A stretch of DNA of 34,535 nt from Gemmatimonadota bacterium (GCA_003697105.1 RFFQ01000135.1:1-34535), one strand, 5' to 3'; shown: positions 1-34,535, counted from the first letter of the stretch. The notes: a model not told the origin generated them from the sequence alone. Translations and numbers: made by a program.

Positions 1-176
1 AATCAAAAACCATCTCTCCGGAATTGGCGCTATTCATACTGCCTAAAAGGTCACTTTTGGCGAAGGTATTGGCAGTTGTTTGAATTTATCGACCTATAAG
101 TCGGTGAATGGGGTAGGACGAATAAACCAAAATAATACGCTGGGCGGTTTACAGAAAAGTTTCAATTAGTTCAAAT

Positions 177-210
177 AAACCCTTAGGATATAAAAACATC
201 CTAAGGGTTT
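177..210 (-). terminator. Inverted repeat, probable intrinsic terminator of the nnr-rsbR-rluB-TIR operon
   Basis: AAACCCTTAGGAT (177-189) and ATCCTAAGGGTTT (198-210) form a perfect 13-bp stem with an 8-nt loop, 11 nt after the TIR gene stop; it reads ...GGGTTTATTT on the minus strand. Confidence 0.7.
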
Positions 211-221
211 CGTCTATTTCA

Positions 222-3200
222 CTATGGAGATTGGCACAAAGTTCGGTCTTCTGTGCTGACACGAGGGTTGTAGCGAAGATAATCTGCAACCCAATTACAT
301 CCCCATTCTAGCAACGCATCCAATCCGTCCTCTTTGCCCAGAGCGGGGTGTAGGATATTTTCTAAATTCCAAATTTTGACCTCATCTTCACTGGCAGAGG
401 CGATGGTCTTATTGTCGTTGCTGAAATTGATGTCCATGATTTTCGTATGATGTCCGGTAAATGTTGTCACTTTTTCCCCATTGGTTCGCCACAAAATGAT
501 TTGGTTATCCGTACTCGCGGAGATAATCAGGTTGCCATCAACACTGAACCCGACGCTGGTCACTTTGGATTGGTGACCGCGAAAGGTGCGAATGAGATTG
601 CCCTCCACATCCCACAACTGGATTTGATGGTTGACATTCCCCGTCAAGATATGACTGCCGTCTGGGCTGAAGGCAATTGCCGATAAACTCGTTTGGGGGT
701 CCCCAAATGAGCGGATTTTATCCCCCTTGATATTCCACAATGTGACATAACCATCCCAACCCGAGGCTGCAAGTATTTCACCGCTGGGATGAAAGGCAAC
801 ACCGGTCATTTCGTCGGGATGGATTAAGGTGCGGAGCAGTTTGCCCGTTTTGCTCCACAGTTTTATCGTCTGGTCAACACTGGCAGAAGCCATCAGGTTT
901 CCATCCGGGCTGAAAGCGACATCCCAAATCCAGTCCTGGTGCCCACTCAATGTTTTTAGCAGCTTGCCGGTGCGACTCCATATTTTCATGGTTTGATCTG
1001 CGGAAGCGGTGATGAGCTGGTCGCCGCTGGGACTGAATGTGACATGGTAAATCACATCTGAATGAGCTTGCCAGGATCGTAATGGTTTGCCGTTGGCTTC
1101 CCACAGTTGAACGACTCCTTGTTCGGTGGCAGTGGCGAGCCGGTTGCCATCGGGACTGAAAGTAACACTGGTTAAATGCGGTGTCTCCGGGAACAATCGG
1201 TTTTGTTCGGTTACTTCTGCGGCGAGTTCTTCCAACATCTGTTGAACCTTTTGTTGTAGCTCTAGGGGAATTTCGGCTTGCGAGAGCCGTTGTCCCGCCT
1301 TAATAGCGGCAATTAAGGCGCCGAGTTGATCCATGGCGTCACGGTGTTGCTTGGCTTGGTCTAATAATATCTTAATTTGTCCCTGTACCGCTAAATTCCG
1401 CTGTTCCTCCGCAATTTTTTTTTGCCGGAGGGCTTCTTGTTTGTTTTGAATGGCGATTTCGCGCTCTTGTTCGGCGATGGCTTTCTGCCGGAGGGCTTCT
1501 TGTTTGTTTTGAATGGCGACTTCACGTTCTTGTTCAGCGATGGCTTTCTGCCGGATGGCTTCTTTTTCGTTTGCCTCGGCGATTGCTTTTTGTTTGATGG
1601 CCTCTTGCTCATTGATGACGGCAATCTGCCGTTGCTTCACCGCTTCTGCTCGCTGGAACAGGGCAATAACCGCCAGACACGAGACGATGACCGCTACGGC
1701 GATCACGGCTCCCATCATAATTTTACGGCGTCGCTCTTTGGCACGGAAGGCGGCTTCAATAGCATCTTTGCTGGTTTGGATGAATTCCTTTTGGATGGCG
1801 GTGGGAGCAGGTGTTTTATGGTGCTCTATGGCTTCTGTCAGCCACATTTCTGCCGCCGTAAATTCCCGCCCGCGCAGGAGCAAATCCCGACTTTTTTCGT
1901 GGGCTTCCCATTCAATGGCGCGTTGCGACCACTTCGTATGGCTTTTCACATGTTCGCGATCGGTATCAAGCGTCCGTACCAATTCGCTGAATGCGGCTTG
2001 AAAATCGCCGCGACGGCTCTCAAAATCGATCCACTGTACCGATTTTAAGCCCTCCGGCAATCTATCCTGCTCCACGGAGCGATATAATACCGGAATAATC
2101 CGCTTATTTAACTTCTGGGCATATTCTACCTCTTCTACACAGAATTCCGATTCCACGGCATGGGGTGAAATCACAAAAACGATGTTGTCGGAGGATTCAA
2201 TCCCTTGAAAAATTTCACTTTGAAAATCCGACCCAAAATCGATACTTTCTTGATCGAACCAGGTGATTTTTCCTTGCAGTTGTAACTGCTCGTTGAGAAG
2301 GCGGCAAAAATCTCCATCCGCCCGTGAATAGGAGAGGAAAACATCCGCTGTCGTATCTGGGGGTTGGTTTTCACTCTCTTCGATGAATTCTTTATGGATC
2401 GGTAGCATCGGGTGGTCAGGGTGCTTATCCGCTAACCGTACCCATGCCTGAGCATTTTTGAGTTCATGTCCCCGTAATAAGATACCCGGATTTTTATTTT
2501 GGCGTTCCCAGCGTAACGCCTTGACCAACAGCATCTTATGTTGATAGTAATAATCCCGATCCCGGTGTAGTTCGTAAAGGAGTTTGTCGATACCCTTGTA
2601 ATAGGTTTCATCCGCATCATCTTCAGATTTGGGGAGAATATCAATAAATTGTACTTTTCGGATTTCGGGCGGCAGGGTGTTCAAGTCGGTGGGTGCCACC
2701 ACCAACATGATAATTCGTTTTTTCAATTGTGTCGCATAGGCTAATTCTTGTTGGCAATATTCGGATTCCAAAGAGTCGGGGGAGAGTAGAAAGACCACAT
2801 TGGTCGTTTCTTCAATTCCTTTGTTAATTTCTTCCTGAAATTCTACGCCGGTGCGGATATCGGTGAGGTTTGTCCAGACGGTCAGACTGTTGCGCATTAA
2901 GGATTGCTTGATCTTTTCCATCATTTCTGTATTCTGGGTGGAATAGCTCAAAAACACGTCTGTAACCAATCCTTGTGCATTTTTGATGCTCTCGGTGATG
3001 TACTCCGCATGGAGCAAGGTTGGTTCGCAGGGTGCTTGCTGGGTGTCAAAGCGTTGTTTTAACCACTTTTCCGCCTGAATCCGGTTTTCTCCAGTGAGTA
3101 AGTATTCGACGCGTTTTTGGTGCCGTTCCCAATAAAGCGCTTGGGTCAGGATTTGGGTATGCAACTTCACATAATCTTCATGCCGGTGCAAAAGTTCCAC

Positions 3201-3638
3201 AAGTCCTGAAAACGCCTGCTCGAAATTATCCACCGCTTCGTATTGATCTTGAGGTACCTCCGGATCGTACTTTTCGCGCATGTAAATCCAGTTGATCTTA
3301 CCAATTACCGGATGGATGCTGTCCCACAACCCTTCGGGTTCTACATGCAAAATGGGGATGATGCGCTTGTTACGCCGCACGGCTAATTCGATTTCTTTTA
3401 AGCAATATTCGGATTTCACCGAGTGCGGCGCTATTATGAAAATAAAATTATGAGCTTTTTCGATTCCATCATCAATCTGATTTTGAAAATCAACCCCCAA
3501 CGGGATGTCATTCTGATCAAACCAAACTTGGAAGCCACTTTCCTGCAACCGGTTGTGTAATTTCGTCGCAAATGCTTTGCTTTCTGCACGACCGTAAGAA
3601 ATAAACACATCATTATGCCCAATCAAATTTTCCATCAT
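222..3638 (-). CDS. Triple-TIR / TM / coiled-coil / WD40-repeat protein (1138 aa)
   Basis: Three TIR_2-type starts (DVFISYGR aa10, DVFLSYST aa227, DVFLSYSR aa432), each with W[FT]D/N..I..G..F...I..GIE and S.[YF]C..E motifs. Hydrophobic helix IMMGAVIAVAVIVSCLAVIALF (nt 1656-1721), 21-aa repeats, then seven WD40 repeats (e.g. GHQDWIWDVAFSPDGNLMASASVDQTIKLWS). ATGA overlap with the upstream gene and an AGAGG RBS. Confidence 0.92.
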   Translation of the reverse strand: MMENLIGHNDVFISYGRAESKAFATKLHNRLQESGFQVWFDQNDIPLGVDFQNQIDDGIEKAHNFIFIIAPHSVKSEYCLKEIELAVRRNKRIIPILHVEPEGLWDSIHPVIGKINWIYMREKYDPEVPQDQYEAVDNFEQAFSGLVELLHRHEDYVKLHTQILTQALYWERHQKRVEYLLTGENRIQAEKWLKQRFDTQQAPCEPTLLHAEYITESIKNAQGLVTDVFLSYSTQNTEMMEKIKQSLMRNSLTVWTNLTDIRTGVEFQEEINKGIEETTNVVFLLSPDSLESEYCQQELAYATQLKKRIIMLVVAPTDLNTLPPEIRKVQFIDILPKSEDDADETYYKGIDKLLYELHRDRDYYYQHKMLLVKALRWERQNKNPGILLRGHELKNAQAWVRLADKHPDHPMLPIHKEFIEESENQPPDTTADVFLSYSRADGDFCRLLNEQLQLQGKITWFDQESIDFGSDFQSEIFQGIESSDNIVFVISPHAVESEFCVEEVEYAQKLNKRIIPVLYRSVEQDRLPEGLKSVQWIDFESRRGDFQAAFSELVRTLDTDREHVKSHTKWSQRAIEWEAHEKSRDLLLRGREFTAAEMWLTEAIEHHKTPAPTAIQKEFIQTSKDAIEAAFRAKERRRKIMMGAVIAVAVIVSCLAVIALFQRAEAVKQRQIAVINEQEAIKQKAIAEANEKEAIRQKAIAEQEREVAIQNKQEALRQKAIAEQEREIAIQNKQEALRQKKIAEEQRNLAVQGQIKILLDQAKQHRDAMDQLGALIAAIKAGQRLSQAEIPLELQQKVQQMLEELAAEVTEQNRLFPETPHLTSVTFSPDGNRLATATEQGVVQLWEANGKPLRSWQAHSDVIYHVTFSPSGDQLITASADQTMKIWSRTGKLLKTLSGHQDWIWDVAFSPDGNLMASASVDQTIKLWSKTGKLLRTLIHPDEMTGVAFHPSGEILAASGWDGYVTLWNIKGDKIRSFGDPQTSLSAIAFSPDGSHILTGNVNHQIQLWDVEGNLIRTFRGHQSKVTSVGFSVDGNLIISASTDNQIILWRTNGEKVTTFTGHHTKIMDINFSNDNKTIASASEDEVKIWNLENILHPALGKEDGLDALLEWGCNWVADYLRYNPRVSTEDRTLCQSP
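1423..1562. repeat. 63-bp tandem coding repeat (2 full copies plus a partial one) in the coiled-coil stalk
   Basis: TGCCGGA... restarts at 1423, 1486 and 1549. Copies 1 and 2 differ at 4 of 63 nt and encode QKAIAEQERE[IV]AIQNKQEALR. Confidence 0.9.
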
Positions 3639-4390
3639 TTCTGACCTCTGAATTTACTTTTTCTTTCTGGGTCTGACAACCGGAGATGCCGCCGAAGTTG
3701 GTTGACCTCAGGGCGCGTCAACGGTCGAGATTCTCCGGGAGATAAATCTCCCAATGATAGTGTTCCAAATTGGGTGCGCTTGAGTGCGATAACAGGATGC
3801 CCGATAGCTTTACACATGCGCCGTACCTGCCGTTTACGTCCTTCATGGATGACAATTTGGAGGCACGTCGTGTTCGTATTTTTCTGGAGGATGCTCACGG
3901 TGGCGGGTGCCGTCCACCCATCTTCCAACAACAGACCTTGCCTCAACCGCTGTAAATCGGTCTCCGCCGGTTGTCCTTCTACTTCCGCAATGTATGTTTT
4001 TTCGACACCATATTTAGGGTGAGTCAAGTGATAGGTCATTTGACCGGAATTTGTGAACAACAGCAAGCCTTCGGTATCCCGGTCCAGCCGCCCGACCGGA
4101 TACAACCGGTACGGCATATCCGGCAGTAGCTCCATCACTGTGGGGCGTCCTTGCGGATCAGAGACGGTGGTGACGTACCCCATCGGCTTGTTGAGCATGA
4201 TGAAAAGCTCGGTTTCCGGCAACAAGACCGGTTGGTGATCCACTTCAACCCGGTCGGTCTCCGGGTTGACGGTGTACGAAAAATCGGTGACCGTTTTTCC
4301 ATTGATTTTAACCCGCCCCGTTTTGATGTATTTATCACATTTACGGCGAGATGCTAAACCCGTTTGAGCTAAAAATCGGTTTAAACGCAT
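3635..4390 (-). CDS. rluB: rRNA pseudouridine synthase, RsuA/RluB family, with N-terminal S4 domain
   Basis: MRLNRFLAQTGLASRRKCD S4 start, LNKPMGYV motif, catalytic VGRLDRDTEGLLL, EGRKRQVRRM. The family is certain; the specific rluB assignment is less so. Confidence 0.9.
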   Translation of the reverse strand: MRLNRFLAQTGLASRRKCDKYIKTGRVKINGKTVTDFSYTVNPETDRVEVDHQPVLLPETELFIMLNKPMGYVTTVSDPQGRPTVMELLPDMPYRLYPVGRLDRDTEGLLLFTNSGQMTYHLTHPKYGVEKTYIAEVEGQPAETDLQRLRQGLLLEDGWTAPATVSILQKNTNTTCLQIVIHEGRKRQVRRMCKAIGHPVIALKRTQFGTLSLGDLSPGESRPLTRPEVNQLRRHLRLSDPERKSKFRGQK

Positions 4391-4397
4391 GATGTTA

Positions 4398-5318
4398 TTA
4401 TGATTCCGGTGTGTTGGTGCCTTCGACTGTTGTGGTTTCTACATCAACTACTTTGAACCCTAAATGCTCAAAGGCTTCCAGCAGACCCCGTTGTAGCGTA
4501 CTGCGCGTGATGACACCGGTTAAGTCGATGCCAATTTGGACAATCGTTTGGGCAATTTGCGGGCTGATACCCACGATAATACATTCTGCCCCTAACAGCC
4601 GCACGGCTTCCACGGTTTTGATCATGTGATTGGCAACTTCGGTATCCACCAGCGGTACACCGGTAATATCCAAAATCACGATTTGTGCTTTGTGATCGAC
4701 AATGCTTTGCAGGATATTTTCCATCACCTGATCCGCCCGGCGACTATCAATTGTGCCGATTAAGGGCAGGGTTAGCACCCCTTCCCAAATTTGGATCACC
4801 GGAGTGGAAAGTTCCAGCATCAAGGCTTGTTGTTCTTCAATGTATTTGATTTGCTCGGTGAGCTGGGTTTCGATGGCATGCCGTTCCGCTGCGAACGTTT
4901 CGTACTGGATTTTCTGGATTAACACATCAATATCATTCCGTAAATGCCCAAATCCGCGATACGCCGCCTCCAACTTGAGGAGCAACTGGTCAACCGGCTC
5001 ATCGTGTTGCTGTTTGATGCAGGCTAATGTGGAATCTTGCAAGACCAACACAGATGCCTGAATACCGTCCAGAGGTTTGCCGAGATCAAGATAGGTTTCG
5101 ATCATGTCCCGAAAATAATCTTCCGGTAAATAGTTCTCGCTTTTGAAAGCGGCGATCAGATCGGTCATGAATTCATCAAAGCCGCGACGCAGATCGGCTC
5201 GGTCTCGCGCCGCATGACTGGCGTTGACGGCATCACGGTGTTCGTAGTAGCTTTCAAAAATCGCGTCCAGATGGGTGGTCATAAATTCGGCTAATTCTGC
5301 CAATCCCTTTTGGCTCAT
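4398..5318 (-). CDS. rsbR: RsbR-family stressosome-type protein (helical N-terminal sensor plus STAS domain)
   Basis: C-terminal ELSTPVIQIWEGVLTLPLIGTIDSRRA...ILDITGVPLVDTEVANHMIKTVEAVRLLGAECIIVGISPQIAQTIVQIGID is a typical RsbR STAS domain; GAGGT RBS. Confidence 0.85.
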   Translation of the reverse strand: MSQKGLAELAEFMTTHLDAIFESYYEHRDAVNASHAARDRADLRRGFDEFMTDLIAAFKSENYLPEDYFRDMIETYLDLGKPLDGIQASVLVLQDSTLACIKQQHDEPVDQLLLKLEAAYRGFGHLRNDIDVLIQKIQYETFAAERHAIETQLTEQIKYIEEQQALMLELSTPVIQIWEGVLTLPLIGTIDSRRADQVMENILQSIVDHKAQIVILDITGVPLVDTEVANHMIKTVEAVRLLGAECIIVGISPQIAQTIVQIGIDLTGVITRSTLQRGLLEAFEHLGFKVVDVETTTVEGTNTPES

Positions 5319-5337
5319 AGTAACCTCTTGTCATGGG

Positions 5338-6915
5338 TTATGAAGGTGAATCTGTCAGACTCATAAATACTTTCGGTATCGATTGAATTATATCTGAGGG
5401 AATCAAACTGCGTTCACCCTGTAATGTTCGCGCCATATCACCGGCGAAACCATGCACAAAAACGCCTGCTTGTGCTGCGGAGCTTGCCGGTAACCCTTGC
5501 GCTAGAAAGGTAGCGATGATACCGGTGAGCACATCTCCTGAGCCCGCCGTTGCCATCCCCGCATTGCCGGTGGAATTAATCGAAACCTGCCCGGTGGGGG
5601 AGGCGATAATCGATCCTGCTCCTTTAAGAACAATTGTGACACCCCACTCTTGGGCCTTTTCCCGGGCGATTTCCAGCCGGTTGGGGTGGATGTCGGCTAT
5701 CGAACGTCCGATCAACCGCGCAAACTCACCGAGATGAGGTGTTAATACCAGTTGTTTGCTTTTTTTGTGTTTCAAAACGGTCATATTTGTGGTAAGGGCG
5801 TTTAAGCCGTCGGCATCAATAATCAGGGGTTGCTCGACCGTTTCGACCAAGTGGTGGATGAGGGTTTGCGTTTCCTTATCCGTGGAGAGCCCGGGACCCA
5901 CCGCGAGGCTATCGGCGTGTTGTGCCAACCTCAGAATTGGATCGTGTGCCGTGGGGTGTAATGCTCCGGTTTGGGTGGGGGGGAGTGCTGCTTTGACCAC
6001 TTCGGTCAGTTTGATTTCCATAATATCGCGGATGGTTGCCGGCATCGCTAACGTAACATAACCTGCGCCTGCACGGTATGCTGCCTGACATGTCAGCGTC
6101 GCGGCGCCGGTCATTCCCGGCGAACCTGCAACAACCAACACTTTGCCGCAGGACCCTTTGTGCGCGTCTAGTGGGCGGGAGGGTAACAACCGGCGGATAT
6201 AACCGGAGGTTAGCCAATCGATGGTAAGGTTAGGGTCTTCCGTTAATGAGCGAGGAAAGCCAATATCTAAAATATGCAAGTGACCCACATACATACTGCC
6301 CGGTGGAATCAATTGCCCAATTTTGGGGAGTCCCATCGTGCAGGTGAGGTCTGCCCGCACGCAGACACCTGCCACTGCGCCGGTATCGGTGTTGAGTCCC
6401 GATGGCACATCGACCGCCACAACCGGTTTTTGGCTCGTGTTTATCCATTCAATTATCTCGGCGACAAACCCGCGCACCGCCCCTTTAATACCGGTACCAA
6501 AAATGGCATCGACCAGCACATCGGCTGGGGTTAGATCGGTTTGCGGAAGTGACTCGGGGGTAAGGACTTCCATTGGTATCTGCAATTGGTGGCAAATGTC
6601 CGCATTCAAGCGGGCATCGCCGCGGAGTTGATCGATTGGGGTGAGCATCAGCAATTTGACCGTCCACCCCCAGTTGTGCAGATGCCGGGCAATGACAAAG
6701 CCATCCCCGCCATTATTCCCTTTGCCGGTGAAAATGTACGCAATTCTACCGGTAAATTCTGCGTGGATGATTTGGGCCGTGAGGTGTCCGGCATTTTCCA
6801 TCAGCACCGCACCGGGGATGCCAATCTCGTTGATGGTTAGGGCATCGATCTGCTGCATTTGAACGGCAGAGACCACCTTATAATTGCTACCAGATGGGGG
6901 GATGTAATGTTTCAT
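5338..6915 (-). CDS. nnr: Bifunctional NAD(P)HX epimerase / dehydratase (YjeF_N plus YjeF_C)
   Basis: LMENAG, GKGNNGGDG, VDAIFGTG, AVDVPSG (epimerase); HKGSCG, GAGYV, VGPGL, IDADGLN, LTPHLGEF, MATAGSGDVLTG (dehydratase). Start placed at ATG 6915 rather than TTG 6939; start uncertain. Confidence 0.95.
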   Translation of the reverse strand: MKHYIPPSGSNYKVVSAVQMQQIDALTINEIGIPGAVLMENAGHLTAQIIHAEFTGRIAYIFTGKGNNGGDGFVIARHLHNWGWTVKLLMLTPIDQLRGDARLNADICHQLQIPMEVLTPESLPQTDLTPADVLVDAIFGTGIKGAVRGFVAEIIEWINTSQKPVVAVDVPSGLNTDTGAVAGVCVRADLTCTMGLPKIGQLIPPGSMYVGHLHILDIGFPRSLTEDPNLTIDWLTSGYIRRLLPSRPLDAHKGSCGKVLVVAGSPGMTGAATLTCQAAYRAGAGYVTLAMPATIRDIMEIKLTEVVKAALPPTQTGALHPTAHDPILRLAQHADSLAVGPGLSTDKETQTLIHHLVETVEQPLIIDADGLNALTTNMTVLKHKKSKQLVLTPHLGEFARLIGRSIADIHPNRLEIAREKAQEWGVTIVLKGAGSIIASPTGQVSINSTGNAGMATAGSGDVLTGIIATFLAQGLPASSAAQAGVFVHGFAGDMARTLQGERSLIPSDIIQSIPKVFMSLTDSPS

Positions 6916-6970
6916 AATGATTTTATCTTGTTGTTTCAAACGTTGTTTGTTGCTGACTGGGGGGACTTGC

Positions 6971-6992
6971 CGTGTATAATTCGTGTATAATT
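6971..6992 (+). repeat. Tandem 11-bp direct repeat CGTGTATAATT x2, each copy containing TATAAT
   Basis: Exact copies at 6971-6981 and 6982-6992. Confidence 0.7.
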
Positions 6993-7006
6993 AAGGTTAT
7001 TTGGTG

Positions 7007-7135
7007 ATCCGGCAATCAGTAAGAGATTTGCTGACATGCCGTTTACATGCGATGATGTCCTTTGTGAACGTGTACCATCGCATCTCCTCTAGCCCGCAAG
7101 CGGGTAATGGTACCAAAATCCACAGTGCCCGGAAC
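7007..7135. ncRNA. Candidate structured RNA or 5' leader (three hairpins), family unknown
   Basis: H1 CGGCA-a-TCAGTAA/TTGCTGA-ca-TGCCG (about 7010-7041), H2 ATGCGATG/CATCGCAT (7047-7083), H3 CCCG-CAAG-CGGG (7093-7104; a G-CUUG-C tetraloop on the minus strand), possible TCCGG/CCGGA closing pair. Lies just downstream of a minus-strand promoter. Confidence 0.4.
7043..7078 (-). CDS. Putative 11-aa His-rich leader peptide MVHVHKGHHRM
   Basis: AGAGGAG SD 5 nt before the ATG at 7078 and TAA at 7043-7045; not in the ORF track because it is too short. Confidence 0.3.
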   Translation of the reverse strand: MVHVHKGHHRM

Positions 7136-7145
7136 TGGTGCTTAC

Positions 7146-7174
7146 ATTATGGCAAACTTAGACCCGTTTTGCAA
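7146..7174 (-). promoter_or_regulatory. sigma70-type promoter for the leader and nnr operon
   Basis: TTGCAA (7174-7169), 17-nt spacer, CATAAT (7151-7146), with an extended -10 TGn. Confidence 0.6.
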
Positions 7175-7244
7175 GGTAAAAATGAATGGGATTCTACCTG
7201 CCGGCAGTTCCGTCTGAAAACTACGGATTGTTCTCAAAAAAGGG

Positions 7245-7273
7245 TTGATTTTTTGAGATTTTTCGGATATAAT
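7245..7273 (+). promoter_or_regulatory. sigma70-type promoter for the TPR-hpf-hprK-ptsH operon
   Basis: TTGATT (7245-7250), 17-nt spacer, TATAAT (7268-7273); TAAGGA SD upstream of ATG 7323. Confidence 0.7.
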
Positions 7274-7322
7274 GCCAGACAGAACTCAGATTTGACCTCC
7301 CTGATATAAGGACAGCCTTGAC

Positions 7323-10300
7323 ATGGCAGATGCGGAAAAAATCATCCGAAAAGCCCTTCGTTTTAAAGAAAATAAGCAATTCGATAAAGCCACTGAAACC
7401 CTCCGTGATTTTCTCAAAGACCATGGTCATCATTTTGACGTCCTGTGGGAACTTGCCGCCATTTACTTTGAAAGTGGGCGGGAAAAATCCGGTGTGACCA
7501 CCTTACGGCAGGTTTTAAAGTCGTATCCCAGTAAAATTCAAGCCGTTTCTGCATTTTTGGAACGGGAATGGAAACATGCCCGGGATCCAGAATCATTGCT
7601 CTGGTTTTTGTGGGAAAATCAGATTCACCAGCGTGACTTTGATGAAGCCAATCGGGTGCTGGAACGGCTCGATACCCCCGCCATTCAAGAGCAATTAACG
7701 CACTATCGGGAAAATCTGCGTCACATTGAGGAATATAAAGACCCGACGAATTACGATGATAATGACATCGATACCTTCTATTATCTCGCGGAATTGCAAC
7801 GCCACCTCGGTCAGACGGAAGAAGCGTTGATCTCCATCCGCAAACTAATCGATCTCCGCCCCGCCGAGACCCAAAATATCAAGCAAATTTACGAAAAAGA
7901 ATATCACCGTAACCGGGAAGATGAACATACTAAGTCCATTCTCGGTGAAATCTATATGATGACGGATGATATTGAGAGTGCGGTGGAAGTCTTTCTTGAA
8001 ATTCCAGATAAAGATGCGAACCGGTTGCAGGACGCGGTGCATTTGCTGGAAAAAATGCTCCTCGATAAGCCCGATAATCCAGAGCTGCTCAAAGGGATGG
8101 CAAAGATACATCTAAAATTGGATAACATCTCTGGTGGCTTGGAGTATCTGGTCCGGGCGGCAATGATTGCCCCAGAAGCCGGTGAGGAAGTTCTGCTGGA
8201 ACTCGATAAACTGAATGGTGACCATGAGGTGGGTGTGTTGTATGCCCGCGGTCAAATTTACCAACTGCAAGGGAAGTATCAAGCTGCCATCGATGCCTAT
8301 CAGACTGTTTTAGAACGCGACCCGGCTTATGAAGCGGAAGTCTTAGCCAAACTGGCTGAAATTGCCGATCAAGATAACCAGAATTTAAATGCCTTGTTGA
8401 ATATGAGCGAGCTGGAGATTCAACGGGGTGAGTTTTCAAAAGCGTTACGTTGGCTCGACAAAGCCCGCCGGTTACGTCCGGACGAAATGGATGAGATCAT
8501 CCGCCAGCTCTTGAAAATTTTGCAGGTCGATGAAAGCCATCTGGAAGCACACCGGCGGTTAGGTGACATCTATACCGATCAGGGCGATTATGAGCGTGCA
8601 GTTGCTACCTATTTGCATCTAGCGGAAACCAATCCCGCCGAGGAATGCCGGGCGGTTGTAATCAAAGGTTTAGAGACGATCCACACCAAAAAGCCATCCC
8701 ATACAACCGTTTCATTGGAACTCGGTAAATTATATATCCGCCAAAAAAATTACCAAGAAGCCATCATGCGCCTGAGCGATGTCTTAAAGTATGCACCGGA
8801 TCAACTGAATGCCGTCATGCCGTTGATTACGGAAATCCTAAATAAAGACCGTAAGCAGGCAAGTATCGTAGCCCGAATGTATGAAAGTGTGGCACTGAAA
8901 ACGGGTATTGATGATACGTTGGTCGCATTGGCTTTGGCAAAAGCCTATGTTTACGAACGCCAATACGAACGGGCTACCCAGCAGTTGGAACGTGTGCTGG
9001 CACTTGATGAGAGCTACACGGATGCCGTAGTTCCTGTGTACCAGCAGATTTTGGATGAGAATCCTTCCCACCACGAAAGCCGACTCGCATTAGCCGATTT
9101 GTATATGCGCCAAGGGCAGTATCCGGCGGCAGTGGATGTTTTGCGCGCCGCCGCCCGTCACAACCAGAGCAGTTCCCAAATCATTGAGTTGTTTTATAGG
9201 ATTTTGGATCGAGAGGATAGTGATTATACCCGCCAAGCCTTGATCGAGACCCTCCACGAACGCAAATTAACCGACTTGACGATTCAAGAGTGCGAAAAGG
9301 TGATTCAAAAATCACCGGAGGCGGCTTATGCCTACGAAATCTTGGCGGATGCCCTGATTGAAAAGGGACATTTCACCCAATCCGTGGACCGGATGTATGC
9401 CTTGATGGCAATGGATGCCTCCACAGTGGATGTGGTCTTGGAAAAATGTGACCGTATCCTCAGTATTGATGAGACGAATGTTGCCGCCCGCTATTGCCGG
9501 GCAGAAGCCTTCATTAAAAAAGACCGTCTCGCAGATGCCGTTGATGAATTTATGCGGGTGCTGAAATATGATTCAGACCGGATTGAGGCGGTAATCGATC
9601 ATCTCAAGCGGGTGATTTCCCTCCAGCACACGAATGTGGACGCTCATCTGGCGTTAGGGGAAGTTTATCTCCAGAAAAATGATTACAATGAAGCCTCGCG
9701 GGCTTTCAGTACGGCACTGGAGCTTGATAGTGACCGGCTGGGGGAAGTGATTCGCAAATATTATCAAATTCTGAAACTCGATCCGGTGAATGTTACGGCG
9801 CATTTTATGCTGGGCAAAGCACTTATCAAAAAAGAAGAATATGCCAAAGCGGTTGAGCACCTTGATATGGCGCTGGAATTGGATTACCAGTTCATGGAGC
9901 CGGTCATGCGGGAGTACCAACGCGCGCTGGAACAGGACGCGAGCGTCCCGCAAACCCACTTGGCATTAGGCCAGATTTATGCCCAGAAAAATTTATATTC
10001 CTCGGCTATCGAACATTTCACCAAAACCTTGGAGTTAGATGCCAGTTTGGCAACACAGGTGATCGACCAGTATCAGGCAATACTCCTGAAGTCACCGGCT
10101 CAAGCCAAAGTCCGGTTCGCTCTAGGTAACGCATATATCGTGGATCAGGATTATCCGGCGGCAATCGAACAGATCGAAACTGCATTAAAGACCGACGAAA
10201 AATTACTGCCCCAAGCGATTGAAGCGTATGAATCCATCTTAGTGCGCGACCAGCAGAATGCGCGCGCATTATTGGCGCTGGCAAAAGGCTATGTTCAGCA

Positions 10301-11147
10301 GGGCAATTTTGAAAATGCGGCAACGCATTTGGTGCAAGTGGCCGATTTAGACCCGAATCAGACGGAAGCTATCATCGAAGGCTTGGAGATGATTTTGGAT
10401 GCAGACCCCAGTCAGGTGACTTCCCGTTTGTATCTCGGTGATATGTATTCCCGTAAAGGAGCGTATTCCAACGCCTTGGAGGAATTTCATAAAGCGTTGG
10501 ACCAAACGGAAGATGTCCACCAACGCGTAGAGTTGTATCTTCATATCGGCAATACCTATGTGGCATTACAAGATGACGCGCGGGCACGTCAGGCGTTTTT
10601 AAGTGCTCGTGAACTTGAACCCGAAAATAGTACCTTATACCAGCAGTTGCGTGAATTGTATTCCAAACGCACCGTCACACAGATTCAACTGTTGCGTAAG
10701 CAATTAGAAGCCATGCCTACCGATCCCGCTACACGGTTGGAGTTAATTCGGCGATTGCGTGAAGCTCATCAATATGATGAAGCGATTCAAGTGGCTCAAT
10801 TTAAGGGTATTGACGCCTCGACAGAAGCTCAACGGCTACTGGAATTAGGGCGTTGCTTTTTAGAAAGAGGTGATTATTATACGGCTATTGAGGTACTCTC
10901 AGGTGTGCCGGTTGAGGGCGCATATTTAGACCGTACCGCCTTAGCCCGATTGTATTATCAGGCGATCGCGTATGAGCGCGTTGGTCTCTATCAACACGCT
11001 ATTTCCCTGCTGGAACACATCCAGCGGGTGGATATGGCGTATGCCGATGTACCGGATCGAATCCAACACAACTTTCTTCAACATGCCAAAGGGCATGTGA
11101 AAACAGTTGACTATTCGATTCAAATCATACCAGCAACAATACCCTGA
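7323..11147 (+). CDS. Giant tetratricopeptide-repeat protein (1274 aa), probably cytoplasmic
   Basis: Continuous TPR-like helical pairs (AHRRLGDIYTDQGDYERAV, AHLALGEVYLQKNDYNEA, AHFMLGKALIKKEEYAKA, THLALGQIYAQKNLYSSA). No signal peptide, TM helix or catalytic motif seen. Confidence 0.9.
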   Translation: MADAEKIIRKALRFKENKQFDKATETLRDFLKDHGHHFDVLWELAAIYFESGREKSGVTTLRQVLKSYPSKIQAVSAFLEREWKHARDPESLLWFLWENQIHQRDFDEANRVLERLDTPAIQEQLTHYRENLRHIEEYKDPTNYDDNDIDTFYYLAELQRHLGQTEEALISIRKLIDLRPAETQNIKQIYEKEYHRNREDEHTKSILGEIYMMTDDIESAVEVFLEIPDKDANRLQDAVHLLEKMLLDKPDNPELLKGMAKIHLKLDNISGGLEYLVRAAMIAPEAGEEVLLELDKLNGDHEVGVLYARGQIYQLQGKYQAAIDAYQTVLERDPAYEAEVLAKLAEIADQDNQNLNALLNMSELEIQRGEFSKALRWLDKARRLRPDEMDEIIRQLLKILQVDESHLEAHRRLGDIYTDQGDYERAVATYLHLAETNPAEECRAVVIKGLETIHTKKPSHTTVSLELGKLYIRQKNYQEAIMRLSDVLKYAPDQLNAVMPLITEILNKDRKQASIVARMYESVALKTGIDDTLVALALAKAYVYERQYERATQQLERVLALDESYTDAVVPVYQQILDENPSHHESRLALADLYMRQGQYPAAVDVLRAAARHNQSSSQIIELFYRILDREDSDYTRQALIETLHERKLTDLTIQECEKVIQKSPEAAYAYEILADALIEKGHFTQSVDRMYALMAMDASTVDVVLEKCDRILSIDETNVAARYCRAEAFIKKDRLADAVDEFMRVLKYDSDRIEAVIDHLKRVISLQHTNVDAHLALGEVYLQKNDYNEASRAFSTALELDSDRLGEVIRKYYQILKLDPVNVTAHFMLGKALIKKEEYAKAVEHLDMALELDYQFMEPVMREYQRALEQDASVPQTHLALGQIYAQKNLYSSAIEHFTKTLELDASLATQVIDQYQAILLKSPAQAKVRFALGNAYIVDQDYPAAIEQIETALKTDEKLLPQAIEAYESILVRDQQNARALLALAKGYVQQGNFENAATHLVQVADLDPNQTEAIIEGLEMILDADPSQVTSRLYLGDMYSRKGAYSNALEEFHKALDQTEDVHQRVELYLHIGNTYVALQDDARARQAFLSARELEPENSTLYQQLRELYSKRTVTQIQLLRKQLEAMPTDPATRLELIRRLREAHQYDEAIQVAQFKGIDASTEAQRLLELGRCFLERGDYYTAIEVLSGVPVEGAYLDRTALARLYYQAIAYERVGLYQHAISLLEHIQRVDMAYADVPDRIQHNFLQHAKGHVKTVDYSIQIIPATIP

Positions 11148-11226
11148 TGTTGGCTATCATGCTCCCATCACGGGTGTTGTTTTTACGTTCAACCATTTAC
11201 ATTTTTGGAAAAGAAAGGGTGTATTC

Positions 11227-11787
11227 ATGGAAACAATCATCACGGCGAGACATTTTGAATTGACCGATGAACTTCGGTCGCATGTGGAATCTGAGATGGA
11301 ACGGTTGCGTAATCATTCGCGAAAGTTGCACCGTGCCCATGTGATTTTGGAGATCGAACCTCATGGAAATCGTCAAATTGCCGAGATCAATCTGCATGCG
11401 AATTCCACGCAATATGTCGCCAAGTCAGAATCTCATGATATGTATGTTTCCATTGATGAGGTATTGGAAAAATTGAAGCGTCAATTGGAAAAACACCGGG
11501 ATAAAGTGATAGACCACCGGCATCGGGGTGCACATACCACGAAAGATTTAAAAGAAGAATATGCACCGGAGATGTATGATTATTCCGAATACGATACCGA
11601 CCTACCCGAAATTGTGGAGGTAGAGTACGATTTGCAGAAACCGATGTCCATTGAAGAAGCCGCATTACAGCTTAAGATGAGTCCGAATTTGTTTTTGGTG
11701 TTTATGAATGCTAAAACGGGACGGTTGAATGTTATCTTTCGCCGTAAAGATAATACCTTTGGGTTGATCCAACCGCAACGGCATTAA
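11227..11787 (+). CDS. hpf: Ribosome hibernation promoting factor, long form
   Basis: METIITARHFELTDELRSHV...DMYVSIDEVLEKLKRQLEKHRDK N-domain plus KPMSIEEAALQL...FLVFMNA...NVIFRRKDNTFGLI C-terminal S30EA domain. Start moved to ATG 11227 (GAAAGGG upstream). Confidence 0.93.
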   Translation: METIITARHFELTDELRSHVESEMERLRNHSRKLHRAHVILEIEPHGNRQIAEINLHANSTQYVAKSESHDMYVSIDEVLEKLKRQLEKHRDKVIDHRHRGAHTTKDLKEEYAPEMYDYSEYDTDLPEIVEVEYDLQKPMSIEEAALQLKMSPNLFLVFMNAKTGRLNVIFRRKDNTFGLIQPQRH

Positions 11788-11808
11788 ACAAATGTGTTCA
11801 TGAAAATA

Positions 11809-11843
11809 ACATCGGGAATCAGATTACTCTTGATTCCCGATGT
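11809..11843 (+). terminator. Strong hairpin between hpf and hprK (terminator or mRNA stabiliser)
   Basis: ACATCGGGAATCA and TGATTCCCGATGT form a perfect 13-bp stem with a 9-nt loop; weak U-tail (CTGTTTG). Confidence 0.6.
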
Positions 11844-11864
11844 CTGTTTGAAAAAGGCAAAATC

Positions 11865-12875
11865 ATGATAAATTATGAAGCGTCGGATTCACCGAGTGCT
11901 TTTTTTGCTAATGTAGAGCAGGAAGAGGTGTTCACCGTTGGCGATATGTATAACCGCTGGGGTAATACGCTCAAGCTCCGATTGTTGACCAATCAGGGGG
12001 GCTTAAAAAAACGAATTGTAAATAGTGAATTGGATCGACCCGGTCTGGCGCTCAGTGGGTATATTGAACGGTTTGCCTATCGTCGTATCCAGATTTTAGG
12101 GCAAACGGAGATGTCCTTTCTGTATAGCTTACCCCCGGAAAAGCAACGGCAAGCTGTTTATAATATTGTCCGCTTTCCGGCAGTACCGTGTATTATTGTT
12201 TGTAAAAAACTACATGTACCTTCTAAAATTTTGGAAGTGGCGAACTCACAAGGTACCGCCATCTTGCAAAGTGAACTTTCGACGGTTGACTTACAGGATC
12301 AACTCCAAAAACATCTGGAGTTTATCTTTGCGAAGCAGATACTTATTCATGGCGCTATGGTGGACGTTTACGGGGTCGGTATGTTGATTACCGGTGACGC
12401 AGGAGTCGGCAAAAGCGAATGTGCACTTGATCTGGTTGAACGAGGACACCGGTTTGTGGCGGATGACGTCGTGGTAGTTAAAAAACTGCAATTAAATACC
12501 GTCACGGCATTTGCCAATTCCCGTATCAAGCATTATATGGAAATTCGGGGATTGGGTATTATCAATGTCAAAGATTTATTCGGTATTTGGGCGGTACGAA
12601 CCCAAAAAGATGTCGATATTGTGATGAATTTATTTCGGTGGGATGGCATGAGCAATATGGACCGGGCAAACGTTGACCATAAAGTCCAAATGATTTTGGA
12701 TGTTCCCATTCGGAAGATTAGCATCCCGGTGACCTCCGGGAAAAATATGACGGTCATCTCGGAAGTAATTGCCATGAATTTCTTACGTGAAAAAATTGAA
12801 GGTATTAGTACTTCAGATGAATTTTCTAAGAATTTAACCCGAAATATGGAACACCAACGAGCGATGCAATGGTAG
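11865..12875 (+). CDS. hprK: HPr(Ser) kinase/phosphorylase
   Basis: RPGLALSG, RIQILGQTE, HGAMVDVYGVGMLITGDAGVGKSECALDLVERGHRFVADD (Walker A), MEIRGLGIINV signature. Confidence 0.97.
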   Translation: MINYEASDSPSAFFANVEQEEVFTVGDMYNRWGNTLKLRLLTNQGGLKKRIVNSELDRPGLALSGYIERFAYRRIQILGQTEMSFLYSLPPEKQRQAVYNIVRFPAVPCIIVCKKLHVPSKILEVANSQGTAILQSELSTVDLQDQLQKHLEFIFAKQILIHGAMVDVYGVGMLITGDAGVGKSECALDLVERGHRFVADDVVVVKKLQLNTVTAFANSRIKHYMEIRGLGIINVKDLFGIWAVRTQKDVDIVMNLFRWDGMSNMDRANVDHKVQMILDVPIRKISIPVTSGKNMTVISEVIAMNFLREKIEGISTSDEFSKNLTRNMEHQRAMQW

Positions 12876-13135
12876 AACTCACCGCAATTATTCAAAACCG
12901 AATGGGTATGCATATGCGACCCGCCGATCAGATTGTTCGTACGGCTTCCAAATATGATTCCACAATTAAGTTGATTAAAGATGGGGTGGGAGTAAATGCC
13001 AAAAGTATTTTGGGAGTGTTGATGCTGGAAGCGGGCAAAGGTTCGGAAATTACCATTCAAGCAGATGGGGTTGACGAGCAAGATGCGGTTGACGCCATCA
13101 AAGAATTGATCGATAACAAATTTTATGAGGAATAA
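12869..13135 (+). CDS. ptsH: Phosphocarrier protein HPr
   Basis: GMHMRPA (His15 site) and NAKSILGVLML (Ser46 site), ADGVDEQDA; overlaps the hprK stop. Confidence 0.96.
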   Translation: MVELTAIIQNRMGMHMRPADQIVRTASKYDSTIKLIKDGVGVNAKSILGVLMLEAGKGSEITIQADGVDEQDAVDAIKELIDNKFYEE

Positions 13136-13146
13136 TATTTTTCAGT

Positions 13147-13974
13147 ATGGGTCTGCGATGGGGCTATAACACGAATGGTTTTGCGAACCATACGCTGAAT
13201 GCGGCATTGGATATTATCGCTGATTTGGGTTATGCGGGTGTGGCACTGACACTCGATAATTATCATTGTAATCCCTATGCACCGGACGCCGCTACCCAAA
13301 TCCAACAGACGAAAGCTCAACTTCAGCGGCGCCAGTTGGCGTGCGTGATTGAAACCGGTGCCCGCTTTTTATTGAACCCTAAACAAAAACATGAACCCAC
13401 GTTGATTAGTTTGGTGGGACGCGAACAGCGTATTGACTTTTTAAAAGCGGCGATTGATTTGGCAGTGACCCTAAACGCCGAAGCCGTTTCCTTTTGGTCG
13501 GGTGCGAATCATGCCCAGCTACCGGAAGATCAGGCGTGGGATTTGCTCGTTGAAGGATGCCGGCGGGTCGCACAATATGCGTTGGCACGGGATGTGACCC
13601 TCGGGTTTGAACCTGAACCGGGCATGTTTATTGAAACCCTTGAGCAATATAGCCGACTCGCGGCGGAAGTGAATACTCCTAACTTCCGCTTAACGCTTGA
13701 TATTGGTCATATTTTTTGTACGGAGACCGATGCTGCTCCAAACCTGATCCGCCAGTATGCCGGTCACATTGTCAATATTCATATTGAAGATATAAAAGAT
13801 CGGGTTCACCAGCACTTGATGTTTGGTGAGGGTACCATCCCGTTTGAACCGGTTCTCCAAACCCTGAATGAGATTGGCTATGCCGGTTTAGTTAATGTGG
13901 AATTAAGCCGGCATAGCCACATGGCACCCGTGGCGGCAGAACGAGCTATTCATTTTTTGAATCAGTTTATATAA
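13147..13974 (+). CDS. Sugar phosphate isomerase/epimerase, xylose-isomerase-like TIM barrel
   Basis: Metal ligands in FEPEPG, LDIGH, HIED and ELSRH; GYNTNGF and IETGARFLLNP..KHEP motifs. Confidence 0.85.
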   Translation: MGLRWGYNTNGFANHTLNAALDIIADLGYAGVALTLDNYHCNPYAPDAATQIQQTKAQLQRRQLACVIETGARFLLNPKQKHEPTLISLVGREQRIDFLKAAIDLAVTLNAEAVSFWSGANHAQLPEDQAWDLLVEGCRRVAQYALARDVTLGFEPEPGMFIETLEQYSRLAAEVNTPNFRLTLDIGHIFCTETDAAPNLIRQYAGHIVNIHIEDIKDRVHQHLMFGEGTIPFEPVLQTLNEIGYAGLVNVELSRHSHMAPVAAERAIHFLNQFI

Positions 13975-14008
13975 TCTTTTTCATTGAAAGTTTGGGGAAA
14001 TCTTTTTC

Positions 14009-14037
14009 TTGACAAGGGCTAGAATTGCAGGTATAAT
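14009..14037 (+). promoter_or_regulatory. Perfect consensus sigma70 promoter
   Basis: TTGACA (14009-14014), 17-nt spacer, TATAAT (14032-14037). Confidence 0.85.
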
Positions 14038-14089
14038 CGTTTTAGCCTATTCCTCTCGACAATTGTTCTTGTTAAAGGTCGTTGCGCTG

Positions 14090-15001
14090 ATGTACGTTAA
14101 ATTTTGGGGTGTTCGTGGATCATATCCAATTGCCCGGCCCGATAATACCCACTTTGGGGGAAATACCCCCTGTATTGAAATCAAAACGAAATCCGGTGGT
14201 CACATCATTATTGATGGCGGTACCGGTATTCGCCCCTTGGGTAAGGAGTTGGTCAAAGCCGGCCCCTTTCGGGACGGTAAAGGCAGTTTATCCATCCTAA
14301 TGAGCCATACCCACTGGGACCATATTGTCGGTTTCCCGTTCTTCAAACCGTTTGATTTGGTGGGGAATACTTTCACAATTTATGCCGCTCGCCTCGATTT
14401 TATCACGCTGAAAAGTATTTTTGAAGGCTTCCAGAATTCGGTCTATTTCCCCGTTCCATTTGAGACCCTTTCCGCTTCCATTCAATTCAAAGAGATTCGT
14501 CCAGATATGACCTTTAAGGTCGAAGGTGCAACCGTAACTACCATGCAATTGAATCACCCGAATGTGACGTTGGGCTATCGCATTGATGACGGGGAGCATG
14601 TGTTTACCATTCTTTCCGATAATGCACGGATTGAGGCGGTTCAGCAAGGACAAGGTCGAGAAAATATTCCACCGGATAAATTAGATGCCTTTAAGCAAGC
14701 ATTTCGGGCTCAGATGATCGATATGGCATGGGAAGCTGACGTGCTCGTTTACGATACCATGTTTACCAAGGAATCCATCAAAGGACGGGAACATTGGGGA
14801 CATTCCAGCCCCGAAGATGGTGTTTCCGTCGGTGAAGCGGCGAAGTGTAAACGGCTCATTTTGTTCCATCATGATACGGAAGAGAATGACGAAGCCGTTC
14901 GCCGTAAAGAGATTGATGCGAATTTGTTGAGTACAGACAACCTGACGGTGTACGCCGCTTATGAAGGCATGGAATTTCGGCTTGGGAAAGGGTCCGGATG
15001 A
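14090..15001 (+). CDS. MBL-fold metallo-hydrolase (TaR3-like / RNase Z-like phosphodiesterase group), copy 1
   Basis: MYVKFWGVRGS, GGNTPC, DGGTG, SHTHWDH, HP, WGHS, LFHHD. Start moved to ATG 14090 because the track's TTG start is the -35 box. Confidence 0.9.
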   Translation: MYVKFWGVRGSYPIARPDNTHFGGNTPCIEIKTKSGGHIIIDGGTGIRPLGKELVKAGPFRDGKGSLSILMSHTHWDHIVGFPFFKPFDLVGNTFTIYAARLDFITLKSIFEGFQNSVYFPVPFETLSASIQFKEIRPDMTFKVEGATVTTMQLNHPNVTLGYRIDDGEHVFTILSDNARIEAVQQGQGRENIPPDKLDAFKQAFRAQMIDMAWEADVLVYDTMFTKESIKGREHWGHSSPEDGVSVGEAAKCKRLILFHHDTEENDEAVRRKEIDANLLSTDNLTVYAAYEGMEFRLGKGSG

Positions 15002-15834
15002 TGAAGATCAAAGTATGGGGCGCTCGAGGTGACATCGTTGCGCCCGGACCGGAAACCGTAAAATATGGTGGAAACACAACGTGTATTGAAGTGCTATCTT
15101 CTACGGGAGAGCGGCTGATTCTGGATGCGGGCATTGGGATTACCCGGCTCGGACTCCACTTGATCCCCCCTAAAGATACCACCGAACCCAAAGATTTCCA
15201 TATTTTACTCTCGCATTCCCACATTGATCACATCCAAGGGTTCGTCTTTTTCCCACCAATTTTTTCACCCCATAGCGTGATTTATCTTTATTGCCCACAA
15301 GGCTCACACCGCACCTTGTCAAGCGTTATTAGAGGTCTATTTGCGACGCAATATTCCCCGTTGGAAGATGTTTCCAATCTGCCCTCTAAAATTCAGTTTA
15401 TCGAAGAGACATCCGCCTTGATCCATATCCCGCCATTTGAAGTTGAACAAATTCGGGTGGACCACCCCGGGGATTGTTATGCTTACCTAATTAAAGAAGG
15501 GGAGACCGCAATCTTGTTTGCCACAGATCATGAGGCTCGGGATAACGAGATCAATAAAAATCTAATTGAAAAGGGAAAAAACGTAAACCTGCTGTTGCAT
15601 GACGCTCAACTAACCCCTGCTGAGTATCAACAAAAGATAGGTTGGGGGCATAGTTCGTACCCGAATGCCGTCGAAAATGCTCGCCAAATGGGCGCTAAAA
15701 AACTCATGTTGATTAGCCATGACCCCGATCGTACGGATAATGAGATGGACCAAATTGTGATGGATGCCAACCGGTTGGCAAATGGTGAATTTGAAGTTGT
15801 CGCGGCAATGGAAGGACATGTGTACAAGGTTTGA
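14998..15834 (+). CDS. MBL-fold metallo-hydrolase (same group), copy 2
   Basis: KIKVWGARG, YGGNTTC, DAGIG, SHSHIDH, HPG, TDHE, HDAQ, WGHS, SHDP; ATGA overlap with copy 1. Confidence 0.9.
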   Translation: MMKIKVWGARGDIVAPGPETVKYGGNTTCIEVLSSTGERLILDAGIGITRLGLHLIPPKDTTEPKDFHILLSHSHIDHIQGFVFFPPIFSPHSVIYLYCPQGSHRTLSSVIRGLFATQYSPLEDVSNLPSKIQFIEETSALIHIPPFEVEQIRVDHPGDCYAYLIKEGETAILFATDHEARDNEINKNLIEKGKNVNLLLHDAQLTPAEYQQKIGWGHSSYPNAVENARQMGAKKLMLISHDPDRTDNEMDQIVMDANRLANGEFEVVAAMEGHVYKV

Positions 15835-15858
15835 TCGTCGCACTGAATATGGATGGTC

Positions 15859-15904
15859 ACGCTCAAAATACCGTTGTAACATTAGCTGGTTTTTGAGCGT
15901 TTTT
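15859..15904 (+). terminator. Long hairpin with U-tail between the MBL pair and nadE
   Basis: ACGCTCAAAA (15859-15868) pairs with TTTTGAGCGT (15891-15900), with inner ACC/GGT pairing, followed by TTTT. Confidence 0.55.
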
Positions 15905-15929
15905 CATTTTTAAATGGAGATCATGACAA

Positions 15930-17840
15930 ATGCGCTTAATTAAAATCGGAATTGGGTGTGTCAATTCTAAAGTAGGTGCTTTTCGGGAAAATACCCGCGC
16001 TTGTATCGATCTCATTGAGCGTGCTCAGCGGGAAAATGTCTCCGTATTAGTCTTGCCAGAGTTGGCACTTTGTGGTTATAACCCGGATGATCTGAGCTTG
16101 TGGGTCGATTTTGTGGATGCCAACTGGGATGCGGTACACCAACTGGTTCCCCACACGGAAGGTATGTTTGTATCTGTGGGGTTGCTTATCAATTTTGAAA
16201 ATAAGACCTACAACGCGGCAGCGGCTATCCATGATCGGAAGTTGATCGGGGTTGTGCTTAAAGAACAACTGCCCAACTACGATGTGTTTTATGAGGGACG
16301 AACCCTCGCCCGTGGATTTGAGAATTTCCGGATTGATTTGAATGGCGTTCCTGCGGGTGACCTGATCTTCCACACGGATTGCGGGGATATTGCACTGGAA
16401 ATTTGCGAAGACCTCTGGACACCCGATGGACCAAGCAAACGCCGGGCGTATGCCGGAGCAGAACTCATCTTGAACTCTTCGGCATCACCCTTCCGGGTGG
16501 GTGTAAAAGCGATCCGGGAGCACATGCTGGCCACACGTTCCGCCGATCATGAGTGTATTTATGTCTATAGCAGTTTAGTGGGCGGTAATGACCGGTTGGT
16601 GTTTGATGGTGGGGGGTTTGTCTATCAAAATGGAAGACAGGTTTTGGATGCTCCCCGTTTTGAAGAAGGGCTGTTTTGTGCCACCGTTGATGTGGGGCAC
16701 ACGATGCGTATCCGGCGGGAAAATACCACCTGGCGGAATAATGTGGAACGGTTTTATCGCTCCACACAGATGCCACACGTCATCACCTCCCCCGGAAAAA
16801 CCACCGGCCGGGAAAAGTTGATCTACCCGTTACCCTCATCCAAGAATTTTTTCTTGCCGGATTTAGAACCGCTTTCTCACAAAACGGCGGAACAACGGGT
16901 TTATGAAGAATTGCTCAATGCACTTATTTTGGGCACTAAAGATTATTTTGAAAAGACCGGTGCTTTCAAAAAATTTGTGGTGGCGCTCAGTGGCGGCAAG
17001 GATAGCGCGTTATGTGCGTTTATTGCCCAACAGGCAATCCGTTGGCGCTATCCGGATTTAGATGAGGCGGCACTCCGGGAAAAAATACGAACCGAACTGA
17101 CCTGTTTTTATCTGCCTACTACCGCGTTCTCTACCAAAAGTACGGAGAATGCCGCGGCGCAATTAGCCGCAGAACTGGGGGCAACTTTTAAAATTGTTTC
17201 CATCCAAGATGAATTTGAAATTGCCCTGAAAAAACAAGAAGAAATGTTGCTGGATGGTGAAAATATCAGCGACCTCTCTCGCCAAAACACACAAGCCCGG
17301 ATCCGTGGTTCCTGGATGTGGAATTACTCCAATTCCACCGGCGCGATGATCCTCATCACCAGCAATATGAGTGAAGGCGCTGTTGGGTACACCACACTGG
17401 GTGGGGATGAAGAAGGGTGTTTTGCTCCGTTGCTTAACGTCCCCAAAACGATGATCATCAAATTACTGGATTATGCGGCAGAAACTTACCACCTGCCGGC
17501 TTTGCGATCCGTCAACGAATTGCCTCCATCGGCAGAACTCGCGGCAGACCAAACGGATGAGGTGGATTTGATGCCTTATGACATTCTCGATGTCATTTTA
17601 TACCTTTTTGGGGAAGAAAAGCTCGATGCGGAAGAAATTTTACAGGTGCTGATTCAACACTTCCCAGAAATACCTGCCGCTACCCTAAAACAGTACGTAG
17701 ATAAATTTATCAAACTGTTCTTCCAAAATCAGTACAAACGAGAACAATTCGCGTTAGGTATCAAGCTTTACGGGTTGGATTTGGAACCGAAAACCGGTTT
17801 TCGTTTTCCGGTCGTGCAGTCTAGTGAGTGGGCACGTTAA
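15930..17840 (+). CDS. nadE: Glutamine-dependent NAD+ synthetase
   Basis: Nitrilase-type glutaminase domain (PEL, KEQLPNYDVFYE, ICEDLW triad) fused to a synthetase domain (SGGKDS, QNTQARIRG, NMSEGAVGY.T..GD, PSAEL, QYKR); GGAG RBS. Confidence 0.96.
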   Translation: MRLIKIGIGCVNSKVGAFRENTRACIDLIERAQRENVSVLVLPELALCGYNPDDLSLWVDFVDANWDAVHQLVPHTEGMFVSVGLLINFENKTYNAAAAIHDRKLIGVVLKEQLPNYDVFYEGRTLARGFENFRIDLNGVPAGDLIFHTDCGDIALEICEDLWTPDGPSKRRAYAGAELILNSSASPFRVGVKAIREHMLATRSADHECIYVYSSLVGGNDRLVFDGGGFVYQNGRQVLDAPRFEEGLFCATVDVGHTMRIRRENTTWRNNVERFYRSTQMPHVITSPGKTTGREKLIYPLPSSKNFFLPDLEPLSHKTAEQRVYEELLNALILGTKDYFEKTGAFKKFVVALSGGKDSALCAFIAQQAIRWRYPDLDEAALREKIRTELTCFYLPTTAFSTKSTENAAAQLAAELGATFKIVSIQDEFEIALKKQEEMLLDGENISDLSRQNTQARIRGSWMWNYSNSTGAMILITSNMSEGAVGYTTLGGDEEGCFAPLLNVPKTMIIKLLDYAAETYHLPALRSVNELPPSAELAADQTDEVDLMPYDILDVILYLFGEEKLDAEEILQVLIQHFPEIPAATLKQYVDKFIKLFFQNQYKREQFALGIKLYGLDLEPKTGFRFPVVQSSEWAR

Positions 17841-18062
17841 GCGGTATAATACTTGTGGGTAGTCCTGCTGAAGTAGTGATTTGTTTAAGAGTTTAGTTTT
17901 CTTAGACATAATTTTATTATAATGGTGAATGAAATACCGGGTAGCCCCGGTATGATGCTCTAATTTCTTGGAAAAGGCTAGTGTTTTCCTCCCAGCGGAC
18001 AAGACCTCATAATTCCTCTTATCGAACTGCCCTCCCCCTGATGGCGCACCATCGCTGTTATA

Positions 18063-18096
18063 AAAAAGGCGCTTCCAGTGGGAGGAGCGCCTTTTT
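18063..18096. terminator. Bidirectional intrinsic terminator
   Basis: AAAAAGGCGCT...AGCGCCTTTTT with A and T tracts on both sides, between convergent transcription units. Confidence 0.8.
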
Positions 18097-18127
18097 GAAT
18101 AGAGCCGGATGAAATCCCCCGGATATG

Positions 18128-18427
18128 CTATTCCGAACCCGGATTATTATCAAACCAGACCACTTTTAGGTTGGGCATTTGTTCCAGCAGGTAGGGGCGA
18201 CGTTGAAATTGATTGCTACCTAAATTTAACTCCTGCAAATGAACCAGTTCTTTTATCTCTTTGGGTAACGTGCGGAGTCGATTGCGGCGTAAATTCAGAA
18301 TTTCCAGATGTGTCAATTCGCCAATTTCGGGGGGTAACTCTGTGATCCCGCGGTCAGATAAATCCAATTCGGTGAGTCGATGTTCTTTAGCATATTGGAT
18401 AATGTTTAGCAACTCTTCCCGTGTCAT
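18128..18427 (-). CDS. Small stand-alone leucine-rich-repeat protein (99 aa)
   Basis: LTELDLSDRGITELPPEIGELTHLEILNLRRNRLRTLPKEIKELVHLQELNLGSNQF shows 23-aa LRR periodicity; N-cap MTREELLNII; ends DNNP; GGAGAGCAGG upstream. Confidence 0.85.
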   Translation of the reverse strand: MTREELLNIIQYAKEHRLTELDLSDRGITELPPEIGELTHLEILNLRRNRLRTLPKEIKELVHLQELNLGSNQFQRRPYLLEQMPNLKVVWFDNNPGSE

Positions 18428-18442
18428 AATCCTGCTCTCCGG

Positions 18443-19261
18443 TTAATACGAGGTCAACGCGGCTTTGCGTTTTTGTGCTTTTTCGGGGTTTGTGAGATTC
18501 CAATTGTACTGGTACACGGCACCTTCCCACGCACCGTACATTGGATTGGGCAGAACGATAAAACGCTGACCGAATTCATCTTTGAGCTGATCAACCGCCG
18601 CGGCACGGTCTGCCGTTGATTTTCCTTCAAACACTTCCGCTAAATCATTCAGATTATCACCCATCAGAAGAACAATTTCATGAGTTTCTGCAATTTTCTG
18701 CCGGCGGGGTTCTTTACTGGACTCATCTGCTCGCAAATAAAGATGATCGGTGGTTTCGACTTGTGGAAAACCTTTCGCTTTTAGATTTTTCCAGGTGCCA
18801 TCCATCAGAAAATCCTTGCGATTGGTGATATAAAATACATCCACGCCATTATCCACCGCATAATTGAGGAACTCCACCGCGCCGGGTACAGGCTCCGCCT
18901 GTGCCAGATTGCACCAGTCATCCCAACCCACCGGATATCCTTCGTAAATCTCAATCGCTTTTGCCTGAAACGGGCTGTTATCCAGTACGGTTTCGTCCAC
19001 ATCAACGACCACCGCTAATTTCTCACCGGAAGTTCGTTCGGCTAACCGCTGATCCAACTGCCATCTGGCGATGTTAAATGCCTGATAATACAAAGCACGG
19101 GCTTCCGCAGAGGCTTGGTACCAGAGGGTGCTCATTACGTTTTGCTCGTAAATTAAGCCGTCGGGCGGTACCGTGGAACGCGGAGACATCTTGCCGGCAC
19201 AACCGCTGAACATCACCAAAATGGCGAACACATATCCAACATAATATAAGGGTCTAATCAT
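18443..19261 (-). CDS. 5'-nucleotidase lipoprotein, e(P4) family (class C acid phosphatase, HAD fold)
   Basis: Lipobox FSGC, WYQASAEARALYYQAFN, VVDVDETVLDNSP, YITNR, GDNLND, LPNPMYGAWE. Confidence 0.93.
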   Translation of the reverse strand: MIRPLYYVGYVFAILVMFSGCAGKMSPRSTVPPDGLIYEQNVMSTLWYQASAEARALYYQAFNIARWQLDQRLAERTSGEKLAVVVDVDETVLDNSPFQAKAIEIYEGYPVGWDDWCNLAQAEPVPGAVEFLNYAVDNGVDVFYITNRKDFLMDGTWKNLKAKGFPQVETTDHLYLRADESSKEPRRQKIAETHEIVLLMGDNLNDLAEVFEGKSTADRAAAVDQLKDEFGQRFIVLPNPMYGAWEGAVYQYNWNLTNPEKAQKRKAALTSY

Positions 19262-19320
19262 TTCTTGTCCTTATGTTAAGTGCTACAGGAATTTGAATAA
19301 AACGGATGAAATCGGCTTAA

Positions 19321-19349
19321 AAACTATGGTTTTCCAACCGGTCTGTCAA
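19321..19349 (-). promoter_or_regulatory. sigma70-type promoter for the e(P4)-LRR unit
   Basis: TTGACA (19349-19344), 17-nt spacer, TAGTTT (19326-19321). Confidence 0.6.
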
Positions 19350-19449
19350 CAAAAAACAACCTTGCCTAAGCAATGGTTTTACTATAAGTTGAGGGCTACT
19401 CATTTTTGCTTTTTGACCCTTAAACATTGAAGTTGGTACCCCCTAAGTT

Positions 19450-22212
19450 ATGGCAAATAAATCTCACTCGCACGATACCCCGATGCTACGCCAATTTTGG
19501 CGAATTAAAAATGACCATGAGGACGCCATTTTGTTCTTCCGCATGGGCGATTTTTACGAGACCTTTTTTGAGGATGCCAAAATAACCTCCCAAGTGCTGG
19601 GGATTGCGCTCACCTCGCGCGGAAAAGATAAAGAGGGGCGCGATATTCCCCTCGCGGGGATTCCCTACCATGCGCTCGATTCCTATCTGGCAAAGATGGT
19701 CAAAGCCGGCTATCGGGTTGCCATTTGCGAACAACTGGAAGACCCGAAAAAAGCGAAAAAGCTAATCAAACGGGGCGTTACAGAGATTGTCACCCCGGGA
19801 ACCACCACCTCCGAAACCATTTTAGAGGAAAAATCCAATAATTACTTGGCGTCAATCTTGGTGGATAAACAACTGACGGGCTTTGCCTTTGTTGACCTCT
19901 CCACCGGAGATTTTGCCGTGACAGAATTTACCACCGACCGGGACGCCCTGAAAGATGCCATCGAGCGCGTTCATCCCGCTGAAATCTTGCTCCCCCAAGA
20001 ATTTGATAGCGGTGACCTCTTCATCGAAACCCCCGGTATCGCCATCACCCGCCGTGAAAAATGGTTATTTGACGTGGAATATGGACGGCAAACCCTGCAA
20101 GACCATCTGAACGTGGTCTCTTTGGATGGCTTTGGCTGTGAGGATATGACCGCCGGGATTGGCGCTGCCGGTGCCTTGATGACGTATCTCCAAGAGACCC
20201 AAAAACGTACCTTACCCCATATCAACCGCATCCGAGCATACCGGACGAGCCAATTTTTGATTCTCGACCGGACAACACAGCGTAATTTGGAACTTATTCG
20301 ACCGATGCGCGCCGATCAGCGTACGGGCACCTTGGTTTCTGTTCTCGATGCAACGCTTACGCCCATGGGGGGACGCTTGTTGAAAAATTGGATTTTACAT
20401 CCCCTGATGGATGTTGCCGCTATTAAAAAGCGCCAACGTGCGGTACAAGAATTCGTTGAAGATACCTATTTCCTAAACGATGTCCGCGAAATCTTGAAAA
20501 ATATTGGGGACTTAGAACGGCTTTCCACAAAGATCGCCACGGGGCGGGCGAATGCACGAGACCTCATCATGCTGGCATCTGCTTTGGAACAACTCTCCCC
20601 TTTGCATTCGCTCTTGCGGGATCACCAGTTCCATAATCGCAGTGGTCTCTTTCGGGCAGTGGAAGTTCCCACCGCGAAGGATGCCCCACCCGACCCCTTA
20701 GGTGAGATGCCGCCCAAAGAAGCTACCCCGCCGCCGTTTGGTGCCGAGTATCTTCTTCAACTCACCCAACAATTGCAACCCTGTGATGACATCACCGCTC
20801 GTATTCGTTCCACAATTGTCGATAACCCCCCCTTGGTGTTGAATGAAGGCGGCTTGATTCAGGATGGTGTCCATCCGGAACTGGATGAACTCCGCCATAT
20901 TTCCCGTAGCGGCAAACAGTGGATTGCCGAATTGCAAACCCGAGAACAAGCCCGGACCGGCATCCCGAATCTAAAGGTTAAATTTAACGGTGTTTTTGGC
21001 TATTTTATTGAGGTCAGTAAAAGCCATTTGGCAAAAGTGCCGGAGAATTACGTCCGTAAGCAGACCCTCACCAACGGCGAGCGGTATATCATCCCGGAAT
21101 TGAAAGAATATGAGGAAAAAATACTCAATGCGGAAGACCGGATACGCGAAATTGAACGAGACTTGTTTAATGACGTACGGGATGCTACGGCGCAAGAGAC
21201 CCCGCGCATCCAAAATGTGGCTCGTGCGGTTGCCATTTTGGATGTCCTCGCCTGTTTGGCAGCAGTGGCGGTGCGCAATGATTACTGTTGCCCTGAGGTC
21301 AATGAGGGCGATACCATTCAAATTCAGGAGGGGCGCCATCCGGTGGTGGAAAAACTACTCATCGGGGAGGCATTTGTCCCCAATGACCTCAAAATCAGCA
21401 ACCGCAGCGATAAAATCCTAATTATCACAGGTCCCAATTTTTCTGGAAAGTCGGTGTATCTCCGGCAAACCGCCCTGATCTCCATCATGGCGCAAATGGG
21501 GTCTTATGTGCCGGCTCGTAAGGCAACTATCGGTCTGGTAGACCGGATTTTCACCCGCGTGGGTGCTTCTGATAATTTAGCCGCCGGACGATCTACATTT
21601 TTGGTGGAGATGCAGGAAACCGCCAATATTCTAAATAATGCCACGCCAAAGTCCCTGATTTTACTCGATGAAGTAGGGCGGGGTACGAGTACATTTGATG
21701 GACTCTCCATTGCGTGGGCAGTGACGGAATATTTGCACAATCACCCGCAGGTCGGGGCAAAAACCCTTTTTGCGACCCACTATCATGAACTCACTGAACT
21801 CGAATTAACCTTGCCGCATGTAAAAAATTACAATGTCAGTGTGCGCGAAGCCGGCGATCAAGTGATTTTTCTCCGCAAGATCATCAAGGGTGCGGCCAGC
21901 CAAAGTTACGGGATTCATGTGGCAGAGTTAGCCGGTTTGCCCAAAGCAGTGATCGAACGGGCAAAAGAAGTGCTGGCGAATCTGGAAAACGAAGCACTCA
22001 CGGCAGATAACACCCCTAAATTGGCAAAAAGCCGCAAAATGAAAAAACCGGCTCAACAAATGGGGTTGTTCTCCCTGCCAGAGGAAAGTGCCCCCTCGCC
22101 AACACATCCCGTTATTGAAGAATTACGCCGTATCGTTACGGATGGGATGACCCCCCTAGAAGCCTTGAATGTGCTCGATAAACTTGTCAAAAGGGTAAAA
22201 CATGAATACTAA
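19450..22212 (+). CDS. mutS: DNA mismatch repair protein MutS (MutS1)
   Basis: TPMLRQF, FFRMGDFYETF mismatch-binding motif, GRHPVVE, TGPNFSGKS Walker A, LDEVGRGTST, FATHYHEL, SYGIHVAELAGLP, C-terminal QMGLF clamp-binding-like motif. Confidence 0.98.
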   Translation: MANKSHSHDTPMLRQFWRIKNDHEDAILFFRMGDFYETFFEDAKITSQVLGIALTSRGKDKEGRDIPLAGIPYHALDSYLAKMVKAGYRVAICEQLEDPKKAKKLIKRGVTEIVTPGTTTSETILEEKSNNYLASILVDKQLTGFAFVDLSTGDFAVTEFTTDRDALKDAIERVHPAEILLPQEFDSGDLFIETPGIAITRREKWLFDVEYGRQTLQDHLNVVSLDGFGCEDMTAGIGAAGALMTYLQETQKRTLPHINRIRAYRTSQFLILDRTTQRNLELIRPMRADQRTGTLVSVLDATLTPMGGRLLKNWILHPLMDVAAIKKRQRAVQEFVEDTYFLNDVREILKNIGDLERLSTKIATGRANARDLIMLASALEQLSPLHSLLRDHQFHNRSGLFRAVEVPTAKDAPPDPLGEMPPKEATPPPFGAEYLLQLTQQLQPCDDITARIRSTIVDNPPLVLNEGGLIQDGVHPELDELRHISRSGKQWIAELQTREQARTGIPNLKVKFNGVFGYFIEVSKSHLAKVPENYVRKQTLTNGERYIIPELKEYEEKILNAEDRIREIERDLFNDVRDATAQETPRIQNVARAVAILDVLACLAAVAVRNDYCCPEVNEGDTIQIQEGRHPVVEKLLIGEAFVPNDLKISNRSDKILIITGPNFSGKSVYLRQTALISIMAQMGSYVPARKATIGLVDRIFTRVGASDNLAAGRSTFLVEMQETANILNNATPKSLILLDEVGRGTSTFDGLSIAWAVTEYLHNHPQVGAKTLFATHYHELTELELTLPHVKNYNVSVREAGDQVIFLRKIIKGAASQSYGIHVAELAGLPKAVIERAKEVLANLENEALTADNTPKLAKSRKMKKPAQQMGLFSLPEESAPSPTHPVIEELRRIVTDGMTPLEALNVLDKLVKRVKHEY

Positions 22213-24163
22213 GGTTTGCGATCTAGAAGCTCAACTCGCTTTGGCAAATGGCGCCCAGCGGATCAACTTGCTGAACGAACTCGGTCATGAACTCCGCTTT
22301 ACAGACCCTGCACGGGCACTTTCCTTAGCGGAAAAGGCGGCTCAATTGGCAGAAAAAACATCCGATCTGGCGGGAAAAGCACACAGTTTGCGTTTACAGG
22401 GGTGGTGCCATTACCAACTTGGCGAGTTGAAGAAGGCGTTGGCGTTTAGCCAACAGGCGTTAGCACTTGCTATCGAGCTAAATGACAAAAAATTGCAATC
22501 TAAAGCGCTTAACACCATCGGGGTCGTTCATAAGTCGCAGGGGCAATACCCGCAAGCACTGGAAAACTATCACCGTTGCTTGGATTTACAACGGGAAATC
22601 GACGATCTGCAGGGGATTGCCAACTCCCTCAATAATATTGCGTTGACCTACTTTACGCTCGGAGATTATCCGCAAGCATTGGACTATCTCCAACAAAGTT
22701 TGTCACTCTACCAACAGATTCAAGACCCTTCGGGTGAAGCACGGGCTTTGATGAATCTTGGCACTGTTTACGGCGAATTAGAGATGTATGATAAAGCACG
22801 AGAGTCTTTTCAGAAAAATCTTGAATTTCGGCGTTCTCATTTAAATGACCGCCGGGGGGAGGGCTTGGCGCTACATAATTTGGGGATTATTTGTTCTGAA
22901 TTACAGGAGTATGACCAGGCACTGGATTATTACCGCCAAAGTATTGAAATATCACAAGTTATCGGCGATACCTTTCTGGAAGCGGTTTCTCGCCATAACA
23001 TGGGAAACACCTTGCGTGACTTGCGCCGGTTTGATGAAGCATTAGAAGCGCACCAGCACAGCTTAAATCTACGGCAGCAGATGGGGGACCTGGATGGATT
23101 AAGCTATAGCCTGCAAAATCTGGGGGAATTATATGGCAATCCTGAGGTTGAATTTTATGACCCGGTTACGGCGCTGGATTATCTCTATCAGGCACTTGCT
23201 ATTGCTCAGGAGCAAGGGTCATTGTCACGTCAGTGCGAAGTTCATCTTGTCTTTTCAACGGTTTACCAACATGTTGGGGACATCGACCATGCCTTTGAGC
23301 ATCACCAAAAATATCACCAGCTTTGGGTGCAGTTGCATAATGAGAAAAGTACTCAGGCGCTTGCCAATTTACAGGCGGTACATCAAACGGAGCAAGCAAA
23401 GAAAGAAGCTGAAATTTACCGGCTCCGCAACGTGGAATTAGCCCAACTGGTGGAGCAATTGCGCGAGTTAGTCCACGAAAAAACCGAAATTATGGGCATT
23501 GTATCCCATGATCTCAAAAATCCACTGGCGGCGATTATGGGATTAATCGATATGCTGTTGCGAGATGATTTTCAATTGTCTGCCGAAAAAGAACGTGAAT
23601 GTAAACAGAATATCAAAAAAATTAGTAAACGGATGTTGGAAATGATTGTTCAACTCCTCGACGCCAATCAGCTTGATACGGGACAGATGGAATTAACCCC
23701 CACGCCGTTCGATATTATCATGACGCTGCATATGAAGGTCGAAGAATTTCGTCTTAGGGCGGCGGAAAAGTCCATTGAACTGCAATTTTTGCCGGAGTGG
23801 GGGGGGGTTGAGGTCTATGCGGATGAAGCCGCTGTTGAACGGGTTCTTGATAATCTCATATCCAATGCGATCAAATATTCCCCGCCAGATACAACAGTGA
23901 CCGTTCAGGTAAAACCCGGAACGGATACGGTTTGTATCAGCGTACAGGATCAAGGACAAGGGCTTACGGAAGCAGACCAACAGAAACTTTTTGGTAAATT
24001 TCAGCGGCTTAGCGCCCAACCCACCGGTGGGGAACATTCCACGGGGTTAGGTTTGTCGATTGTCAAAAAGCTCGTGGAAGCCATGGGGGGTCAAGTTTGG
24101 GCGGAAAGCGCGGGCAAAGATCAAGGGAGTACCTTTTTTGTGGAGTTACCGGCGGCGAAATAA
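22202..24163 (+). CDS. TPR-repeat sensor histidine kinase, soluble
   Basis: Roughly 40-aa TPR-like repeats (ALNTIGVVH, SLNNIALTY, ALMNLGTVY, ALHNLGII), H-box VSHDLKNPL, N-box NLISNAIKYSP, DQGQG, F-box, GLGLSIVK; no TM helix; 11-nt overlap with mutS. Confidence 0.93.
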   Translation: MNTKVCDLEAQLALANGAQRINLLNELGHELRFTDPARALSLAEKAAQLAEKTSDLAGKAHSLRLQGWCHYQLGELKKALAFSQQALALAIELNDKKLQSKALNTIGVVHKSQGQYPQALENYHRCLDLQREIDDLQGIANSLNNIALTYFTLGDYPQALDYLQQSLSLYQQIQDPSGEARALMNLGTVYGELEMYDKARESFQKNLEFRRSHLNDRRGEGLALHNLGIICSELQEYDQALDYYRQSIEISQVIGDTFLEAVSRHNMGNTLRDLRRFDEALEAHQHSLNLRQQMGDLDGLSYSLQNLGELYGNPEVEFYDPVTALDYLYQALAIAQEQGSLSRQCEVHLVFSTVYQHVGDIDHAFEHHQKYHQLWVQLHNEKSTQALANLQAVHQTEQAKKEAEIYRLRNVELAQLVEQLRELVHEKTEIMGIVSHDLKNPLAAIMGLIDMLLRDDFQLSAEKERECKQNIKKISKRMLEMIVQLLDANQLDTGQMELTPTPFDIIMTLHMKVEEFRLRAAEKSIELQFLPEWGGVEVYADEAAVERVLDNLISNAIKYSPPDTTVTVQVKPGTDTVCISVQDQGQGLTEADQQKLFGKFQRLSAQPTGGEHSTGLGLSIVKKLVEAMGGQVWAESAGKDQGSTFFVELPAAK

Positions 24164-24227
24164 ATGCCGAGCTTTATATCGAAATCGATTCAATCAAACT
24201 TATTTCCTCTAACGATGAGCGTATATT

Positions 24228-27200
24228 ATGCCGACAGAACGTGAACGCTATTCCTCGTTATTTCAGTTCACAACTACACGTCCGGTCGCCGTATTGATGA
24301 TCACTGTGGCGGCGTTGGTTTTTGGCTGGGTTTCCTACCACCGGCTTTCGATGAATCTTATGCCGGACATTTCCTATCCTAGCTTGACAATCCGCACGGA
24401 GTATTCCGGTGCCGCTCCAGAAGAGGTGGAAACCGTCGTTTCCCGTCCGGTGGAGCAAGCTGTGGGCGTTGTGAGCAATTTGGTGGCGATGAGTTCGATC
24501 TCCAAAGCGGGGGTCTCCGATGTTGTCCTGGAATTCGGCTGGGATACCGACATGAATGACGCCACCCAAGATATCCGCGAGAAGTTGGATCAAGTATTTT
24601 TACCGGATGAAGTTGATCGCCCGTTAATTCTGCGATATGACCCCTCGCTGGACCCCATCTTGCGGCTGAGTTTGTACGGCGATAAAAATATGTTTACGTT
24701 GCGTCAGATTGCCGAGGATGAGATCAAGCGCTCGCTAGAAGGGACTCCGGGCATCGCGGCGGTGAAAGTCAAAGGAGGGTTGGAAGAAGAAATCCGGGTG
24801 GAATTGGATGAGACGAAATTGACCCTCTTGAAGCTCGATATTCAGCAGATCAACAACCGGTTAAGCGGGGAAAATGTCAACCTTGCCAGCGGGCTACTAA
24901 AAGAGGGTGAAACCGAATATCTGGTGCGTACCCTCAACGAGTTTCAATCCATTGATGATATTGGAGACCTAATTGTTGCCGTGCGCAACGATAAGCTGAT
25001 TCGCATCCGGGACATCGGGCGCGTCTATAAAACCAATAAACAACGGGAACTGATCACCCGCACCAACGGTCAGGAAAGTGTCGAGATCGAGATTTACAAA
25101 GAAGCCGATGCGAATATTGTGGCGGTGGCGGATAATGTGCGGGAAATGCTCTTTGGTAAAACGGGGATCGACAAAGCCACCGGTAAAACGGAAGCAGAAC
25201 TCAAGGCAGAAGCGGAAAAAGCAGAAGCACTTGCCACGAAAAAGCGCGGCAGAGGTGGGCAGCGGGGCGCTCCACCGCCCGGAATCGCCAAAAAAGCGGC
25301 ATGGGTTGACCAGCTAGACCCCGGCGTCACGCTGGAAATTGTCGCCGACCAATCCCGTTTTATCAAAAGTGCTATCCAGGAGGTCAAAAATACGGCAATT
25401 ATGGGCGGCATCCTGGCGGTGATTATCTTGTTTGTGTTTTTGCGCCGTCTGTCAAGCACCGTTATTATCGGGGTGGCAATTCCCATCTCAATTATTGTCA
25501 CGTTTGCCCCGATGAACATCTTTGATGTGACCCTCAATATTATGTCGTTGGGTGGGCTGGCATTGGGGGTCGGGATGCTGGTGGATAATTCTATTGTCGT
25601 GCTGGAGAGCATCTTTCGTTGCCGGGAAGAAGGGGATGACATTGTCGCCGCGGCGGTACGTGGCACGTCAGAGGTTGGGGGCGCCGTCTTCGCCTCTACT
25701 TTGACCACGATTTCCGTTTTTTTCCCGATTGTATTCGTCCAAGGCATTGCCGGACAAATTTTTGGGGATATGGCGCTGGTGGTGGTCTTTTCGCTTATGG
25801 CGTCTTTGCTGGTGGCACTCTTTTTAATCCCAATGCTGGCATCCCGAAATCTCGGTGAGGACACTCCCTTTACCCCAGAAGCCGGAGAACAACCCTCGTT
25901 CCGGCAACGCATCCAGTCGGCACCGATTTTCCGGTTTATCTCCACCTTGGATTTTCGCACAGACTTAGACCGGCATGTGTCATTATTTAACATCCCGCTT
26001 CGTTGGCTGCAAACGCTCCTGTTATTGCCGCTGGAGTGGCTCTTTAAGCTCCTGATTCTCTTCTTATCCGCTATTTTGGTACTGCTGAAAGGGAGTATCA
26101 CCTTTCTGCTAGGGCTATTCTATCCGCTTCTTTTCAGATTGCCGTATTACCGCTTGCGAGAGCAGGACGATCATTTTTCGGTTATCGAAGCCTATGCTTT
26201 AGCGGATCAATTTTTTACACTGAAAATCAGCCATGCCGTTCTTCCTAAGCTCCTTTGTTTTGATTCGATTTTGACCTACACGTTGCGGATGCGTCACTTT
26301 TTTAAGAGTTTTGCAGGGCGCCGTTTGGGATGGCAGGTTTTGCAAGGGCTGTTTACTCCGTTCGCCCTGATCTATTTTACCCTTCAATTTGGGTTGTTGC
26401 ATCTGTTTCAGATCGGAGTGAAACTGATTCAATTGATCGGCGTAGGGGTTGGGGTCATACTAATGGGGGCTTTTTGGTTGGTATTACTGGTACTTATGCC
26501 GGTGATGGGTATCATTTTAGGACTGTTTTTACTGATTTTTGGTGCCATCGAGCGAGCCTATCCGCGGTTGCTCAAATGGTCACTTCACCATTCCTTCACC
26601 GTACTCATGTTAGCGGTGCTCCTGCTGGCAGTTTGCTGGTTTTATTATCTGCCCCAAATTGGCTCGGAGCTGATTCCCCAAGTACATCAAGGTGAATTCA
26701 CGGTGGAGATCGAACTCCCCGTTGGGTCTCCACTGGAACAAACAGACCGCAAAATTCAGCCAGTTGAGGCGCGCCTGAACCAGATCGAAACCGTGCAGAG
26801 CATTATTACCACTATCGGTGCAGAACGGAGTACCGATGCGGACTCCGATAAAGGGGAACATACGGCGGAATTACTGGTGCGGCTTAAACCCAGTTTAAAT
26901 GTCGCTCAAACCGAAACCGCTACAATTCGTCGCATCCGCGAAGAATTGGCTAATTTCGCTGGAATATCGGTCAAAATTACGCCCCCGGAATTATTCAGCT
27001 TTAAAGCCCCGATAGAGGTGGAACTGAAAGGATACAATCTGGATATTCTACGGCGTCTCAGTGATCGCATCGCGGAGAACCTGAGCCAGATCGATGGGTT
27101 GACCGACGTCAAAACGTACCTTCAATCCGGCAATCCAGAAGTGCAGATTGTCTATGATCGCGAACGGTTAGCAGCGTATGATCTGGATATTTACGCGGTG

Positions 27201-28064
27201 GCATCGCTGGTCAAAAACAAAGTTCAGGGTGATGTACCAACGCGCTACCGTGACGAAGAAGAACGGATCGATATTTTGGTGCGAGCCGTGGATGCCGAAA
27301 CGGCTACGCTCGAACAACTCAGGCGGATCATCATCAATCCGGGCGCGGAAGTGCCTCTGCCGTTGGAAGCCGTCGCCACAGTGCTTATCCGGGAAGGTCC
27401 CAGCGAAATCCGGCGAGTAAGCCAGCAACGCACCGCGCTGTTGACGGCAAATGTCAACGGGATTTCGCTCAGTGATGCGACCCAACGGATCGAACACGCG
27501 CTTGCCCGTGTGGAAATGCCGCGCAATTTTACCTATGAAATCACCGGGCAACAGCGCGAAATGCAAACCTCCTTGGATAGCTTACTCTTTGCGCTCGCTT
27601 TGGCGATTTTCCTTGTTTACGTGGTGATGGCGTGTCAATTTGAGTCGTTATTGCACCCGTTTGTGATTCTGTTCAGTATGCCACTCGCGGTCATTGGGGT
27701 GATTCTTGCCCTCGCCTGGACGGGTACTTCATTTAGCGTCGTGGTGTTTATTGGGTTCATTGTTCTGGCGGGAATTGTAGTCAACAATGCGATTGTGCTG
27801 GTTGATTATATCAATCGTTTGCGCGGGCGCAACCTAAGCAAAATGGAGGCGATCATTCAAGCCGGTAAGGTTCGCTTGCGTCCCATTTTGATGACGACGG
27901 CGACGACGGTACTCGGTCTCCTGCCGATGGCGTTGGGTTTCGGAGATGGTGCGGAAATCCGCACACCGATGGCACTAACGGTCATTGCCGGGTTACTCAG
28001 CTCAACTCTATTGACCTTGCTGATTATCCCCACCGTTTACGCCGTCTTTGATCGCGGAAAATAA
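24228..28064 (+). CDS. RND efflux transporter permease (AcrB/AcrD/AcrF family) with a large insertion
   Basis: RPVAVLM, GAAPEEVE, NIMSLGGLALGVGMLVDNSIVVLE (TM4), QFESLLHPFVI, GIVVNNAIVLVD, RLRPILMTT, GLLPMALG; 1278 aa versus the usual 1030-1050. Confidence 0.95.
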   Translation: MPTERERYSSLFQFTTTRPVAVLMITVAALVFGWVSYHRLSMNLMPDISYPSLTIRTEYSGAAPEEVETVVSRPVEQAVGVVSNLVAMSSISKAGVSDVVLEFGWDTDMNDATQDIREKLDQVFLPDEVDRPLILRYDPSLDPILRLSLYGDKNMFTLRQIAEDEIKRSLEGTPGIAAVKVKGGLEEEIRVELDETKLTLLKLDIQQINNRLSGENVNLASGLLKEGETEYLVRTLNEFQSIDDIGDLIVAVRNDKLIRIRDIGRVYKTNKQRELITRTNGQESVEIEIYKEADANIVAVADNVREMLFGKTGIDKATGKTEAELKAEAEKAEALATKKRGRGGQRGAPPPGIAKKAAWVDQLDPGVTLEIVADQSRFIKSAIQEVKNTAIMGGILAVIILFVFLRRLSSTVIIGVAIPISIIVTFAPMNIFDVTLNIMSLGGLALGVGMLVDNSIVVLESIFRCREEGDDIVAAAVRGTSEVGGAVFASTLTTISVFFPIVFVQGIAGQIFGDMALVVVFSLMASLLVALFLIPMLASRNLGEDTPFTPEAGEQPSFRQRIQSAPIFRFISTLDFRTDLDRHVSLFNIPLRWLQTLLLLPLEWLFKLLILFLSAILVLLKGSITFLLGLFYPLLFRLPYYRLREQDDHFSVIEAYALADQFFTLKISHAVLPKLLCFDSILTYTLRMRHFFKSFAGRRLGWQVLQGLFTPFALIYFTLQFGLLHLFQIGVKLIQLIGVGVGVILMGAFWLVLLVLMPVMGIILGLFLLIFGAIERAYPRLLKWSLHHSFTVLMLAVLLLAVCWFYYLPQIGSELIPQVHQGEFTVEIELPVGSPLEQTDRKIQPVEARLNQIETVQSIITTIGAERSTDADSDKGEHTAELLVRLKPSLNVAQTETATIRRIREELANFAGISVKITPPELFSFKAPIEVELKGYNLDILRRLSDRIAENLSQIDGLTDVKTYLQSGNPEVQIVYDRERLAAYDLDIYAVASLVKNKVQGDVPTRYRDEEERIDILVRAVDAETATLEQLRRIIINPGAEVPLPLEAVATVLIREGPSEIRRVSQQRTALLTANVNGISLSDATQRIEHALARVEMPRNFTYEITGQQREMQTSLDSLLFALALAIFLVYVVMACQFESLLHPFVILFSMPLAVIGVILALAWTGTSFSVVVFIGFIVLAGIVVNNAIVLVDYINRLRGRNLSKMEAIIQAGKVRLRPILMTTATTVLGLLPMALGFGDGAEIRTPMALTVIAGLLSSTLLTLLIIPTVYAVFDRGK

Positions 28065-28100
28065 CGTGAGCAGTTTGCAGGGGGTAGTTTTCAGTGTACA

Positions 28101-28200
28101 AAAACTCCCAAACTCATAAAACTCACGAACTCCCAAACTCATAAAACTCCCAAACTCCCAAACTCCCAAACTCATAAAACTCATAAACTCTCAAACTCAA
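28101..28200. repeat. Short tandem repeat array: 12 copies of an AACTC core in 8-9-bp units
   Basis: Units such as AAACTCCC and AAAACTCAT run up to the birA ATG at 28201; only one G in 100 nt on the plus strand. Confidence 0.9.
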
Positions 28201-28929
28201 ATGGAAATAAAAAAGTATAAATCGGTGACTTCGACCAATGATGTGGCGAAAGAACTCGCCCGAAGTGGTGCCGCAGAATGGACGGTTGTTCTGGCGAACG
28301 AACAAACGGGCGGGCGAGGGCGTAAAAATCGGGTATGGTATTCCCCGCCGGATGTGGGGTTGTGGTTTTCGGTTATCTTGCGACACCGCATTCCGGTGAT
28401 TGATGCCGCTAAAATCGGTCTTGTAACAGCGTTAGGGGTGGCGAATACCCTGCGTAGTGAACTCAGTTTGGCGGCACAGATTAAGTGGCCCAATGATGTG
28501 TTGATCGGACAACGTAAGGTCTCCGGCATTTTGTTGGAATCGATTTCATCAGGGGGCAAATTGGAGGCACTGATTGTTGGGATAGGGATCAATGTCAATC
28601 AGACGGCATTTCCAGAACCTATCGCTCAGACCGCTACCTCCTTGCGTTTGGAGTTGAACCGGATTGTCCCGCGGGACATCCTCTTGCCTCGTTTGCTGGA
28701 AGAATTACAACGCCAATTTGACCGGTTTCGACAGGGTAACTTTCATCATCAGATGCGTGAATGGCGGCGCTTATGCCCCATGCTGGGCAAACCGGTTACC
28801 CTTCATACCACTGGGGGGAATATTACAGGTACTGCCGTCGATGTGGGTGATGAAGGTGCGCTGATTGTGCGCAAACCGGATGGAGTACACCTGCGTTTCT
28901 TTGCCGGTGATGTCAGTATCTCGTTGTGA
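28201..28929 (+). CDS. birA: Biotin-[acetyl-CoA-carboxylase] ligase without N-terminal HTH (class I)
   Basis: STNDVA, EQTGGRGR, WYSP, IKWPNDV, KVSGILLE, VGIGINV; no DNA-binding domain. Confidence 0.95.
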   Translation: MEIKKYKSVTSTNDVAKELARSGAAEWTVVLANEQTGGRGRKNRVWYSPPDVGLWFSVILRHRIPVIDAAKIGLVTALGVANTLRSELSLAAQIKWPNDVLIGQRKVSGILLESISSGGKLEALIVGIGINVNQTAFPEPIAQTATSLRLELNRIVPRDILLPRLLEELQRQFDRFRQGNFHHQMREWRRLCPMLGKPVTLHTTGGNITGTAVDVGDEGALIVRKPDGVHLRFFAGDVSISL

Positions 28930-28939
28930 AAGGCGCAGA

Positions 28940-30187
28940 ATGAGAGAGGAAGGCTTTATTACAACGAACGTGTTCGTTGGAGTGATCCTTTTGATCCTGA
29001 TGGGGGGCCTCGGAAGGGTAACGGCGGATGATTTTGATCGCCAAATTCAGGATCAGACCCGAAAATTAGACCGCATCGCTCAAGAACTCCAAAAAAAACG
29101 AGCCGAACGGAAATCTTTACAACATCAGGAAGCCGGTATTTTGGCGCAACTTCGTGCTAGTGAGGAAGAACTGGAACTCACGGAGACCTATCTGAAAGCA
29201 TTGAATACCCAAGAAGACCAATTGCAGCACCGGATCGAACTCACCACGCGGGAACTCGCCGCCGCAGAATCATTACTTGCCTATCGCCAGCAAATTTTAG
29301 AACGCCGTTTGGTCGAAATTTATAAGTTTGGAAAATATAATCCCCTCGAAGTGCTGTTGACGGCAAATTCCTTCACGGATATGATCGAACGCTATCGTTA
29401 CATGCAACTTATCGCCGCCCAAGACCGGGCGCTGTATAATGAGATTGAGGCACAAAAACAGGTGGTGGCGGCACGAAAAACCGAGTTGGAACACCAACTG
29501 ACCGAACTTCAGCGAACCATTGACCTCAAAGTGGCGGAAAAAGCCACATTGGAGCAAGAACGGGAGCGCCGGAAAGCTCTATTACAGAAGATTCGCACCC
29601 AAAAAAATAGCTACGAGCGCGCCATCCGCGAGTTGGAACAAGCCCAACAAGAAGCGCAAAAGATCATCGACCAACTCATTGCCGAACGAGAACGGCAACG
29701 CGCCGCTGCGGCAAAAGCACACGCTACAGATGATCTTTCCCTCGGCCCAGATTCCAAATTGCCTGAACGCAGTGGAAACCACTATTTTGATAAACAGCGG
29801 GGGAAAATCAACTGGCCCGTGCAAGGTAAGTTGCTCAAAAAATTTGGGCGAGAAAAACACCCTCGCTTTGGCACAGAAACGTTTAATCAGGGTATCCAAA
29901 TTCAGGCGGAAGCCGGTACGCCTATCCGGGTGATTGGGGACGGCGAGGTGATTTATCGCAGTGTTTTACGGGGATATGGCAAATTTTTGATTGTCGATCA
30001 CGGAGAGGGATACTATACTCTTTATGCCCATTGCCAATCCATTGAAGTGGAAATTGGACAAATCGTACACCGGGGAGACCGGATTGCCACCGTAGGCGAA
30101 ACCGGTTCAATAGGGGGTCCCAGCCTCTATTTTGAAATCCGTTCCTTTGGTGAACCCGTTGACCCGTTGTTGTATCTGAAACGTTAA
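28940..30187 (+). CDS. envC: EnvC-like murein hydrolase activator (coiled coil plus degenerate M23/LytM domain)
   Basis: N-terminal hydrophobic signal, long coiled coil, WPVQG..FG, then FNQGIQI and LYAH in place of the HxxxD and HxH zinc motifs, LYFEIR...VDP. Start moved to ATG 28940. Confidence 0.85.
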   Translation: MREEGFITTNVFVGVILLILMGGLGRVTADDFDRQIQDQTRKLDRIAQELQKKRAERKSLQHQEAGILAQLRASEEELELTETYLKALNTQEDQLQHRIELTTRELAAAESLLAYRQQILERRLVEIYKFGKYNPLEVLLTANSFTDMIERYRYMQLIAAQDRALYNEIEAQKQVVAARKTELEHQLTELQRTIDLKVAEKATLEQERERRKALLQKIRTQKNSYERAIRELEQAQQEAQKIIDQLIAERERQRAAAAKAHATDDLSLGPDSKLPERSGNHYFDKQRGKINWPVQGKLLKKFGREKHPRFGTETFNQGIQIQAEAGTPIRVIGDGEVIYRSVLRGYGKFLIVDHGEGYYTLYAHCQSIEVEIGQIVHRGDRIATVGETGSIGGPSLYFEIRSFGEPVDPLLYLKR

Positions 30188-30206
30188 TTTTCGTGGAGAT
30201 TTTACG

Positions 30207-30851
30207 ATGACTATCGATCTTTCTGAATTACGCCGGGTATATTCTGAAAACCCATTGACAAAAGCGGATGTGGACCCAAATCCATTCTGCCAATTTCGCC
30301 GCTGGTTCGGCGAAGCCCTCCAAGCGGATTTTTATGAACCGAATGCGATGGTTCTCTCGACGGTCTCTGCGGAAGGTAAACCGTCTGCCCGGACGGTATT
30401 GTTGAAAGGGTTTGATGAGCGCGGATTCGTTTTTTACACCAATTACCATAGCCGGAAGGGGCGCGAATTAGCCCAAAATCCCTATGTTGCCCTGACCTTT
30501 TATTGGGATGTGTTGGTGCGGGATATTCGGATTGAAGGGAAGGTGGAAAAAGTTCCACCGGAAGTCTCCGATATGTATTTTCAAAGCCGCCCACGAGGGA
30601 GCCAGTTGGGGACATGGGTATCCAATCAGAGTGAAATTATCGAAAGCCGCCAGGTACTCCTCGACCGGTTACAGCAATTGGAGGTACAATACGCAGATGC
30701 TCCGATTCCCCGACCCCCTTATTGGGGCGGTTACCGGGTGTCTCCAACAGCTTTTGAATTTTGGCAAGGCGGCGAAAACCGGCTCCATGACCGGATTTTG
30801 TACACCTTGACGGATGATGGCGTCTGGACAATCGCACGGTTAGCGCCCTAA
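30207..30851 (+). CDS. pdxH: Pyridoxine/pyridoxamine 5'-phosphate oxidase
   Basis: EPNAMVLST, PSARTVLLK, FYTNYHSRKG, YFQSRPRGSQ, WGGYR, EFWQGGENRLHDR, RLAP; GGAG RBS. Confidence 0.97.
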   Translation: MTIDLSELRRVYSENPLTKADVDPNPFCQFRRWFGEALQADFYEPNAMVLSTVSAEGKPSARTVLLKGFDERGFVFYTNYHSRKGRELAQNPYVALTFYWDVLVRDIRIEGKVEKVPPEVSDMYFQSRPRGSQLGTWVSNQSEIIESRQVLLDRLQQLEVQYADAPIPRPPYWGGYRVSPTAFEFWQGGENRLHDRILYTLTDDGVWTIARLAP

Positions 30852-31841
30852 ATGATGGAATGGACACAAACCATGACAAATGAAATTCCGATTTTGATTC
30901 TGGGTAGCGGCATCTCCGGCTTGATTGCCGCCTATTATCTAAGCCAACACGGTGTCGGTGAACCGGTTGTGCTGGATAAAGGAACGGTTGCCGGGGGGCG
31001 GTTGGCTACCTGCCACTTTGCCGGGGGTGTCTTTGATTATGGTGCACCGTTTTTTTCCGCTCGTCATCCCGATTTTAAAGCCGTGGTGCAGGAGTGGTTA
31101 GAACGTGGCATCATCAAACTGTGGTATTCTCATACCGAAAGGGAAATGGAATCACCGCGTTATTGCGGGGTTTCGGGAATGGAGGCTATCCCCAACTATT
31201 TGGCAAGCCATTTTCGGGTGAAACAGCAGATTTCGATCTCCCATATCTATCAAATTGATCAGCACTGGGAATTGGAGGATGAACAGGGTACTTATTACGC
31301 CACTTCCAACTTGATATTGACCCCGCCGGTGTCACAATCGCTTCATTTGCTCAATCGAGGTGGGTTTCGCTTGCTATTGAGCCGGCGGGCACTTTTAGAA
31401 TCCATCCACTACCACCCCTGTTTGGTCGTATTAGCCCGGTTGAGCGAACCCAGCCATTTACCCGCGCCGGGTGTGTTGCTCCGTCCCCACCCTCTCATTG
31501 CGTGGATGGGCGATAATCAGCAAAAAGGCATTTCTACCGTGCCCGCCGTGACCCTTTATGCCACACCGGAATTTAGCGCCCGCTTTTATGATGCCTCCGA
31601 TCGCCACATTGCGGATCAACTCCTGAATGCGGTACGCCCGTTACTCGGTGTGGACGTGGAAGCATGGCATATTAAACGCTGGCGATATAGCTTGCCCCAA
31701 CAGACCTTTCAGGGGCGCTGTTTTGTTGCCTCCGAATCCCCCAAACTGATTCTTGCCGGCGATGCCTTCGGGAGTTCGCGGGTGGAAGGGGCTGTACTCT
31801 CCGGCTTAGCGGCGGCAAAACGAATGCTGGAAAATGTTTGA
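30852..31841 (+). CDS. Renalase-like FAD/NAD(P)-dependent oxidoreductase
   Basis: GSGISG FAD-binding motif, DKG...GGRLAT, FDYGAPFF, WRYS, AGD..GSSRVEGAVLSG. The start may be ATG 30873 instead. Confidence 0.8.
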   Translation: MMEWTQTMTNEIPILILGSGISGLIAAYYLSQHGVGEPVVLDKGTVAGGRLATCHFAGGVFDYGAPFFSARHPDFKAVVQEWLERGIIKLWYSHTEREMESPRYCGVSGMEAIPNYLASHFRVKQQISISHIYQIDQHWELEDEQGTYYATSNLILTPPVSQSLHLLNRGGFRLLLSRRALLESIHYHPCLVVLARLSEPSHLPAPGVLLRPHPLIAWMGDNQQKGISTVPAVTLYATPEFSARFYDASDRHIADQLLNAVRPLLGVDVEAWHIKRWRYSLPQQTFQGRCFVASESPKLILAGDAFGSSRVEGAVLSGLAAAKRMLENV

Positions 31842-31867
31842 TCTTGCCTTTTGAGGTGTGCTATCAT
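31838..31867 (+). promoter_or_regulatory. Possible extended -10 promoter for the lipoprotein gene
   Basis: TTGATC (31838-31843), 18-nt spacer ending TGC, TATCAT (31862-31867). Confidence 0.5.
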
Positions 31868-31918
31868 TGGGGGGTTGATGGTTTATTCTCAATTTACCAC
31901 GAGTCCAGAGGAGGTGTT

Positions 31919-33733
31919 ATGATGTCCATTCGCTATGGGGTTTTGATTTTGCTAATCTCTTTTTTTGTAGTAAGTTGTAGTGATTTGCCGGACAATATCC
32001 CTCCGGAACCATTCCGCTTGCTGACACCCGCCAACTCACAATTGATTTTTCTCAGTCCGGCTCAAACGATCCCGTTTAGCTGGGAAGAAGCCATCGACCC
32101 AGATGGCACCGATCAGGTGACGTACCATTTGATTATTTCTCAAGTGGATTCCACGGGTAACCTCGGACAAGATGTCTTCCGCCGCCGTGGTTTGGTGACA
32201 ACCTACCTCATGATTGACGCTTCTGAACTGGATGCCAGCGTTTGGGCACAAGATAGCACGCAACTGGTTTGGCAAGTAATCGCGACCGATGGGGAGGCGG
32301 AAACACCTTGCGAACAACCCTTTTATCTAACGGTGAGCACGCTCAACCAAGCTCCCCGCCCGTTTGATCTGCTTTCGCCGGCGGATAATTTTCAGTGGGT
32401 GTTTTCAACGGTGGAGGAGGTTATTGAGTTACGGTGGCAGCGGACAACCGACCCCAATGGAGATGATGTCACTTACACCGTGGTGATCGACGATAACCCG
32501 ACATTTGATTCTCCTGAACTGCGGATCGATCATCTGACCGATAACTTGCTGGAATTGACAGGGGCAATGTTCCATTTGACCCTTCTACCACCGGAAACCG
32601 GCGGTGCTTTTTACTGGCGGGTCATGGCGACGGATGGTGAACTGGATGCCACTAGCTCTCAAACATTTATGCTTTCGGTGCAAAATAATATTCCCAATCA
32701 GCCGCCAGCGGCGATTGAACTGCATTCGCCGGTGGAAGGAGCTTTGGTGGAGATTACGTCAACGAGTGGGAGTTTGACTTTCGATTGGTCGGCGGCAACG
32801 GATCCAGAAGGCGAAGCCGTTCAGTATCAGTGGATTTTAGCCAATGACCCCAACTTGACCTCGCGTTTACTAACGGTTGATACCGGAACGGATACCGTCA
32901 TGTCTCTTGCCAATTCGGAGATTGTCAATTTGGTTTTGGTTCAAGGTTCACCGTCGCTATTCGGCTTTTGGGGTGTAATTGCCTCCGATGGAGTTAAAAC
33001 GACGCAAAGTGACGGCTTCGGTATTGAACTGGTGTTAAACATTCCTCCACGACCGTTTGATCTGCTTTCGCCGGTGGATAACAGCCGGCTGTTTATTCAT
33101 CGCCGCTCCGAAAGTTATACCATGACGTGGGCGGCAAGCTCCGATCCGGATGGGGACCTGGTACTCTATCGCTGGTTGCTCGACCAGCCGGGCGGAGATT
33201 TTCAGTTACCGGTTGCCAATCGATCTACCGGAACCGAGACCTCCATCAATTTGGCGGCAAATTTTTGGATCAACTTGTTGGTCGCCCAGCAACAACCGGA
33301 TATGAATTTTGATTGGAATGTTCGCGCTGTCGATGTGGATGATAACATGCGATTGGCGAACGCGCCCTTTAGCGTCCGGGTGACGCTGGATTTGTGGGGG
33401 GATTTCCAGTTGCAATCCCCAGAAAATGAAGTGATTTTAACCGATCCGGGGGCAAGGGTTCTGTTTGATTGGGCAGAATCCACCGATTTTAATGGGGATC
33501 GATCTTATGACCTGCGGTTTTCCTCCGGCGGCTCATGGGATGATTTTCATCCTGCGTTGGCATCCGTTAATGCCGGAACATCCACACAAGTACAACTGAC
33601 CGTGGCAGAACTGGAAACGGCACTGGGTGATAATTTTACCGGTTATTGGACGGTGTATGCGGTTCCAACAGACCAACCGCTGTTGGCATATCGTAGTGCC
33701 GATGTATTCTATATTACCATAGATACACCTTAA
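31919..33733 (+). CDS. Lipoprotein with five tandem beta-sandwich (Ig/FN3/SusE-like) repeats of about 115 aa
   Basis: Strong SD GGAGGTG before ATG 31919/31922; lipobox VVS-C; repeat motif N.PP.PF.L.SP...W....DP.G..V.Y...W.V.A.DG (fifth copy degenerate). Confidence 0.8.
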   Translation: MMSIRYGVLILLISFFVVSCSDLPDNIPPEPFRLLTPANSQLIFLSPAQTIPFSWEEAIDPDGTDQVTYHLIISQVDSTGNLGQDVFRRRGLVTTYLMIDASELDASVWAQDSTQLVWQVIATDGEAETPCEQPFYLTVSTLNQAPRPFDLLSPADNFQWVFSTVEEVIELRWQRTTDPNGDDVTYTVVIDDNPTFDSPELRIDHLTDNLLELTGAMFHLTLLPPETGGAFYWRVMATDGELDATSSQTFMLSVQNNIPNQPPAAIELHSPVEGALVEITSTSGSLTFDWSAATDPEGEAVQYQWILANDPNLTSRLLTVDTGTDTVMSLANSEIVNLVLVQGSPSLFGFWGVIASDGVKTTQSDGFGIELVLNIPPRPFDLLSPVDNSRLFIHRRSESYTMTWAASSDPDGDLVLYRWLLDQPGGDFQLPVANRSTGTETSINLAANFWINLLVAQQQPDMNFDWNVRAVDVDDNMRLANAPFSVRVTLDLWGDFQLQSPENEVILTDPGARVLFDWAESTDFNGDRSYDLRFSSGGSWDDFHPALASVNAGTSTQVQLTVAELETALGDNFTGYWTVYAVPTDQPLLAYRSADVFYITIDTP

Positions 33734-33755
33734 AATATGGGATTTTCATCCAGAA

Positions 33756-33792
33756 AAACGCCCTCAACAAACTAATGATGTTGAGGGCGTTT
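33756..33792. terminator. Bidirectional terminator between convergent genes
   Basis: AAACGCCCTCAACA and TGTTGAGGGCGTTT form a perfect 14-bp stem. Confidence 0.8.
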
Positions 33793-33830
33793 CATTTGGG
33801 ACTTTGGGACGATGATACTATCTTACTAGC

Positions 33831-34325
33831 CTAGGGCATGTCCCAATCATCACCGGTAGGTCCATACACGCCCGGCACTTTTGCACCCACTTGCCGCAAG
33901 ATAACGCTCATCTGTCCCCGGTGATGGATTTCGTGGGCGATGTAACCACTGAGCATTTCTAAAGCCGTGGGATTCCAGACAACCTCGCCGTTCATTTCCA
34001 TAGGGATATGGGCATTTAATTGCTCGTCGGTCAATTGCTGGATGCGCGTTTGGGCATCTTTTACGGCGGCTTTATATGCCGCCACCAGACCAGCGACATC
34101 ATCCACGGGGCCACCTTCCGCTCCAAATACGGCGTTCCCTTGTTCCAATGAATTGGCTAAATCGGTAATCGAACCGGTAATGTGGGCGGCAAGTTCACCG
34201 AGTGTACGAACGCGCTCATGCACTTTTTCGGTAACTTTATCGGCAGGAATTGCTTCCATCATGCGAGTGGTGCCTTCTACTTCATTATTCCACCAGCCCA
34301 TTAACGCTTGCAAATGAGGGTTCAT
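33831..34325 (-). CDS. DinB/YfiT-family four-helix metal-binding protein (not DNA polymerase IV)
   Basis: RTLGELAAHI and HEIHHRGQMSVILRQVG.KVP.VYGPT give the His triad; AAGGA SD. Confidence 0.9.
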   Translation of the reverse strand: MNPHLQALMGWWNNEVEGTTRMMEAIPADKVTEKVHERVRTLGELAAHITGSITDLANSLEQGNAVFGAEGGPVDDVAGLVAAYKAAVKDAQTRIQQLTDEQLNAHIPMEMNGEVVWNPTALEMLSGYIAHEIHHRGQMSVILRQVGAKVPGVYGPTGDDWDMP

Positions 34326-34383
34326 GCGGTCATCCTTTCTAAAAAGAGGTGTTTTAGAATAAGTTGATTTATGACGCTGGATA

Positions 34384-34419
34384 CTGTATAAGTTTACAGA
34401 TAATATACGAGCTTGTCAA
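34384..34419 (-). promoter_or_regulatory. Promoter of the DinB-family gene with an overlapping CTGT-N8-ACAG palindrome
   Basis: TTGACA (34419-34414), 17-nt spacer, TAAACT (34396-34391); CTGTATAAGTTTACAG at 34384-34399 covers the -10 box. Confidence 0.65.
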
Positions 34420-34535
34420 GAGTAAACTCTCTGTACCAGCCCTAACGAATGTATATCTGTAATAATCTACGGTGCGTCATAGAAAGTATTACAACAGTCT
34501 GCGAAAAAATATTTTTTTGGCTAGCCTCAAATCTG

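Follow-up and report, generated by a model that had tools for sequence, protein, structure and literature searches.

A Gemmatimonadota gene for a predicted membrane receptor with three TIR domains and a WD40 propeller

Background

TIR domains that cleave NAD+ require TIR-TIR assembly for activity. In SARM1, whose architecture is ARM-SAM-TIR, the SAM domains assemble the protein into an octamer, and in other oligomerisation-activated TIR effectors the TIR domains are gathered by cytoplasmic Argonaute, SAVED or CARF sensors. Known bacterial TIR systems, e.g. Thoeris, SPARTA, TIR-SAVED and Cat1, sense cytoplasmic events. In Thoeris, a ThsB TIR protein, small and soluble, is combined with an effector that defines the type: SIR2-SLOG in type I, SLATT/ThsH in type VII and TPR/ThsI in type VIII. 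A preprint lists 29 Thoeris types, among them the combination of TIR and SLATT as type VII, which uses cADPR, and type I, in which SLOG binds the TIR product; its main text contains no mention of WD40 or cyanobacteria (bioRxiv 10.64898/2025.12.03.692087). WD40 or TPR sensors occur in nSTAND1/NACHT STAND proteins, whose central NTPase (PMC7159879) has no equivalent in the protein described here.

Results and discussion

Gene and domain architecture

The window, a stretch of 34,535 nucleotides from a Gemmatimonadota bacterium (RFFQ01000135.1), carries on its minus strand an open reading frame with an ATG start and a product of 1138 aa. The start of the coding sequence and the stop of the upstream gene share 4 nt. 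The first observation that this gene encodes a receptor with three TIR domains and WD40 repeats was confirmed. The following features were located, all on the minus strand:

222..3638, minus: whole coding sequence, 1138 aa, stop codon at 222-224 (ORF call and translation)
3276..3614, minus: TIR domain 1, aa 9-121, with E82 at 3393-3395 (Pfam, own HMM, family alignment)
2988..3224, minus: helical unit 1, aa 139-217 (module alignment, own HMM, AlphaFold2)
2634..2963, minus: TIR domain 2, aa 226-335, with E298 at 2745-2747 (Pfam, own HMM, family alignment)
2373..2603, minus: helical unit 2, aa 346-422 (module alignment, own HMM, AlphaFold2)
2019..2348, minus: TIR domain 3, aa 431-540, with E503 at 2130-2132 (Pfam, own HMM, PDB profile search, Foldseek)
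1770..2003, minus: helical unit 3, aa 546-623 (own HMM, AlphaFold2)
1638-1799, minus: predicted helix, aa 614-667, from helical unit 3 into the membrane segment (AlphaFold2)
1722..1739, minus: KERRRK, aa 634-639, the basic run N-terminal to the hydrophobic segment (hydropathy, flank-charge survey)
1656..1721, minus: predicted transmembrane helix formed by the hydrophobic segment aa 640-661 (Kyte-Doolittle peak 2.9)
1194..1655, minus: helical stalk rich in Q, A and E, together with the linker to the propeller, aa 662-815 (repeat and heptad scans)
1419-1572, minus: 63-nt tandem repeat within the stalk, 2.4 copies, 91% matches
333..1193, minus: seven WD40 repeats of 41 aa each, aa 816-1102, one propeller (Pfam, repeat period)
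225..332, minus: C-terminal tail; its two Cys residues, C1114 and C1135, are conserved (sequence and homologue comparison)
3635..4390, minus: upstream co-directional gene with S4 and pseudouridine synthase domains (context; adjacency not conserved in relatives)

The preliminary description had proposed three tandem modules, each of a TIR domain and a helical unit, as well as seven WD40 repeats and the absence of a P-loop NTPase, and named HMM searches for TIR_2 and WD40 as a check. All of this was borne out. Pfam matched TIR_2 in three stretches (E 1.9e-82) and WD40 in seven stretches (E 1.6e-63). The boundaries of TIR domains and helical units were placed with purpose-built HMMs. The modules (aa 1-217, 218-429 and 430-630) share pairwise 33-40% identity and 46 invariant columns, including S..C..E. 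A Walker A motif was not found in the 1138-aa protein, NTPase families were absent from the 25 of 52 Pfam families listed and from the 6 NCBIfam matches, and Pfam found no LRR. Identity among the seven WD repeats was 10-56%; with so little internal likeness, nothing in this copy points to a recent shuffling of repeats.

TIR domains and the conserved glutamate

A glutamate within an S.[YF]C..E motif had been noted in all three TIR domains, and its lack of conservation in homologues had been named as a finding that would speak against the proposed function. The residue is conserved family-wide: in SEYCLKE, SEYCQQE and SEFCVEE it is the final E (E82, E298 and E503), and it is kept at module positions 1, 2 and 3 in 100/100, 99/100 and 98/100 of the relatives' TIRs. 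Not conserved is the first E of the module 1 motif, E77, which is mostly Pro among relatives. A PDB profile search yielded 58 matches, every one a TIR domain, with TLR2/15, TLR1 and TLR6 among the top sequence matches, and aligned the conserved Glu with the SARM1 Glu in 'KEIV', which we take to be E642. The closest solved folds included the TIR domains of SARM1 (Foldseek E 2e-7; VIA Z 18.6, rmsd 1.7, 126 aligned) and of Hydra TRR-2 (VIA Z 19.7). Judged by sequence, all three domains look enzymatic, of the NAD-cleaving type with a SARM1-type catalytic Glu.

The likeness to SARM1 and TIR-1 lies in the close TIR fold and the aligned catalytic Glu, whereas each SARM1 chain carries a single TIR and lacks both a membrane helix and WD40 repeats. 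Sequence and fold matches were also obtained to the TIR domains of TIR-APAZ/SPARTA, TIR-SAVED, Cat1 and AbTir, with which the receptor shares the expected activation on meeting of the TIRs; unlike SPARTA, TIR-SAVED and Cat1, it has several TIRs pre-linked in one chain and coupled to a predicted membrane helix. NCBIfam and PADLOC returned ThcB4 and ThsB-type TIR matches. The NCBIfam ThcB4 match was confined to the TIR part and, with 112.7 bits, stayed below the cut-off of 220. PADLOC also gave a partial match to bSEFIR (PDLC03957, E 6.1e-11), in two stretches of aa 430-760 against profile positions 38-364 of 412.

Helical unit and predicted array

Each TIR domain is followed by a helical unit of about 80 aa. 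No convincing Pfam family was found for it in scans of 47 members and of three pieces of this protein. The PDB profile search revealed no sequence relative of the unit, its matches being confined to the TIR part, and the fold-search matches were likewise all on the TIR part of the model (model residues 1-144). An Atlas look-alike search gave a weak nSTAND1 lead only (0.75). One nSTAND1 protein showed a weak sequence likeness (domain E 6e-5 and E 3.1e-4), and the hhalign comparison with nSTAND1 juxtamembrane regions was weak as well (probability 17%, E 0.0015, 32 columns). The nSTAND1 proteins of genomes G001 and G030 have the same juxtamembrane plan as the receptor: their helical region ends in '..E..F[LI]..S' and is followed by a basic run, then by a hydrophobic helix (KD 2.2-2.85) and a coiled coil. 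These comparisons fall short of establishing homology of the helical unit to the nSTAND1 juxtamembrane region. The unit may act as a transducing element.

AlphaFold2 models were obtained for aa 1-668 (pLDDT 91.0, pTM 0.84; helix over aa 614-667) and for aa 428-668 (pLDDT 96.2, pTM 0.85). The three-module region is predicted to form a fixed array, and a single unbroken helix is predicted to run from helical unit 3 through the hydrophobic segment. A pre-linked TIR trimer, as had been suggested, agrees with the predicted fixed array. In the stalk, a heptad scan found hydrophobic residues at 2-5 of 8 a/d positions, and a two-copy complex prediction of membrane helix and stalk (aa 625-815) gave no verdict on self-association (score 0.01).

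Family and paralogues

Among 8000 scored proteins, 4067 matched at E<=1e-3. The 403 genomic relatives came mostly from filamentous cyanobacteria, with others from genomes labelled as Gemmatimonadota and Bacteroidota, in agreement with the statement in the preliminary description that TIR-WD40 proteins occur in filamentous cyanobacteria. The gene is thus not a one-off and belongs to a large, uncharacterised family; literature searches found no description of this architecture. Domain order and topology were counted in the best 120 of the 4067 protein matches. These have strictly alternating TIR and helical units, three times in 100 homologues, five times in 14, six times in three and seven times in three, and the general plan of the family is n modules of TIR plus helical unit, followed by a membrane helix, a stalk and WD40 repeats. 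Receptor copies number three in this genome and about seven in genome G001. Identity to the closest homologue is 40% for the WD40 sensor versus 63% for the TIR part.

Gene neighbourhood and candidate effectors

The gene stands in a co-directional run with genes for a pseudouridine synthase, a STAS protein and NAD(P)HX repair, and the two other paralogues are likewise located among housekeeping genes. Around the three receptor copies of this genome no mobile-element or defence-island genes were present, no effector gene adjoins this gene or its two paralogues, and the housekeeping neighbours named above showed no synteny with relatives.

A neighbourhood survey of homologues, proposed earlier as a check for an association with signalling or defence, gave a divided result. 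In 27 of 77 related loci, SLOG, SLATT, patatin (phospholipase-type) or TPR-S genes lie at most three genes from the receptor, in several co-directional arrangements; such neighbours are absent from 50 of the 77 loci, many of which are cut by contig ends in a survey with crude gene calling, and from the locus studied here. The counts in the 77 loci were 11 for LSDAT_prok SLOG, 11 for DUF4231/SLATT_3, four for SLATT_1, six for patatin and five for the TPR-S-cyclase. LSDAT_prok is present in one to two copies in five genomes with such loci, and in all five one copy adjoins the receptor. The link of this receptor family to SLOG, SLATT, patatin and TPR-S genes is new here. Modules of TIR and helical unit co-occur with LSDAT_prok in the same three of 41 genomes; since these belong to one class only, the co-occurrence may reflect a single evolutionary event. 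In the present genome, contig C84 encodes a SLOG protein and a SLOG-DUF4231-SLATT_1 fusion. SMODS was not found in this genome, and no join between C84 and the receptor contigs was detected; the repeat at the end of C84 recurs on C52 and C104 alone.

A TIR gene beside an effector with a signal-binding domain is a feature of Thoeris and was found in 22-27 of the 77 related loci. Together with the catalytic Glu of the TIR domains, this constitutes the likeness to Thoeris; the differences are the membrane helix and WD40 sensor, the three to seven TIRs in the family and the lack of an adjacent effector at this locus. We consider the best explanation to be a receptor that generates a signal in the manner of Thoeris and carries its own extracytoplasmic sensor, and give it an about even chance. 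Of the two outputs suggested earlier, NAD+ depletion or cADPR-type signalling, the latter gains support from these neighbours of the relatives. Not in line with a Thoeris-like receptor are the lack of an effector adjoining the gene or its paralogues, the unlinked position of the C84 cassette and the loci devoid of signalling neighbours.

The missing effector neighbours of the gene and its paralogues and the 50 loci devoid of signalling neighbours also speak for a self-contained suicide receptor that depletes NAD+ once its sensor is triggered, in which the TIR array itself is the effector, as in SARM1 and SPARTA, and neither messenger nor partner is needed. The SARM1 TIR among the closest solved structures and the high local enzyme density provided by three to seven TIRs per chain are also in its favour. 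The recurrence of SLOG, SLATT, patatin and TPR-S genes, with a single-copy SLOG gene adjacent in five of five genomes checked, would make little sense in a system that produces no signal, and we regard this explanation as doubtful, though it is the most serious competitor. NAD+ depletion and messenger formation are not mutually exclusive modes.

Membrane topology

The preliminary description had postulated one transmembrane helix with the N-terminus inside and the WD40 repeats outside. A single hydrophobic helix and a matching charge bias were found: aa 640-661, directly after KERRRK, form the sole segment with a Kyte-Doolittle value >1.6 (19-aa window; peak 2.9), and K+R within 10 aa number six on the N side versus three on the C side. 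The segment is present in 110 of the 120 homologues (median KD 2.38, median uncharged span 23 aa), its hydrophobicity being conserved and its sequence not. In the homologues, K+R within 15 aa average 5.0 on the N side versus 3.1 on the C side, with N exceeding C in 102 of 120. The charge bias fits a location of the TIR domains in the cytoplasm and of the propeller on the other side. The protein is therefore predicted to be a single-pass, N-in membrane receptor, with the WD40 propeller probably outside the cell. Since eight of the 120 homologues lack the hydrophobic helix, an external position of the propeller does not extend to the whole family. As these eight retain stalk, WD40 and tail, the sensor can work in the TIR compartment. 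The two-Cys tail was considered as a marker of topology and rejected, for it is also found in homologues without the hydrophobic segment (6/8).

It is accordingly conceivable, but in our view quite improbable, that the helix does not span the membrane and that the protein is cytoplasmic or peripherally anchored, its WD40 domain sensing an intracellular cue like those of soluble STAND-WD40 proteins. The hydrophobic helix would then be buried in an oligomer or serve as an anchor only. Homologues lacking the segment and keeping everything else, including the two-Cys tail in most, agree with this, as does the cytoplasmic location of the WD40 sensors of APAF-1-like STAND conflict proteins (PMC7159879). 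Against it stands the sole uncharged stretch of 22-23 aa following a basic run, the usual signature of a signal anchor. The segment is too short to re-enter as a hairpin; therefore, if it is inserted, the C-terminal part must cross. The nSTAND1 proteins of related genomes share the same plan of basic run and hydrophobic helix.

The term Toll-like-receptor-style sensor, used in the preliminary description, holds for the logic: a repeat-built sensor, a single membrane helix and TIR domains on the (here predicted) cytoplasmic side. It does not hold for the build. Toll-like receptors are type I proteins with N-terminal LRR and C-terminal TIR, while here the TIRs are N-terminal and the sensor is C-terminal; the sensor is a WD40 propeller in place of an LRR horseshoe, and three TIRs with an enzyme-type Glu replace one of adaptor type. 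The resemblance is only one of logic, and common descent of the whole architecture is without support.

Proposed mechanism

A Thoeris-like receptor of this kind would expose stalk and seven-bladed propeller outside the inner membrane, where the propeller might bind a protein or envelope cue, e.g., from phage, a competitor or damaged kin. Binding would be relayed by the rigid helix or by receptor association and allow the TIR domains to form active sites, which would convert NAD+ to an ADP-ribose-derived messenger. The messenger could open a SLOG-gated SLATT membrane effector or, in relatives, activate a patatin lipase, and the cell would stop. For the present genome, the unlinked C84 cassette would take the part of the effector, fed by three receptor paralogues. 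Overall, this would be a Thoeris-like system whose TIR protein has turned into a transmembrane sensor, and the receptor resembles a form of TIR-based immune signalling that senses the outside.

In its most specific form the proposal reads as an outside-in TIR immune receptor with a periplasmic WD40 sensor, a rigid helix, a triple-TIR array and a cADPR-type messenger, with paralogues sharing one SLOG-gated SLATT pore; this complete chain is unlikely. The propeller would detect a molecule of phage, competitor or damaged kin before or as the envelope is breached, the TIR array would be pre-assembled, and the paralogues would differ in their propellers and share a SLATT pore encoded elsewhere in the genome. 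If true, this would amount to a network of sensors and helpers such as plant TIR receptors form, without an NTPase switch.

A non-immune receptor for a physiological or cell-cell cue (e.g., envelope state, filament or biofilm neighbours), with an NAD-derived messenger that serves in regulation or in developmental cell death, would fit the housekeeping run with its 4-nt upstream overlap, which suggests constitutive expression, the concentration of the family in filamentous, multicellular cyanobacteria and the absence of defence-island and mobile-element genes around the three copies, but appears very unlikely in view of the expanded paralogues, of a sensor that diverges faster than the TIR part, as fits an arms race, and of SLATT pores and patatin lipases as cell-killing effector types in CBASS and Thoeris (bioRxiv 10.64898/2025.12.03.692087).

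If hundreds to thousands of proteins do couple several enzyme-type TIR domains through one membrane helix to an external propeller, the cytoplasm-only picture of bacterial TIR systems would change. Toll-like receptor logic would then have its first counterpart in bacteria, and the family would show how a signal from across a membrane can switch a TIR enzyme in the absence of an NTPase. From the neighbouring SLOG, SLATT and patatin genes follow a concrete, testable pathway and, with C84, an effector candidate in this genome. A small fourth TIR gene is located on contig C160 and could be an alternative partner of the C84 cassette.

Architecture of the receptor

The receptor is encoded by an open reading frame with an ATG start (222..3638, minus strand, 1138 aa). 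The preliminary description of its layout, three TIR domains with helical units, a single hydrophobic helix, seven WD40 repeats and no NTPase, proved correct. Pfam assigned three TIR_2 stretches (E 1.9e-82) and seven WD40 stretches (E 1.6e-63); a motif scan of the protein detected no Walker A motif, and the Pfam and NCBIfam matches listed for it included no NTPase family.

Features of the receptor (gene on the minus strand)
aa 1-217, minus strand: module 1 (alignment)
aa 218-429, minus strand: module 2 (alignment)
aa 430-630, minus strand: module 3 (alignment)
aa 640-661: hydrophobic segment, directly C-terminal to KERRRK, Kyte-Doolittle peak 2.9
aa 662-815: stalk stretch following this segment, rich in Q, A and E
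aa 816-1102: seven WD repeats of 41 aa, pairwise identity 10-56%
aa 1103-1138 (window 225-332): C-terminal tail with two Cys, motif C.W..DYL...C

Each module consists of a TIR domain and a subsequent helical unit of about 80 aa; the three modules are mutually 33-40% identical, with 46 invariant columns in their alignment. Across the whole protein, aa 640-661 were the sole region above a Kyte-Doolittle value of 1.6 (19-aa windows). A tandem repeat lies inside the stalk (window 1419-1572; 63-nt or 21-aa unit, 2.4 copies, 91% matches), which suggests that stalk length changes through gain or loss of this repeat. The helical unit matched no Pfam family and, by sequence, no solved chain. In both AlphaFold2 models aa 614-667 formed one unbroken helix comprising the last helix of the helical unit, the basic run and the hydrophobic segment. 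The model of the three-module region had a pLDDT of 91.0 and a pTM of 0.84; this pTM over 668 residues indicates a predicted fixed mutual arrangement of the TIR modules rather than beads on a string.

The motif glutamate highlighted in the preliminary description was indeed conserved, the residue in question being more precisely the last E of S-E-Y-C-x-x-E. Among three-module relatives this column held E in 100/100 first, 99/100 second and 98/100 third modules, and in 96 of 109 modules of the longer forms. The third-module profile matched 58 solved chains, every one a TIR domain, including TLR2/15, Cat1, SARM1, AbTir and TIR-APAZ; this search aligned the third-module glutamate with the Glu of the SARM1 'KEIV' motif, which we take to be the catalytic E642. 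For the AlphaFold2 model of aa 428-668 (pLDDT 96.2, pTM 0.85), the closest structure in Foldseek was the SARM1 TIR (E 2e-7), while VIA placed Hydra TRR-2 closest (Z 19.7, rmsd 2.1, 126 aligned) and gave Z 18.6 and rmsd 1.7 for the SARM1 TIR (126 aligned). Judged by sequence, the conserved glutamate and the SARM1-type matches make all three TIR domains look enzyme-competent.

Family and distribution

The protein search with the receptor yielded 4067 matches at E<=1e-3 out of 8000 scored. Filamentous cyanobacteria are the main source of the best 120 homologues, whose names include 'TIR domain-containing protein' and 'WD40 repeat protein'. Reportedly, TIR-WD40 fusions in cyanobacteria were already noted in early comparative-genomics papers. 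In the literature searched we found no description of multi-TIR proteins with membrane helix and WD40 repeats or of a link to SLOG or SLATT families; the receptor family is present in databases but uncharacterised.

TIR domains and helical units alternated strictly in 120/120 of these homologues; 100 have three modules, 14 have five, 3 have six and 3 have seven. Fourteen WD repeats were present in 97/120; the window's receptor with seven and P0022, its closest relative of the same length, with six detected, belong to a single-propeller minority. The two-Cys tail motif was retained in at least 98/120. Module types are position-specific, first modules resembling one another (53-56% identity). 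The five-module form resembles two copies of the module 1-2 pair together with one module 3.

T9SS sorting tails, SusE and HprK are encoded in the window's genome (4.18 Mb, 199 contigs, 96.9% complete), which is thus not a cyanobacterium. It has three receptor copies: that of the window, a five-module protein of 2023 aa on contig C57 and a three-module protein of 1438 aa on contig C62. In a tree of N-terminal regions, calculated by a quick method with midpoint root only, the window's receptor paired with a protein of a Gemmatimonadota-labelled MAG (support 100) outside the cyanobacterial bulk, and one paralogue clustered with a protein of a Cytophagales-labelled MAG. Only two other sampled genomes belong to the class of the window's genome; one has about seven receptor copies including a one-module form. 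A one-module form from a same-class genome (locus L024, 3591-5855, plus strand, 755 aa) comprises TIR domain, helical unit, hydrophobic helix and WD40 repeats, and is encoded directly 3' of an nSTAND1 gene.

Membrane topology

A hydrophobic segment followed the last helical unit in 110/120 homologues (median peak 2.38, median uncharged span 23 aa), variable in sequence with hydrophobicity retained. Lysine and arginine within 15 residues of the segment averaged 5.0 on the N side versus 3.1 on the C side (120 homologues); the N side had the higher count in 102 and the lower in 5, with 13 ties. This bias, and the impossibility of a signal peptide ahead of 640 cytoplasm-type residues, fits a predicted N-in, C-out orientation, and the WD40 propeller of the window's receptor is probably extracytoplasmic. 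The segment was missing in 8/120 homologues (peak <=1.04; P0002, P0012, P0013, P0023, P0033, P0034, P0075, P0119) and borderline in two more. As these eight retain stalk motif and WD40 repeats, at least six also the two-Cys tail, soluble family forms exist and N-in, C-out is no universal rule. Going by the source names, [Leptolyngbya] sp. PCC 7376 has both soluble P0012 and its membrane-type paralogue P0011.

The post-NTPase plan of nSTAND1 NTPase proteins from related genomes equals the juxtamembrane plan of the receptor: a helical region that closes with '..E..F[LI]..S' is followed by a basic run, a hydrophobic helix (Kyte-Doolittle 2.2-2.85) and a coiled coil. One nSTAND1 protein weakly matched the helical-unit profile (domain E 6e-5; E 3.1e-4 in another search), and a profile-profile test of the two regions was weak (probability 17%). 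We regard the two as sharing one design, and they may have a common origin.

nSTAND1 genes
L023, 2326-5523, minus strand
L024, 217-3321, plus strand
L025, 2118-5069, plus strand
L026, 2713-4986, plus strand
L027, 922-3633, plus strand

In all five encoded proteins, a basic run and a single strongly hydrophobic helix lie between NTPase and C-terminal part; membrane-spanning STAND receptors thus seem common in this lineage.

Signalling neighbours and candidate effectors

Scanning one genome per species revealed 403 stretches that encode relatives; the best 80 gave 77 loci, several sharing genomes and many cut by contig ends. Crude ORF calls were made and three genes on each side clustered, with family labels resting on one example per cluster. 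No neighbour family was universal across the 77 loci, the most frequent reaching 11. Recurrent neighbours were LSDAT_prok SLOG (11 loci), DUF4231/SLATT_3 (11), patatin (6), TPR-S with cyclase (5) and SLATT_1 with DUF4231 (4). At least one of the SLOG, SLATT, patatin or TPR-S families was present at 27/77 loci, SLOG or SLATT at 22/77; loci with signalling neighbours covered at least 12 genus-level taxa. Co-directional orders were SLOG-SLATT_1-receptor, SLOG-patatin-receptor, and receptor-SLATT_3 with two unknown genes after it. Each of five genomes (5.5-8.5 Mb) had one or two LSDAT_prok copies, one of them just upstream of the receptor in 5/5. In five further genomes the examined receptor locus had no neighbour of this kind; all five carry 1-2 copies of LSDAT_prok and 1-3 of DUF4231 elsewhere, and in 4/5 copies of the two families are no more than about 2 kb apart. 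In Floridaenema and Nostocaceae loci, two conserved genes (about 111 and 448 aa) without Pfam match lie downstream of the receptor, 3' of the DUF4231/SLATT_3 gene (L071, 8768-9037 and 9193-10536; like positions in L076, L083 and L090).

Candidate effector genes (C84) and a further TIR locus (C160) in the window's genome
C84 (L108), 2901-3659, plus strand: SLOG (LSDAT_prok), 252 aa
C84 (L108), 3681-5699, plus strand: SLOG-DUF4231-SLATT_1 fusion, 672 aa
C160 (L115), 5593-6387 and 6478-7353, minus strand: small TIR gene (264 aa) with adjoining DUF1848 gene
C160 (L115), 1015-1590, minus strand: Macro-domain gene, about 4 kb from the TIR gene

Contig C84 (5.85 kb) ends 151 bp past the fusion gene in a repeat common to C52 and C104; it was joined to no receptor contig, and no nucleotide-generating enzyme lies beside its SLOG/SLATT genes. 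SMODS had no match in this genome. Its TIR domains are 11 in the three receptors plus the small C160 gene, which may form a TIR system of its own or else serve the C84 SLOG-SLATT cassette as an alternative partner. TIR-helical modules and LSDAT_prok occurred in the identical 3 of 41 genomes searched; all three are of one class, so this is little more than one observation.

According to a Thoeris preprint (bioRxiv 10.64898/2025.12.03.692087), TIR domains make ADPR-derived signals, which SLOG recognises by binding in type I, type VII combines TIR and SLATT using cADPR, type VIII has a TPR effector, and phospholipases are among predicted effectors; its main text mentions neither WD40 nor cyanobacteria, and its Table S1 could list genes of the receptor type. 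PMC9503650 predicts that SLATT is a membrane effector regulated by ADPr derivatives. The computed basis for a receptor mechanism comprises the architecture, glutamate conservation, predicted rigid array, through-membrane helix, charge bias and neighbour enrichment. An external cue would bind the propeller and be passed to the TIR array, which would make a messenger, and this in turn would open the SLOG-SLATT effector. The chief competing explanation is that the TIR domains deplete NAD+ directly, and both routes may operate together.

Gene neighbourhood in the window

The receptor gene is the last of a co-directional run of NAD(P)HX repair, STAS protein, pseudouridine synthase and receptor, spaced by gaps of 19 and 7 nt and a 4-nt overlap. 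None of the three other genes recurred beside receptor relatives. The window encodes the NAD(P)HX epimerase/dehydratase (5338-6939, minus strand) and a glutamine-dependent NAD synthase (15930-17840, plus strand). The proximity of two NAD-related housekeeping genes to a gene of NAD-cleaving type is probably coincidence, since at least the epimerase/dehydratase is not conserved beside relatives. Divergent from the receptor's gene run, a 1274-aa protein consisting almost wholly of TPR repeats is encoded at 7323-11147 (plus strand).
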